Source of the DNA: an uncultured Planctomycetota bacterium
Lineage (GTDB): Bacteria; Planctomycetota; Planctomycetia; Isosphaerales; Isosphaeraceae
DNA: 64,000 nt
Assembly: GCA_963845755.1 (NCBI GenBank)
Contig: CAWJTV010000039.1
Coordinates: forward strand, 96,001-160,000
Reading direction: 5' to 3'
The notes beneath the pieces were generated by a model. That model was not told the origin of the DNA. It saw nothing but the letters and a program-made list of their open reading frames with translations, and did no database searches. Both the position numbers and the translations under genes were made by a program. Positions within the stretch are counted from its first letter, which is position 1. Every line of letters starts with the position of its first letter. Positions 1 through 64,000 of the stretch are shown here, piece by piece.

Positions 1-1
1 T

Positions 2-679
2 TGCCTTCTTCCCTTGCTCCGGGTCGAATCGTTGCGGGATGATCTTCGACGCGTAGGCCAAAACGCGATTCGCCGGTGCCACCCAGCGGAGCACCGTCTC
101 GTACAGGATCCCCAGGGAAAGCATGTTGAATCCCGAATAACGGGTCATCTGCCGCCAACCGAGCGGGGTTTCCCGATCGGCAAGCTGATCGTTCAGCGCG
201 TGGACGTGGAGTTCGCGGAGCTTGCCAATCCAGCCCCCCGCGATCAGCGAATGCATGAAGGCGTCACCCGTGAGTCCGTAAGGACTGGGCACGACCATCG
301 CCGTCAGACGCGGAGATTCCTCCGCCCGATCGCACATCCGTTGCGCCTCGCGCGCGTTCATCGCCATCCGCGCCTGGGTCAGGACGTGCTTGCCGGCGTC
401 CAGCGCCGCCAGCGTCACCGAACAGTGTAGATACGGCCAAGCCCCGATGACGACCGCGTCCACCCCCGGATCCGCGACCAGATCTTCCCAGCTACTGTAG
501 AGCCTCGGAATCTCGAAGTCGCGCGCCACTCGCGCCGTTGTCTCACGCGTGCGGTTGCAGACCGCAACCACCTTGACGCCAGCCAGACCCTGGAAACCAG
601 GGAGGTGCCGCGTTCGCGTGATCTGTCCCGCCCCGACGATCCCGATGCGAACCTCGCTCGAGCTCATCGATCGCCCCAT
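2..679 (-). CDS. Gfo/Idh/MocA family oxidoreductase (runs off window start)
   Basis: Manual translation of the minus strand: VRIGIVGAGQITRTRHLPGF...VDAVVIGAWPYLH...ALDAGKHVLTQARMA (Rossmann GxG and GKHV motifs). Absent from the ORF track because there is no stop in the window. Confidence 0.9.
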   Translation of the reverse strand, partial: MGRSMSSSEVRIGIVGAGQITRTRHLPGFQGLAGVKVVAVCNRTRETTARVARDFEIPRLYSSWEDLVADPGVDAVVIGAWPYLHCSVTLAALDAGKHVLTQARMAMNAREAQRMCDRAEESPRLTAMVVPSPYGLTGDAFMHSLIAGGWIGKLRELHVHALNDQLADRETPLGWRQMTRYSGFNMLSLGILYETVLRWVAPANRVLAYASKIIPQRFDPEQGKKA

Positions 680-990
680 TATGTTGCATTTCGGTGCACG
701 CGCGCCGGAGGGTTCTTGCCCGACCCCACTCAATTGTACTCGCTCCCAGACCCGCAAGCGACCGGATCGTCAGCAGAGGAAGATTATTAAATCCCGCCTC
801 CTGGCATCGAGGCCCGGCGTCCCCCACTTTGATGCAGTGCAAGAATCATTTTATATTCAAATATTCGCCGAGTTGAATGAGCGTAAGTCCTGCCAGATTA
901 GGGCATTGCGTTCATGGAATTCCCTTCTTGGAAGCTTCGAGCTCGATCTTTCCCATCCGTTCAGTCAACCATCACCTTCCCCGGCTGGGA

Positions 991-1311
991 TTATTCGCTA
1001 TCCCAGGTCCCTTGCTGGATCGTCACCTGGGGGGGTGCCTCGGGGGGGACGATCACTGGGACGCCCGCCGGGTTGCGTCGCGGGCGCATCGGCCCAAAAT
1101 CATCGCCGGCATAATTGCTCAGGTACAGCGGCCTCTTTTGCTCGAGCCAGGAAAAAATGGGCCGATAGGCGAGGTTGGTAGAATCGGCAGGCGGACGCTG
1201 GAACCAGCCTCCGAGCCGTCCGTCGGGCGATTGACAGGCCGGAAGCGCGATCAGGAAGACCCCAAGGACGACCCAGCGGGACAGTCGGAGTGGCCGTTTC
1301 GTCCTGGTCAT
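991..1311 (-). CDS. Hypothetical lipoprotein
   Basis: Basic N-terminus, hydrophobic stretch, lipobox-like LPAC. Confidence 0.6.
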   Translation of the reverse strand: MTRTKRPLRLSRWVVLGVFLIALPACQSPDGRLGGWFQRPPADSTNLAYRPIFSWLEQKRPLYLSNYAGDDFGPMRPRRNPAGVPVIVPPEAPPQVTIQQGTWDSE

Positions 1312-1559
1312 GGCGGATTGCATCCTTGCGATCCTGCGCCCGATCGCACTCCGGTTCATGGAAGCCAGCGCGGCCGACCCGGTCGTCGCCTCGGCCTCTC
1401 TGTGGCGCCTGTTTTCACGTGCTCCTCATTACATTATCGGTGATTCGCGCCCGGTAGATTGGCCAATTCGTCTCCGATACCATGAAGATCCGGGGACGGA
1501 TGGTCTCCAGCCGCGGTCTTGGGGAAGTGCATCGAGTTCACACAACGGGAGGTCTCGCC

Positions 1560-2064
1560 ATGCGGCGTTGTATCACGTGTCATGTCGCCATCGCGGCGAT
1601 CTGCATCTGGGTTGGGCCGGCGCGCGGCGAGCATGCCAAGATCCAGCTCGAGGTCGCCACACCGCGCGGGCAAGTCACGGCCTTCGTTGAACCAGACCCC
1701 GCCGGAGTGGGGGAAGAACCCGAGGCCCGTCGTTAGGGCCAAGGTCAAAGAGCCGATCCGGATCCAGTACATCCTCACCAACGTCTATCCGCACAAGACG
1801 TTGGAGAATGTGGTCGTCCACTTCTTCGTCGTGAAGGAGAAGAAGGCCGGCCAGAAAGATATCCCCGACTTGAAAGGCGATGTGGTGCTCGAGAGTGCCT
1901 TCGACATGGATTTCAAGCCTGGGGGCAAGGCCGGCCAGCGGACCACGCTCAAGATCGACACGCCCGGCGCCTACCTGATCCGGGTTGAGACCCAGAAGAC
2001 GCCAAGCGATCACGAACATTTCTCGGCCATCGATCTGGTCGTGGAGGAGGCGTCGAAGCCCTGA
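1560..2064 (+). CDS. Secreted hypothetical protein (one frameshift near 1688)
   Basis: Signal peptide MRRCITCHVAIAAICIWVGPARG-EHA continues into frame QTPPEWGKNPRP...HEHFSAIDL. Confidence 0.7.
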
Positions 2065-2128
2065 CCGGGCGAGCTACGACCGGCTCGATTTCAGCGGAGA
2101 TCGGCCGGAGTCTGGGGACCTCTCCATC

Positions 2129-2610
2129 GTGAAGACCGTCGCCCGCTTCGTCCTTCGGCGTTTCTACTGGGTGGCCCTGTCGATCTGGCTGGGAGGATTC
2201 ACCCTCTACAGCGCGGTGGTGATCCCCATCCTGCACGATCATCTGGGAGTCCCGTTCGAAGTCGGGCTGATCACCCGGCGGGTGACGAACGTGCTCAATG
2301 CCATCGGCGTCGTGACCCTGCTGGTGGGATGGTGGCTCGTCGTCGATCCGGGCGCCGACCGGCCGATCGTAATTCAACGAATCGCCTACGCTCTGCGCCC
2401 TTGGCCATCTCGACCCTCTGCCTGGCCGCCCTGGTCGTGCTCCACGTGGTCATGGACGCGAAGCTCGATAGGGGCCGCCTGGCCGGCTTCTACTCCTGGC
2501 ATCGCGCGTATCTGTGGATCAGCACCGTGCAGTGGCTGGCCAACCTGGCCCTCTTGCTCTCAGCGGGGGGATGCGCTGAAGCCGGCTCGAGAGACGCAAC
2601 ACTGAGTTGA
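2129..2610 (+). CDS. Small membrane protein, DUF4149-like (frameshift near 2395)
   Basis: Four hydrophobic segments (LSIWLGGFTLYSAVVIP...FYSWHRAYLWISTVQW) split over two frames. Confidence 0.65.
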
Positions 2611-2766
2611 GGGCCGCCGGGGAAAAAACCTCAAGTGTCAAAGGGCACCGGCAGATACGGATTTCCCCTTGCAATCGGTTCAAGCCGGTGAACCCCCTGC
2701 GCCGATCGAATGGCTGTTGCTCGGCCGGGCGGATTGCCGGTTCGAGTGGGGCGGAGATCGGTGCCC

Positions 2767-4644
2767 ATGTCCTTGTGGTGGAACCGGATGTTCTCTCGCG
2801 ACTTCTGCCGTCGGGTTCGGTTTCTCGCCGGGATCGGGGCGGCGGCGGCGAGCCTGCTGATGGCCGGCGGATGGGCCGATTCGGAGCGATCCGGGCGCCC
2901 GGCCGCGGCCGAGGAGTTCTGGAGACCGGGCGTCCCCCGGGCGATCGCGGTTCGCGACGGCCGGGCGAGATTTCGGGTGGCAGCTCCTCCGCATTCGCAG
3001 ACACTCGTGGTGGTCTCGGCCCTGGCGCGATCTCCCGGCCCGTTCGCGATCCACCTCTCGGCGAACCCGGTGCCGGCGGCAACGATCCCGACGCTTGCCG
3101 ACGACGGCCCGCGGCGCGCCCCCGGCTCAGGGCGCCGGAATTGCCGCCGACCCCCGATCCGGTCGACCACTTGCCCCCGCAGCACCGATCTTTTCACATG
3201 ATGATCCACGAAGCGGATTCAGCGACCTCGAGCAACTACGCGCCGGTCCGTGGCGTTCTCAAAGGGGTCGGACGGAGGGTCCAGGTCTATGTCGCCGCGG
3301 AAGACGCCGAGACCGTCGATCGCGCGCTGATCAAGGACCTCATTACCACCTTCGATGACCGCATCCACCCCTTGACCTCGGCCGGGTTCGGGGCGGCGCG
3401 ACCTGGACGGCGACGGACGGTTCACCATCCTCCTCTCGAGCCGGCTCGGACAGCTCGGGGGCGGCCGGCATGCCGTTAACGGATTCGTCAGAGTGGCGGA
3501 CCTCGATCCGTTGCTGCCATCCCCCTTCGGCAATCATTGCGACATGATGTACTTGAACGCCTCGCTCAAGGCCGGTCCTTACGCGCGCACCGTCCTGGCC
3601 CATGAATATATGCATGCGGTTTCGTATACGGAGAAGTGCTCGAGACGGGCCTCGGCCGGCGAGCCGTGCGTGGACGAGGAGGGATGGCTCGACGAGGCGA
3701 TCGCCCACCTGGCCGAGGATCTGCACGGGTTTTCCACCGCGAACCTCGATTATCGGGTCAGCGCGTTCCTCTCGCGGCCCGAGTCCTATCAACTGGTGGT
3801 CGATGATTACTTCGCGGCGGACCTGTTCCGGAGCCACGGGAATCGGGGAAGCACCTACCTGTTCCTGAGGTGGTGCGTCGATCGATACGGGCCCCGGCTG
3901 ATCCCCGCGCTGGTGCATTCGACGCGGCGGGGCGTGGCCAATCTCGAGGCGGCGACCGGCACGACGTTCGCGGAGCTCTATCGACGTTGGTCGCTGGCGC
4001 TGTACCTCAGCGGGATGGATCCGCCCCAGGAGAGTCCGGCGGCGTCCCGCGACGGCTTCGTGTCGACCAACCTGCGAGCGCCGCTCGCGGACTGGGAGCT
4101 TGCCGGTCCGCGATCGACGCGGATGGTGGCCGGTGGCCCCGCGGAGCATTGGAATGCGTCGGGGACCAGCAGCCATTTCATCGTGATCGAAGGGGCGACG
4201 GTCGGCGCCGTGGAAGTCGAGGTCGTCGGACCGCCTGCGGCCCAGCTCCAGGTGACGGCCCTCCCGCTCGGATCGGACCGGGCTCGGCTGGCCTTATCGT
4301 TGCGTTCGAGCGTCGGGCCCGACGGCGGCCTGTGCATCCAGGCCAAGGTCGCGGAACAGCGCGGGATTCCCGTCCGGATCTCGGCTCTGGCCTGGGAGCC
4401 ATTGATCCCTGGTCCTTGTCCCCAGTCCGACGGCTTCCGAGCGGGGCGCCTCGACATGCTGGGTGTCGCCTCCGCCTTCGGGACTTCGGCGGTCCCGGCG
4501 AACGGCGCGATCGAATCCCGGCCGATTCTACTGACCCACATCCCGCGCGGGAGCGGCCCGATGGTCGTGAAGGTCGTCGGGACCGACGACCGGGGACGTC
4601 GCGTCAGTGCCTGGGCCGATCTGAACCCGGTCGCGGAGCCCTGA
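2767..4644 (+). CDS. Secreted zinc metallopeptidase-like protein (M30/hyicolysin-like), frameshifted
   Basis: HEYMH (HExxH) followed by WLDEAIAHLAE; N-terminal signal region; pieces in three frames. Confidence 0.7.
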
Positions 4645-4678
4645 GTCGCCGTGAAGCGACCCCATTCGTTCTCATCTC

Positions 4679-4955
4679 TCAGCGTGCGAACGGATCGACG
4701 GGGAAATCCAGGCCGTCCAGGATCGCCCGGAATGCCGGATCCGAACGGATCGGGTCGAAGAGCGGCTCGTTCTTCAATCGGGCGGCGTCTTTGATGCCGT
4801 CGGCGACCGCCTGGTGGAGCACGGCGACGGCATCGGCCATGAATCGCCGGCGTCGCTGCTCGAGTTGTTGCGCATCGAGCTTGGTCGGGTACTTGCCGGC
4901 GAGTCCCGCCTTACGGGCGTAGTCGACGGATATGTCGTAGAGTATCTCATTGTTG
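4679..4955 (-). pseudogene. Orphan C-terminal fragment typical of planctomycete TPR-containing Ser/Thr kinases
   Basis: AVAVLHQAVADGIKDAARLKNEPLFDPIRSDPAF...FPVDPFAR terminal motif with no upstream kinase or TPR region. Confidence 0.55.
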
Positions 4956-5209
4956 ACTATGAACTTACTTCCGAGACTCACCGCCTCGCAACGGGTTCGA
5001 GCGGTCGTGTTCTTGCGTCCATGTGAATCGCTCCGGCGATTCGTGCTGGAAAAACTTTGGATCGAGTTTGTCCGTTCGCGAGCGCATGGCGCGGTCTCTT
5101 TGGTGTTGACGACGTTGCGACGGGCGGGGAGTTCACCGGGACGAGCCCGCGCATCTCCGCTAGATGATGTTGAAGCCGCGAGAGTTTTCCATCCCGGGAG
5201 ACGTGGATC

Positions 5210-8200
5210 ATGCTACGCGCGCATCGTGGGGTATCGCATCGCAGGGCTCATCGGCACGGCCGTTCACTCCATGTCTTCCTCGAGGCCCTCGAGCCTCGGA
5301 TCGCGCTGAGCACGTTTAATGTTTCCACCGAGACCGAACTGCGCTCCGCCATCGCTGCATCGGACAGCAACAGCTCCAGCAGCAACACCATCAACGTGGC
5401 CAGCTCGATCACGCTGAACGACGCAAGTGCTGGCCAGCTCGAGATCGAGAACACCTCGAGCACGCCCAAGACCCTGACGATCGTGGGCCAGGGGACATCG
5501 CCGTCGGACGCGGTGATCTCGGGCTCGTTCAACCTGGAAGACCCGGATCTTCGAGATCGTGGGGACGGGATCGTTGACCGTGACGGTCGTGTTCAAGGAC
5601 CTGGAGATCAAGGGGGGCAACGCGAAGGACGGCGGTGTCCTGGGCGGGAACGCGGCCCTGGGGGGCGGCCTGTTGATCGATGGTGAGCAGGTGACGCTCA
5701 GCCATGTGACCGTGTCGTCCGATGGCGCGACGGGCGCGACCGGCACCGCGGGCGCGGCGAGGAACAGCGGCAAGGCCGGGGGTCTCGGCGGCAATGGCGG
5801 CTACGCCCGAGGCGGCGGCATCTACCTGGCGAGCGGCCAACTGAGCCTGATCGATTCCACCATCCAGGACGACAGGGCCAGGGGGGGCATGGGGGGTCAG
5901 GGTGGCGTCGGCGCGAGCGGGGCCTCCGGAGCCCACGGCGCGGCCGGCGGCGTCGGAGTTGACGGCAAGACCGGCGGTACGGGCGCGGCCGGCGCTCGCG
6001 GCGGGACCGGCGGCGCCGGGGGATCGGCCGCGGGCGGGGGGATCTACCAGGCCGGTGGTCAACTCAGCCTGGTCAACTCTCAGGTGGGCGACGACGGGGC
6101 GACCGGCGGGACCGGCGGCGCCGGCGGTGCGGGCGGCAGCGGCGGCCGGGGTGGCAACGGCGGCTCGGGTGGGAGCGGTCTCAGCGCGGCGACGGCCGGC
6201 GGCCGGGGGGCCAAGGGGGCCGCCGGCGGGGCTGGTGGCGATGCGGGCCAGGGTGGCAACAGCGGTCCGGCGGGCCGCGGGGGCAACGCATCCGGAGGCG
6301 GGCTGTACATCGCCTCGGGCACCATGACGTTGTCGGGTGGGAAATTCGACTCCAATACCGTCCTGGCGGGCGTCGGGGGCGCCGGGGGGACCGGTGGCCC
6401 TGGCGGCGAGCCCGGGGAGGGCGGACCCGGAGGCCATGGCGGCACCGGCGGTGCCGGCAAGGGCTCGGGAGACGTCGGGGGCGCCGGGGGGACCGGCGGG
6501 GCCGGCGGCGCCGGGGGCAAGGCGGGTGCCCGGGGGCAAGGGCGGCGCCGGGGGCACTGGCGGCTTGGCCCAGGGGGCCGGGATTGACCTGGCGAACGGC
6601 CAGGCCAGCGTGAAGACCGGATCGTTTATCGGCAACAACGCCGACGGGGGGCTCGGCGGCGTGGGCGGTGTGGGCGGTCAGGGTGCGCTGGGAGCGGTCA
6701 CCGGTGGTGGTGAGGGAGGTCGTGGCGGGGTGGGCGGCATGGGCGGCCCATCAGCCGCGGGCGGACCCGGCGGGGCCGGTGGGCCGGAAGGTCGCGGTCT
6801 CCCCGGCGGTAACGGCGGTGCGGGCGGACCCGGCGGCAACGGAGGAATGGCCGAGGGCGCTGCGATCTTCGTCGCGGGCGGCACCTTCAACCTGACCAAC
6901 TCGGTCCTGGGGGAGGATAGGGCCGTCGGGGGAGCCGGAAAGGCCGGTGGCGGCGGTGGTGTCGGTGGCGATGGTGGCGGCGGCGGCCTCGGTGCCGGCG
7001 GCGCCGGCGGTGGCGGCGGTGCTGGAGGTGGCCCTGGCGCCCAGGGCCACGCCGGTCCCGGCGGTGCTGGCGGTGCCGGCGGCGGCGCGGGGATCGTCGG
7101 TTCCGGGGGCGCGGGCGGCGCGGCGGGATCGTCGGGTACCGGCGGTGATGCCCATGGTGGCGGGATCTACGTGGCCGGCGGCACGATGACCCTGACGCTC
7201 GTCAGCGTGAATAATGAATCGATCGTGGGTGGCGCTGGCGGCGGCGCGGTCAACAGCAGCAGCGGTTTCGGCAGCTCGGACGGCGCCGGCGGCGCCCCGG
7301 GCGGCGCCGGGGGCGCAGGCGGCAATGCCGCCTGGGGTGGCCAGGGCGGCACGGGTGGAAACGGCGGCGCCTACAGCTCTTCCAGCAACCCGGGTTATAA
7401 CGGCAACGGCGGGACCGGCGGCGCCGGCGGCCTCGCCGGCGAGGCCGCCAAGGGCGGCGCCGGCGGAGCTGGTGGGAATGCCTCGGGCGGCGGGCTCTAC
7501 GTGGCGACGGGCCAGGTGACCTTGGCCGGCGTGCAGGTCTCCGCCAATACCGCGACGATCGGCGACGGGGCCAACGGCGGCCCCGGGGGTGCGGCCGGCG
7601 CCGCCGGGACCGGAGGGCAAGTCAGCGCCGCTCTCGGCGGCGCCGGCGGCCTCGGCGGCAACGGCGACCGGGGCGACGGCACCACCGGCAAGGCGGGTCC
7701 CAGAGGGGCCCTCCCAACCGCCGGCGTCCCGGGATCGCCCGGCGTCGCCGGGACCAATGGCACGGCTGGCACCGCCAGCGATGCCGAGACCTTCGGCACC
7801 TTCACCCAGCAAACGCTCCAGCTCGTCGCGACCACCCCGCTCCCCAGCACCATCGCGCCCTTCACCGTCTTCGGCCTAACGGTCGCCCTGGAAAACGCCC
7901 AGGGTCAGGTTGACACCAATTTTGATGGCAGCGTGACCTTGAAACTGACCAGCAATCCCGACACGGGCTTCCTCAGCGGCAATACCACCGTGACGGCGCA
8001 GAACGGCGTGGCGACCTTCTCCGATCTCAGTATCGGCGTGAACGGCAACGATACCCTGACCGCGACCACCACCGGGGTCTCCTCGTCCCCGGTTCCGATT
8101 GTCGTTCAGTTACCGACACCAACGCCCACTCCTACACCAACGCCCACCCCCACACCAACGCCCACCCCCACGCCGACACCGACGCCGACGCCCACCCCCA

Positions 8201-8652
8201 CACCGGTACCGACTCCCACGCCGCCCACGATCATCGGCGAGCAACCCCTGTTCACACGCAAGCTCAACAAGAAGCACAAGCCGGTGGGCAAGCCGGTGCT
8301 TACGGGTTTCGAGCTGGTGTTCAGCGAGGCGATGAATGCCGCCACCGCAGGAAACGCGAGCAACTACCAGGTGAATTGGATCTCCTCCAAGAAGGTGAAG
8401 AGGAAGCCCGTGCAGATCCTTCATCCGCTCTCGTTCCGCGTGCACTACAGCGAATCCAACGATTCGGTGAGCTTGCTCCTGCTCGGTAAACAGGCGTTTG
8501 CCAGGGGAGGCCAGATCACAGTCGTCGCCGGGCCGCCCGGTGGAGTCCGCAGCGCCTCGGGCGTCTTGCTGGACGGCGACGATGAGGGGATTGGCGGCGA
8601 CAACGGCGTGTTCCCCGTCCTGCCGAAAGCGCGCGGGATCGAGCGGGGATAG
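5210..8652 (+). CDS. Large glycine-rich (PE_PGRS-like repeat) surface protein with LEPR-xLL N-terminal motif and Pro-Thr linker; frameshifts near 5530 and 6535
   Basis: LEALEPRIALS motif; recurring GGGIY/GGGLY units separated by GGxGGxGG tracts; Ig-like segment; (PT)n; C-terminal LDGDDEGIGGDN. Confidence 0.8.
8113..8226 (+). repeat. Coding Pro-Thr repeat linker
   Basis: PTPTPTPT... encoded by degenerate ccNacN hexamers. Confidence 0.9.
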
Positions 8653-8669
8653 GGTCGTTGATCCCCGAC

Positions 8670-9522
8670 TCATTGTCCCGGGGTGCTCGCTGCGACCTGC
8701 CGGCTGATGATCGTCTGGGGCTTCAGAGGTGTCGTCTCACCCGGGAGGAATTCGACCGCCCAGACGACCGCCTTGTCGAGCCTCGCCTCCAGGCCGCCGG
8801 CGGTGGCTCGGGCGAAGGTGTACTGCCAGCGCGGGCTCCCGTCCTGGCGAACTGCTTCCAGCAGGAGGATGGCCTCCGGGTCCGTCCCCTGGACGAAGCC
8901 AAACACGCCGCTATCGATCCAATCGGGGTCGGGGCTCTGCGCCTTGCCGGGCTCGGCACGGTAAAGCGGTTTGGCGAGCATGCGCAGGTCTTCGCGGTCC
9001 GATCGGTCGGCTTTCAATCCGGTCATCTTGACCTGGAAGCGGTCGGCGAGGACCTTCATCTGCCGGAGCCGGCCGGCCGGGGACGCGGCGGGCGCGGGGG
9101 CTCCGGGAAGGTCCTTGTACGCGACTCCGGGGACCTTCGGCGACCAGATGACGCGGCCCTCCTGGCGCGCTTCCATTTTCGCGCCCCGCGACAGGGACAC
9201 CAACTCGTGGGTGATGTACCCATACCACGGGTAAACGCTGGCCGAAGCCTCGGGCCGCCCCTTGTTGGTCCACAAGACGAACACGCCGTCCGCTTCCTGC
9301 TTCCCGCGTATCGAGTTACCCCAGCGCAGGACGGCCTGCGGCTTCATCGGTTCCGTGGCGCTGGTGTCGACGAACACCTCGTACCAGCCGATCGACTCCT
9401 CCACCTGCGCCTTGAGGGTCTTCGGCTCCACCTTGTCCCACGACCTGGCCGCGCAATCGCGCAGGGCCGGAGGAAAGCAGCACGCACGCCAGGGTGAGGA
9501 TCCAGTCGCGTCGATTGCTCAT
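8670..9522 (-). CDS. Secreted hypothetical protein (frameshift near 9445)
   Basis: Signal peptide MSNRRDWILTLACVLL joined to a 253-aa ORF containing LRMLAKPLYR and FVQGTDPEAILLLEA. Confidence 0.7.
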
Positions 9523-10331
9523 GATGGTGACCTCTCAGGAGGATGACCATGTGGCACATTGCCCGGAGGGAGTAGGCGAACGCCGCACCAGACCTGCATC
9601 GTATCCGGCCGGCTGGTCAGCCGGAAAGGGGGCGATCCCGTGCGCGCGGTCCGTCGCGAATCCGGCCCGGCTCGCCGGGTCCTCGGCTCATGGCGTCACA
9701 GAACGCATCGACGGGAAGGAGTGCGTCCCATCCGCCGGCCTCTGTCTCCCTTGTATATTCATCGTGACCAGTTGGTCTTCCATACTGGTCCCTGTGTCGT
9801 GAGGAGTGCTGGTCCTCCTTCCCTGAGGCTTTGACCTCTTCGGGAAGATGGCTCTCTCCGGCTTGGGTCCGGGATTTTGGTACATCTTGCGGCCTGGACC
9901 GCTGATCACAAGGATCGCCTTGCCCAAGACCTCCGGAGGAGACTCACGCCTCCTGCGACACCTGTGGCTCTGAGCGTCTCAACGTCTCCTCTTGCCGGAG
10001 GTCCCCATGTCCGCCACCGGACGGGGGCTCGATGCCCGGAAGCGGAGTCGGGGCCGCGCAAATCCGACCAGCATGACGAACGATCTTGGACGCCAGCGAC
10101 GGAAATCGAGCACCCCCACCTCCGGGACTGATGCCTCACCTCGCGAGGGTTTGACGCTGGTGAAACGGACCGGTGCCGCGGTATCATGTGAGGATGGCGA
10201 TCGCCCGAACAGTGAACGCCTGACGATCATCGTAGGCGATGTCTTACGAGTGTCCTATGTGTAAAGCCTCAATACTCCTATCGCATCAATGAAATCCGAG
10301 ACGTCGAATAACGACTTACGTCAAATTTGTG

Positions 10332-10365
10332 GTGTAAAGCCTCGATTAGTGTTGAGACTTGCCAG
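10332..10365. other. Putative recombination site A (left boundary of cassette array)
   Basis: gtgtaaagcctcgatt-ag-tgttgagacttgccag; right half matches sites C and E. Confidence 0.55.
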
Positions 10366-10389
10366 TCAGGCACCGTGAAGAGCCGACCT

Positions 10390-10911
10390 ATGCGACTGCC
10401 CCGGATGACGACAAGGCGGTGGATGGTCGCGATCCTCGCCGTAGGGCTTACGATGGCGGCTACGGTCAAATTGATACGGCTGTCCCAGGCAGCCCAGCGT
10501 TATCGACTCAGGGCCCAAGAATACTCAGCGATAGCGATTATGTGGAAGAGACATCACACGGGATTCCGGAATGAAGCTGATCGCTGGAGAAAGGCGGGCC
10601 ATCAGGAACTCGCCGAGTTATACGAATTCGTTCGGTCGAACGGGGAAGCCGCTGAGTCGTGCGCGAGGGGATGGCAAGAGAAATACGAATACGCCGCCTC
10701 GCATCCGTGGATCGGGGAACCGAGACGGGCGCCGGGCACCTACGTCGATCAGCCCTCCAGCTGCGCGACGAGTCAGGCATCTCTTGGGGCGAAGGTGTCA
10801 GTAGCTTTCGCGGCCACGATTGCCGTTGCCTTATTCATAATCATGTGGACTCGCCGATTTGCAGACTCAGAACCCTCTCATACCGAGCCGGCCGTGAGCT
10901 GTGAACTATAG
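10390..10911 (+). CDS. Hypothetical membrane protein, MRLPRMTTRRWM type (cassette 1)
   Basis: MRLPRMTTRRWMVAILAVGL...KYEYAASHPW; stop codon lies in the centre of site B. Confidence 0.7.
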   Translation: MRLPRMTTRRWMVAILAVGLTMAATVKLIRLSQAAQRYRLRAQEYSAIAIMWKRHHTGFRNEADRWRKAGHQELAELYEFVRSNGEAAESCARGWQEKYEYAASHPWIGEPRRAPGTYVDQPSSCATSQASLGAKVSVAFAATIAVALFIIMWTRRFADSEPSHTEPAVSCEL

Positions 10912-10925
10912 ATCAGATGCTCCAG
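10892..10925. other. Putative recombination site B
   Basis: ccgtgagctgtgaact-at-agatcagatgctccag; reverse complement contains tctgatctatagtt, identical to site D. Confidence 0.6.
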
Positions 10926-10967
10926 GTGATGTCCGGGGCGCCAAGCGCTTTGATCGAGGAGAGGCTC

Positions 10968-11372
10968 ATGTTGACACCCGAGTCCCCAGGGCCAAACGAC
11001 GCCCCCTCTGGCGGTCGGCTCGTCTGGCTGGATGACGATGCCTTCGAGAAGCTCTTTCCCAAGACGACCATAGACCACCTCCTCTCCGAGGAGGAACGGC
11101 AGAAAGCAGAGCGGGAGCGGAAGGAATTCGAGGCCGTAGGCAGGACGCTGTTCCTGAAAGATATGGCGGAAGTCTTACCGGAGGCGGAACTCTATGCGAT
11201 TGCCTACGAAGTGATGTGCGGGTCGATTGCCTCCGGCGTGGTAAGCCCGAATGAGATCCGAGAGCAGTTGTCGATGCTCCACGGGCCTCTTTACCCGGTC
11301 ACCCCTATCATCCGAGAGGCGTATGAGGACGCACTGGCGGGTCGTCCCCCGAGACTCTCCTCGACGCTGTGA
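10968..11372 (+). CDS. Hypothetical protein (cassette 2)
   Basis: GAGGAG RBS before ATG; ends IREAYEDALAGRPPR; stop immediately precedes site C. Confidence 0.7.
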   Translation: MLTPESPGPNDAPSGGRLVWLDDDAFEKLFPKTTIDHLLSEEERQKAERERKEFEAVGRTLFLKDMAEVLPEAELYAIAYEVMCGSIASGVVSPNEIREQLSMLHGPLYPVTPIIREAYEDALAGRPPRLSSTL

Positions 11373-11406
11373 GCGCAAAGTCTGATTCATAGTTGAAACT
11401 TGCCAT
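11373..11406. other. Putative recombination site C
   Basis: gcgcaaagtctgattc-at-agttgaaacttgccat. Confidence 0.65.
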
Positions 11407-11485
11407 TCGGGCTCCGGCCCGGAGGCGAAGCGTAAACGGTGATCCAGAAGCGAGATTTTATGGTCAAGCCCAGGAGAGCCGTGCC

Positions 11486-12286
11486 TTGGATGCCCACCTT
11501 CGAGACATTTACGAAGCAGACATTGACGGCCCGGGGGACCTGTCGCTCAAAAAAGACGCTCCCACGACGCGTGCGCCCTGGTTGCTTGTCGGCATTGCGC
11601 TCATAAGCTTGGGGTGGGCTGCTACGTCGATCTTTCTGTTCATCCAGGCGGAGCAAGTACGACGTCCGACAGCTCACCTCCTGAGCACCCCGGATGAGTT
11701 CGACCACCCCGTGCGGCCGTCGGCCGTTAGACCACTGTTCGCTGACATACCTGCCCCGGTTCGGAGGAAAGGGTTGCCAGGGTCTGAGGTCAGCCTCGCT
11801 TCCGACGTGAGAGCAGCCGAAGAGCGAGGCGGCGACGCTCTATGGACATCCCACGAGGCGTTCGGCGTTCACCCCACGAGATCGCAGACATCGACTTCGG
11901 ATGGCTTGAAGCGGCAGGTCTGCCCCGGTCGGGAAATCGACGGCTGGTTGATGAAGGTGAACTGGTCGATCCTGCGCGGAGCCGGAAGCTCCAAGTACAA
12001 CTACACTGGACATCCCGAAGTCTACGAGCTAACCCTACGTTTTCCCGAGGATCTTGCGGGCTCCGAGGTCTGGCTCTGGGGTCACAACTACGACTTCGGG
12101 GCTAGGAAGTTCACGTGCCCCAACCAGAAGTTCGAGGGCGTCAAGGACGGGGATTGGGTGAGGGTGTTCGGCGTCCTGCGGACGACGTCCCGGATGGAAT
12201 GGGACCGAACGAAAACCGGTGAGTTGCTTTCTCTGGGCGAGATGATCATTTCAGACATACGGATAGTGGATGCAATAAAGGAGTAG
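11486..12286 (+). CDS. Hypothetical single-TM protein, possible C-terminal OB-like domain (cassette 3)
   Basis: AGGAG RBS then TTG; TM segment WLLVGIALISLGWAATSIFLF; GVKDGDWVRVFGVL. Confidence 0.65.
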   Translation: MDAHLRDIYEADIDGPGDLSLKKDAPTTRAPWLLVGIALISLGWAATSIFLFIQAEQVRRPTAHLLSTPDEFDHPVRPSAVRPLFADIPAPVRRKGLPGSEVSLASDVRAAEERGGDALWTSHEAFGVHPTRSQTSTSDGLKRQVCPGREIDGWLMKVNWSILRGAGSSKYNYTGHPEVYELTLRFPEDLAGSEVWLWGHNYDFGARKFTCPNQKFEGVKDGDWVRVFGVLRTTSRMEWDRTKTGELLSLGEMIISDIRIVDAIKE

Positions 12287-12307
12287 ACCCAGGACGACGA
12301 CGCGTAG

Positions 12308-12341
12308 GTGGCACGTCTGATCTATAGTTGGTGCGGACAGG
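12308..12341. other. Putative recombination site D
   Basis: gtggcacgtctgatct-at-agttggtgcggacagg. Confidence 0.65.
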
Positions 12342-12511
12342 TGGGCGCGGGACCATCCAGGACGTGGAAAGAGTGATCCAGCTCATAGATGATATCATGA
12401 GGGAGAACCATGTCACCCTGTCTTCGGATACTAGCAGGGATCGGTCAAATCTCTTCTACATGTTAAATTGTTTCGATTTTGGTAATGGGTGCGCTTTAGG
12501 AGGACCCCAGG

Positions 12512-13760
12512 ATGTGGCGAGTCGTTTCGGTCTTTCTGCTCTTCGGAAGCGCCTCGTTGGCACTCTGGGCTCGCGACGAACCACCGCCGGGACCCAGAAC
12601 GCCGCCGGAGCAGTATCGGGCGCTGGTCGGGGAACACCAGGAGGCGGAGCGCCAGTTCTGGGGAACTTATCGGAAGATCAAGGCGCCCGTCGAACGGCGA
12701 AAGTTCTTCGCAGAGCGGTTTCCCCAACCTGGGCAGTACATCTCTCGGTTCCTCGAGATCGCCCGATCGGCCCCCGAGGACCAGGCGGCCGTCGATTCCC
12801 TCATCTGGATCGTGAAGAACGGCGGTTGCGACCCGGAGGTCAACCGAGCGGCCGAGCGGCTCGCGACTAATCATGCCAGCAACAAGAGGCTGGGCATGAT
12901 CGCCCCGAGACTGGTCCCCAACCTCGTTTATTCGCTCTCACCGTCGGCGGAGAAACTGCTCCGTGCGATCATTGCACAGAACCCGGACCGGGTCGCCCAG
13001 GGCCAGACCTGCATGGCTCTGGGCGAGTACCTCAAACGCGAATCCGAACTGGTCCTGCGCCCTGAAGGGAGATACCCAGCAGGCCCGGCAATTACAGTCG
13101 TATTACAAGATGTACGGTGCCGACGAGGCATCATTCCGGTCTGTCCGGGCATGGAATCCCGACGACTTGGCCAGGCAATCCGAAGCGATGTTCGTGCGAG
13201 CCGCAAAGAGGTACGCCGATGTGAGCGATTTCCTCCGCATCGTGGACATGGGAGCCCATGCCAAACTATTTGCAAATCCCAACCTGGGCATCGGCAAGCC
13301 GGCTCCCGAAATCATCGGTGAGGATATCGAGGGCAACCCGTTCAAGCTCAGCGACCTCAAGGGCAGGGTGATCGTGCTCCTCTTCTGGGGTGATTGGAAC
13401 GGGCCGAGCCGGACCTTGTACCCGCTCGCGCGGTCCCTGGTGCAGAAGATGGAGCGCAGGCCCTTCGCCCTGCTGGGCATCAATAGCGACAAGGACAAGG
13501 CGAAGCTGAGCCAGAGGATCAAGGACGAGGATATCAACTGGCGCTCGTGGTGGGACGGGGGCAGCGATCATGGGGCGATCGCTGCTGGGTATGGTATCCC
13601 CGGCTGGCCGACCATCTACATTCTCGATCACCACGGCATCATCCGCCACAAGTTCCTCGGCCCCCCGGATGACGAGACCTTCGATCTCGAGAAGGTCATC
13701 GACGAACTGACGACCGCGGCAATCACGGAGGCCCGTTCGCCCAGGCCGACTACGAAATGA
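12512..13760 (+). CDS. Secreted TlpA/redoxin-fold protein with degenerate active site (cassette 4; frameshift near 13058)
   Basis: AGGAGG RBS, signal peptide, GKPAPEIIGEDIEGNPFKLSDLKGRVIVLLFWGDWNGPSR...GWPTIYILDHHGIIR. Confidence 0.8.
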
Positions 13761-13822
13761 GTGACGCTCCCCTCCGGGACGACGAGCCTGATCCACCATT
13801 CGGAGGCCGACCTGCTCGACAG

Positions 13823-13856
13823 GCGCAACGCCTGAATCATAGTTGAGACGTGCCAC
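13823..13856. other. Putative recombination site E
   Basis: gcgcaacgcctgaatc-at-agttgagacgtgccac; 13823-13897 is 60/75 identical, ungapped, to 11373-11447. Confidence 0.65.
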
Positions 13857-13938
13857 TCGGGCCTTGGCCCGGCAGCAAAACGCAAAAGGTGATCCAGAGA
13901 TCAGAGATGCCAGACCTCGGTTCGCGGGAGCCTGCGCC

Positions 13939-14437
13939 ATGGGATCGCCCCGACTTGCGATCGCCCTGACGAAATGCCTGTTCTCAGGGTCGGTCGCATT
14001 GCTCCTCATCGGGATCCTCACCGGCCTGCTCACACCGGCACGCGTGCACTTCATCGGTCCGGCCGATCGGAATCTCCACTTCCAAATCGTCGATCAGTCG
14101 CGGGGGGCACCGGTCGCCGGCGCTCGGCGTGGCGCTCGTCCATCCCTACGATCCTGAGCAGCCACCGATCGAGGGCATCACTGATCGGCAAGGCCGGGTC
14201 GAGTTGCGGGGCCGGTTCACACAGTCCGGAGGGGGCGACACCTGGCATGGTTCACGAGTGACGTACTACACCTATGGTCCCTGGTGCGTCACGGTCCGAG
14301 CCGATGGCTACCGGGATTTGCGCCGTGCCTTGGGGGACCATGCCGCCCCGGGGGATACCCCTAATCAGCTGTTGAACCTAAGCGACCCCGCGCCCTCACC
14401 GATCATCATCAAGATGGATCAGCTCGGGAGCCGCTAA
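13939..14437 (+). CDS. Membrane-anchored carboxypeptidase-regulatory-like domain protein (cassette 5; frameshift near 14125)
   Basis: TM segment, then FQIVDQSRGAPVAGA / GITDRQGRVEL...VTVRADGYR. Confidence 0.65.
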
Positions 14438-14469
14438 CACTGAAGCGAGACGCTGTTCGGTGATGCCCG

Positions 14470-14503
14470 GCTGGAAGGGTGATTCATGAACGACACTTTA
14501 CAT
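14470..14503. other. Putative recombination site F (right boundary of cassette array)
   Basis: gctggaagggtgattc-at-gaacgacactttacat; right half is 12/17 inverted-complementary to the left half of site A. Confidence 0.55.
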
Positions 14504-14974
14504 CAGGCGCGACGATGACCCATCAGGAAAGCGGTGGCGGGCTTGGCCCGCGCTGGTGATGAGTCTCGGGGGAGACGAGTCTCCCTCTCCCCAGACCCCC
14601 TCTACCCACTTCCCTGTTCCGCCAGAGAGGCATGCCAGGAATCGCAGAAGCCTTCGAGATGGCCGCTCACATCCCCGTGGAAGAACGGCCGCACGGAAGA
14701 CGGTGGAGCAGTGCCTCATTACCCAGACCTCCTCTCTGGTCCGGCGGACCGCTCTCAAGTCGCCAGCCGGAGCCAAACCCACGGGCGACCTGCGTCTCGA
14801 ATGGAACTCCCATGCATGCCGTCATCACGCCCCACGGCCCATGACTTTCAAAGGTACATCTTCCCGTTGCCGCGGAGATCGACGTATCGACCGATCGAAA
14901 ATCGAGTTGACCTGCGGCGCGGTCGCCCAGTAGATTAGTCGGGACAACTGCAAATTTTTGCAGAACCAGAATAC

Positions 14975-15388
14975 TTGAGCCATCCGGCCAGATCCGCCCG
15001 ATCGTCATGGCAGTCAAACCTGAATAGTCCCATAATGGTTGCGCTCGTCCTCAGTTTCGGCCTCGTCATTTCCGCCAGCTCGGGACGGCCCTCCATCGCC
15101 CTACCTCTCGATCCAGGGCCGCCCGCCCTCTCCGCGGATGAGATCGTCCTGGTGGGAATGCATTCCCCGATGGATCACGGTCTTCCGAGGCCCCTGACCC
15201 GCGACGGCTTGACCGAAGCGGATGCGGAAGAGGAAGACGACGAGATGGTCGCCCTCCGTCGCGTACTCACCTCATCGGTCCTGAATCTGGCCGTCAAGGT
15301 CCGGCGACAGGACCAGCCCACCGCCTCGCACGACTCGGGAGACGGTCTTCTCCACGAACTGCACTACTCCTGGCAGCTCCTCTGTTGA
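14975..15388 (+). CDS. Hypothetical protein
   Basis: Hydrophobic N-terminal region and acidic EEEDDE tract; no family recognised. Confidence 0.35.
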   Translation: MSHPARSARSSWQSNLNSPIMVALVLSFGLVISASSGRPSIALPLDPGPPALSADEIVLVGMHSPMDHGLPRPLTRDGLTEADAEEEDDEMVALRRVLTSSVLNLAVKVRRQDQPTASHDSGDGLLHELHYSWQLLC

Positions 15389-15747
15389 GTCCGGACCGGA
15401 CTGCGCACTCACCACAATGTTCCCTGTCCCAGCGCCGGGATCGGGGCAAGGTGCCGAGGGGTTGCGAGGTCGCGCGCCGTTGTGAATCATCAGGAGTGGG
15501 GCGCCCGCCGGACGAGTCGTCCCCTCCCGCGAGTCTCTGAAAGAAGCTCAGACGACGGAACTCCACAGGGCGCGAATGCGAACGGCTGGCGGGTTGACGG
15601 GCGGTCTTCTCGTTAAACGGTCGCGTCTCGATGGTGCCGCGCGGGACGAATCCGCCGACTCGAGACCGGCCGATCCCGTTTGGAAGAGCAAAGGCCGCGT
15701 GGAATCCATCCCCAGATCCGATGACTATCGATCAGGAGTAACCTGGT

Positions 15748-17319
15748 ATGAGTGCCGGACGAATTCCGAGGCTCGCCTTGTCCTTCCTCGTGGCCGCGTT
15801 GATCGTCTCCGTCCCGATCTGGGCGCAGGAAATTAAGGGAACCATCAAGTCAGTCGATCCAGCCACGTCCCAGATGGTCATCGAGGATGAGCATTCGAAA
15901 ACCGAAACGACTGTGAACCTCGGTGCCCTGGTCAAGGCCGGTCTGGGAAAGAACGTCAATCTCAAGACTCTCAAACCGGGAGCGAGGGTGGCCGTCACCA
16001 CGGGGGTCGTGGCGTCCAGGGTGGCGATCGAGGAAAGCGAATCGTCCGAGGTCGCGCCGCAGATGACGATCCTCGAGGAGTTCTGGTACAACTTCCGTCA
16101 TAACCTCTTCAAACCGCTGCTGCTCTTCTTCTATCTCGGGTTCCTGGTCCCGATCCTTAAAGTGAAATTTGAGTTCCCCTATGTGATGTACCAGGCACTC
16201 ACGATCTACCTGCTGCTGGCCATCGGCTGGCACGGGGGAGAGGAGCTCGCCTTCCTGAAACTGAGCGACGTCGGCAGGATTGTCGGGTTCATGTGCGTGG
16301 GCTTCGTCCTGAACTTCTTCATCGGGGTCGCCTCATATCTCATGCTCCGGGCTGCCACCCGGATGAGGCACATCGACCAGGCGACAGTGGCCGGCTACTA
16401 CGGGTCGGATTCGGCGGGCACGTTCGTGACGTGCATCGGTGTGCTGGCGACGGCCCACATCGTCTACGACGCCTATATGCCCGTCATGCTGGCTCTGATG
16501 GAGATCCCCGGCTGCCTGGTGGCGCTGTACCTGGTGGCCCGGCTGCGCGAGAAGGGAATGGACGCGTTCGGGAACATGCCGGACGAGCCGGGATATGACC
16601 CGATGGCCAAGGCGCCGGCTCTGGCGGGCGAGCATGGTCACGGAGACCACCCCGAGACCAAACGCGAGCGGGACATCGAGCAAGAACTCGAGATGTCGCT
16701 GGAGAAGCGGGAGCATCCCGAGCGGGACGGAAATGGCAATGGCAACGGCAATGGCAATAGCATCATCAATGGCAGGAAGAAGTCCCTGATCGACGGCAAG
16801 TTCCTTCATGAGGTCTTCCTCAACACGGGCCTGTATCTGCTGTTCGGGGGGATCATCATCGGCCTGATCAGCGGCTTGCAGGGAGAACAGGTGACCCGGC
16901 CCGACGACCAGTTCTTCGTGACCTTATTCCAGGGCGTGCTTTGCCTGTTCCTGCTCGAGATGGGGATGACCGCATCGCGCAAACTCAAGGACCTGAAATC
17001 CGGTGGTACCGGATACATCGCATTCGGATTGCTTGCGCCCAACCTGTTCGCGACCATCGGGATCGTCGTCGCCCACACTTATGCGTACATGACCGGCACG
17101 CACTTCCAGCCGGGGTCCTACATCTTGTTCGCGGTGCTCTGCGGCGCGGCGTCGTACATTGCGGTCCCCGCGGTCCAGCGGATGGCCATCCCCGAGGCCA
17201 GCCCATCCTTGCCACTGGCGGCGTCGCTGGGATTGACCTTCTCGTATAACGTGACGATCGGTATCCCAATCTACATCGAGATCGCCAAGGTCGTAACCCG
17301 GACGTTTCCCATCGCCTGA
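15748..17319 (+). CDS. sbtA: Sodium-dependent bicarbonate transport family permease (SbtA-like) with N-terminal extension
   Basis: IYLLLAIGWHGG, AGYYGSDSAGTF, FLLEMGMTA, ASYIAVPA, SLGLTFSYNVTIGIPIY motifs of the Sbt_1 family. Confidence 0.9.
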   Translation: MSAGRIPRLALSFLVAALIVSVPIWAQEIKGTIKSVDPATSQMVIEDEHSKTETTVNLGALVKAGLGKNVNLKTLKPGARVAVTTGVVASRVAIEESESSEVAPQMTILEEFWYNFRHNLFKPLLLFFYLGFLVPILKVKFEFPYVMYQALTIYLLLAIGWHGGEELAFLKLSDVGRIVGFMCVGFVLNFFIGVASYLMLRAATRMRHIDQATVAGYYGSDSAGTFVTCIGVLATAHIVYDAYMPVMLALMEIPGCLVALYLVARLREKGMDAFGNMPDEPGYDPMAKAPALAGEHGHGDHPETKRERDIEQELEMSLEKREHPERDGNGNGNGNGNSIINGRKKSLIDGKFLHEVFLNTGLYLLFGGIIIGLISGLQGEQVTRPDDQFFVTLFQGVLCLFLLEMGMTASRKLKDLKSGGTGYIAFGLLAPNLFATIGIVVAHTYAYMTGTHFQPGSYILFAVLCGAASYIAVPAVQRMAIPEASPSLPLAASLGLTFSYNVTIGIPIYIEIAKVVTRTFPIA

Positions 17320-17561
17320 CCGGCCCCGATCTCGTCGTCGGGGCCCTGTCGCGGCACGATCCACCAGGTATCGATGGAACTGTCTTTGCAGCCAGCTAGT
17401 GTGACTTCCGGGATGCCGAGTCGGCACCCGGGAAAGGCCGAACACGCAATGGCCCCAGCGGGGCACGTCTGTCGGTGATGAGACGGCCACTCTCCCCGCC
17501 CGGGTGCCGATTGCAGACCCTGCCGGGCGGGCCTTTTCTTCTTACGAGCCGATCGATCCCC

Positions 17562-20500
17562 ATGAAAACGTCCGTAGCTCCCGAAAGCGCCCGCCCGCGT
17601 GTGGAGAAACCGAGTCCGGACGTCGAGCAGTTGGCCGCGATGATCGAACGCACGGCCCACCTCCTGCCCGCGCAGGGGCCGATCACCGTCTTCATCCACC
17701 ACAACACCCTGCACGCCTTCGAAGACCTGCCGTTCCATGAGGCGCTCAAGGAAGCCGCCCGGGTCTTCGGCTGCCAGATGTACCTGAGCGAGGACCGCTA
17801 TCGCGAGGAGCTGCGGCGGGGCCGGATCCGATTCGCGGAATTGCAGGAGGTGCTGGAGCAAGACCTGGGGGAAGGTGCGCGACGGCCGATCCCCGGCTTC
17901 GGGACGCGGCTCGAGCTGCGGCTGGCGATGCTCCAGTATCCGCTGCGGATCGGCCCGACGGAGGAACTGCTCTGGCACGTGGCCGAGGCCGACGCCCTGC
18001 GTCGGGTGCGGCCGGAGGTCTCTTCGGCCATCCGCGCACGCCTGATCGCCGAGACGCGTCGATGGGTGATGCGCGACCTGCGGGGCGGCAACGAACGCAC
18101 TCACGGCTCGCCCCATGCTCCGGCCCGGCAGCCGGTCCCCACCAGCCTGGCCAAGCTGCTCGTCCGGTTCGGCGAGTCGCGGATCGAGAACTGGAGCGAC
18201 GACGATTGGGAATCGTTCACGCTCCAGGCGTTGTGGCGGATCTGCCGCGACGGGGTCCGGGACCTGCCTCCCTACACGCCGGCGCCCGCGTCCGCCGTGA
18301 GGCATCGGGACCTGCTGCTGGAAGCCACCGGCGAGGATGCCGACGCCCTGGTCCATGCCGTGCTCATCCGGTTCTGCACGGCATTCCTCGACCAGGGTCT
18401 GGCGGCCTGGCCGCTGCCGCATCGGTCGGAGGGCTTCTATCGCGCGTTCTGCAAGCTGTACCGGCAGCCCGGTGGGCCGCCCGACCGCTGGCTGCGCGGG
18501 CCTCGCCGTGGAGCTGAAGCGGCTGGAAGAGCAGGGGATCAGCCCCCTGGAGTCGATCCGCGAGTCCCTGGAGGCCCTGGGCGTGGACCGGCAGGAGTGG
18601 GAGCCGTTCCTCCGCGCCACGTTGCTGGCGCTCCGCGGCTGGGGCGGCATGCTCGAGCAGATCGAGGTGCGTGGCGACCGGGTCGTGCAGCCGGTGCCGC
18701 GGGGAAGCCTGGTCGAATTCCTGGCGATCCGGCTGCTGCTCGACCGGTTCGCCCTGGCCGACACGGCGCGCGAGGCCCTGGGGTTCACCGGCCCCCTCTC
18801 CATGCTGCGGGGCCTTGCGTCGTACTGGCCACCCAGCGTCGAGCAGCGGCGCGTTCGTCGTCTTCCAACTGGCCCAGGTCCACGGGCTCTCGCCCGACGT
18901 GCTCCATCGGCTGAGCCGGTCCGAATGGGCGGCGGTGCTCGAGGAGATCGAAGCCTTCACCGCGATGGAGCGTCGACGGGTCTTCCACCTGGCCTACGAA
19001 CGGCGATTCTACACGCAGACCCTCGACGCCATCTCCCTCCACGCCCGGAAGCCAATCGACACGCCGGCGCAGCCGCGGTTCCAGGCGATCTTCTGCCTCG
19101 ACGAGCGCGAGGAGTCGATCCGTCGACACATCGAGGAGCTGGCCCCGGACGCCGAGACGCTCAGCACGGCGGGCTTCTTCTCGATCGCCATGTACTTCCG
19201 CGGGGTGGCCGATGCGCACTTCGTCCCGCTCTGCCCGGCGGTCATGCGACCGCGGCACTGGGTCGTCGAGCGGGTGATCGACCGCCTCGAGCTCGATAGC
19301 CGCCGCCGCGCCCGGACGCGACGCGTGCTGGGGATCGCCTCCCACCGCTTCCACACCGGCAGCCGCTCCTTGACCGTCGGTGCGGTGCTCGCGGCCGCGG
19401 TCGGCGTCCTGGCCTCGATCCCGCTGGTCGCCCGCACCCTCTTCCCGCGGCTGACCTCGCAGATCCGCCGGCGGTTCGGCACCTTCGTCATCCTCCCCAC
19501 CGCTGACCCGCTTGCAGTTGGAGCGGGCCGACCCGACCTCCGGACCCGAGGACGGGCATCTGGGCTTCACGCTCGACGAGATGACCGGCCATCGCGGAGA
19601 CGGTGCTCCGGGAGCTCGGCCTGACCTCGCGGTTCTCCCGGCTCGTACTGCTCCACGGCCACGGCTCGACCAGCATGAACAATCCCCACGAGTCGGCGCA
19701 CGACTGCGGCGCCTGCGGCGGGGCGCGGGGCGGGCCCAACGCCCGTGCCCTGGCCCAGATCCTCAACGACCCGCGCGTCCGGGAGCGGTTGTCCGACCGC
19801 GGGCTCGCGATCCCGAGGGAGACGATCTTCGTCGGCGGCATGCACAACACCAGCAGCGAGACAGTGACCTTCTACGACCTGGATCTGATCCCCGAGTCGC
19901 ACCGCCGGGAGTTCGAATCGGCCCGGGCGATCATCGAGGAGGCCTGCGACCGGAACGCCCACGAGCGTTGCCGGCGGTTCCGATCCGCCCCGCTGACGCT
20001 CTCCTTCCAGGGCGCCCGCCAGCACGTGGAGGGACGCGCCGAGGACCTGGCCCAGGTGCGGCCCGAATGGGGGCACGCCACAAACGCCATCACGATCGTC
20101 GGCCGGCGGGATTGGACCCGCGGCCTGTTCCTGGATCGCCGCGCGTTCCTGACCTCGTACGACCCCACCCAGGACGACGCCGAGAGCTCGATCCTGACCC
20201 GCATCCTCTCGGCCGTCTTCCCCGTCTGCGCCGGGATCAACCTCGAATACTACTTCTCGTACGTCGACAACTACGGCTGGGGATGCGGCACCAAGCTCCC
20301 CCATAACATCGCCTCGCTGCTGGGGGTCATGGACGGCTACATGAGCGACCTGCGGACCGGCCTGCCCTGGCAGATGGTCGAGATCCACGAGCCGGTGCGA
20401 TCGCTCTTCATCATCGAGACGACGGCCGAGTCGATGCTGCGCATCATCGAGCGGAACGAGGGGATCCGCCGCCTCTGCTCCCACGGCTGGATCATCCTCA

Positions 20501-20695
20501 CGCTGATCCATCCGGAAACGAAAGCGGTCAGCCTGTACGAGGACGGTCGGTTCCAGACCTACCAGCCTCAGGCCACGGTGCTGCCCCGGGCCGCGTCCTC
20601 CGTTCGACTGGTATCGCGGCTGGCGGGATCACCTGGAGTTCGCGGAGATCGAGCCCGAAGGCCCCTCGGATCGGGGAGGATGCGATGTCTCATGA
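17562..20695 (+). CDS. dabA: DUF2309 / DabA inorganic carbon transporter subunit (several frameshifts)
   Basis: [41 protein letters not shown]...[36 protein letters not shown]. Confidence 0.9.
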
Positions 20696-22083
20696 GCCGT
20701 CCTGGCTGACGTTCCTCGGCGTCGTCGTCGTCGCGGCGCCGCTTGCTCCTGACGCTGTCTGCTCGGCGTCTCCTCGCTGCTGGATCGGAAACTCGCCGAG
20801 GACACGACGACGCGAGCGGTCCAGGTCGCCGTGATCTCCGGGCTGACTCGCCGCGGTCGCGGTCCTGATCGCGATGCTCGCGCTGGGGACGCGGCACGTG
20901 ACGATCAGCCTGGGGAATTGGGTGGCGATCCCCCGCCACTACCACTTCTCGATCAAGCTCCTCTTCGACCGGCTGTCGGTCCCGATGGCCATCCTGTCGT
21001 TCATCCTGGCGGGCACGATCGGCGCATTCGCCAGCAAGTACCTCCATCGCGAACGGGGCTTCAATCGCTTCTTCGTGCTCTACGCGCTATTCCTGCTGGG
21101 CATGGTGGTCGCCTCGCTGGCCGGTACGATCGAGACTCTGTTCACCGGCTGGGAGCTGGTCGGGCTCTCCTCGGCACTGCTGGTCGCCTATTTCCAGGAA
21201 CGTCCGGCCCCGGCGCGGAACGGCCTGTGGGTCTGGACGAACTACCGGATCTCGGACGCGGCGCTGCTGCTGGCCTGCGGTGGCCATGCACCACCTGCGC
21301 GGCGAGGGCGACTTCGACGCGCTGCTCGGTGCGGCACCCTGGCCCGAGGCCCACGCGAACCTGCCCGCGTACCAGGCCTTCGTGGTCGGCATGCTGCTCC
21401 TGGTCGCGGCGGCCGGTAAATCCGCCTTGATCCCCTTCTCGGGCTGGTTGCCGCGTGCCATGGAAGGCCCGACACCCTCCAGTGCCGTCTTCTACGGAGC
21501 CCTCTCCGTCCACCTGGGGACGTTCTTGCTGCTCCGGATCAGCCCTCTCCTCGAACGTCTCCGCGTGGCTCTCGGCCATGGTCGTGGCCATCGGGCTGAC
21601 CACCGCCGATGTTCGCCTACCTGGCGGGGAGCGTCCAGGCGGACATCAAGTCGGCGCTGTCGTATGCGTCGCTCACCCAGGTCGGGATCATCACCGTCGA
21701 GGTTGGCCTGGGCTTTCGCTACGTGGCGCTGATCCACCTGCTGGGCCACGCCTGCCTGCGTGCGCTGCAATTCCTGCGGGCACCGACGCTGCTCCACGAT
21801 TATCACACGCTGCGAGAACGCCATCGGCGACCACTTGCCGGCGGCCGGGGTCGCCTGGGTCCGCCTGCCCGCGCAGCGCGCCGGCAACTGGCTCTATCGC
21901 CTGGCCATCCAGCAGGGCTATCTTGATGCGTTCTTGTCGGATTATCTCGTCGGGCCGTTCGTACGGCTCTTTCGCTGGTTCGACAGGCTTGAGCGGCGAT
22001 GGACCGACTTCCTCGCGGGAGAGGCGTCGCGCGAGTCGGACCAGGTCAAGCCGCACTTTGGAACGATCGAAGAATTCGCATGA
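20685..22083 (+). CDS. dabB: Proton-conducting membrane transporter (NuoL-like, DabB), frameshifted
   Basis: [52 protein letters not shown]. Confidence 0.85.
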
Positions 22084-23559
22084 ATCCGCTGTCACTCCCC
22101 TGGCTCGAGATGTCGATCGCCGTCACCCTGCTCGGCTCCCTCTGGGTCAGCCGGCTGCGGGAGCCGATCCGCGCCTACCATCGGGGCCTGGCATTCACGG
22201 GGACCGCGTTCGTCTGCACGCTCCTGGCGTGGCTGGGCTTCTACCTGCGGATTCCGGTCGACGCCAGCCTGGCGCTGAGCCCACAGTACCGTCTCCTCAG
22301 CCGGCAGATCTTCGCGCTGGACGAGCTGAACGCCCCCCTGGTGCCGGTCGTGGCCCTGATCCACTTCCTGACGGCGCTGGCCACGGCGCGGGTGAAGATG
22401 CGCCGATACTCGATCGCCTGGTCGATGGCCGCCGAGTCGATCCGCCTGGCCATGTTCTCGGCCACCGAGCCCTGGGTTCTGATCGCCTTGCTGGCCGCAT
22501 CGACCATACCGCCCTACATCGAGCTGGCGAGCCGAGCGCCGCCCGACACGCATCTACGTAATCCACATGATGCTCTTCGTCGGGTTGCTGGTGCTGGGGT
22601 GGTCGGCCGTCGAGCTTCGGGGACGAGACGCGATCCCGACGGCCCTTGCGAGCATTCTCCTGCTGCTGGCGACCTTGGTGCGGTGCGGGACCGTCCCGGC
22701 CCACTGCTGGGTTACCGACTGGTTCGAGCACGCCACGTTCGGCAATGCGATTCTGTTCGTGTGTCCCCTCGGCGGTGTCTACGCCGCCGTCCGGCTCGTG
22801 CTCCCGATCGCACCGGACTGGGTCCTCCACGGTATCTCGATCGCCTCGCTGATCACGGCCGTCTACGCCGCGGGGATGGCCGTGGTCCAGAACGAAGTGA
22901 GGCGGTTCTACGCCTTCCTGTTCTTGAGTCACGCCTCGCTCGTGCTCGTCGGGTTGGAGCTGGACACCGTCATGTCACTGACGGCCTCGTTGTGCCTGTG
23001 GTTCTCGGTCATCCTGTCGCTGACCGGCTTCGGCCTGACGCTCCGGGCACTGGAATCCCGGTTCGGACGGCTCTCCCTCACCAGCTTCCACGGCCTCTAC
23101 GAGCACACGCCCGCGCTGGCCGTCTGTTTCCTCCTGACGGGACTGGCGAGCGTTGGATTTCCGGGCACGCTCGGCTTCATCTCGACCGATCTGCTGGTCG
23201 ACAGCGCCGTGGAGGTCAACCCGACCCTCGGGATCGTGGTGGTCGCGGCGGCGGCCCTCAACGGGATCGCCGTGGTGCGGGCGTATCTCCACCTGTTCAC
23301 CGGAGCCCGCCATGTTTCGACGATCTGGCTGGGGATCGGCACGCGCGAGCGGATCGCGGTCCTGACACTGACGGCGATGATGCTTCTCGGCGGGCTGTTC
23401 CCTCAGCCCGGCGTGACGACCCGCCAGCGCGCGGCGGAAGCGATCCTCGAGGATCGGCGGTCCCGCCAGCGGGACCGGCGGGTGGAAGAGAGAATCTCCG
23501 CCCCGCCTACGGTTGCCGAGAAGATCCCGCCCCCGGCCAATGCGAGACCTTCGTCGTGA
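22080..23559 (+). CDS. Second proton-conducting membrane transporter subunit (NuoM-like), frameshift near 22540
   Basis: ATGA overlap with previous gene; VRCGTVPAHCW, GLASVGFPGTLGF. Confidence 0.8.
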
Positions 23560-23712
23560 ATGCTGGATCGGCCGATCGACGCGACGCCGGGATTGCGGGA
23601 TCGTGACGGATTTCCGGGGAGCCGGCACCCCTTCGGGGTGCGACGAGATTGGTGCGCCCAAGCCCCCAGGGTTTCGCCCTCACCAGAATCCGCGACGGTC
23701 AGAGTGTCCCCG

Positions 23713-24381
23713 TCAACGATGCGACGTCACGCCGACCTGCCGGCACATCGCGAGCAAGGGGCAGGTCGAGCATCTGGGCCGGATGCCGGTGCAGATGGAC
23801 TTGCCGAACGGGACGAGCCGCTCGTTGATCTCGACCCAGTAGCGTTCCGGCAACCTGGCGGCGAGCGCGGCCATGGTCTGCTTGGCGGTCGAGGTGTTGA
23901 CGTAACCCCAGCGATTGGCGACCCGGTGAACATGAATATCGACGGCGATCGCGGCCCGGCCGAATCCGACGGCCAACGTCAGGGCGGCGATCTTCGGGCC
24001 GACCCCGCGGAACCCGATCAGTCCCTCGATCGTGTCGGGCACCAGGCCCCCATGCTCCGCGACGATCCGCCTCGACAGGGCGATCAGGTCGCGCGCCTTG
24101 GCCACGGGGAACGATGTTCCCCGGAGCAGCCGGACGAGCCGCGCCTCGTCGATCGCGGCCATCGACGCGGGCGTCCGGGCCGTGGCAAACAGGCGGAGAC
24201 AGACCGCGATCGTCGTCTCGTCCCGCGTCCGGGCCGAGATCAGGCTGCCGACGAGCTGCTCGAACGGCGAGGAATAGCCCCGGTCGCGCAGCTCGAACAT
24301 GGCCGCCTTGGGCACGCCCGCCACGGCCTGGCGAAGCCGTCGGAAAACTTCGTCGATGTCGAACGGTTCCTTCGCCCCCAT
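23713..24381 (-). CDS. nth: Endonuclease III
   Basis: HhH motif GVGPKIA, VDIHVHRVANRWG, C-x6-C-x2-C-x5-C Fe-S motif. Confidence 0.92.
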   Translation of the reverse strand: MGAKEPFDIDEVFRRLRQAVAGVPKAAMFELRDRGYSSPFEQLVGSLISARTRDETTIAVCLRLFATARTPASMAAIDEARLVRLLRGTSFPVAKARDLIALSRRIVAEHGGLVPDTIEGLIGFRGVGPKIAALTLAVGFGRAAIAVDIHVHRVANRWGYVNTSTAKQTMAALAARLPERYWVEINERLVPFGKSICTGIRPRCSTCPLLAMCRQVGVTSHR

Positions 24382-24432
24382 GCCCCGATCACCGGCAAAC
24401 GGCGGGCCGAATCCGTCCAGGGACCCACGGAC

Positions 24433-25380
24433 TCAAGGATTGTCGTCGCCGACCACCAGCGAGGGGAGTATCGGCGGGCCATTCTCGCCGGACGTCTCGC
24501 GATCCGGAGACTCGGGTTTGAGGATCTCCGCCATCTGGCGGGCCAGGGCCTGGAACTCGCGTGGGTTGGCGGGTGCCTGCGCCAGCCGGACATTCGAATC
24601 CGTCGCCGGTGCGAACGGATAGTTGGGCATGCTGACCTGGTGGTTGAAGAGGTTATAGACCCCATACACCACGTCGATCTCCCAGCGCCCGGCCATCTCG
24701 ATCTCCTGGCGGAGGACGAATGCCGCCTGGGCGGCATTGAGGCAGACCGCCGTCTCGATGAGGGCGTCGCGGAAATAGGGCGACTGCCGGCCGTCCCGTC
24801 CCCAGACTTCATCCAGGCCGTTGGCCGCCTCGCGGACCGAGACGAAGATCCGCTGGAGGATCGACCGCAGGGCCGGCGACGTCGATCTCGACCAGAATTT
24901 CAGCGGCCGGAGATACGCGTCAACCGCCCCGGTCACGGCGCCGCAGCCGCTGTGCCCCAGTACGACGATGACCTTCACGCTCTCGCTGAGCGCCTCGACG
25001 GCGAAGTCGATGCTCCCCAGACAGACGTCCCCCAGGACGTTCCCGGCGACGCGGATGACGAACAGGTCGTTGAAGCCCTGGCCGAAGATCATCTCCGTCG
25101 GCACGCGGGCATCGGAGCAACCGATCACGACCGCGAACGGGGCCTGCTTCGGCATCCCGCCCTGCTTCCGCACCATCCCGACCTCGAGCCCATTGCACTG
25201 GACAACGTACCCCGACTCCTCGCCCACCGTCACCTCATGGTTCTGGCAGCTCGCCATCCATCGCGCGAACATCCGGTTGCCATCTTCCAGGTTCTTCCGA
25301 GCCAGGTCCGCGTCGGGCGGGGAGGGCTTGGTGCTCGGGTTCTTGGGATCGAATCGATAAACATAATTAATAGTATTCAT
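24433..25380 (-). CDS. Beta-class carbonic anhydrase
   Basis: GCSDARVP, DLFVIRVAGN, LGHSGCGAV. Confidence 0.92.
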   Translation of the reverse strand: MNTINYVYRFDPKNPSTKPSPPDADLARKNLEDGNRMFARWMASCQNHEVTVGEESGYVVQCNGLEVGMVRKQGGMPKQAPFAVVIGCSDARVPTEMIFGQGFNDLFVIRVAGNVLGDVCLGSIDFAVEALSESVKVIVVLGHSGCGAVTGAVDAYLRPLKFWSRSTSPALRSILQRIFVSVREAANGLDEVWGRDGRQSPYFRDALIETAVCLNAAQAAFVLRQEIEMAGRWEIDVVYGVYNLFNHQVSMPNYPFAPATDSNVRLAQAPANPREFQALARQMAEILKPESPDRETSGENGPPILPSLVVGDDNP

Positions 25381-25549
25381 TGCAAAGTCCATTGTCGATA
25401 CGGATGTGATCTGCGAGCTGCTGGCAATCGACGCGGGGTGCACTCGGGGACGATCAATCTCACCGGATCGATCATAGCGTATGATAGACCGCCATGGGCC
25501 GCCACGCAAGTGGCGGCATGCAACCCGAACCTGGTGGGAGATCCCGGTG

Positions 25550-25972
25550 ATGAAGTCGCACACCGAGTATCTGACGTTCGACGTGCCGGCCCGGATGGAC
25601 TTCCTCAACATCACGCGGCAGGTGGAGGAAATCGTCCGCAAGAGCGGCGTGCAGGAGGGCCTGGTCCTGTGCAATGCCATGCACATCACAGCCAGCGTCT
25701 TCATCAATGACGACGAGCCGGGTCTGCACGAAGATTACAAGAAATGGCTGGAGGAGCTCGCACCCTTCGACCCGTCGCCGCAGCGTTACAAGCACAACCG
25801 CACCGGCGAGGATAACGCCGACGCCCACCACAAGCGCCAGATCATGGGCCGCGAGGTGGTGGTGGCCGTGACCCGGGGAAAGCTCGACTTCGGGCCATGG
25901 GAACAGATCTTCTACGGCGAATTCGACGGCCGCCGGCCCAAGCGAGTGCTCATCAAGGTGATCGGGGAATAG
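25550..25972 (+). CDS. yjbQ: YjbQ / UPF0047 family protein
   Basis: [35 protein letters not shown]. Confidence 0.9.
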
Positions 25973-26244
25973 TCGCCACGGCATCGTGGGATCTTCCCGA
26001 TGAGGGTCCAGGCTCGATGACTCCACGCAAGAGAAACGCCCTGAACGGAATCGCTCAGCCTGGGGGAGGGGATCCCCCATTTCCAGAAAGGCTTTCACGT
26101 TCAAATGAATGAGCTGATTCCGTTTTGGAGATCTTGCGATTCCTCTTGCGCGGAGTGATCGAGCCTGCCCGCCCACATTCCCGGTCCGCCCGGCGGGTCG
26201 GCCCGCCCGCCGCAGGCTGGGCGACGGGCACGCCTCCGCTCGGA

Positions 26245-26454
26245 TCAGGTCCGGTCGAAACTCGAGGTCTCGAAGTGCTGGACCTGGCGCTCGGCTTCGT
26301 CGCGAGCGATCCCGTAGCTCTTCTGGATCGCGCCGACGAGCTGATCGCGCTGGCCGGCGATGACATCGAGCTCATCATCGGTCAGCTTGCCCCAGGCTTC
26401 CTTGACCTTGCCTTTGAATTGCTTCCAATCGCCCTTCATCGTGTCCCAATTCAT
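26245..26454 (-). CDS. CsbD family protein
   Basis: MNWDTMKGDWKQFKGKVKEAWGKLTDDEL. Confidence 0.9.
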   Translation of the reverse strand: MNWDTMKGDWKQFKGKVKEAWGKLTDDELDVIAGQRDQLVGAIQKSYGIARDEAERQVQHFETSSFDRT

Positions 26455-26559
26455 GGGTTGCTCCTCATTGGAAAACGATCCGGAAACCCCCCGCGCCAGA
26501 CACTCCTGGCGGGCGAGGTTCGGCCTCTTGAGTCGATGGTCCATCGTCCCCGGGCCGCA

Positions 26560-26730
26560 TCAGGCGATCGGGGCCCGGGTGCGCCCGAGAACCAGCGAGA
26601 CCACGAACAGGATCAGGAACAGGAGGAACAGGATCTTCGCGATCGAAGCCGCCGTCCCGGCGATGACTCCAAAACCCAAGACCGCGGCGATCAACGCGAT
26701 CACGAGGAATGTCACTGCCCAGCTCAACAT
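26560..26730 (-). CDS. DUF1328 (YtjA-like) small membrane protein, 56 aa
   Basis: Manual translation [47 protein letters not shown]; below the ORF-track size cutoff. Confidence 0.9.
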
Positions 26731-26847
26731 CGGATTGCTCCTCTCTCATGTTGTCCGTCTCAACGACGGTGGAAATCACATGTCTTTTCAATCATCCGCA
26801 ACACACTTTTGTTTGGTAGTAGCAAACCGTGTGCCGCGGTCTGGCCG

Positions 26848-27046
26848 TCACCAGGGTTTCAACTTCCAGCCCAGGATGAAGCCGATCCCGAACGCCCATG
26901 CCGCGAAGGACAAGGGGTTCGACCGCGCGTAGTCCTCGGTCGAACTCGGCCACGGATCGGACCGTCGACTCGACCCAGTTCTCCACGCGGCCCGGGGCCG
27001 CCCGGAGTGCGTCTTCCGCGGAATGCACGTCGTATACTCGCGACAT
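26848..27046 (-). CDS. Small tail-anchored protein (ElaB/DUF883-like C-terminus), probable frameshift
   Basis: YARSNPLSFAAWAFGIGFILGWKLKPW. Confidence 0.6.
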
Positions 27047-27304
27047 GTCCTTGGTCTCCTCAAAGTGATGGGTTCTGCCGTCGCATCGAGCTCGGCCGTC
27101 TGAGGAAGCTGTTGTCAGTCCTCGCGGTCCCACATCTCTCTTGTAGTGCAACTGCGATGCCAGAGTTCGGAGCCCATCTCGAAGCGGACCGGAAGAGTGG
27201 CATGGAATCTGCAAATGCAGATGAGAGTGAGATCGGCGACGATCCGTGTTGGGATCGATCGAGGGTCCGATCGTGCCTGAAGCAATGGAGAGGTCGTGAC
27301 AATC

Positions 27305-27748
27305 ATGGAACATGACGAATTGAAATCACTGTCCAATTTGACGGCCGCCGATGTGATGACGGCAGCCCCGCGGACGTGTTCGCGGTTCAGCACGGTCCTC
27401 GAGGCCGTGATGATCTTCCGCGACGCGGATTGCGGCGCCGTGCCGGTGCTGGAAGAGGGGAAACCGGTCGGCATCGTGACCGACCGCGACGTCGCGATCG
27501 CGCTCCCCGACACGCCCGACCTGTTAAATCGCCCGATCGGCGAGATCATGTTGACGGGCCTCGTGTCGGTCGCCCCCGGAGATAGCCTGAGCCATGTCCA
27601 CCAGGTGCTCGCCTCCCAGTCGATTCGTCGCGTCCTCGTTGTTGACGCGACCGAGCGACTCGTGGGCATCATCGGTTGGGCCGATATCGCGCCGGTCTTG
27701 TCGGAGCGCCTGATGGGCCGACTCGTTACTGAAGTGGTGGAGTCTTAG
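27305..27748 (+). CDS. CBS domain protein
   Basis: AADVMT...CGAVPV...VGIVTDRD...IRRVLVVD...LVGII. Confidence 0.9.
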   Translation: MEHDELKSLSNLTAADVMTAAPRTCSRFSTVLEAVMIFRDADCGAVPVLEEGKPVGIVTDRDVAIALPDTPDLLNRPIGEIMLTGLVSVAPGDSLSHVHQVLASQSIRRVLVVDATERLVGIIGWADIAPVLSERLMGRLVTEVVES

Positions 27749-27778
27749 TCGCTTCGCTCCGGTGGACAGTAGGTAGTC

Positions 27779-27916
27779 GAGTCGTCCTCCGTAGGATCCC
27801 TGCGCCGTGCGCGCCTCTGGGGATTCCGAATTCCGGATTCCCGGATCCTTCCCCTTCGGGAATCCGGAATCGCGAATCGGGAATCCCGATGGGGTTGCGG
27901 CCGAAGGACGCGTTAG
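27779..27916. repeat. Dispersed composite repeat, copy 1
   Basis: gagtcgtcctccgtaggatccctgcgccgtgcgcgc + GATTCC/GAATCC heptamer-like tract + gatggggttgcggcc...cgcgttag. Confidence 0.8.
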
Positions 27917-27987
27917 GCAGTAGGTAGTAAACGCAAAACCGCGTTGTTGTTTTACTGCCTACTGCCTACTACATACTGCCCACGCGA

Positions 27988-28494
27988 CTAACGCGCCGGA
28001 CGGCCGCTGTGAAGCAGGACGGTGCGGACCCAGTTCATGTTGCGGGCGAGTTCCTCGCGGCTGATGGGGAATCCCACGGCCGCGCGTCGCAACTGGCTGG
28101 CGGCAATGGCGATGCCGGCCCCCCCGATGAAGAGGGTCACGAGGGCAACGCTCAGGAAGGCGGCGCCGCGGTTCATCCCCAGCCCGGAGGCCAGTAACTC
28201 GGCGATTCCGATCAGGATCACGGGAAGGCTGGCCAGGGCCAGGGCGGTGCCGGCCAGGATCACCGCGCCGGTAACTTTGACGGCATCCGCGTTCTGCCGG
28301 ATCTCGATCGCGGTCAGCCGCGCCTGTAGCTCGCAGAGGGACAGCAGATTGTCGCCGAACTCGGCGACTCCGCTGATCACCTGACCCGGTCCGCCTTCAT
28401 CCTTGGGGCCCGTGGCATTGCCGGGTTCGGCGACCACGGCACCCCGTCGGCCCGCCAGCGAGCCATTGATTCTTACCGTCGCTTGATTAGCCAT
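27988..28494 (-). CDS. YqjE/phage-holin-like family membrane protein
   Basis: LCELQARLTAIE, two TM segments, FPISREELARNMNWV. Confidence 0.75.
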   Translation of the reverse strand: MANQATVRINGSLAGRRGAVVAEPGNATGPKDEGGPGQVISGVAEFGDNLLSLCELQARLTAIEIRQNADAVKVTGAVILAGTALALASLPVILIGIAELLASGLGMNRGAAFLSVALVTLFIGGAGIAIAASQLRRAAVGFPISREELARNMNWVRTVLLHSGRPAR

Positions 28495-28673
28495 CCCAGA
28501 ATGACTCCCGCTGCCAGGGCGGCCCCCAGGGCCAGGGCCGGTCGGTTGGTGATGAGGTCCTTCACGAATTCCCCGGTCCCGGCCAGGTAATCGTTCGCCC
28601 GGGCGAACATCTCGCCGGCGCCCTCCCGTTCCCGCGATCCGGACGATGCGTGATCTCGTGCGATGGATATCAT
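28473..28673 (-). CDS. Small DUF883/ElaB-like protein
   Basis: ITNRPALALGAALAAGVILGWLIKRR; GGAGG RBS. Confidence 0.7.
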   Translation of the reverse strand: MISIARDHASSGSREREGAGEMFARANDYLAGTGEFVKDLITNRPALALGAALAAGVILGWLIKRR

Positions 28674-28674
28674 A

Positions 28675-28826
28675 GAGTCGTCCTCCGTAGGATCCCTGCG
28701 CCGTGCGCGCATCTGGGGGATACCCGATTCGTGATTCCCCATTCGCCACTCCCCATTCCGGATTCCGAATCCTTCTTCATTGGGAATCGCGAATCCCGAT
28801 GGGGTTGCGGCCCACGGCCGCGTTAG
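28675..28826. repeat. Dispersed composite repeat, copy 2
   Basis: Both ends near-identical to 27779-27916; internal tract differs. Confidence 0.8.
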
Positions 28827-29386
28827 TAGGTCTGTGCCTTCAACCAACCGTCGTGTCCCACGAAGCGGCGGCGGGTCGGGCGGAGACCGGTCATCAACGA
28901 ACGTCGCGGGGCCCCCGAGGCGTCCGGGTGCGCGGCGGGTCCGAGTCGGTCGCCACCCTCGGCCTGGGGGGCCAGCCACTGTTCCAGGTAGTGGGCGGCA
29001 TAATTCTGCGCGGCACGGATCGCCAGCGGAGCCAGGAGGCCCAGGACCGTGCCCGTCAGACTCCACGACTTCTCCCGCGGCGCACTGGTCAGGTTCACGT
29101 GCATGGGCGCCATTGCCTTGGCGCCGGAGGTCGGAACGCCCATCGCCACCACGGCGGGTGCCTCCGTCCGCCGCTTGGGGACGATCAGGTAGCCGGTCGC
29201 GCCGGCCGTCGCCAGGCTCAGCCACGGATGGCTTCGCACCAGGCTCCGCCAGTCGGTCAACGATTGAGCCCCCTTGACCGCTTCCCGGACATCCTTATGC
29301 ATGTCATGACGAACCAAGGCCATCCGCTGCTGGATTTCGCGGATCTCCTCCGTCGGGCTCGACATCGCCGTAGCCATCGCCACCAT
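28823..29386 (-). CDS. Hypothetical protein (DUF3618-like N-terminus)
   Basis: EEIREIQQRMALVRHDM...DWRSLVRSHPWLSLA. Confidence 0.65.
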   Translation of the reverse strand: MVAMATAMSSPTEEIREIQQRMALVRHDMHKDVREAVKGAQSLTDWRSLVRSHPWLSLATAGATGYLIVPKRRTEAPAVVAMGVPTSGAKAMAPMHVNLTSAPREKSWSLTGTVLGLLAPLAIRAAQNYAAHYLEQWLAPQAEGGDRLGPAAHPDASGAPRRSLMTGLRPTRRRFVGHDGWLKAQTY

Positions 29387-29828
29387 CCTCTCGGAGTGTC
29401 TCACGTCGCGCGCCGGCATCCCTCATCGTTCGCCTCGCAGAGTCGCGCTTGCGTTCTCTCTCGGCTCCCAGCGAGCAAAAACTGTGCCAAAACGCGGGCG
29501 CGGCCGGTCGACGGCCTCACGTCACCTGCGTCGTCCCCGATCCTCATGAAAGGTTTTAAGAATTCTCAAATTTCTGTGAGAAATCTGCGACCGATTCTTG
29601 AGTAGTCCGACGCACATGAGTCCTTGCGGCCCGTCGTTCCCCCTTTTACCAGGGCGCCGGTTGTCGCGGACGCACGAAGAACTTTCGCATCGACCGCCCC
29701 CAAACCGGCTCAAACCCCTCCGGCTTGGCACACCCCTTGCATCAGTTTCGACCTTGATCATGATGGCCAGCCCCGGATCTCATGTGAGGTCGCTGGCCGT
29801 CCGGTTCCCAGAATGAGGGGAAAGTTTC

Positions 29829-30023
29829 ATGCGCAAGCTGATCAGTACGATGATGTTGGGTGTCCTCGTCGTGGGATGTGGGTTCGCGATCCCCGGCTGC
29901 TCGGAGGAGACTGCAACGAAGACACAGACCACGACGACCACTCCCAACGGCAAGACGGTGGAGACCCAGACCAACTCGATCAAGCAATCGGGTGACCAGC
30001 CGCCGCCGCCCAAGACACCTTGA
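29829..30023 (+). CDS. Small lipoprotein
   Basis: Signal peptide with IPGC, Thr-rich mature region. Confidence 0.7.
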   Translation: MRKLISTMMLGVLVVGCGFAIPGCSEETATKTQTTTTTPNGKTVETQTNSIKQSGDQPPPPKTP

Positions 30024-30100
30024 TCGGCCGAGACGTCACAAGGATTCACTTCGGGGTGGATCGGATTCCTTTTCCATCAGAGATCAGTGAGGTTGACACC

Positions 30101-30520
30101 ATGGTTAATGCGCAAGTGCTGCAAGGGCAGTGGAACCAGATTCGCGGTGAGCTGAAGAAGAAGTGGGGCCAGTTGACCGAGGACGACCTGCGGTTCACCA
30201 ACGGCAACATCGACCAGTTGATTGGCCGGATCCAGCACAAGACCGGCGAGGCCCGCGATGCGATCGAGAAGTTCCTGGACGAGGCGACGGCCCAGGGTGC
30301 CTCGATGATGACGCAGGCGACCGAGCAGGCGGGCAAGTATGCCCAGTACGCCTCCGAGCAGGTGCGCGAGGGGTACAACCGGCTCTCCGACCAGTTCAAC
30401 CGCGGCTACGACGTCTCGCAAGACATGATCCGCGAGAACCCCGGTCGTTCGATCGCCCTGGCCTTCGGCGCCGGCATCCTGCTGGGCGTCGTCGTCGGCG
30501 TGGCCCTGCGTTCGCGCTGA
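30101..30520 (+). CDS. CsbD family protein with DUF883-like C-terminal anchor
   Basis: LQGQWNQIRGELKKKWGQLTEDDL...IRENPGRSIALAFGAG. Confidence 0.9.
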   Translation: MVNAQVLQGQWNQIRGELKKKWGQLTEDDLRFTNGNIDQLIGRIQHKTGEARDAIEKFLDEATAQGASMMTQATEQAGKYAQYASEQVREGYNRLSDQFNRGYDVSQDMIRENPGRSIALAFGAGILLGVVVGVALRSR

Positions 30521-30550
30521 TCATTTCAGCATGAGAAAGGCTTCTCGAGT

Positions 30551-30632
30551 GAAGGCGGAAGGCTGAAGGCGGAAGGCTGAGTCAGCACCGGTCCGGTCTT
30601 GATTCAGCCTTCAGCCCTCAGCCTTCGGCCTT
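30551..30632. repeat. Inverted heptamer repeat (GAAGGCT...AGCCTTC hairpin)
   Basis: gaaggcggaaggctgaagg... facing ...cagccttcagccctcagccttc. Confidence 0.7.
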
Positions 30633-30653
30633 TTAGAGTGAGGTACTCCGTCA

Positions 30654-32705
30654 GTGACCAAGCCCTCCGTTGGACCGACCTGGCAACGTGCGCTCATTAC
30701 CTTGACCGGGACCGTCATCTGCGTGGTCGCGATCGCGGCCTTGTACTGGGCGCAGTCGGTGTTCATCCCGGTGGCGCTAGCCGCCTTCCTGACCTTCCTG
30801 CTCAGCCCCCTCGTGGGCTGGTTCCGCCAACGCGGGGTCCGGCGGACCCCCGCCGTGATCATGGCCGTCCTGCTGGCGACACTCGCCCTGGGCTCGATCG
30901 GCTGGCTCGTCACTTCTCAGATCACCAGCTTGATCCAGGAGTTGCCCCGGTACACCCAGACCGTGAAGGAGAAGGTCCGGACCTTCAAGAAGGTCACGGA
31001 GAACTCGGGTCAACTCAAGAAGATGGTGACGGAGATCAACCAGGAGCTCGGCCAGACGACGGATCGACCGGCCAAGGACGATGCGGAAGAGAGCCCCGGC
31101 GGAGAGACGGCCGACTCCGGCCTGTCCACCAGACGGCCGACGGCCGTGATCCTCGAGCCGCAGAGCCCGGTCTGGCTGTCGCGCCTGACCTCGTTCTTGA
31201 GCCCGCTCCTGGAATCGCTCGGCGAGCTGGCGCTGGCCATCATCCTGGTCATCTTCATGCTGCTGAAGCGGGAGGAACTCCGCAATCGCATCATCCGACT
31301 GGCGGGACACGGGCAGATCGTCGTCGCCACCAAGTTCGTGGACGAGGCGGCGCAGCGGGTCAGCCGGTTCCTCCTCATCCAGGCGATCGTCAATGGGACG
31401 TTCGGCCTGATCTTCGGGATCGGCCTGCTCCTGATCGGGGTCAAGTATGCCTTGCTTTGGGGCTTCCTGGCGGCGATGCTCCGCTACCTCCCTTTCATCG
31501 GGCCCTATCTGGCCGTCACGTTCCCGATTTCGCTGAGCCTGGCCACCATCCCCGGCTGGGGAGCGACGTTGATGGTGATCGGCCTGTTCCTGACGGTGGA
31601 GCTGATCACGGCGAACTTCGTCGAGCCCCGGCTCTACGGCCAGAGCATGGGAGTCTCCGAGATCGCCTTGCTGGTCTCGGCGGCCTTTTGGGCATTCCTC
31701 TGGGGACCGATCGGGCTGGTCCTCTCGAGCCCACTGACGGTCTGCCTCGTCGTACTGGGCCGCTACAGCCCCCGGTTGGAGTTCATCTCGGTCCTCCTGG
31801 GCGATGAGCCGGCCCTCGATCTGAGCATCAGCTTCTACCAGCGCCTCCTGGCCCGGGACCAGGACGAAGCGGAGGACCTGGTCCTGGAGCAGGTCCAGGC
31901 ATCCAAATCTGCGGAGCCCATCTACGATGAGATGCTGCTGCCGGCCTTGATCGCCATCAAGCGGAACCGCATCCGCGATGACATCACCGAGGCGGACGCG
32001 GAGTATGCCCTGCAATCCATCCGCGAAATCGTGGAAGACCTGGGCGAACAGCAGGCCGGCGCGGCACACGACAGCCCGGAGGGGGAATCGGCGCGGCCGG
32101 TCACCGAGCCCCCGGTCCGGGTCTTCGGCTGCCCGGCGCACGACGCCGAGGATCAGTTGGCGCTGGAGATGCTCCAGCAACTGCTCGATCCGGCACGATG
32201 GCATCTCGATCTGATCCCCACGGGAACCCTGACCGGCGAGCTCCTCGACCAGGTGGCGGATCGAAAGCCGGTCGCCGTCTGCATCGCGGCGACCCCGCCC
32301 GGCGGCCTGGCCCACACCCGATATCTTTGCAAGCGCCTGCGGTCCCAGTTCCCGGACCTGCGCATCGTCGTGGGCCGTTGGGGAGTCAGGAGTCCTGGCA
32401 GCGCGCCCGACCTCCTCCAGAAGCCGGGAGCCGAGCCCGATGAAGCCACGCCCTCCAAGGGCGGCACCGCCGTCGTGACCGCGACCCTCCAGGCAGCCGG
32501 CGCCGACTTCGTGGCGCCGACGCTGCTGGAGACCCGACAGCAACTCTGCACCCTGCTCCCGGTCCTCCTGGGAAACCAGCGCGATGCGGAGCCGGACGGC
32601 GCCCACTCCGCGCGCGACGATGGCGCGTCCTACGTCGAAGCGGGGAGCACGCCGTCGCGGCGTCGTCAAGGAGACGGCGGCCGCAAGGCGGTCCCGAGCC
32701 TCTAA
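30654..32705 (+). CDS. AI-2E family transporter with C-terminal domains
   Basis: IPVALAAFLTFLLSPLV, LRYLPFIGP, EPRLYGQSMGVS, LWGPIGLVLSSPLTVCL. Confidence 0.9.
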   Translation: MTKPSVGPTWQRALITLTGTVICVVAIAALYWAQSVFIPVALAAFLTFLLSPLVGWFRQRGVRRTPAVIMAVLLATLALGSIGWLVTSQITSLIQELPRYTQTVKEKVRTFKKVTENSGQLKKMVTEINQELGQTTDRPAKDDAEESPGGETADSGLSTRRPTAVILEPQSPVWLSRLTSFLSPLLESLGELALAIILVIFMLLKREELRNRIIRLAGHGQIVVATKFVDEAAQRVSRFLLIQAIVNGTFGLIFGIGLLLIGVKYALLWGFLAAMLRYLPFIGPYLAVTFPISLSLATIPGWGATLMVIGLFLTVELITANFVEPRLYGQSMGVSEIALLVSAAFWAFLWGPIGLVLSSPLTVCLVVLGRYSPRLEFISVLLGDEPALDLSISFYQRLLARDQDEAEDLVLEQVQASKSAEPIYDEMLLPALIAIKRNRIRDDITEADAEYALQSIREIVEDLGEQQAGAAHDSPEGESARPVTEPPVRVFGCPAHDAEDQLALEMLQQLLDPARWHLDLIPTGTLTGELLDQVADRKPVAVCIAATPPGGLAHTRYLCKRLRSQFPDLRIVVGRWGVRSPGSAPDLLQKPGAEPDEATPSKGGTAVVTATLQAAGADFVAPTLLETRQQLCTLLPVLLGNQRDAEPDGAHSARDDGASYVEAGSTPSRRRQGDGGRKAVPSL

Positions 32706-32964
32706 GTTGAGCGGCGGTTCCGAACGGCGGTCGTTGGCCCCAGGGCAAGGGATTTCTCTCGGCGACCACGGGCATGAGCCCATGGGTTAGCCGGCGAAAG
32801 AATGGGCCGATCGGCGGGCCAATCAAGCCGCGTCGGAAGGTGGCTGAATCTTGCGAAGAATTATCGGGCGCGATACGCTTGATGAACTGACGTCAGTCGC
32901 CGAGGGCTCACGGCACGAAACAAAGATGACCTCAGGTGAGTTCGTTGTTATTGAAACCTAGGTT

Positions 32965-33450
32965 ATGATAAGTGAACTCAGAGAAGTGACTGGATTTCGG
33001 GGAGAGAAAATTCTTGAACTATCTCTGACCGATTATCAGGCTTTTCCAAAGCCGCTCTTCAAACCGGGATTTCTCGGAGATAAATGGCCCGCGATTGATT
33101 ATTACGTCGAACTGACATCCGTGCGAGGGAAGCGGCTCTACTTCTTCGCCCAGGCCAAAGCGACGCGAACGTCCTTGGTTCCATCGCAGACTGATCTGAC
33201 TATCTCAACCAAGAAGAAAGACATCGAACGACTCCTTCAGATTCCAGGCCCTACTTATATCTTTGGGATCCACGAACCATCGAAACGAGTCTTTGTGCGT
33301 TCGGTACATGCAGGCGTCCCGGTAAAAGCTATTACTCGCATACCTTTTATTTATGAACTTACTAGCAATAACCTGCGTATTTTGTACGACGAAGTCCGCG
33401 GTTATTGGGCGAACAACAGCCATAAACCTGAGTCGTCGAATTTCGCATGA
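32965..33450 (+). CDS. DUF4365-like PD-(D/E)XK nuclease-fold protein
   Basis: GEKI...AIDYYVEL...FFAQAKAT; visibly lower GC. Confidence 0.65.
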   Translation: MISELREVTGFRGEKILELSLTDYQAFPKPLFKPGFLGDKWPAIDYYVELTSVRGKRLYFFAQAKATRTSLVPSQTDLTISTKKKDIERLLQIPGPTYIFGIHEPSKRVFVRSVHAGVPVKAITRIPFIYELTSNNLRILYDEVRGYWANNSHKPESSNFA

Positions 33451-33869
33451 ATCAGACCCGCTCCAAGAACGAGATCGTCGGTCGCAGGGCCGAACTACTC
33501 GCTGAGCTCTTTCTTCAAGAGCTTGAACCCGAGTTCGTCGCCAGGCCATCGGCCGATTTCGAGTACGACTTCCTGGTGGGATTCCGAAATCCCAGAGGCG
33601 GTATCAACAATATCGCGATCGAGGTCAAGTCGACCGAGCAACTAGCCAGGAAACAATACTCGGTTTCGAGGCGAAAATATGTTCGATGGGCATATTCGAA
33701 CATACCAATTTTACTATTGATTGTAGATGTTAAGGAAAATCGGTTCTATTATGCCTGGGCCTCACCGGAGGTCTCAAGCAATACGGGCGATTCCGAGACC
33801 CTTCGAGTCGAACTGACGGAGATCACGGACTCAACGAAGGCGGACCTCCTGAAGAAACTTCGAAGCTGA
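33447..33869 (+). CDS. DUF4365-like PD-(D/E)XK nuclease-fold protein
   Basis: AELLAE...YDFLV...IAIEVKST; ATGA overlap with previous gene. Confidence 0.7.
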   Translation: MNQTRSKNEIVGRRAELLAELFLQELEPEFVARPSADFEYDFLVGFRNPRGGINNIAIEVKSTEQLARKQYSVSRRKYVRWAYSNIPILLLIVDVKENRFYYAWASPEVSSNTGDSETLRVELTEITDSTKADLLKKLRS

Positions 33870-34028
33870 AGGTTTGTTGCACCTCACTGTCGTTGAGCCG
33901 ACCGTCGCCGGTCCGAGGTCTTGCGTCCGCTCGACGCCACGGTTACGCTCCGCCGTCGGCCGATCTCGATCGAGCGCGGTCACGATGCGTTGCGCCACTC
34001 CTCCCGCCACCTGAGGCGCACTCCGCGC

Positions 34029-35480
34029 TCACCGCCCCGCACCGCCCGGCCCGACGGGGACCGGTGGCGGCATTCCCCCGCGTTCGGCCAGTTTCCTCGA
34101 CAGCAGCAAGAACACTCGCCGGCCCACCGCCTCGGCCCAGACGACGCAGCCCTGTGGCGAGAAATGGCCGTCGCCGATCTTCCCCATGAACAGCGGGTCG
34201 CCGGACGGCGGCTCTCCGCGCCGGAGTCCCTCGACCTCGATCGCCAGCAGGGCATTGGCGAACTCATTCATCGGATCGAGATAAAGGAACGCCGCGGTTT
34301 CCAGGATGTTGGAGACGCGGCCCGGGTAATAGCCGGCCATCTGGGGGCCGCTCAACTGGTTGACCCAGGGCGCCGGGACGAACAAGCAGGTGAGCCCGCG
34401 CGGAGCAGAAATCGCGGATCCGGCCCAGCCAGTATTTGCCCTCGTCCCAGTCGCCGCCCCGGCCTTCGAGGACGTCGTTGACCTCGCCGGCAAAATCGTT
34501 GGCGAAGATGCTGACCACGACGAACTGCGGCGGGAATCGCCCGGCATACTCGACGAGCGAAAAATAGTACTGCTCGACGGAATAACCGAGGTGTCCCGTA
34601 TTGAGCAGCTCGACGGGGGCGCCGAGGCGTTTGCTGAGGTCGCGTTTCAGGCATTCGACCGGCGTCTGGTCATCGCCGACGAACAGGCCCTGCATGTAAG
34701 AGTCGCCCAGGACGATGCCGCGAAACGGGGCGTTGGTGTCGGGCTCCGGCCCGCGCAGGCCCCACGAGTTGGTGAGTTGGGACGAGCCCTCGACGATCGT
34801 CGCACCGGTCCCCTTGACGATCGCGGCGGCTTCGGGGGTATCGGGGATCTGGAAATAGGCCTTCACATTCCCGCGCCGGGAAGTTCCGGACCCAGATCGA
34901 GCGGACCCGCGGCCGGAATCGATACGAGCGGCCGGAGTCATCGGCTTCGAAGACCGTCGCGGGCAGCATCACGGTCCGATCGAAGTTCCCCCAGCGGAGC
35001 AGGACGTGGTCGGGGTCCATCCCGGCGAATCGGAGGAGCCGCTGCCGGGCCTCGTTGTACTCGGCGAAGGTCAACGCGAGCTTGGAGCGGGCGCTGGCCA
35101 TGTCGAATTCCCGCTTCCGCCGCCAGTCGGCGTCGATCTCGGCGCGATCCGGCTGGAGCCCGACGGTGCTCATGGCCAGCCATCGCCCGCGCACGGTCAA
35201 CCATTCGGCCAGGTATCGGCCCGCCGGGAGGACCGACAGCAGGATGGCGACCGTGCCGAGCGTCAGCGCGGCCGTCGCGATCTTGAAGATCCGCTGGAGG
35301 CGCCGACTCCGCTCCACGAACGCGAAGACGCGCTGCCGGGCCGGCCGCGGCCGGACGAGCTGCCGGAAGGCCCGTTCCCAGCCCGAGCGCCGGCGCACCG
35401 TCGGAGTCGTCAACCACAATGGGAGTGTGTCGCTGCCCTTGCTCACCGGGATCGATCCCCCTTTCTCGCCCACGACTCAT
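34029..35480 (-). CDS. SGNH/GDSL hydrolase-like protein (paralog 3, frameshifted)
   Basis: TNSWGLRG, LGDSYMQG, NTGHLGYS, ANDF, DGHFS. Confidence 0.85.
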
Positions 35481-36813
35481 GGCCCTTGATCGGCTTCGGC
35501 TTCCGCCGCGAGGTCCGGTCTTTTTTCAGCAGGAGCACCAGGCGACGTCCCACCGCGCTGGCCCAGACCTGTGAGCCCAGCGCCGAGAAGTGGCCATCGC
35601 CGATCTGGCTATTGAACAGCGACCGCGCCGGTGCGGCGTCGCCATCCTGCTCGCGTTCGACGGCCAGCTCCAGGTGTGCGTTGATGAAGTCCTCGGCCGG
35701 GTTGAGGAACATCAGGCTACTGACCTCGAGGATATTGGTGAGGGTCCCCGGGTAGTAGCCGGCCTTGCGTTGACTGAAGAGGTTCGGGGCATACGGGACC
35801 GGCACGATCAGGTGCGGCCATTGCCGCGACCGGCAGAGTTGCGTGATCCGATCTAGCCAGTATTTCCCTTCCTCCCAGTCGCCCTGGCCCTTGGTGGGCA
35901 CCTCGACGTCCTCGCCGAAGTCATTGGTGAAGACGCTCACGACCACGGCATGGGGGCGGAAGCGATCGGCGAAGGCCCGCAAGGAATAGTAATACTGTTC
36001 GGGCGAATGACCCAGCACCCCGGTATTCAGCACCGAGACCTTGGTCCGGAGGTGCTCCTCGAGATAGCGACGCAGGCACTCGGGGGGCGTCTCGTCATCG
36101 CCGATGAACAGGCCCTGCATGAAGGAATCGCCCAGGACGATCACCCGGAGTGGGGCTCGCTGATCGGGTTCGGGCCCGCGCAGGCCCCACGAGTTGGTGG
36201 TCTGCCGCGAGGATTCCACCGGGATCGCGGGCGTCCCACGAAGGGCTTCGGCCAGTCTGGGCCCATCAGGGACCAGGAAGAACATGGGAATGCTGCTCTT
36301 GGGTGAGACGTTCCGCAGCCAGATCGAATGCAAGTTCGGCCGGAGCCGGTAAGAACGGCCCGTCTCGTCGGCTTCGATGACCTTCGAGGGCAGCAGCAGC
36401 GTCCGGTTGTAATTCCCCCAGCGCAGCAGGCCGCACTCGGGGTCGAGCCCGGCATATCGCATCAGGCACTGGGTCTCGGGGCTCGCTTCGTCGAAGATGT
36501 CGTCGAGCCGCGCGCTCGCGTCGGCGATCCCCTGGCGGCGGTACCGCCGCCAGGAGTCGTCGATTTCCTCGCGGGGCGTGGGGAGGCCGACCGCATATCG
36601 CCCCGCCCGCCGCGCCCGCGACGACAGCGCGGCCCGGAGATAACGGCCCCGCGGCATGGCACCCAGCACGGCGACGACCAGGCAGGTCGCTATCAGGATC
36701 AGTCCCTTGAACCAACGTTCGTGACGGCGGGACCGCCGGACGAATTCGAAAACCTGTTGGCGCCCGGGACGCGCCGATCGAGTGCGAGTACGAATCTCAT
36801 GGATACCTCTCAT
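35443..36813 (-). CDS. SGNH/GDSL hydrolase-like protein (paralog 2)
   Basis: TNSWGLRG, LGDSFMQG, NTGVLG, TNDF, DGHFS; start uncertain. Confidence 0.88.
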   Translation of the reverse strand: MRGIHEIRTRTRSARPGRQQVFEFVRRSRRHERWFKGLILIATCLVVAVLGAMPRGRYLRAALSSRARRAGRYAVGLPTPREEIDDSWRRYRRQGIADASARLDDIFDEASPETQCLMRYAGLDPECGLLRWGNYNRTLLLPSKVIEADETGRSYRLRPNLHSIWLRNVSPKSSIPMFFLVPDGPRLAEALRGTPAIPVESSRQTTNSWGLRGPEPDQRAPLRVIVLGDSFMQGLFIGDDETPPECLRRYLEEHLRTKVSVLNTGVLGHSPEQYYYSLRAFADRFRPHAVVVSVFTNDFGEDVEVPTKGQGDWEEGKYWLDRITQLCRSRQWPHLIVPVPYAPNLFSQRKAGYYPGTLTNILEVSSLMFLNPAEDFINAHLELAVEREQDGDAAPARSLFNSQIGDGHFSALGSQVWASAVGRRLVLLLKKDRTSRRKPKPIKGHESWARKGDRSR

Positions 36814-37016
36814 CTGGAGGCAGTCGAGGTTTTCTCCGTAGGATCCCCGCCGTGCGCGCATCCGAGGAAAACTCCGATTCAAGATTCAAACGGAGGAAAA
36901 ATCGTTGAGTTCAGCGGGTTCCACGTTACCACGAGGGAGCGTGGTAACGAGATCACCCGACGTCGTTGCGACAGTCTCGATCATTCCGGTTTTTCGCATC
37001 TCGCATCTCGCGTCTT

Positions 37017-37180
37017 GAATCTCGAATCTCGAATCTCGAATCTCGAATCTCGAATCTCGAATCTCGAATCTCGAATCTCGAATCTCGAATCCCGAATCCC
37101 GAATCCCGAATCCCGAATCCCGAATCCCGAATCCCGAATCCCGAATCCCGAATCTCGAATCTCGAATCTCGAATCTCGAA
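37017..37180. repeat. Tandem heptamer array (GAATCTC/GAATCCC), about 23 units
   Basis: Directly visible; blocks of GAATCTC, then GAATCCC, then GAATCTC. Confidence 0.95.
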
Positions 37181-37217
37181 TTCCCCCTGGGTTCCAGCCG
37201 AAGGCCCCATCCGGAAC

Positions 37218-38543
37218 TCAAGGACTGGAGGCCTTCACCCGCTCGCGCGCCAGCCGGTCCTTCTCCAGCAGGAGGACGAGCCGGCGGCCGACGGCGGCGG
37301 CCCAGGTCTCCGCGCCGATCGCCGAGAAGTGGCCATCGCCGATCTGGACGTTGAACAGGGGGCAGCCCATGGGCCGTTGTCCCTTTCGCTCGCCCTCGAC
37401 CACCAGGGCCAGGTAGGCATTGATGAAGTCGTCGGTCGGGTCGACGAACAGCGTGCTGTTGACTTCCAGGATATTGGAAAGGGTCCCCGGGTAATAGCCG
37501 GCTCTGCGGTTGCCGAGCATGTGCGGTTCGAACGGGACCGGGACGACCAGGTGCGGCCATTCCCGCGACCGGCAGAACGCCGCGATCTGGTCCAGCCAGT
37601 ACTTCCCTTCCGCCCAGTCGCCGCGGCCCTTGGTCGCGACTTCGAAAATATCCCCGAAGTCGTTCGTGAAGACGCTCACGACCACGAAGTGGGGCCGGAA
37701 CCGGTCCACGAACGCCAGCAGAGAATGATAGTATTGCTCGGGGGAATAACCCAGGACGCCGGTATTCAGGATCGAGACCTTCGTCTTCAGATGCATCTGG
37801 AGATAGCGTCTGAGGCATTCCGGGGGCGTCTCGTCGTCGCCGATGAACATCCCCTCCATGTAGGAGTCGCCCAGGACGATGCCGCGCAGGGGTGCTTCGG
37901 GTTCGGGCTCGGGCCCGCGCAGGCCCCACGAGTTCGTCGATTGCCGCGAGGTCTCCACCGGGATCGCCCGGGTGCCCGGGATGGCCTCGGCCAGCCGCGG
38001 CCCGTCGGGGACCAGGAAGAACATCAGGATGCCGCTCTTCAGGGTCACGTTCCGGAGCCAGATCGAGCGCGTGTTCGGCCGGAGCCGGTACGAGCGGCCC
38101 GAGTCGTCGGCCTCGAAGATCGTCGAGGGCAGCAGGAGGGTGGCGTCATAGTTACCCCAGCGCAGCAGGCCGGCTTCGGGATCGAGTCCCGCGTAGCGCA
38201 TCAAACGCTGCATGGCGGGCTCGGCCTCCGCAAAGATGCCCGTGAGGCCCTTGCGCGCATCGGCAATCCCCTGGAGTCGATCCCGCCGCCATCGGTCGTC
38301 GATCTCGGAGCGGGGCGTCGGCAGGCCGATCGCGGATCGCGCCGCGGTTCGGACCCGACCCGCCGTCGAGGCCACGAGATAACGGCCCCGCGGCGACCGG
38401 CCCAGGATCAGCAGGACCGTCAAGCCAGTCGTGACCAGGATCAGGCCCTTGAACCACCGCTGACGCCGTCGCGCGCGACTGACGAAGTCGAAGACACGCT
38501 GTCGCGGCAGCGGGGCGCGTTTCCATCGGACAAAAGTTCGCAT
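37218..38543 (-). CDS. SGNH/GDSL hydrolase-like protein (paralog 1)
   Basis: TNSWGLRG, LGDSYMEG, NTGVLGYS, TNDF, DGHFS. Confidence 0.88.
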   Translation of the reverse strand: MRTFVRWKRAPLPRQRVFDFVSRARRRQRWFKGLILVTTGLTVLLILGRSPRGRYLVASTAGRVRTAARSAIGLPTPRSEIDDRWRRDRLQGIADARKGLTGIFAEAEPAMQRLMRYAGLDPEAGLLRWGNYDATLLLPSTIFEADDSGRSYRLRPNTRSIWLRNVTLKSGILMFFLVPDGPRLAEAIPGTRAIPVETSRQSTNSWGLRGPEPEPEAPLRGIVLGDSYMEGMFIGDDETPPECLRRYLQMHLKTKVSILNTGVLGYSPEQYYHSLLAFVDRFRPHFVVVSVFTNDFGDIFEVATKGRGDWAEGKYWLDQIAAFCRSREWPHLVVPVPFEPHMLGNRRAGYYPGTLSNILEVNSTLFVDPTDDFINAYLALVVEGERKGQRPMGCPLFNVQIGDGHFSAIGAETWAAAVGRRLVLLLEKDRLARERVKASSP

Positions 38544-39390
38544 GAAGGCATCGGCTGCTGAGGATTCGTTCGAGGCGTACCGCCACCTGCGGCGATCGCC
38601 ATGCCCTCCGGTGGGTGCGTCATTCGGCGCGGCGCGATCGATCGCGTGATTCGGGATCACCGTCGGGATCGGGGCGTCGCCACCAGGCTGGGCCCATCCA
38701 TCCTACGCCCTTTCCGGCCAGCTTTCGACCCGAGACCCTCGGCGCGGCGAAGACCACAACTCGGGGATGCCCGGCGGGATGCGAAGACTCCCGCTTCCGG
38801 GCGGTTCCCGCAGGACGCGAGAAGTCGCGTCGTCACTCCACACCCTGAGCCGAGCAACCAATCGTTCGACGCGATGGCCCACGCCCGGCCGGGCGGAGAG
38901 GCACGGAGGAAACGGACGTCGGCTTCGCGTGAATCCTTGATGCGAACCCAGGGACAGCCGGCCGGGTTGACTCGGCCCGCGCTTTACCATCCAAATCGGT
39001 CGAAAATCCGATGAATCCTAACTAGACTCAATCGAGTGACGATGGACTGTTGTAATGCAAAAAAGGAGGCGAACTGCCTTTAGTTTGACAAGGGTCAGGG
39101 GTCAGGACGACCTTTCATCAATTCTCTAGGGACGGGCTCAGGTCGTAATTAAACTTCACCAAGAGAGCATATCAATGGATTGCGAAGAGATCTGCTTGAT
39201 AACCGTCGGCGACGGTGATAGGCTCCCGGGAAGCGAGTCGGGACGTGTCCTGTAGAGGCACGGACCTTCCATCCGTGATGGATGGGTTCGCGTTGGCTGG
39301 ATTGTAGGCACGGGAACGTGCGACGAAATCAATCCTGAACTCCCGGATCGCTGTGCGGATCCAACCCATCCTACGGGAGAGCATGAAACC

Positions 39391-40296
39391 ATGCCGGGAT
39401 CCCCCATGGTGAGCATTGTCATCGTCAACTGGAATCGCCTCGAGGATGTGCTGAAGACGCTTCATTATCTGGATTGCCAGCGCGGGGTGTGTTACGAGGT
39501 CATCGTGGTGGATAACGGTTCGACGGACGAGTCCACCGAGCGGTTATCGCACATCCCTTCGATCCGGTTCGTGCCCCTGGACTCGAACGAGGGCCCGGCC
39601 AAGGCGAGGAATGTCGGGCTCGAGTACGCGTCGGGAAAATACATCCTGTTCCTCGACAGCGACGCGGTGATCTCGAAGGTGGGGCTGGCCAGGCTGGTGG
39701 CACGCCTGGAGCGCGATCCGACGATCGGCATCGCGGGCTGCCGGATCATCAACAGCTACACGCGCAAGCTGGACCAGTGGTTGTACCAGCACCCGGCCGC
39801 GACCCACCAGCGGACCGAGTTCGAGACCTACGCGTTCTCGGCCGCGGGCGCCGTCATCCGCGCCGACGCGATCCGGGCCGCCGGCTCCTTCTGGGACGAC
39901 CTGTTCATCTACAACGAGGAGATCGACCTCTCGATCCGCGTCCTCCGGTCCGGCTATCGGATCATCTACTACCCCGGGGCGCGCGTCTTCCACGCCAACT
40001 CGGACCGCGGCCGCGAAGGCCCCGCCCTCTACTGGTACCAGCAGATCCGCAACTGGATCTGGATCTATTACCGCTATTATGATTCCTTGTCTTGTTTCAA
40101 GAAAATCTCGATGTATATCGTCGCTTACGTGATAAAATGTATCTATAACGGCCATCTCCGGGCGTGCCTCTCGGGGATCCGGGACGGCCTGGCGCGGACG
40201 GGGATCCGCCGGGAGTATCCGGACAAGCTCACGGGCGACGAGATGCGTCGCATCGAGGCGCTGGGGCGTCGGCGATTCCGGCTCGGTCGAGGCTGA
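39391..40296 (+). CDS. Glycosyltransferase family 2
   Basis: VSIVIVNWN, VVDNGSTD, ARNVG, FLDSD, EEIDL. Confidence 0.92.
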   Translation: MPGSPMVSIVIVNWNRLEDVLKTLHYLDCQRGVCYEVIVVDNGSTDESTERLSHIPSIRFVPLDSNEGPAKARNVGLEYASGKYILFLDSDAVISKVGLARLVARLERDPTIGIAGCRIINSYTRKLDQWLYQHPAATHQRTEFETYAFSAAGAVIRADAIRAAGSFWDDLFIYNEEIDLSIRVLRSGYRIIYYPGARVFHANSDRGREGPALYWYQQIRNWIWIYYRYYDSLSCFKKISMYIVAYVIKCIYNGHLRACLSGIRDGLARTGIRREYPDKLTGDEMRRIEALGRRRFRLGRG

Positions 40297-40376
40297 GGCG
40301 GGGCCCGGTGGGGTGGCCGCCACCGGGCCGGCGCCGCTATGATGGGCGGTAACCGAACCACCGACCCAACCCCGGC

Positions 40377-41918
40377 GTGAGGTGCTCCAGCCCGATGTTC
40401 GACGACCTGTTCGGCCGATTGCGGATCGGCGCGCTCAATCGCGGCGTGTCGCTCGACGATGCGCAGGGGCCGGGCCTTCCCGGCGGGCCGGTGATCGAGT
40501 CGACCAACCCGGCGACCGGCCGGCCGCTCTCCCCGGTGCAAGCCGCCTCGGTCGAGCAATACGACCGCATGGTGGACCGAGCATCTGAGCGGTTCCGGAC
40601 CTGGCGGTTGATCCCGCCGCCACGGCGGGGCGAGGTGGTCCGCCAGATCGGCTCGGCCCTCCGCGCCCACAAGGCCGATCTCGGCCTGCTAGTGACCCTC
40701 GAGACCGGCAAGATTCGCACCGAGGGCGAGGGCGAGGTCCAGGAAATGATCGACATGTGCGACTTCGCCGTCGGTCTCTCGCGTCAGCTCTACGGCCTGA
40801 CCATCGCCAGCGAACGCGCCGCGCATCGGATGATCGAGCAATGGCACCCGCTCGGCCCGGTGGGGATCATCACCGCGTTCAACTTCCCGGTCGCGGTCTG
40901 GGCGTGGAACGCCATGATCGCGGCGGTTTGCGGCGACACAATGATCTGGAAGCCATCGCCCCGGACGCCCCTGACGGCCGTCGCGGTCCAGCGGATCGTC
41001 AACGACGTCGCCCGCGAAAACGGCTGCGACGGCGTGTTCCAGCTCTGCGTCGGAGGGGCCGACGACATCGGCGAGCGGATGCTCCAGGATCCCCGCTTGC
41101 CCTTGATCTCGGCGACCGGCAGTTGCCGGCTGGGCCGGCGCGTGGCTGAAGTGGTGGGCCGCCGCCTCGGCCGGACGATCCTCGAGCTGGGCGGCAACAA
41201 TGCGATCCTCATCGCGCCCTCGGCCGACCTGGAGCTGGCGATCCGGGCCACGGTCTTCGCCGCGGTCGGCACCGCCGGCCAGCGATGCACGACCGCCCGC
41301 CGGCTCCTGGTCCACGAATCGATCCACGACCGAGTCCTCGACCGCCTGGTGGCGATCTACCGGCGCATCCGCATCGGCGACCCGTGGGACGACTCGGTCC
41401 TGATGGGGCCGCTGATCAGCGAAGGCGCCGTGGAGTCGATGACGGCGGCGCTCGAGGCCGCGCGACAGCAAGGTGGTGAGGTCGTTCAGGGTGGGAATCG
41501 CATCGACCGGCCGGGCTACTTCGTCGAGCCGGCGCTGGTCAAGGCTCGAGCGGCGATGCCGATCGTCGGCGAGGAAACGTTCGCTCCGATCCTCTACGTC
41601 ATGAGCTATCGCACGATCGACGAGGCCATCGCCATGCAGAACGCGGTCGAGCAGGGCCTGACGTCGGCGATCTTCACCAACGACCTCCGCGAGGCCGAAC
41701 AGTTCCTCTCGCCGGAGGGTTCCGACTGCGGGATCGCCAACGTCAACATCGGCACCTCGGGCGCCGAGATCGGCGGCGCCTTCGGCGGCGAGAAGGCCAC
41801 AGGCGGCGGCCGCGAGGCCGGGTCGGACGCCTGGAAGGCGTACATGCGCCGCCAGACCTGCACGATCAACTACGGCCGCGACCTGCCGCTGGCCCAGGCC
41901 GTGCGGTTCGAGGTTTAA
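40377..41918 (+). CDS. Aldehyde dehydrogenase (ALDH7 / piperideine-6-carboxylate dehydrogenase-like); start uncertain
   Basis: ITAFNFPVAV, LELGGNN, GTAGQRCT, ETFAP, GAEIGGAFGGEK. Confidence 0.92.
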   Translation: MRCSSPMFDDLFGRLRIGALNRGVSLDDAQGPGLPGGPVIESTNPATGRPLSPVQAASVEQYDRMVDRASERFRTWRLIPPPRRGEVVRQIGSALRAHKADLGLLVTLETGKIRTEGEGEVQEMIDMCDFAVGLSRQLYGLTIASERAAHRMIEQWHPLGPVGIITAFNFPVAVWAWNAMIAAVCGDTMIWKPSPRTPLTAVAVQRIVNDVARENGCDGVFQLCVGGADDIGERMLQDPRLPLISATGSCRLGRRVAEVVGRRLGRTILELGGNNAILIAPSADLELAIRATVFAAVGTAGQRCTTARRLLVHESIHDRVLDRLVAIYRRIRIGDPWDDSVLMGPLISEGAVESMTAALEAARQQGGEVVQGGNRIDRPGYFVEPALVKARAAMPIVGEETFAPILYVMSYRTIDEAIAMQNAVEQGLTSAIFTNDLREAEQFLSPEGSDCGIANVNIGTSGAEIGGAFGGEKATGGGREAGSDAWKAYMRRQTCTINYGRDLPLAQAVRFEV

Positions 41919-42165
41919 AGTCGATCCAACCGGTTGGGGGAGCGCGAAACCGAAGTCCGAAGCCGGCTGTGACGGCGCTGCCTCCAGATTCACCGTGGTT
42001 TCGAAGAGCATCGCCGCCCTGGGCTGAAGACCTGATACGGCCCGAAGCGCTCCTCGGCCGACCTTCGGAACCAACCCGGTCGCTGGAATCTCATCGACGT
42101 AATCGAACGTTACGTTTCCGGCTATATTGGCCGTGGGAACCGATCCCCTTTTCCAAGGGCAAGCC

Positions 42166-42510
42166 ATGACGACCGCAACGCAGCTCACGACCACCCTCCC
42201 ATCTGCCCAGGAGTGGAAAGACCTGCTCGAGGACCTCCTTCCGCCCCAGGGTGCGTGGAGCGAGAACAAGTATCGCGTTCTGACCGACCACCGCAACCGG
42301 CTGGTCGAGTTCACCGAGGCCGCCGGGACGACTGATCTCGAGAAGTGGCAGGGAACCTGGGTCGAGACTGCCTGCGAATGGAAAGAGGAGGGCGTGTTTC
42401 TTAACGATCAACGCCCGAGATGGACCAGGACCTTCGAAGGAAATCGGTCCTTCGTGAGACCGGATGCCCCGACCGGCGGCATCAAGGACCGACACCAGTT
42501 CGCCCTCTGA
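42166..42510 (+). pseudogene. Chimeric remnant: Uma2-family N-terminus fused to a TIGR03067-like fragment
   Basis: LLPPQGAWSENKY...NRLVEFT then DLEKWQGTW...TFEGN; 3' end overlaps the opposite-strand gene. Confidence 0.5.
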
Positions 42511-45077
42511 TCCAGGGCTTGCTTCAGGGTGTCGATCGCTTCGGGCGAGCCGACGAAGGTCTGATCGGGGAAGCGGTAGTCCATGAGGATGCCGCACAGG
42601 ATCCGCTCGCCCATATAGGAATTCAACGACATGCCGGCCAGATACTGGAGCCGCAGGTTGCGGTCGGTGTTGATCTGGGCGCCACCCGTCCACTCCTTCA
42701 GCAAGGACGCCTGCCCGGCGTAGGTGGTGAGCAGGTCGATCCCCTCCTCCGGGACCAGGGCCACCTCGTCGGTCCTCGACTGGATCTCCCCGAACCCCAC
42801 GTCGCGGAGCGACTGCTTCACGAGCTGATGGTCCGGACGGTCCAGCCGCCGTTGTAGTTCGTCGACGTCGATCACCGTCGGCTCGACCTGGCCGAACAGG
42901 AGGACGTCGTAGCCGGCGCCGTCGCGCTCATTGCTCCACACGCTGCCGTGCGGGAAGACCTGGAAGAAGGTGGCGATCGCGCTCTTGGTCGAGTCCAGGC
43001 TGTTCTCGTGGAGAGGGAACCAGATGCTCACACTCCCGCCCGGATTGAGGTGATCGCGGCACGTCTGATAGTATTCCACCGTACTCAGCGCGGCGCAGCC
43101 CTTGACCCACGGGTCGATCGGGTCGGAGGTGATAATGTCGAACTTCTCCTGGGTGGTGCGGAGGAAATGCCGGCCGTCGTCGTAGACCACCTCGACTTGC
43201 TTGCCATTGACCATGTGGGGGTTCTCCCGGCCGATGCCGTTGACCACGTGGTAATTCTCCCTGCCGAACATCGGCGCCACGACGGTCGGCACCAACGGCT
43301 CGATGTCGCAGATGACGACGCGCTTGACGTCGGGGTGCAGGACGAGGGTGCCGGCGGTGATGCCCGCGCCGCAGGCCACGACCAGCACCGATTCGGGCTT
43401 CTTGTGCACCAGTGCCGGGAAGTGTCCGAGCATGCGCTCGATCCGCATGTCGATGGGCAGGGTCGACGCCTGGACCTTGCCGGCGCTGTGGAACTTCTTC
43501 AGGCCCTCCCTCGTCGTGGTGACGGCGACCGAGGCGTTGGTTCCCTCGCCGACGTAGGTGCAGAAGAGGTCCGGCTCGCCGGGCGCGTCGGACTCGCTGG
43601 GGATATCCTTGACGATATTCGGGGCCGACCGTGCGAGCCAGCTTGCCGTCTGCCGGCCGAACGCCACGGTCACCCACGGCACCGGCGTCACGCTCCAGGC
43701 GAGCCAGCCGGTCAATCCCATCGCGGCCGCCAGCGCCGCCGCGCCGCCGCGCCGCACCCTCACGGAGGCCGTCGGGAGCAGGGGCACCAGGGACACCATC
43801 GCGGCCGCCGCGGTCAGCCCGATCAGCGCCCGCTGGGCGCCGAGGGTACCGATGGCGGGGACGAGCACCAGGCTGAACACCAGGGCTCCGGTGATGGCGC
43901 CGATCGTGTTGGCCGCGTACACCCCTCCGACCATTCGACCATGGTCCTGGCCTCGGGCGGCAATCGCCGTCAACGCCAGTGGGAAGCTCGCCCCCCACAG
44001 GCACGCCGGCGGCAGGACCGCCCAGAGGCAGCGCAACAGGTCGAGCTGGAAGGTGTACCAGGGGCTCGGCGACAGCGAGGGGACGATCGGCCAGTAGGGG
44101 AGTGACTCCGCGATCATGATCGCCGTCCAGGCGATGGCCGCGGTCAGGAGCCACTGGCAGGCGCCGAGCGCGACCCGCGCCGGCGCGGCCCGCCGCGCCA
44201 GGTAGGCGCCGAGGCTGCTGCCCAGGCCCAGGCCGACCAGGAACACGGCCAGGATCAAGGAGAAGGTGTACACGGTGCCGCCGAGGATCAGCGAGAGCAG
44301 ACGGGTCCAGATCACCTCCGCCCCCAGCGCCGACATCCCGGAGAGGGCGATCGCCAGATACACGGCCCGCGTGCCCGTCGCGCGTCCCGCGTCCCCCTTC
44401 GTCGCGACGTGGGCCGTCGCCTGGTACCGGCCCGAGGCGGCCGCCAGTGCCAGGGCGATCGCGGCCACGCTCACATTCAGGGCAACGGCGACGTAGGTGG
44501 CCGTGGCCACATCATGGACGCGCAGCAGGTAGAAGCCGGCCAGCAGGCAGCCGAACACGGCCCCGGCGAGATTGCCGCCGTAGAAGAACCCCAGCCACGA
44601 CACCCCCTCAGGGCCGGCCTCCACCCAGCGCGCCATCGCCGGCAGGGTCGCGCCCATCAGCAAGGTGGGCGGCAACAAGCATACCCCGGCCACGGCCCCG
44701 CGCAGCAGGATGCCCGACGGCCCGTGTCCGGCGTAACGTGTGTACACATATTCGGCATACGTCAAACCGAACCAGACCGCCAGCCCGATGGCACCGATGC
44801 CCAGTTCGAGGAGCGCGTAGACCCGCAGGGGGTGCCACCGTTCCGAGACGAGTCGCGGCAGTAGCAGGCTGCCCGCGCCCATCCCGCCCATGAACGTCCC
44901 CAGCAGCACGCCCAGGGAGATGGCGGTCGAGCCGATCACCAATTGAAGGAGCTGGAGCCAGACCACCTCGTAGATCAGCGCCGCACAGCCGCCGCCGACG
45001 AACAGCACGAGCAGCACAGGTAAAAACCGGCGTGGCGCGGGCGGGCCGGTCGGAGAGGTCGGTTCGTGTGGGAGCAT
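42408..45077 (-). CDS. Fused membrane domain / spermidine synthase-like methyltransferase
   Basis: ALIYEVVW, LMGATLP, VYAANTIGA, CGAGIT, CDIEP, DDGRHFL, FDIITSDPIDPW. Confidence 0.88.
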   Translation of the reverse strand: MLPHEPTSPTGPPAPRRFLPVLLVLFVGGGCAALIYEVVWLQLLQLVIGSTAISLGVLLGTFMGGMGAGSLLLPRLVSERWHPLRVYALLELGIGAIGLAVWFGLTYAEYVYTRYAGHGPSGILLRGAVAGVCLLPPTLLMGATLPAMARWVEAGPEGVSWLGFFYGGNLAGAVFGCLLAGFYLLRVHDVATATYVAVALNVSVAAIALALAAASGRYQATAHVATKGDAGRATGTRAVYLAIALSGMSALGAEVIWTRLLSLILGGTVYTFSLILAVFLVGLGLGSSLGAYLARRAAPARVALGACQWLLTAAIAWTAIMIAESLPYWPIVPSLSPSPWYTFQLDLLRCLWAVLPPACLWGASFPLALTAIAARGQDHGRMVGGVYAANTIGAITGALVFSLVLVPAIGTLGAQRALIGLTAAAAMVSLVPLLPTASVRVRRGGAAALAAAMGLTGWLAWSVTPVPWVTVAFGRQTASWLARSAPNIVKDIPSESDAPGEPDLFCTYVGEGTNASVAVTTTREGLKKFHSAGKVQASTLPIDMRIERMLGHFPALVHKKPESVLVVACGAGITAGTLVLHPDVKRVVICDIEPLVPTVVAPMFGRENYHVVNGIGRENPHMVNGKQVEVVYDDGRHFLRTTQEKFDIITSDPIDPWVKGCAALSTVEYYQTCRDHLNPGGSVSIWFPLHENSLDSTKSAIATFFQVFPHGSVWSNERDGAGYDVLLFGQVEPTVIDVDELQRRLDRPDHQLVKQSLRDVGFGEIQSRTDEVALVPEEGIDLLTTYAGQASLLKEWTGGAQINTDRNLRLQYLAGMSLNSYMGERILCGILMDYRFPDQTFVGSPEAIDTLKQALDQRANWCRSLMPPVGASGLTKDRFPSKVLVHLGR

Positions 45078-45329
45078 CGCGCGGTTGTCTCCGCGAAGGA
45101 TGTGTGACTCGACTTCAAAACGTGGCCGTTCGCCCGGCCCGGAGGGCGGAAGTCCTCCCCGCCTTGACCGGGGACGGGGAACGACGACCCGGCCATGAGA
45201 GCGGTGCTCGCCTTCGTGGCAGACGGACCGAACCGCTTGGCCCTCATTTTCCGAACGGATCTCGGGAGTTCAGCTTGAGAGAAACGCAGCCTTCATCGAG
45301 GGTCCGGGAGAAGCCTTCTTCCGCACTCA

Positions 45330-45448
45330 GAGTCTGTCCCCGAAGGGGCCGGCCCGTGCGAGGGGGGGCGTCAGCCCCCTGTCTTGGACGTCCGTCGCTC
45401 ACCGGACAGGGGGCTGACGCCCCCCGCTCGCCCTTCTGGGACAGACTC
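45330..45448. mobile_element. MITE-like element with internal REP-like hairpin
   Basis: TIRs GAGTCTGTCCC...GGGACAGACTC flanked by TCA on both sides; internal inverted repeat gggggcgtcagccccctgtc / gacagggggctgacgccccc. Confidence 0.75.
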
Positions 45449-45477
45449 TCAGTTCCCCACCGCCGATGGCGCCAGAC

Positions 45478-46104
45478 CTAAGCCCCCAGCGGTTGAATTC
45501 GGCCGATGGAGATCGGCCGACTGAAATAATGGTCGCCCGGCCCGAACTTGAACTCGATCGGACTGCCATCGGCGTCAACGCGAATATGGATCGTTCCGAT
45601 CCCAACTCCCGTCGCCGGCGAATTCCCTCCTTGGCGCCTCGTATCGTCGTAGTGAATCACGTCGCTGGAATCGTAGACGCGCACGGATAGGGCCTCTCCG
45701 TCGAGCTCCATCGGATCGTCGGCGACGATCATCACATGACCGGTATTCTCATCCAGCTCAGGTTCCTTGGTCAGGCTCCAGGCGATGATATCGCCGGGGC
45801 TCGCGTCGGCGAGACGCCGGACCTGGATCCAATCGCCGGACCCGTCGACGGGCAGCTTGGCGAAATACCGCTGATAGATATACGCGCGGGGCAGCGTATG
45901 ACCTGATTCCGGTTTGATCTGGTCGAGATGTTCCGGGGCGGCCTCCTGGAGGACGAATCCCACGAAGCCGTTGCAATCGACATCATAGGTGCCGGTTTCT
46001 ACGTCGATGGAGTTCTTGTGCGAATACGTCGTGTGGACCACATCGTTTTCGACGTTCAGGGCTTCGTCGGCGACCTGCTGACCACCGGTGGCTTCGCCGG
46101 CCAT
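45478..46104 (-). CDS. Hypothetical protein, NlpC/P60- or CHAP-like
   Basis: DCNGFV, PGDIIAW, GHVMIV. Confidence 0.65.
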   Translation of the reverse strand: MAGEATGGQQVADEALNVENDVVHTTYSHKNSIDVETGTYDVDCNGFVGFVLQEAAPEHLDQIKPESGHTLPRAYIYQRYFAKLPVDGSGDWIQVRRLADASPGDIIAWSLTKEPELDENTGHVMIVADDPMELDGEALSVRVYDSSDVIHYDDTRRQGGNSPATGVGIGTIHIRVDADGSPIEFKFGPGDHYFSRPISIGRIQPLGA

Positions 46105-46969
46105 GGGCGTTCCTCCTCCGCCGATCGGCTGACCGGGTCCTCGCGAAATGCCGGGCTTGCCGTGCGGCCCTGGGTCGGCGGTCGTTGTCGATGATACCTC
46201 GACGGTGGCCGCAGAGCATCAGGCCGTCGAACTTTTCGCTCGCACCCCGCTCGATCTGACAAGGTCCGCGTGGAGTCGAAACGGGGACGGAGTCTGACAC
46301 GACAGTGGGCCCGAGCTAGCGCGACTGACGATCGCGTTGCCTACACCCCAGGGCCGACGCGAAGACACCTTCTGGCCCCTCGGTGTGGTCGGTTTTCGAA
46401 TTCGTGTCGATTCAACCCCTGCGGGCTCGCCCGGCACGTGAAGCCGTTCGACAGCCAGACCACCTCCTTCCGCGACGGCTGCGAATCGCGCCGGGTGACC
46501 AACGGTTCTCGGGAAGCCCTTGATGAGTGAGTCGTTAATCACCCGGCCTCTCGATTTTCCAGATTTTTTCATCTCTTGTAGCTGTAAGAGTTTGCGATGA
46601 TGTTTTTCACGAAAACGCGCGCATTGCGTTAACGAGATTCCAAACCTGCGGCATACTGAAAGTAAGGGGAATCGGGGTCAACCGCGATGCGGTCCTGGTC
46701 TTCCCCAGACGTCCGTGCACCAGGCCGCTCATGTCAACTGCTCCCACCGGTCTACGTCCTCGTTTCCAAATCATTCGTGGTCAAGGGGATCGGCGGCGGC
46801 GCCGCGTCGAAAATCTGCCACCAAGTGCCACCACACACCATGATCCCGCGCCGACGTATCTCGATCCATCGATGCATGTATGCTGGCAGGCTGCCCGGCC
46901 GCCCGCTCACCTGAGGCGTGCGGTGAGGATTCGTGTGGCGTCCCACCGGGGTTCGACAGCGAAACCGCC

Positions 46970-47156
46970 CGAACGAACCCAAGAAGATGCGACCGGGAAA
47001 CCGCGAAATCGAAGCCACGATTATGCCGAGAACATCGATTGTGCGGGCTGTCCGGACCTCCGAGTCGCAACCGAGCGAACGAACCCAAGGTGTCGCGACC
47101 GCGGAACGGCGAAATCGAAGCCACGATTATGCGGAAAGTGTCGATTGCGCCGGCTC
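46970..47156. repeat. Imperfect direct repeat, two copies, 106-bp period
   Basis: cgaacgaacccaag...gcgaaatcgaagccacgattatgc...tcgattg starting at 46970 and 47076. Confidence 0.8.
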
Positions 47157-47255
47157 TTCCGCGGCACAGGGTCGAATAATCGCGAGAAACGGCAAAATCG
47201 GCGAGCAATTCATAATCAGCCAATCCGGAGCCTTCGCGATCCCTGAGCGTCGGGC

Positions 47256-47981
47256 TCAACCCGCCTCATTCGCCGCCTCGACCAGACGGGCTACCTGGTC
47301 CCGATCGACCGCGGCGCGGCGATCTCCGCCCCGGCAGGCCGCACCACGGACGGCGAAGACGTCGGGCTTCCGATCTCTGAGCCTGCGGATCGCCGCGATG
47401 TCCAGCGAGCCGGCCAGCGCCAGGAAGCGGCCCAGGACCCGGACCCGGTCGAACCGTCGTTCCCAGGACCGATCGATGCGTACTCGATGCGATTTGTCCC
47501 AGGTGTCGAAGAGGATGCCCGAGCACTCATCGCAATCCCCGGCGGTCTGGATGACCGAGTCCGGCTCCGGCGCCTGGGCCGCCTCCCAGTCCAGGTACAC
47601 CACGGCCACCCAGGATGGACGTTCCCGAAATCGTCCCGGTCGGCCCACCGCAAGGGGGGTCAGTTCATTCCGGAGGTCCCGCCAGTGTTTGCACCAGTCC
47701 GGACCGGCGTTCGCGAGGCCCACCTTGCCGAAGGCGATCCCCGGCCAGGCATCCGGAGGGATCTCGGCCCGGTCCGGCGCGTGCCACTCGTTCAGCTCGC
47801 CGAGTGCGACGCTCACCGGGATCGGTCCGGGCACGGCCCGGCGTACCTCGCGCCAGACGGAGCAATCCGCCCGCCCCAGCGCACCGCGGGACGGCTCCTT
47901 CACATCGATGATCGATGCGCCGCCGGCCACCGCCTCGGCCGCCTCGATCGCCGATCGGACGCTGACGAGCAATCTCGCCAA
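47256..47981 (-). CDS. mfnB: (5-formylfuran-3-yl)methyl phosphate synthase (DUF556)
   Basis: LLVSVRS..EA..A..GGASIIDVKEPSRGALG, VSVALGEL, DTWDK, ALAGSL, AVRGAAC. Confidence 0.88.
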   Translation of the reverse strand: MARLLVSVRSAIEAAEAVAGGASIIDVKEPSRGALGRADCSVWREVRRAVPGPIPVSVALGELNEWHAPDRAEIPPDAWPGIAFGKVGLANAGPDWCKHWRDLRNELTPLAVGRPGRFRERPSWVAVVYLDWEAAQAPEPDSVIQTAGDCDECSGILFDTWDKSHRVRIDRSWERRFDRVRVLGRFLALAGSLDIAAIRRLRDRKPDVFAVRGAACRGGDRRAAVDRDQVARLVEAANEAG

Positions 47982-47999
47982 ATGAGGTCCTCGATGAGA

Positions 48000-48581
48000 T
48001 CAGGCGACTTCGCGGGACGGGATCGCGTCCGGCACAGGACGCGGCTTGCTCGACCAGAGGCGCGCCATCCCACCGGCAACCCTCTCGACGACCGGACCCA
48101 GGCCGAAGAGCAGGGCGGTCCCGAGCAGATCGGCCAGGACCGTGTTCTTGTAGAAGGGCCAGGCCCTATCGAAGCATTCAGCCAGGCCGGCAAGAGTCAA
48201 CGGATAGAGTTCGCCCTGTGCCCAGCTCGCCAGGTTGGTCGTGATATGGAAGATCGTGGCACCACTCACCGCCAGGACCGGCAGCAGCCAGCGACCGACT
48301 TTCGGCCGGTTGGCGAGCCGCCCAAGCCAGGGCATCGCGGCCAGCGTGAGATAGATGGTCCAGCGCGTCAGCTCGAAGATCGGTCGGTGGGTCCCGTAGT
48401 CCAGGACGATGTCGGAGAGGACCATCGCCGCAACCGGCACCGCCCAGGCCCAGCGTCGCGGGAGCCGCGACCCGGCGTACAGGGCCACCGCCCCGATCGG
48501 AATGAAGTTCCAGATATGATAGGTCGGGAACAGCAACCGGGGGATGACGGCCAGGACAACGAGCGTGATGGCGGTGAGCAT
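48000..48581 (-). CDS. DUF6580-like putative transporter substrate-binding membrane protein
   Basis: WNFIPIGAVALYAG, LSDIVL, FHITTN, YPLTLAGLAEC..AWPFYKNT. Confidence 0.75.
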   Translation of the reverse strand: MLTAITLVVLAVIPRLLFPTYHIWNFIPIGAVALYAGSRLPRRWAWAVPVAAMVLSDIVLDYGTHRPIFELTRWTIYLTLAAMPWLGRLANRPKVGRWLLPVLAVSGATIFHITTNLASWAQGELYPLTLAGLAECFDRAWPFYKNTVLADLLGTALLFGLGPVVERVAGGMARLWSSKPRPVPDAIPSREVA

Positions 48582-48669
48582 GAATCGGACCTCGCAAGAT
48601 CGAGTTTGTATCGAGGGTCTTAATTTAACCTCTGGGCCGCCAGCCAGCAACCGGGAGGTCCCGGTCCGG

Positions 48670-50409
48670 GGGTGGAAGACGCGGTTCGCGCGGCGTTCGA
48701 TCCCTGGTAAGCTGTCAAGGTGAGTTTCCCAGATTGTCTATCACCCGAAGTCCAAGGAGGGATCTCCGATGCCTTTCCAGAAGTCACCATCGATGGATCG
48801 AGACGGCGTCGAGCGGCTCGCCGAAGGGTGGGGGAAAGTCGTGGCCCGGCGCGTCCACGATGAGGTCGGGCCCGAGTTGGATCTCGACGCCGACGACATC
48901 GAGCAGATGGCCATCACCGCCGCCCGCGCCGTCGCTCGGGGCACCATCGCCGATCTGCTGGAGCGGAAGGCCGCGCTGCTGGGGCCCGAGCAACCCTGCC
49001 CGACGTGTCAGCGGCCTTGCGCCGTACAGCGCGAGCCGCGGGCCATCGACTTCTGGGGCGGCGCGGTCACCTACGCCGAGCCCCAGTGCCACTGCCCGGC
49101 CTGCCGCCGGGATTTTTTTCCCTCGGCGCCCGGCGCTACGGCTGACGTCCCATGACTACAGCCCCTCGGTAGTCCGCAAGATCGTCCGTTCCGCCACCCG
49201 CGAGCCCTCCTTCCGCGAGGCAGCCGAGGCCGTCGCCGAATTGGCCGAGGTGGACATCAGCGGCCGGCAACTCGACCGCATCGCCCGCGAACTCGGCGAG
49301 CAGTTGCGGTCCCAGCGGGATGAGCAGGTGGACCGCTTCCAGGCCGGCACGCTCGAGCCGCGCGTCGCGACACGGCCAGCCCTGGCGGTCGTCGAGGTCG
49401 ATGGCGGCCGGCTCCAGATCCGCGGCGCGGGCCAGGGGCCGGGAGCCCACCAGGCCGCCTGGCACGAGGACAAGATCGCGATCCTGGCGACGATGGCCCC
49501 TGTCGTCTCCGAGTGCGACCCCGAGCCGGAATTGCCCGCCTGTTTCCGCGATCGGGCCTACGTCGAGAAGGTCATCGGGGCCATCGGCGGGACCGGACCG
49601 ATGGGCCCGCCGGCCCCCGAGATCCAGGAGCCCGCCGTGCTGCCGATCCCGGCCGTCGCCGAGGCCGCCGAGCCGCGCGGTACGCCGGAGCTATCGGTGC
49701 GCACCTACGTGGCCACGACCGCCCCGGTCGATCGCTTCGGGCCGATGGTCGCCGCCGAGGCCCGACGGCGGAACTTCGCCGCGGCCGCCGCCCGGGCGTT
49801 CTTGGGGGACGGCTCGGCCTGGATCTGGGGGCTGCACCGCCGCTCTTTCCCGACCTTCGTGGCGATCGTCGACTTCCTCCACGCCCTGGCCCACCTCTTC
49901 ACGGCGGCCCGGGTCATGGTCGCCGACACCGAGGGCCGCTGGGAGTCATTCCAGGCCTGGGCGGAGGCCTGCTGGAACGGGCGGGTCGATCGGGTGATCG
50001 CGGAGCTTCGCACCTGGTGTGATACCCAGATCGCCTTGTGCGGGTGCCCGCTGGAAAGGCTAGCCGACGACGACCCCCGGAGGATCGTCGCGCGGGTGCT
50101 GGGCTACCTGGAAGACAACCGGGAGCGGATGGACTATCCGCGCTATCGTCGCGAGGGCCTCCCGTGGACGACCAGCCACGTGGAGTCAACGGTGAAGATA
50201 TTCAACCGCCGGGTGAAGGGGTCGGAGAAGTTCTGGAGCGAGGCCGGTGCCGAAGCGATCCTCCAACTCCGTGCGGCCTTCCTTTCCGAAGATGGCCGCC
50301 TGGACCGCCACCTCAAGGAGCGGCCCAGCAGCCCGTTCCGCAGCTACAAAGCCAGGAAGACTGGGGAAGCCGCGTAACTCGTCAGAAAAACGAACCGCGT
50401 CTTCCACCC
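48670..50409 (+). mobile_element. Complete ISKra4-family insertion sequence
   Basis: Perfect TIRs gggtggaagacgcggttcg / cgaaccgcgtcttccaccc; 9-bp target duplication ccggtccgg (48661-48669 and 50410-50418). Confidence 0.92.
48769..50377 (+). CDS. tnp: ISKra4-family transposase in two frames joined at a T7 run (49113-49119)
   Basis: CPTC...CPACRRDFFP, then VDGG, GDGSAWIW, DFLHA, YPRYRREGLP..SHVES..K. Confidence 0.9.
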
Positions 50410-50528
50410 CCGGTCCGGTTTTCCATCCTTCACCGTCGGGATTCCCGATATGATAAAGAATCACGCACTCTACCGGGTTGTCGGCAGTCGGCCGGCCCGG
50501 CGTGGTCCTCCCGCCAGGATCTTCACTC

Positions 50529-51077
50529 ATGAACGCGTTCGCGAAGCAGGTGCGGGGATTGCCGATCCTGGCCGCGTGGGCGGTCGTGGTGGCCGGCTGC
50601 GCCTCGGCGTCGATCCGTTCCGATCCCGTTGCGTACGCCGATCCCCAGGAGAAACCGCCTGCCAAGGCGAGTCCTGCGCCGGATCTCGAGGAACTCCGCG
50701 ACCAGATCGTCGAGGCCCATAATGAGATCCGGATCGCGGCCAAGCTCAACTCGCTTTCGTTTAGCAAGAAGCTCAACGCGGCGGCTCAGGCGCATGCCCT
50801 GGACATGGCCGAGCAGCACAAGATGAGCCATCGGGGGAGTAAAGGGTCCACCTTGACGGATCGGGTCAAAGCTCAGGGCTATCGATTCCGTCGGGCCGGA
50901 GAAAATGTGGCGACCGGGCGGTACTCGGTCGAGCGACTCATGAAAGGTTGGATGGATAGTCCACCCCACAAACGGAACATCCTCGGTGGTTTTTCCCAAA
51001 TCGGCGTGGGCTGCGCGATTGATGAAAACGGCAAACGCTATTGGTGCGTCAACTTCGGACTTCCCACCGGCCAGTAA
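50529..51077 (+). CDS. CAP (SCP-like) domain lipoprotein
   Basis: VAGC lipobox; AHN..R, AQAHA.DM, GENVA, WMDSPPHKRNIL. Confidence 0.9.
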   Translation: MNAFAKQVRGLPILAAWAVVVAGCASASIRSDPVAYADPQEKPPAKASPAPDLEELRDQIVEAHNEIRIAAKLNSLSFSKKLNAAAQAHALDMAEQHKMSHRGSKGSTLTDRVKAQGYRFRRAGENVATGRYSVERLMKGWMDSPPHKRNILGGFSQIGVGCAIDENGKRYWCVNFGLPTGQ

Positions 51078-51202
51078 TCCATCGCCGAGGGCCGGTTCGT
51101 GGGGTAAGGTTGAAAGCCCGAAGGTTGAAGGCTGGATAAAAGCCGGCCCGGTTGTGACTCATCCTTCATCCTTCATCCTTCAGCCTTCCGAAAGAGGGGC
51201 CG

Positions 51203-51553
51203 ATGCGTGGATTTCGATGGCTCGCAATCAGTGTCCTGGCCATCGCGGCGGGGTTCGGGTCCGGCTGCCAGACCGCCGGCACCCCGCGGACGGCGACGGT
51301 CGTCTCGCCGGAGCCGGCCCTGGCCGATGCCGATGGGAAGCTCTCCGAGAAAACGATCGAGGCCCCGCCGGAGAAGGCCGTGACTATCGCCGACCGTCAT
51401 CCCCTGTTCACCAAGCCTCGCGAGTACTGGGAGACCTCCGGTAACAACAAGATCGTGAAGGCGGCCGCGGCCACCTTCATCGGCGTCCCGGCCGGGCTGG
51501 TCGGCGAGGTCAAGCAGATCTTCGTCGGGGCGCCGCCGGAGACGCGTTTCTGA
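51203..51553 (+). CDS. Hypothetical lipoprotein
   Basis: Signal peptide ending in GSGC. Confidence 0.7.
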   Translation: MRGFRWLAISVLAIAAGFGSGCQTAGTPRTATVVSPEPALADADGKLSEKTIEAPPEKAVTIADRHPLFTKPREYWETSGNNKIVKAAAATFIGVPAGLVGEVKQIFVGAPPETRF

Positions 51554-51564
51554 GCCGAGTGCGC

Positions 51565-52757
51565 TCAACTTCGATCCGGGATGACCTTCAGCGAGTTGAA
51601 CGATTTGCCCTCGAGCGATTCGAGGAACGCACCGCCGCCGGTGGAGACGTGGCTGACCCGATCGGCCAGGCCGAACTTCTCGATCGCCTCGGCCGACTCG
51701 CCCCCGCCCACGGCGGTCACGGCCGGAGAGGCGGCCATGGCTTCGGCGATCGCCCGGGTGCCGTGTCCGAACGCCACGACTTCGAATTTCCCCATCGGAC
51801 CATTCCAGACGACGGTCCCCGCCTGCTTGATGATCGCACCATACTCCGCGCATGCGGCCGGGCCGATGTCCATCCCGAACCAACCTTCGGGGATCTCCTC
51901 GCGCCCTACGACCCGGGTCTCGGCGCCCGCTTCCGGCTGGCTGGCCACCAGGTGATCGATGGGCAGGACCAGCTTCTCGCCGGCCAGGTCGAGGACGTGG
52001 CGGGCCAGGTCCAGCTTGTCCGCCTCAACCTTGCTCCGGCCGATGGCGATCCCCTGGGCTTTCAAGAACGTGTAGGTCATCGCGCCGCCGATCAGCAGGC
52101 GGTCAACCTTGTGGAGGAGTTGCTCGATCACGGTGATCTTGTCCGACACCTTCGCCCCGCCCATCACGGCGACATACGGGTGTTCGGGGAAGCGGAGCAA
52201 AGTGTCGAGGATCTGGAGCTCCTTCTCGACGAGGAAGCCGATGGCCCGACGCTCGGGCGGGAACTGCTCGGGTACGGCGACCATCGAGGCTTCATCGCGA
52301 TGGCAGGTGCCGAAGGCATCGTTGACGTAGCACTCGGCCAGGGCCGCCAGTCGTCGGGCGAAGTCGGGATCGCCTTTCTTCTCCCCCTTGTTGAACCGGA
52401 CGTTTTCCACCACGACGATGCCGCCGGGCTGGAGGCGGTCGCAAGCGGCCTGGGCTTCCGGGCCCACCGTGTCCCCGACTTTCGTCACCGGCCGGCCGAT
52501 CAGTTCTTGCAGCCGGGCCGCCACGCTGTCCAGCCGGAAGGGAGCATCCGCCGCCGGGTCGCCGCTGGGCCGGCCCAGATGACTGACCAGGATCAGGCTG
52601 CCGCCGCGCTCGAGGATGGCATTCAAGGTCGTCAGCGCCCGCGGATCCGCCGATCGTCGGCCACCTGGCCGTCGTCGGTCTGGGGCACGTTGAAGTCGAC
52701 GCGGACCAGCACTTTCTTGCCGGCCACATCGAGGTCGCGAACCGTCTGCTTGGGCAT
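51565..52757 (-). CDS. pgk: Phosphoglycerate kinase (frameshift near 52637)
   Basis: [46 protein letters not shown]. Confidence 0.96.
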
Positions 52758-52862
52758 CGGTCTTCCCCCGGAATGGGACGCGCGTACAACGGATGGACCG
52801 GCATCAGGACCGGACGCCCCGACGCGATCCATCCGGACTCAGGCACACGACGCGGACCTCGT

Positions 52863-53864
52863 TCAGAGGGCTCCCAGCCTGGTCAGGAGCTCCGCGGTCC
52901 GGTTGGAATAACCCCACTCATTGTCGTACCAGCCGATGACTTTGACCAGGTTGTCGATCACCAGCGTCTGGTCGGGCGCGAAGATGCACGAATGCGGGTT
53001 GCCGATGATGTCACTGGAGACCAGCGGATCGGTGGAATACTCGATGATGCCTTTGAGCGGCCCCTCGGCGGCGGTCCGGATCGCCTCGTTGACCTGGTCC
53101 CTCGTCACATTCGCTTTCATCTCGGCCGTGAGGTCGGTCACCGAGCCGTCCGGCACCGGGACGCGGAGCGAGAAGCCCGTCAGCTTCCCCTTCAACTCGG
53201 GGATCACCTCACCGACGGCCTTCGCCGCCCCCGTCTTCGACGGGATGATGTTCACCGCCGCGGCCCGGGCGCGATACGGATCCTCGTGGACCTGGTCCGC
53301 AACCCTCTGGTCATTGGTATAGGCGTGGATGGTTGTCATGAGTCCCTTGACGATCCCGAAGGACTCATGCAGGACCTTGGCCATGGGCGCCAGGCAGTTA
53401 GTGGTGCACGACGCGTTCGAGATGATCCGGTGATCCTTGTTCAGGATGTGATCGTTCACGCCCAGCACGATCGTGGCGTCGAGTTGGTCCTTGGCCGGGG
53501 CGCTGAGCACGACCCGCTCGGCGCCGGCGCCGATGTGTTTCTGGAGGCTAGCCTTGTCGGTGAATCGTCCGGTGGACTCCAGCGCGACCTGGCAACCCAG
53601 CGTCTTCCACGGGAGGGAGCCGGGATCCGTCACCCTGGTGATCGGGATCTCCCGGCCGTTGACCACGAGGCTCTGCTCGCGCGCCTCGACGGTCCCCTTG
53701 AACCGCCCTTGCGTGCTGTCATACTTCAAGAGAAACCCAAGGTGTTTGGGGTCGGACAGGTCGTTGATCGCCACGACCTCGAAATCCGCGGGCCGCTCGG
53801 CCAGGACCCGGAAAACCAGCCGGCCGATCCGTCCGAACCCATTGATGCCCACACGTAATCCCAC
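52863..53864 (-). CDS. gap: Glyceraldehyde-3-phosphate dehydrogenase type I
   Basis: [29 protein letters not shown]. Confidence 0.98.
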
Positions 53865-54212
53865 GACTGACCTCCTCGTTCGACACCACGGAACCCGAAT
53901 GATTGTGTTGGGGTGGTCCTTCGACCTCGCCCGAGCCTACCAGATCGGTAGGGCTTTTCGTAGGACTCACCGGCTGTCGGGGAGACAACCCGGCGTCCGA
54001 ACCGTCGACGGCGATCGGGGAGAGCGGAACGCCTGCCCTGATGGTGCGTCATCGAGATCGTCGTCGCGGCGGCATTGCGGTTGATGACACCGCATTCTAC
54101 CGCCATCGGCAAGGACCGCCCGGGGCGGTGTACCGGAGAAAGGGGGTGAGGCACGACCCGGGGGGATGCGTTATTCGTCTGGGTGGCCGGCCGGCGCGAT
54201 GCCTGGCGGAGG

Positions 54213-55445
54213 TCAGGTCAAGATGTCGGCTCGCGACTGCGATTCCCGGGATGTCCGCACCCATTCCTTGGGCCGGCCCTGGAGCGAGATCAACACTTTC
54301 CAGACGAGATACACGGGGAACTTCACGAGAACCCAGAAGTACCGCCACGGTAGCCCCATCGCCAGGAACGGCGACAGCGCATACACGCCGACTGCAACGG
54401 TCATGAAGAGATTGCAAGACAGGAATACCCAGGTCTCGGTCATCCCACCGGCCGCCAGCCTCGGCCAGCACATCAGGAAGTTCAAGACCATGAGGACGGC
54501 GTACACCGCCAGAAAGGTACCCATCGTGGGGAGGCTCAACTCGAAGAACGCCAGCAGTTTGTCCCACCACCCGAGCTGGGGAGTTCGCAGTACGGGGAGC
54601 AGGTATTTCCAGCGGATCTCCTGGCGGCCGAACTCCCAGCGCCGGCGCTGGCTGGCCGCCGCCGTCCCGCCGGAGGTCGGCATCACTCCGTACACGCGGG
54701 CCGACGGCTCGAAGGCGATCGTCTCGCCGGCGATCCGGAGCTTCCAGGTAAACTCCAGGTCTTCGACCAGGCCGTGCGAGGCCCAGGACCTCCGACGCAA
54801 CCCACGGGTCGAGAAGCACATGCCGTTGCCGCGCAGGCTCGCACTGGTCCCCAGGGCGTGCTGGCCCCGCAGTAAGGCGCCGTTGAACAGGCTGAAGGAG
54901 TAGGTCATCAACCGGGTCCGCCAGCTCTGGTCGGTATTGGCCACCGTGTAGTAGCTCTGGATCCAGTCCTGGCCCGACCGCAGTCCCGTATCGAAGCGAC
55001 GGAGCAAGTGCGGGTCGATCGTGGTATCCGCATCGATGACGACCAGGGCGTCCAGGGAATCGAGCTCCCCGGACCGGTCGAGGTTTTCGATCAGGTATTC
55101 GATCGCATATCCCTTGCTCTTCTTGACGGAATCAACCCGCTCGACGACGCAGGCGCCGGCCTCCTCCGCCGCGGCCGCGGTCCGATCCGAGCAATTGTCG
55201 GCGATCACCACGACGCGAAAGAGCGATTCGGGATAGTCCGCGGCCCGACAACTGTTCACCGTCGCGGCGATCCCCGACTCTTCGTTGTGTGCCGGAATGA
55301 CGATCAAGAGCCGCGATTGGGGCTCCTGGGTCGGCTTGGGGCCGCTCCGAGACAGAATCGCAGCCAGTCCGACCGCGACCAGAAAGACGAAGTAGGGAAG
55401 AATCGCGAGATTCAGGATGAGGATGAGCCAATCGGGCAACAGCAT
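54213..55445 (-). CDS. Glycosyltransferase family 2 (membrane-bound, processive-like)
   Basis: IPAHNEE, DAD, VEDL, QRRRW. Confidence 0.9.
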   Translation of the reverse strand: MLLPDWLILILNLAILPYFVFLVAVGLAAILSRSGPKPTQEPQSRLLIVIPAHNEESGIAATVNSCRAADYPESLFRVVVIADNCSDRTAAAAEEAGACVVERVDSVKKSKGYAIEYLIENLDRSGELDSLDALVVIDADTTIDPHLLRRFDTGLRSGQDWIQSYYTVANTDQSWRTRLMTYSFSLFNGALLRGQHALGTSASLRGNGMCFSTRGLRRRSWASHGLVEDLEFTWKLRIAGETIAFEPSARVYGVMPTSGGTAAASQRRRWEFGRQEIRWKYLLPVLRTPQLGWWDKLLAFFELSLPTMGTFLAVYAVLMVLNFLMCWPRLAAGGMTETWVFLSCNLFMTVAVGVYALSPFLAMGLPWRYFWVLVKFPVYLVWKVLISLQGRPKEWVRTSRESQSRADILT

Positions 55446-56010
55446 AACTGCGGGATCCCCTCGACCTTCAGAGCGGGACTTTGAATTCGCATTGGGAACC
55501 GAGAGGAAAACGCTTATCGAAGAGGACGATGCCGAGGCTCTTGGTTCCTATCGTTGTCCCCAACACGAGCATAGCAAACCTCACTGAGAATGACCAACAC
55601 GCGGATTTACTCCCTGGCTTTGTTGAGTAATCGGGTGACCCTCAAGTCACAACTTCTATCTGGATTGGGATTTGTGATTTGTGGCCGGGTCGATAAACGC
55701 TCGGTCCGGGACGAGTTCCTAGGGTGACTGAAGTGGAGGATGGCTCGGCACAACTCCAAAAGAGATTGCCACTTGCGAATGAGAAACCGGCCCGGAGCAG
55801 TAACGGACCAGGTCACGCCGGTCCCGACGCAGATGTTTACTAAAACCAACGGTCCGTTTCGGAGATCGCTCACCAGGACGGCCCGGGGAGCTTGCCGGGA
55901 AAGTAGATAGGAAAAAGGGGCAATATATGCTGAAAACTGCGGGAGGTGAGGAACCATCCTCCGCCGGGTTCGTGGGGGAACGTGACATTCCAAGTCGCTC
56001 CGACCCGCGC

Positions 56011-57165
56011 TCATGCGACCGCCGCGGTGATCTCGGCCAGGGCTTGGAGAAACGCCGCGATCTCCTCGGCCGTCGTGAACGGTCCGGGGCTGAGGCGGAG
56101 CGTGCCATCGGGGAAGGTGCCCAGGGTCCGGTGGATGTAGGGGGCGCAGTGGAGTCCCGGGCGGACCGCGATCTCGAAGCTGGTATCCAGGATGGCACCG
56201 ATGTCCTGGGGCGAGAGCGACTCCGGGACGATCAACGAGAGGGCGCCGACATGAGTCGCCGGGTCCCATCGGCCCGCGACGAGCCAGCCGTCGGAGTCCT
56301 CAACCCAGTCGACCACGCGTTGGAGAAGTTCGACCTCATGACGACGCAGGTTGTCCGGCCCGTGTTCGACGACCCAGGCGATACCGGCCAACAGGCCGGC
56401 AACGCCCAGGACATTGGGCGTGCCGCCTTCGAGGTGGTACGGAAGGAGGGCCGGCTGGGTCGGGCTCGAGGAATCGCCGCCGGTGCCCCCCTCTCGCCAG
56501 GGGCGGATCCGTCCGTCGGTCCGGGGCCCGACGTAGACGGCCCCGGTCCCGGTCGGGCCATAGAGAGCCTTGTGACCGGGAAAGGCCAGGATGTCGATTG
56601 CCGTCGCGCGCAGGTCGATCGGGATGACACCGGCCGACTGGGCCGCGTCGACCAGGAACAGCGCGCCGGACTCGCGCACGATCGTCGCGATCGCCTCGAC
56701 CGGCTGCACGGTCCCCAGGACGTTCGAAGCCTGGGTCATCGCGACCAGCGCGGTCCGGGGCGTGATCGCCCGCAGGATCGCATCGGGGTCCACATAACCG
56801 GCCTCGGAGGCGACTCGCGTCAGGGCGATCACGCCGGCCTTCTCCAGGGCTCGCAGTGGCCGGCTGATCGAGTTGTGCTCCAGGTCGGTCGTGACCACGT
56901 GATCGCCGGGCTGGACGATCCCCTTGATCGCGAGGTTCAGTCCGTCCGTGCAATTCATCGTGAAGATCCAGCGCTCCGGCGCCTCGCCCCGGAAGAGCTG
57001 GTTGAGGGCGTGGCGCGCGGCGTCGAGCGATTGCTCGGCGCCGATGGCCATGCGATGCCCGGCCCGGCCCGGATTCGCCAGACTCGTCCGGGCGAAGCGG
57101 TCGAGGGCCTGGTAGACCGGTTCGGGCTTCGGGAAGCTGGTTGCGGCGTTGTCGAGGTAGATCAT
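56011..57165 (-). CDS. Cysteine desulfurase family (aminotransferase class V)
   Basis: IYLDNAATS, EHNS, VDAAQSAG, PGHK, RPGLHCAP. Confidence 0.92.
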   Translation of the reverse strand: MIYLDNAATSFPKPEPVYQALDRFARTSLANPGRAGHRMAIGAEQSLDAARHALNQLFRGEAPERWIFTMNCTDGLNLAIKGIVQPGDHVVTTDLEHNSISRPLRALEKAGVIALTRVASEAGYVDPDAILRAITPRTALVAMTQASNVLGTVQPVEAIATIVRESGALFLVDAAQSAGVIPIDLRATAIDILAFPGHKALYGPTGTGAVYVGPRTDGRIRPWREGGTGGDSSSPTQPALLPYHLEGGTPNVLGVAGLLAGIAWVVEHGPDNLRRHEVELLQRVVDWVEDSDGWLVAGRWDPATHVGALSLIVPESLSPQDIGAILDTSFEIAVRPGLHCAPYIHRTLGTFPDGTLRLSPGPFTTAEEIAAFLQALAEITAAVA

Positions 57166-57257
57166 GGGTCGTATTCTTCAGTGCTCAGTGGTCAGTTAAT
57201 ATAAGATAGCCATAAATTAATGAGAATAGAATACTGAACGCCAGGGCGAAGCATTTA

Positions 57258-58298
57258 TTATGAACCGACGAACTGAGCATAAAGCGTCCGCGCCTTGGCG
57301 ATGTCATTGGTCCCCTTGATGATCGCGCGGCCGTCGGGGAAGACGGTGAACTCATAACCCTCGGTCGCGAACCGGAGCATGAAGGCGTTGTGGCGAACCT
57401 CGCCGAGCGGTCCCAGGCGCCGCGCCATCTCGGGGAAGTCGAGCGGTTCGGGACGGCGCGCGGCGACCTGGACCGCGTTGCGTCCGCAGAGGGAGGTCGT
57501 GTGCGAGCCCATCGTCCCGTCGAGCCATTCGAATCGCCTCTGCCCGCAACAGGGGCAGTCCACCTTGCCGAGCAGCCCGGCCACCTTGAGCTGCCGGAAG
57601 CTCCAGTCCCAGAGGTCGACCATGATCAAGTGGTCGTTGAGGGCTTCGAACCGGCCGGCCAGCAGCTTGATGGCCTCGATCGCCTCGAACGAGGCGATGA
57701 CCGCCACGGCCGGGCCGAGCACCCCGGCGGTCTCGCATGTCGGGGTCATGCCGGGCGGGGGCGCGGTCTCGATCAGGCACCGCAAGCACGGCGTCTTCCC
57801 CGGGATGATCGTCATCGTCTGGCCTTCGCTGCCAATCACCCCGCCGAAGATCCACGGTTTGCCCAGCTTGACTGCCGCGTCGTTGATCAGATAGCGGGTC
57901 TCGAAGTTGTCGGTCCCGTCCAGGATCAAGTCGGCGTCCCCGACCAGATCGAGGATATTGGTGTGATCGAGATCCGTCACGACCGGCTCGACCGCGATCG
58001 TGCTGTTGATCGCCCGGATCTTCCGCGCGGCGGCCTCGGCCTTGGGCAGGTTCTCGGCGACGTCGGCCTCGTCGAACAGGATCTGGCGTTGCAGGTTGTG
58101 CGTCTCGATGAAGTCGCGGTCGATGATGCGGATCATCCCGACGCCGGCCCGTGCGAGGTGATTGGCCAGCACGGTCCCCAGCGCCCCGCAGCCGCACAGG
58201 GTGACGCGGCTCTTCAACAACGCGCGCTGGCCCGATTCTCCGAGCTGCGGGAACCGGACCTGGCGGCTGTAGCGGTCGAGCGGCTCTTCTTCGGTCAT
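57258..58298 (-). CDS. ThiF/MoeB family adenylyltransferase
   Basis: RYSRQ, GCGALG, NLQRQ, DGTDNF, PCLRC, CETAGVLG, CPCC. Confidence 0.92.
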   Translation of the reverse strand: MTEEEPLDRYSRQVRFPQLGESGQRALLKSRVTLCGCGALGTVLANHLARAGVGMIRIIDRDFIETHNLQRQILFDEADVAENLPKAEAAARKIRAINSTIAVEPVVTDLDHTNILDLVGDADLILDGTDNFETRYLINDAAVKLGKPWIFGGVIGSEGQTMTIIPGKTPCLRCLIETAPPPGMTPTCETAGVLGPAVAVIASFEAIEAIKLLAGRFEALNDHLIMVDLWDWSFRQLKVAGLLGKVDCPCCGQRRFEWLDGTMGSHTTSLCGRNAVQVAARRPEPLDFPEMARRLGPLGEVRHNAFMLRFATEGYEFTVFPDGRAIIKGTNDIAKARTLYAQFVGS

Positions 58299-58311
58299 CG
58301 GTCCTTCCTCT

Positions 58312-58581
58312 TCAGCCGCCCGCGACGGCGGGGATGATGCTGATCTCGTCGGCCTCGGCGACCGGCGTGGCCAGATCGTCCAGATAACGGATATCTTCGT
58401 TGTTCACGTAAACATTGACGAACCGCCGCAACTCCTCGCCGTCGAAGAGCCGCTCGCGGAGCGCCGGATGCCGGGACGCCAGGTCGGCCAGGAGTTCGCC
58501 GACCGTAGACCCTGCGGCCTCCACGCGATCGAGGCCCCCGGCGTGAGGACGGAGCGGCGTCGGGATACGGACGACTGCCAT
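58312..58581 (-). CDS. MoaD/ThiS/CysO-like sulfur carrier protein
   Basis: Beta-grasp sequence LRRFVNVYVNNEDIR...IIPAVAGG ending in Gly-Gly. Confidence 0.92.
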   Translation of the reverse strand: MAVVRIPTPLRPHAGGLDRVEAAGSTVGELLADLASRHPALRERLFDGEELRRFVNVYVNNEDIRYLDDLATPVAEADEISIIPAVAGG

Positions 58582-58600
58582 GGGTGTGATCCTTGTAGAA

Positions 58601-58664
58601 GTAGGGTGCTCTGTGAGCACCGATTCTCGTCCGGAGCCATATGGGTGCTCGCAGAGCACCCTAC
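58601..58664. repeat. REPIN-like inverted doublet (GTAG-type REP)
   Basis: gtagggtgctctgtgagcacc ... ggtgctcgcagagcaccctac. Confidence 0.8.
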
Positions 58665-58669
58665 GGGCG

Positions 58670-59940
58670 TTACACCGCGCCGGCAGCCATCAGGTCGGGC
58701 GAGAGGGTTTCGAGGAGCGATTCGAACTCCTCCATGGTCGGCTTGATGACGACGGGCCTGGGCATCCGTTCGAGCAGGGGTTCCTGGGTCTTGAGGCCGT
58801 TGCCGGTGATGCAGACGACGATCGAGTCATCCCGGCCGATCCGGCCCTGTTCGATGAGCTTCTGGGCGACGGCAAGGGTGACGCCCCCGGCGGTCTCGGC
58901 CCAGATGCCTTCGGTCTCGGCGAGGAGCCTCATCGCGTCGATGATGGCATCGTCGTCGACATCCTCGCTCCAGCCGCCGGTCTCCTGGATCAGTTTGGAG
59001 GCGAAGAAGCCGTCGGCCGGGTCGCCGATGGCCAGGCTCTTGGCGATCGTCTGGGGATTGCGGACCGGCTTGACCTTGGTGGCGCCGGTCTTGACCATGG
59101 CGGAGATCGGGTTGCAGCCCGTGGCCTGGGCGCCGTGCAGCCGGGTGTTGACCGGGCCGTCGAGCAGGCCGAGCAACTCGAATTCCTTGAAAGCCTTGTG
59201 GATCTTGCCGATCAGGCTGCCGCCGGCCATCGGGGCGACGACGTGATCGGGCACCCGCCAGCCCAGGTCCTCGGCGATCTCGAAGCCGACCGACTTGGAC
59301 CCCTCGGCGTAGAACGGCCGGAGATTCACGTTGACGAACCCCCAGCCGAAGCGGAACGCGATCTGGGAGCAGAGCCGGTTGACGTGGTCGTAGTTGCCAT
59401 CGATGGCGATGACCTTGGCGCCGTAGATGGTCGCGCCCAGGACCTTGCCCTGCTCGAGCCCGTCCGGGATCAGGACATAAGCCTCCAACCCGGCCGCGGC
59501 GGCGTTGGCGGCCACGCTGTTGGCCAGGTTGCCGGTCGAGGCGCAGCCCACGGTCTGGAAGCCCAGTTCGACGGCCTTGGACAAGGCCACGGCCACGACC
59601 CGGTCCTTGAACGAGAGGGTCGGATAGTTCACGGCGTCGTTCTTGATGTACAGCTCGGCGACGCCCAGCACCGGGCCAGCCGGTCGGCGCGGACCAGTGG
59701 CGTACCGCCGACATGCTGCCCCACGGTGGGCTCGCCGTCGATCGGCAGCAGCTCGCGGTAGCGCCACATCGTCCGGGGCCGCGACGCGATCGCCGCCCGG
59801 GTCATCGTCCGCGACACCTCGGCGTAGTCGTAGGTGACTTCCAGCGGACCGAAATCCTCCGTGCAGAAGTTCAGGGCTTCCTTGGGATAAATCTTGCCGC
59901 ACAGGCGGCACTTCAAACCACTCGCAGTTTCCACGGACAC
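58670..59940 (-). CDS. thrC: Threonine-synthase-like PLP enzyme with N-terminal Zn-ribbon (frameshift near 59672)
   Basis: CRLCG..CTEDFGP, MWRYRELLP, PTLSFKDR, CASTGN, PFYAEGSKS, ETAGG, TGNGLKT. Confidence 0.88.
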
Positions 59941-59980
59941 CGGTATCACTCCCTCATTGAGGAGACGATCCGAGAACTCA

Positions 59981-60040
59981 GTAGGGTGGGTGAAACCCAC
60001 CGAGAAGTGGCCCGAGCCTGGTGGGTTTCACCCACCCGAC
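59981..60040. repeat. REPIN-like inverted doublet (GTAG-type REP)
   Basis: gtagggtgggtgaaacccacc ... ggtgggtttcacccacccgac. Confidence 0.8.
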
Positions 60041-60182
60041 AAAGGCCGGACGCTGTCCTCGGACCGTTTCCGCGTGTGGCGCGAATCCCGATCCAGAGGC
60101 GAGTTCTCGGCTCGACGCCCGGGAGGAGGGGGAAGATGAGGAGGGTTGACGGCGGCCTCCGAATCGGCGGCACACCGTTGAC

Positions 60183-60351
60183 CATCTTATCTGCCCCATC
60201 GGCGTCATCCTTCGGGGTTGGAGGTCGGCTTCAGCCGATCGTCATCCCGGAAAAAGACGCTGGGCGGGAGTTAGCACCAGCATTCGCCATGTTGGCGAAC
60301 CGGTTGCTGTGGCGTCGTCGGGCCCGTCCCTCAGCCACTCTGGATAAGATG
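60183..60351 (-). promoter_or_regulatory. SAM-I (S-box) riboswitch with extended P4
   Basis: Minus strand: ATCTTATCCAGAG-TGGCTGAGGGACGGGCCCGACGACGCCA-CAGCAACC...GGTGCTAACTCC...GCAGATAAGAT; P1 pairs. Confidence 0.93.
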
Positions 60352-60427
60352 CGCACCAAATTGTAAGTCCCCCGAATGTAATCGCGGCGGACGGACCGCG
60401 TCAAGTCCCGAGTGAGCGGCTCTTCGG

Positions 60428-61792
60428 TCAGCCTCTGAGCCACTCGAGCGTCTGATGGGGTGCCGGGTCGGTTTCGAGGTGGGAGACCCGCTCCCGGATC
60501 CGGTCGGCGGTCTTGCGTCCCAGGACGGGATCGACCAGCCCGTGGAACTTGTCGGCGAGCTGGTCGTCGGTGAGCGGGTTCTTGTCGTGGCCGGGTGGGA
60601 AGGCGATCTCGGAAACCAGCGTGTTGCCATCGTCGAGAGTGACCGTCACGCGGTTGGGCGTGCCGGCCGGGTAACCGGCGGTGAGCTGCGGGTCCTCGAC
60701 GATGCGGGTGCGGGCGACCAGGTCGAGCAGGGCGGGGTCGGCCAGCCGCTGGGAGGTGAATTGTTCCGCCGTGATCTGGCCATCCACCAGGGCGACGGCC
60801 GTGCAGTAGGGCAGGCTATGGTCGGCCGTCTCGCGGGTCTGGGGCCGCCACTTCTCGGGATCCTTGCCGATGATCTCGACGGCCACGCGGAAGGTGGCGA
60901 TCTCGATCGAGCGGATCCGCGCCGGGTCGCCGATCCGGGGCCGCAGCTCGAAGGCCGCGGCGATGGCCGACTGGCTGTGATACTCGGCCGGCACGAACTT
61001 GATGGAGGTCTTGGGGAGCATCCAGTCCTCGGCGCCGGGACCGCCCAGCTTCGGCAGGGAGAACGGGCCGGAGACCTGCTGGAAGAAACCCATGTCGCCC
61101 TCGAACAGGGGGGCCGGGCCGGTCATGCCGTCGGCGGCGAGCATCGCGGCGAACAGGCCATTCCGCGCGGCGAAGGCGAACGCGCATCCCTTCCACATCG
61201 ACAGCTCGCCGGCGCAGGTGAGGCGCAAGGCGGTCCCGGTGGTCCCGGCAATCCCCAGCGCGTGGACCGTCTGCTCGTGCGAGAGCCCCAGCAGCCGGGC
61301 CGCGGCCAGCGTCGCGGAGAGCGAGCCGTACGTGGTGTGATCCCAGCCGCGGGCGCGGATGCTGGCGGCGTCGCAGAGGCGGCACTGGACCTCGTAGGCG
61401 ACCGCCGCGGCGGTGATCCAGGCTTTCCCGTCGGCTCCCGCGGCCTCGCCCGCGGCCATGACGGCCGCCCAGTTGTCGCTCGGATGCGCCGGCTCGAGCG
61501 AGAGATACGTATCATTGCAATCGAGGTAACGGATATGGACGCCGTTGGCGAACGCGGCCCAGTCGGGCGTGGACCGGCCGCCGCCGATCAAGGAGACCGA
61601 CGGGCGTCCCCGCGAACCGGCCGGCCACCCGGCGCCGCGATCGTCGAGGCAGGGCTCCGCCAGGGCTCCGACGGCGCAGGCCATCGAATCCAGCAGCCGG
61701 CGACGGGCTTCGACGATCACGTTCGAAGGCAGATCCTCGAACCGGGTTTCCAGGGCAAATGCGGCCAGCCGTTCGGCAAGGGTGTTGGACAT
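60428..61792 (-). CDS. prpD: MmgE/PrpD family protein (2-methylcitrate dehydratase-like)
   Basis: RYLDCNDTY, HPSDN, GELSMWKG, IKFVPAEYHSQS, RETADHSLPY. Confidence 0.88.
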   Translation of the reverse strand: MSNTLAERLAAFALETRFEDLPSNVIVEARRRLLDSMACAVGALAEPCLDDRGAGWPAGSRGRPSVSLIGGGRSTPDWAAFANGVHIRYLDCNDTYLSLEPAHPSDNWAAVMAAGEAAGADGKAWITAAAVAYEVQCRLCDAASIRARGWDHTTYGSLSATLAAARLLGLSHEQTVHALGIAGTTGTALRLTCAGELSMWKGCAFAFAARNGLFAAMLAADGMTGPAPLFEGDMGFFQQVSGPFSLPKLGGPGAEDWMLPKTSIKFVPAEYHSQSAIAAAFELRPRIGDPARIRSIEIATFRVAVEIIGKDPEKWRPQTRETADHSLPYCTAVALVDGQITAEQFTSQRLADPALLDLVARTRIVEDPQLTAGYPAGTPNRVTVTLDDGNTLVSEIAFPPGHDKNPLTDDQLADKFHGLVDPVLGRKTADRIRERVSHLETDPAPHQTLEWLRG

Positions 61793-61832
61793 CGTTCGGC
61801 CTCACTCGGAGTTTGACTTCTCAATGCTTCCC

Positions 61833-62729
61833 TCACGAGCCCTTCTCAAGCCGCTTGACCGCCGCCTCCAGCTCGCGGATTCGCGCCTCGGCCTGGGCAC
61901 AGGCTTCGGCCTCGGCAGCGGCCTGTTTCTCGGCCCTGGCGCAGGCCTTCTCGGCCCTGGCGCGGGCCTTCTCGGCCCTGGCGCGGGCCTTCTTCTCCGC
62001 CGCCAGTGCTTGGTCAACCGCCGCGTAGTCCCCTACCTCTTCACCCGTCCCGGGGTCGAAGCAGGCTACCCGGATATAACCGCCCCGACGTTCGCGCGTC
62101 AGGCCCAGCCACAACTCAACCGCCGGCAGCCAGATGCGACCCTGCTTGTTCGGCTTGAACCGCCGATAACCCCTCGGTCCGTGGCGATACTCGATCAACT
62201 CGACGCGTCGTTGCTCTTCGTCTTCGACGGTGACGTCGGCGATGACGTACTGGGGTACGCCGGCACGGTGGTAATAGTCGACCTTGATCTCCAGATCGTT
62301 GTTCCGAGTTTCCGGCGAGGTGATCTCGATGACCAGAGCCGGCCGGGCGCCTTCCGCGGCCACGTCGAATGTCAACCAGAGGGAATACCGTCTCACGCCG
62401 AAAAAGACGGCGAGGTCGGGGCCGAGCGGTCTGACACCGGGGATGTTCCAATCCACCCGGCAGTCCGAGAGCACGACCGATGTGGGATCGTGTTCCAGTC
62501 GAGCCTCGGACACCGTTCTGAGGTAGGTCCTCTCGCGATCGTGAGGGTCGCTCTGCACGATGAAATCCCCTTCCTCGGGATGGAGCACGTCCTCCAGGGT
62601 CAGGGGGACTTGATCGAACTCCTCGGTCCCATCCGGCCCGGTGATGCGGACGTACCGCCAGCCGTAACGGAAGGGATCCGGTTCGTCGGAAGGGGACCTG
62701 GGTGGGCGGGTCGTCGAGGCGGTACTCAT
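61833..62729 (-). CDS. Uma2 family endonuclease with C-terminal RAEKA coiled-coil repeats
   Basis: PDLAVF, LVIEITSPETRNND..K...Y..AGVPQYVI. Confidence 0.88.
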   Translation of the reverse strand: MSTASTTRPPRSPSDEPDPFRYGWRYVRITGPDGTEEFDQVPLTLEDVLHPEEGDFIVQSDPHDRERTYLRTVSEARLEHDPTSVVLSDCRVDWNIPGVRPLGPDLAVFFGVRRYSLWLTFDVAAEGARPALVIEITSPETRNNDLEIKVDYYHRAGVPQYVIADVTVEDEEQRRVELIEYRHGPRGYRRFKPNKQGRIWLPAVELWLGLTRERRGGYIRVACFDPGTGEEVGDYAAVDQALAAEKKARARAEKARARAEKACARAEKQAAAEAEACAQAEARIRELEAAVKRLEKGS

Positions 62730-62824
62730 GAGCGAACCTCTCCGGTTGCGAGCCGGGGCGGGATCAAAGCATGCCCGATTCTATCACCGGAGCGGCGGCC
62801 CGTCAGCCCGGGCCATCGCCTCAG

Positions 62825-64000
62825 TCAGCGCACCGTCGCCGGCGGCTCGAGCGGGATCGACGCCGAACCTCGCGGGGCGCGCGCCTCCTGAGTCGCGGCC
62901 GTCGCGCTGATGTGCTCCAGGAGGACCCTGCGGACCTCGATGATCGCTTCGGGGGCCTTTTGCACGCCGTGGTCGGACCGCACGATCTTCTCGGGGACGC
63001 CATCGAGGTGTGAGCTGTGCCAGGTGACGACCCCGTCAGTGGACTCTTCCACGCCTGTCACGCGATTCGACCCGATGATCGAGTAGAAGGCGACCTTCTG
63101 GCTCGGCGTCATGGCGAGGAGGGCCGTCAGAATGGGCGAATTCGAGTAGAGCGTCTCGATGCTGGTCGGGAACCGCCGGAACTTTCGCGTGTCGAAGGCG
63201 TGTTGATTGTCTTTGACCAGTCCGTAGAGCAGCTTGTGAATGTGATCCGACTCGGAGATCAGGTTGGTGCCGACCCGGCCGATCACGCCGCGCGACATAT
63301 CCGAGCCGTGATGTGGCGTGGCCAGGAAGACCACCCGGTTGACAAACGGCAGCGACTTGAAGAAGAGGTATTTGTGCAGTTCGTCGAGCACCTCGTGCGG
63401 ACCGATGATTTCGTCGAACGACCGGAACGAGTAGAGCCGCCAGAGCTTATCGCCGCTGTCAACGGCCATCATGTGGCTGAGCAAGCCACCCATGCTGTGC
63501 CCCAGCAGGACCATCCGCTCGAAGGCCGGATCGCGGCCGTCCGGGTTGTACATCTGCTTGGCTTGGATCAGGTCCTCGCGCAGGCTCGCCGCGGCGATCG
63601 GGATTGGCACGCCGGTCGGGTACATGTAGAGCAAGAACTGGTATTTCTGCTGGATCGCCGCGTTGCGCTGCAGCTCGTTGAGCATCGGGATCCAGGCCAA
63701 GGGGGAGGAGATCAACCCGTGGACCATGACGACCGGGATCTTCCCGGGCTCATACGGGCGGATCAACAACAGGTTCGCCCGCTCCAGGACCTTCTCCGGG
63801 CGGAGCAAACCCGACCATCGGAACCGTTCGAGGTCGGTGCGCGACCACATGTAGGCCAGCGGAGTCGTCAGGTCGATTTCCAGCGCCAGTTGATTTTTCT
63901 CGTCGGAGCCGACGGTTCGATGCCGCACGGGGTCGATCAGCCAGAGGGTGCAGACCCGGGCCTTCTCGACGTCCACATTGGAGTCGAGGAGACGCGAGTT
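62825..64000 (-). CDS. Alpha/beta hydrolase (lipase/esterase-like), 5' end outside window
   Basis: VMVHGL, GHSMGG, LATPHHGS, DGVV, SDH. Confidence 0.85.
   Translation of the reverse strand, partial: NSRLLDSNVDVEKARVCTLWLIDPVRHRTVGSDEKNQLALEIDLTTPLAYMWSRTDLERFRWSGLLRPEKVLERANLLLIRPYEPGKIPVVMVHGLISSPLAWIPMLNELQRNAAIQQKYQFLLYMYPTGVPIPIAAASLREDLIQAKQMYNPDGRDPAFERMVLLGHSMGGLLSHMMAVDSGDKLWRLYSFRSFDEIIGPHEVLDELHKYLFFKSLPFVNRVVFLATPHHGSDMSRGVIGRVGTNLISESDHIHKLLYGLVKDNQHAFDTRKFRRFPTSIETLYSNSPILTALLAMTPSQKVAFYSIIGSNRVTGVEESTDGVVTWHSSHLDGVPEKIVRSDHGVQKAPEAIIEVRRVLLEHISATAATQEARAPRGSASIPLEPPATVR

What the first reader, a model, noticed from the sequence alone, without database searches (positions are those of the whole stretch)
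10332..14503. Candidate non-integron gene-cassette array: five single-gene units bounded by six related pseudo-palindromic sites
Seen: five unrelated, same-strand, somewhat AT-richer ORFs, each lying between two related ~34-bp sites. Aligned on the central dinucleotide: A 10332 gtgtaaagcctcgatt-ag-tgttgagacttgccag; B 10892 ccgtgagctgtgaact-at-agatcagatgctccag; C 11373 gcgcaaagtctgattc-at-agttgaaacttgccat; D 12308 gtggcacgtctgatct-at-agttggtgcggacagg; E 13823 gcgcaacgcctgaatc-at-agttgagacgtgccac; F 14470 gctggaagggtgattc-at-gaacgacactttacat. The outer left arm of D (gtggcacgtct) is the exact reverse complement of the outer right arm of E (agacgtgccac), so the idealised site is GTGGCACGTCTCAACT-AT-AGTTGAGACGTGCCAC. 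There is exactly one gene per interval, and stops fall in, next to or shortly before the downstream site. Established: dyad sites around a central 2 bp are typical of serine-recombinase crossover sites, and dyads around 6-8 bp of tyrosine-recombinase cores. These sites lack the RYYYAAC...GTTRRRY attC layout. Inference: an integron-like platform accumulating circular single-gene cassettes via a recombinase encoded in trans, since none is present in the window.
Basis: partly seen in the sequence, partly recalled or inferred. Interest (0 to 1): 0.9.

Follow-up and report, generated by a model that had tools for sequence, protein, structure and literature searches.

The report
Repeat-bounded mobile gene cassette array
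Five small genes in a row are swappable one-gene units joined at a conserved palindromic DNA site, a gene-collecting layout like an integron that uses a different joining site and an enzyme not yet identified.

Summary
The six sites are real and related: mean 18.6 of 34 identical positions against 9.3 for random pairs. The anatomy needs correcting.

- Sites C, D and E are the 5' parts of a roughly 91-95-nt element made of two ~34-bp pseudo-palindromic sites. Their centres lie 57 bp apart in 34 of 49 pairs.
- Site A is the terminal site of a roughly 215-nt "head" that opens most arrays.
- The genome holds about 15 same-orientation arrays.
- The element was found in 29 of 101 genomes of the family. 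The 21 genomes with 9 or more copies are all 8.8-16.5 Mb.
- Of 86 inter-site intervals, 84 hold an ORF in array orientation.

Homologous units sit in different arrays, species and contexts. Their homology starts and stops at site centres: 8 boundaries in 5 comparisons.

The element does not fold like an attC. The arrays are independent of the integron integrase, which was found in 7 of 21 array genomes against 25 of 80 others.

No cognate recombinase, circle or excision joint was found. The likeliest mechanism is site-specific recombination in trans; the enzyme class is open.

The scan had already noted the same kind of array on another piece of this genome (e1-7867622).

The parts
10165..10365 (+). 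Head element, conserved core about 215 nt. Non-coding. It contains a left-arm motif at 10259-10274 exactly 73 bp upstream of the left arm of its terminal site.
   Evidence: Copies elsewhere in the genome align at 69-89%. The profile gives 19 hits at E<=1e-4 (9 are training copies). The 73-bp spacing holds in 9 of 11 heads. Single-base indels argue against coding. The consensus fold is weak, -6.9 kcal/mol.
10332..10365 (+). Site A: terminal site of the head and junction with the first cassette. Centre TTAG|TG.
   Evidence: Matrix scores 19.4 and 21.6 bits. Homology with the 89%-identical C34 head ends at the centre, 10350.
10390..10911 (+). Cassette 1 gene. A 173-aa membrane-anchored protein of the recurrent MRLPRMTTRRWMV...KYE.AA..PW family.
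   Evidence: No Pfam family above cut-off.
10892..10925 (+). Site B: single site, centre CTATAG. The stop codon of ORF1 lies in its centre.
   Evidence: Scores 16.8 and 16.9 bits. The left end of the 93%-identical cassette shared with G000:C12 falls here.
10917..11372 (+). Cassette 2 gene, at most 151 aa, no known family. A paralogous copy lies in the C12 array. A 72%-identical homologue sits directly behind a head in a metagenome contig.
11373..11466 (+). Bipartite element C, middle type 1. The 5' site is centred at 11391 (TCATAG). The 3' site is centred at 11448 (GGTGATCCAGAA).
   Evidence: Homology with C12 ends after CATAGTTG.
11486..12286 (+). Cassette 3 gene, about 266 aa from a TTG start; the start is uncertain. 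A 73%-identical paralogue lies in the C28 array.
12308..12395 (+). Bipartite element D, middle type 2 (GC-rich, with two GGCGCGG(G)AC repeats). The 5' site has a left arm plus CTATAGTTG and no recognisable right arm. The 3' site is degenerate.
   Evidence: Score 29.5 bits for the 5' site only. Direct-repeat family D3. Lowest dyad score, 6 of 16.
12512..13760 (+). Cassette 4 gene. A thioredoxin-like (AhpC/TSA, Redoxin) protein read in two frames, 12512-13321 and 12963-13760.
   Evidence: The cause of the frame change was not resolved. Metagenome contigs cover 12846-13032 without a gap, but not 13033-13359.
13823..13916 (+). Bipartite element E, middle type 1. The 5' site is centred at 13841 and the 3' site at 13898.
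13939..14437 (+). Cassette 5 gene, read in two frames in the window. Contigs of 3 of 4 soil runs lack one base at 14126, which would join the frames.
14470..14503 (+). Site F: the last site of the array, centre TCATGA. Its right arm ACGACACTTTACAT resembles the right arm behind the C34 head.
   Evidence: Scores 18.3 bits (+) and 14.4 bits (-).

Best explanation
The window holds one of about 15 arrays of mobile one-gene cassettes in this genome.

Layout. Each cassette runs from the right arm of one ~34-bp pseudo-palindromic site, through a short leader and one ORF, to the left arm of the next site. The idealised site is GTGTAAAGyCTGAT-CTATAG-ATCAGrCTTTACAC. About half of the junctions carry two such sites exactly 57 bp apart. 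The first has centre ATAG and follows the upstream stop codon. The second has centre mostly AGAG and sits just before the ribosome-binding site. An array starts at a roughly 215-nt non-coding head that ends in a site and carries a second copy of the left-arm motif 73 bp upstream. In position the head resembles an attI with accessory repeats.

Shown: cassettes are exchanged between arrays and between species, with breaks at the site centres.

Inferred: a double-strand-DNA site-specific recombinase encoded elsewhere in the genome binds the arms as a dimer and crosses over within the central few bases. It would excise cassettes between two direct sites and insert them at a head or another site.

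Enzyme class is open. My odds within this explanation are:
- about 45% a serine recombinase. The centre is a dinucleotide, and two sites 57 bp apart in a ~91-bp unit recall the 86-bp two-dimer res site of Sin.
- about 35% a tyrosine recombinase, including host Xer.
- about 20% something else.
For: 1. Eight homology boundaries at site centres, in five comparisons.
- The window unit from B to C matches G000:C12:136411-136971 at 93%. It is bounded at ctATAG and CATAGTTG, with unrelated flanks and a different middle type downstream.
- G000:C6 against G000:C39:204445 shows identity from gaaCCATAGG onward, with different left arms.
- The window head against the C34 head is 89% identical and ends at the centre. 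The C41 and C15 heads (88%) and a G000 and a G067 head (79%) do the same.
- G000:C41:4508-5107 matches G001:C25:238047-238646 at 92%. It breaks at a 3'-site centre (AGAA) on the left and a 5'-site centre on the right, and the neighbours differ.

2. Of 86 internal HSP ends between array loci, 12 lie within 6 bp of a centre in both sequences. Only 1.06% of positions qualify.

3. The ORF2 cassette occurs in three contexts: behind ORF1, behind another cassette in C12, and directly behind a head in metagenome contig L070.

4. Array statistics. 84 of 86 intervals hold an ORF of 50 aa or more in array orientation. The median interval is 648 bp. The forward ORF is longer than the reverse in 74 of 86. 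Site pairs are spaced 57 bp in 34 of 49 cases and 55-58 bp in 46 of 49.

5. The element is conserved across genera: 29 of 101 genomes and 16 of 53 genera, with arrays of up to about 17 kb (G104:C6:42633-60005).

6. There is no single-strand fold, which fits a duplex protein-binding site.

7. Sin res is 86 bp and binds two dimers at its two ends, with HU or IHF midway and a 2-nt staggered cut in site I (PMC2428073, passages read). A centre-to-centre distance of about 57 bp is my arithmetic from those figures.
Against: - No recombinase is consistently next to arrays. This holds for 43 PF00589 and 37 PF00239 hits in G000 and for the flanks of 16 G000 loci and 5 loci of other genomes.
- The one small resolvase that sits behind a site (C6) has homologues of 70% identity or more in genomes where the element was not found. 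Its upstream site is not conserved.
- The crossover is narrowed only to about 4-5 nt.
- Type-2 5' sites, including site D, have no recognisable right arm, so a symmetric dimer site is not evident there.
- The high-identity boundaries are few, and three of the five comparisons are between heads.
- Two of the five window genes are frame-shifted in the assembly.
Confidence: 0.62

Rival explanations
1. Each cassette is a non-autonomous transposable unit. Its ends are terminal inverted repeats: the right arm at its 5' end and the left arm at its 3' end. A DDE-type transposase encoded elsewhere moves it and prefers to insert beside existing ends. The 'sites' would then be abutted ends separated by a few target bases.
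For: The two arms are inverted repeats of each other. The units abut with a 2-6-nt centre. The genome is rich in IS elements, some inserted in or beside sites. The sequence outcome is indistinguishable from site-specific recombination.
Against: No cassette in the arrays examined encodes a transposase in array orientation. No autonomous element with these ends was found. The strictly single orientation of all units and the fixed 57-bp site pairs are not expected from cut-and-paste insertion. Heads with a 73-bp repeat spacing look like a dedicated platform.
Confidence: 0.1
2. The element is a REP/MITE-like intergenic repeat that spreads on its own. Genes are not mobile as cassettes. The shared breakpoints come from occasional homologous or illegitimate recombination between repeat copies.
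For: It is a short palindromic intergenic repeat with dozens of copies per genome. One array in G082 has a Y1 (IS200-like) transposase gene just upstream.
Against: - Copies are not scattered. They lie in same-orientation arrays with one ORF per interval.
- There is no hairpin propensity.
- None of the 10 Y1_Tnp hits in G000 is near an array.
- Homologous recombination would place crossovers anywhere in the 34-95-nt repeat. All eight boundaries fall at the centre.
- The same gene occurs with different neighbours in three contexts.
Confidence: 0.12
3. The sites are operators, and the element a shared promoter or 5' leader, of a regulon of small accessory genes. A dimeric transcription factor binds them. 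Their position between genes reflects regulation and not mobility.
For: The sites are dyad-symmetric. The 3' site ends 10-25 nt before start codons and overlaps the Shine-Dalgarno region in several copies. GGTGATCC is complementary to the 3' end of 16S rRNA (recalled, not tested).
Against: - A 34-bp site with 15-16-bp half-sites is long for an operator.
- Regulation does not explain homology that stops at site centres, or cassettes in different arrays and species.
- It does not explain 25-30 consecutive copies in one array.
- The 5' site follows the upstream stop and carries stop codons in all three frames, which is a junction feature.
- The two roles are not exclusive.
Confidence: 0.1
4. The arrays are CALINs: attC-type cassette arrays of the classical integron, serviced in trans by the integron integrase that this genome encodes.
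For: An intact IntI is present at G000:C3:161245-162186 (TIGR02249, 484.9 bits against a cut-off of 265). The left-arm start GCGCAAC and the core GTTGAGA each match the attC box consensus (recalled: RYYYAAC, GTTRRRY) at 6 of 7 positions.
Against: - The two boxes are only 12 nt apart.
- There is no consensus hairpin in 22 elements (0 pairs).
- Single-strand folding is no better than shuffles on either strand.
- No site or head lies within 20 kb of intI.
- IntI was found in 7 of 21 array-rich genomes, intact without stops and full length only in G000, against 25 of 80 others.
- Boundaries also occur at centres without GTT.
Confidence: 0.03

Closest known systems
Integrons and CALINs (IntI, attI, attC cassette arrays)
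   Same: Same-orientation arrays of compact, mostly one-gene, mostly unannotatable cassettes. The median unit is about 650 bp. Stops lie close to the downstream site. A special non-coding platform sits at the upstream end. Cassettes are shared between arrays and species, with breaks at the sites.
   Different: - The site is a ~34-bp duplex pseudo-palindrome, often doubled at 57 bp. It is not a 57-141-nt single-strand hairpin.
- No integrase lies next to any of the arrays examined.
- There are about 13 heads per genome instead of one attI.
- The distribution is independent of IntI.
rAID-1 clusters of Bacteroidales (Ross et al., bioRxiv 10.1101/471110; passages read)
   Same: Long arrays of small genes with repetitive intergenic sequences 'reminiscent of integrons' and skewed GC. 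Part of the content is immunity-like: here one Imm5_like (4.8e-30), several LRR, and Ank, TPR and HEAT proteins.
   Different: rAID-1 is defined by a conserved XerD-family recombinase gene at the head of each cluster. None is found here. The phylum and the repeat differ. Most cassettes here have no recognisable immunity domain.
Two-subsite res sites of serine resolvases such as Sin (PMC2428073; passages read)
   Same: A roughly 90-bp unit with two dimer-sized sites at its ends. The crossover site comes first and has a central dinucleotide. The units are in direct repeat.
   Different: - Sin site II is a direct repeat of half-sites. Here the second site is inverted-repeat-like.
- A res site accompanies its resolvase gene and resolves replicon dimers. 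It does not bound gene cassettes.
- Resolvases disfavour integration.
- No cognate resolvase was identified.
pdif (Xer) modules of Acinetobacter plasmids and IMEX elements (recalled, no paper read)
   Same: Gene modules bounded by short recombination sites and moved by a recombinase encoded elsewhere, with no dedicated adjacent enzyme.
   Different: As recalled, pdif sites are 28 bp (11-6-11) and flank modules in alternating orientation on plasmids. Here the sites are ~34 bp, all in one orientation, and chromosomal. dif could not even be predicted in Planctomycetes in the 2011 survey (PMC3025954, passages read), so no comparison with the host dif was possible.

Membership tests
Integron / CALIN | attC with R'' (RYYYAAC) and R' (GTTRRRY) boxes at the two ends of a 57-141-nt site (consensus recalled) | tested here: not met
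   Read directly from the sequence. The best matches are GCGCAAC and GTTGAGA, each 6 of 7, only 12 nt apart inside one 34-bp site. No such pair lies at the ends of the 91-nt element.
Integron / CALIN | attC folds as a single strand into an imperfect hairpin | tested here: not met
   RNAalifold on 22 elements gives 0 pairs and 0 kcal/mol. The mean DNA-parameter folding z-score is -0.2 (top strand) and -0.3 (bottom strand) against shuffles.
Integron / CALIN | Dependence on an integron integrase, adjacent or at least co-occurring | tested here: not met
   IntI in G000 has no site or head within 20 kb. IntI was found in 7 of 21 array-rich genomes against 25 of 80 others. Many of these genomes are incomplete.
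Integron / CALIN | Same-orientation array of compact one-ORF cassettes | tested here: met
   84 of 86 intervals hold an ORF in array orientation. The forward ORF is longer than the reverse in 74 of 86.
Integron / CALIN | Recognition by IntegronFinder's attC covariance model | not testable with these tools
   The model is not available here. The Rfam scan of 9500-15500 gave only one sub-threshold hit, to an unrelated sRNA.
rAID-1 | Conserved XerD-family tyrosine recombinase gene at the start of the cluster | tested here: not met
   No PF00589 hit lies at the head of any array. The nearest are a fragment 1.3 kb from the C4 array and an IS91-type integrase 6 kb from C41a. None was found in the flanks of 5 arrays of other genomes.
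rAID-1 | Arrays enriched in immunity genes of interbacterial toxins | tested here: inconclusive
   Among the 77 array-orientation ORFs there is one Imm5_like, one LRR and one Ank, plus TPR and HEAT. Most have no family. More LRR proteins and DUF6985 appear.
Serine-resolvase res site (Sin type) | Unit of about 86 bp with two recombinase-dimer sites and crossover at the central 2 bp of site I | tested here: inconclusive
   The geometry fits: two sites 57 bp apart in 34 of 49 pairs. The crossover is narrowed to about 4-5 nt that include the central AT. Protein binding was not tested.
Serine-resolvase res site (Sin type) | Cognate resolvase gene adjacent to or co-occurring with the site | tested here: not met
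   Only one small resolvase gene lies behind a site (C6). Its close homologues occur in genomes where the element was not found, and they lack the site upstream.
REP / REPIN with RAYT | Hairpin-forming extragenic palindromes dispersed through the genome, with a Y1 transposase | tested here: not met
   There is no fold signal. Copies are clustered and not dispersed. The 10 Y1_Tnp hits are far from arrays.
pdif / Xer modules | 28-bp XerC/XerD site, with modules flanked by sites in alternating orientation (recalled) | tested here: not met
   The sites are ~34 bp and all in the same orientation within an array. Use of host Xer itself could not be tested.

The most novel reading that the evidence does not exclude
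This would be a second, independent invention of the integron principle. It is a genome-wide, multi-platform cassette system with about 13 heads and dozens of cassettes per genome, found in many large-genome members of the family. A recombinase acting in trans on duplex palindromic sites would run it: either a serine recombinase using a Sin-like two-site logic or the host Xer machinery. It coexists with a classical integron integrase in the same genome and is independent of it.
Probability: 0.45. Interest if true: 0.9.

Novelty: new variant of a known kind. Interest (0 to 1): 0.78.

Why it matters
Integrons are the textbook device by which bacteria collect and shuffle single genes. They are defined by one enzyme family and one kind of folded site. 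These arrays reproduce the layout with a different duplex site, no adjacent integrase, and many platforms per genome. They are found almost only in the 9-16-Mb genomes of the family searched, so they may help explain how those genomes grow and stock accessory genes.

If the enzyme is found, it would give a new site-specific recombination system with a defined ~34-bp site. It would also give a way to mine thousands of cassette genes of unknown function. Integron-finding software would miss such arrays, because that software looks for attC hairpins and IntI.

Tried and rejected
Searches for the enzyme
- Recombinase by adjacency. PF00589, PF00239, PF01797 and TIGR02249 hits over the whole genome and Pfam on the flanks of 16 G000 loci and 5 foreign arrays gave no recurrent neighbour.
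- C6 small resolvase as the cognate enzyme. Rejected on distribution and on non-conserved upstream regions.
- C4 and C48 divergent ORFs upstream of heads. One is a recombinase fragment and neither is repeated elsewhere.
- The C41 tyrosine recombinase looks like a multi-copy IS-associated integrase (the IS91 association is recalled).
It occurs at only two loci, neither at an array.

Structure
- Structured RNA or attC hairpin: rejected.
- A by-eye attC-like sequence upstream of intI in C3 did not fold as an R''/R' hairpin. A strict pattern scan there found none. I make no claim about a classical array at that locus.

Reads and other collections
- Reads. Only short soil-metagenome contigs hold 8-14% of the sampled words. 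There were no joints and no circle junctions. The loose ends seen are other genomic copies (the C34 head, other elements). This says nothing for or against excision.
- ORF2 relatives in genome contigs: none found. In metagenome contigs: 2 loci, of which one was informative.

Host dif
- Comparison with the host dif site was not possible. dif was not predictable in Planctomycetes in PMC3025954.

Literature
- Searches for a published description found none for this family. Top listings only were inspected.

Full report
WHAT IS IN THE WINDOW

Aligned on their centres they share on average 18.6 of 34 positions, against 9.3 +/- 2.7 for random pairs of 34-mers from the window. The dyad symmetry inside each site is modest: 9, 8, 7, 6, 9 and 8 complementary positions of 16, against a null of 4.4 +/- 1.9. 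The claimed reverse complementarity of D-left and E-right is real (18 nt, 89%).

One + strand ORF lies in each interval. The stop of ORF1 is the TAG in the centre of site B. The stop of ORF2 abuts site C. The others end 22-63 nt before the next site. GC is 0.56-0.61 across the array against 0.64-0.80 upstream.

ORF4 is a thioredoxin-like protein (AhpC/TSA 1.1e-15) read in two frames. ORF5 is also split. Contigs from three of four soil runs lack one base at 14126, which would join its frames.

CORRECTED ANATOMY

C and E are 80% identical over 76 nt, not 34. An alignment of 30 genomic copies and of 22 full copies shows a 91-95-nt element, built as follows:
- a 5' site, with left arm gYGYAAnGnCTGATy, core CATAGTTG and a right arm;
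- a middle that comes in two types. Type 1 has the arm AGACTTGCCAC plus a small GC hairpin. Type 2 is GCGCGGACAGGCGGGCGCGGGACGAT, with no arm-like sequence;
- a 3' site, GTGTAACGGGTGATCC-AGAG-ATCAGACTTGCCAG.

The 5' and 3' sites are versions of the same ~34-bp pseudo-palindrome. Many copies score with both matrices on both strands. Some are perfect palindromes, for example TCTGATCTATAGATCAGA in C12. Their centres are 57 bp apart in 34 of 49 pairs and 55-58 bp apart in 46 of 49, whichever middle type lies between.

The 5' site carries stop codons in all three frames (cTGAttcaTAGtTGA). The 3' site ends 10-25 nt before the start codon.

Sites B and F are single sites. Site D belongs to a type-2 element with a degenerate 3' site.

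Site A is the terminal site of a roughly 215-nt non-coding head (about 10165-10365). The head recurs in the genome at 69-89% identity. It has a second left-arm motif exactly 73 bp upstream of the terminal site in 9 of 11 heads. It shows single-base indels and only a weak consensus fold.

DISTRIBUTION

Position-weight matrices give 90 hits (5' site) and 86 hits (3' site) at 16 bits or more. The reversed genome gives 9 and 10 (the 30 training copies are included).

The hits cluster. I examined 15 clusters. Within each, all sites point the same way. One further cluster, on C36, is a false positive on what looks like a CRISPR array.

Head-profile hits (19 at E<=1e-4, 9 of them training copies) are placed as follows:
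- at the upstream end of 9 of the 15 clusters;
- inside one;
- not within 1 kb of five (C4, C5, C28, C47, C6).

A sequence-only covariance model finds the element in 29 of 101 genomes of the family and 16 of 53 genera. Twenty-one genomes have 9 to about 40 matches, and at most 39 candidates were scored per genome. Those 21 genomes are all 8.8-16.5 Mb. Eight genomes have 1-2 matches.

The largest array I looked at, G104:C6:42633-60005, has some 25-30 units on one strand with a head at its upstream end.

ONE GENE PER UNIT

In 16 arrays of 5 genomes there are 86 inter-site intervals of 150 bp or more, with a median of 648 bp. Of these, 84 contain an ORF of 50 aa or more in array orientation. That ORF is longer than the best reverse-strand ORF in 74 of 86 intervals, with median occupancy 0.78 against 0.44.

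Most products match no Pfam family. Among the 77 ORFs the confident hits are:
- Imm5_like (4.8e-30);
- LRR, ankyrin, TPR and HEAT repeats;
- DUF1877;
- CarboxypepD_reg (two);
- an ECF sigma factor.

One search adds more LRR proteins, DUF6985, a porin-like protein and PD40.

ORF1 of the window belongs to a recurrent family of small membrane-anchored proteins, MRLPRMTTRRWMV...YHA.LARKYERAA..PWL.VEPDPPEP.

MOBILITY: THE KEY EVIDENCE

1. The window unit from the centre of B to the centre of C recurs at 93% in another array (G000:C12:136411-136971). In the alignment, identity begins at ctATAGatcag and ends after ttcATAGTTG. Upstream genes differ, and the downstream element is type 1 in the window and type 2 in C12.

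2. G000:C6 and G000:C39:204445 share a unit whose identity starts at gaaCCATAGG, while the left arms differ.

3. Head-to-head alignments stop at the centre of the terminal site. The right arms beyond it differ but are still arm-like. This holds for the window and C34 heads at 89%, the C41 and C15 heads at 88%, and a G000 and a G067 head at 79%.

4. Between species of one genus, G000:C41:4508-5107 equals G001:C25:238047-238646 at 92%. Identity starts at the AGAA centre of a 3' site and ends at the centre of the next 5' site. In G001 the unit lies next to a different head and different neighbours. Its neighbour in G000, a porin-like gene, has its 86% homologue on another G001 contig with no sites nearby.

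5. A 72%-identical homologue of ORF2 sits directly behind a head and site in a metagenome contig. This is a third context.

6. Counting all 86 internal ends of HSPs of 180 bp or more between array loci, 12 fall within 6 bp of a centre in both partners. Only 1.06% of positions qualify.

Combining the informative boundaries, the crossover lies in about 4-5 nt that include the central AT of the 5' sites. That resolution does not separate a 2-bp from a 6-8-bp exchange.

WHAT IT IS NOT

Not an attC or a structured RNA:
- RNAalifold finds no consensus pair in 22 elements.
- DNA-parameter folding of either strand is no better than shuffles (mean z -0.2 and -0.3).
- Rfam gives nothing relevant.

Not dependent on the integron integrase:
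- The genome has an intact IntI at C3:161245-162186 (484.9 bits). No site or head lies within 20 kb of it.
- IntI was found in 7 of the 21 array-rich genomes, full-length and without stops only in G000. It was found in 25 of the other 80. Many of these genomes are incomplete.

Not a dispersed REP-like repeat: copies are clustered, oriented with the genes, and far from the 10 Y1 transposase genes.

THE ENZYME IS NOT IDENTIFIED

None of 43 tyrosine-recombinase or 37 serine-recombinase hits in G000 is consistently beside arrays. The flanks of five arrays in other genomes hold none either, apart from one Y1 transposase gene.

A small resolvase gene lies behind a site in C6. Its homologues of 70% identity or more also occur in genomes where the element was not found. 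Their upstream regions lack the site.

A large serine recombinase gene ends where the C48 head begins. I found no other case like it.

LIKELY MECHANISM

The long dyad sites, the conserved 57-bp and 73-bp spacings and the lack of single-strand structure point to proteins bound to duplex DNA. The breaks at centres point to conservative site-specific recombination by an enzyme acting in trans.

The doubled site recalls the 86-bp Sin res. That site binds a crossover dimer and a regulatory dimer at its two ends, with HU or IHF midway, and is cut with a 2-nt stagger (PMC2428073, passages read). The roughly 57-bp centre distance is my arithmetic.

Against a simple res analogy:
- the second site here is inverted-repeat-like;
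- it too can be a cassette boundary;
- resolvases do not readily integrate.

Host Xer-type recombinases are an alternative that would explain the missing adjacent gene. dif could not be predicted in Planctomycetes in the 2011 survey (PMC3025954, passages read), so I could not compare the sites with the host dif.

Type-2 5' sites, which have no recognisable right arm but two GGCGCGG(G)AC repeats, remain unexplained.

COMPARISON AND NOVELTY

In layout this works like an integron, or like the rAID-1 clusters of Bacteroidales (10.1101/471110, passages read). It fails the defining tests of both: no attC, no IntI dependence and no adjacent XerD-like gene.

Three literature searches (listings inspected) found no description for this family.

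I reached the same reading independently from the window and extended it to heads, other genera and cross-species breakpoints.

VERDICT

The cassette reading is supported. The enzyme, the circles and the direction of exchange remain to be shown.

Noticed in passing
window 14126: Contigs of three of four soil-metagenome runs lack one base here relative to the window. That would fuse ORFs 13843-14157 and 14129-14437 into one gene, so the frameshift is probably an assembly error or a strain variant.
   Followed up: partly
window 12512-13760: A thioredoxin-like (AhpC/TSA, Redoxin) gene is read in two overlapping frames, with the change near 13060-13100. Whether it is a pseudogene or an assembly error is not resolved.
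   Followed up: partly
G000:C3:161245-162186 (outside the window): An intact integron integrase (TIGR02249, 484.9 bits). A second, broken copy lies at C39:443994-444658. I could not confirm a classical attC array beside it.
   Followed up: partly
G000:C36:389639-403045 (outside the window): Regularly spaced repeats ending GTTTCAATCCTTGTTG, picked up as false matrix hits. This looks like a large CRISPR array.
   Followed up: no
window about 27779-27917 and 37017-37214; also G000:C28:383638-383792: A roughly 155-bp repeat with well over 100 copies in the genome at 80-96% identity, often in tandem. Its nature is unknown.
   Followed up: no
G000:C6:46948-48838 and C6:50198-51625: A 1.9-kb IS with a CTAG duplication is inserted just before a site's left arm. 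A 1.4-kb DDE_3/HTH IS with at least 8 copies at 99% identity abuts the right arm of a head's terminal site.
   Followed up: partly
window 10390-10443 and about 12 other places in G000: The first 42-57 nt of ORF1 (MRLPRMTTRRWMV) recur at 82-93% nucleotide identity at the start of ORFs of different lengths, several of them cassettes. This is a shared N-terminal anchor of a large paralogous family.
   Followed up: partly
window 6337-8652: A 771-aa glycine-rich ORF with a long Pro-Thr repeat, in a stretch of 0.76-0.80 GC just upstream of the array region.
   Followed up: no
L045 (G104:C6) 2620-6018: Cas1 and Cas6 genes lie 2.6-6 kb beyond the downstream end of the largest array examined.
   Followed up: no
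window 12330-12360 and type-2 elements generally: The GC-rich type-2 middle has two direct GGCGCGG(G)AC repeats and replaces the right arm of the 5' site. Its role is unexplained; it could be an accessory-protein site or a promoter.
   Followed up: no
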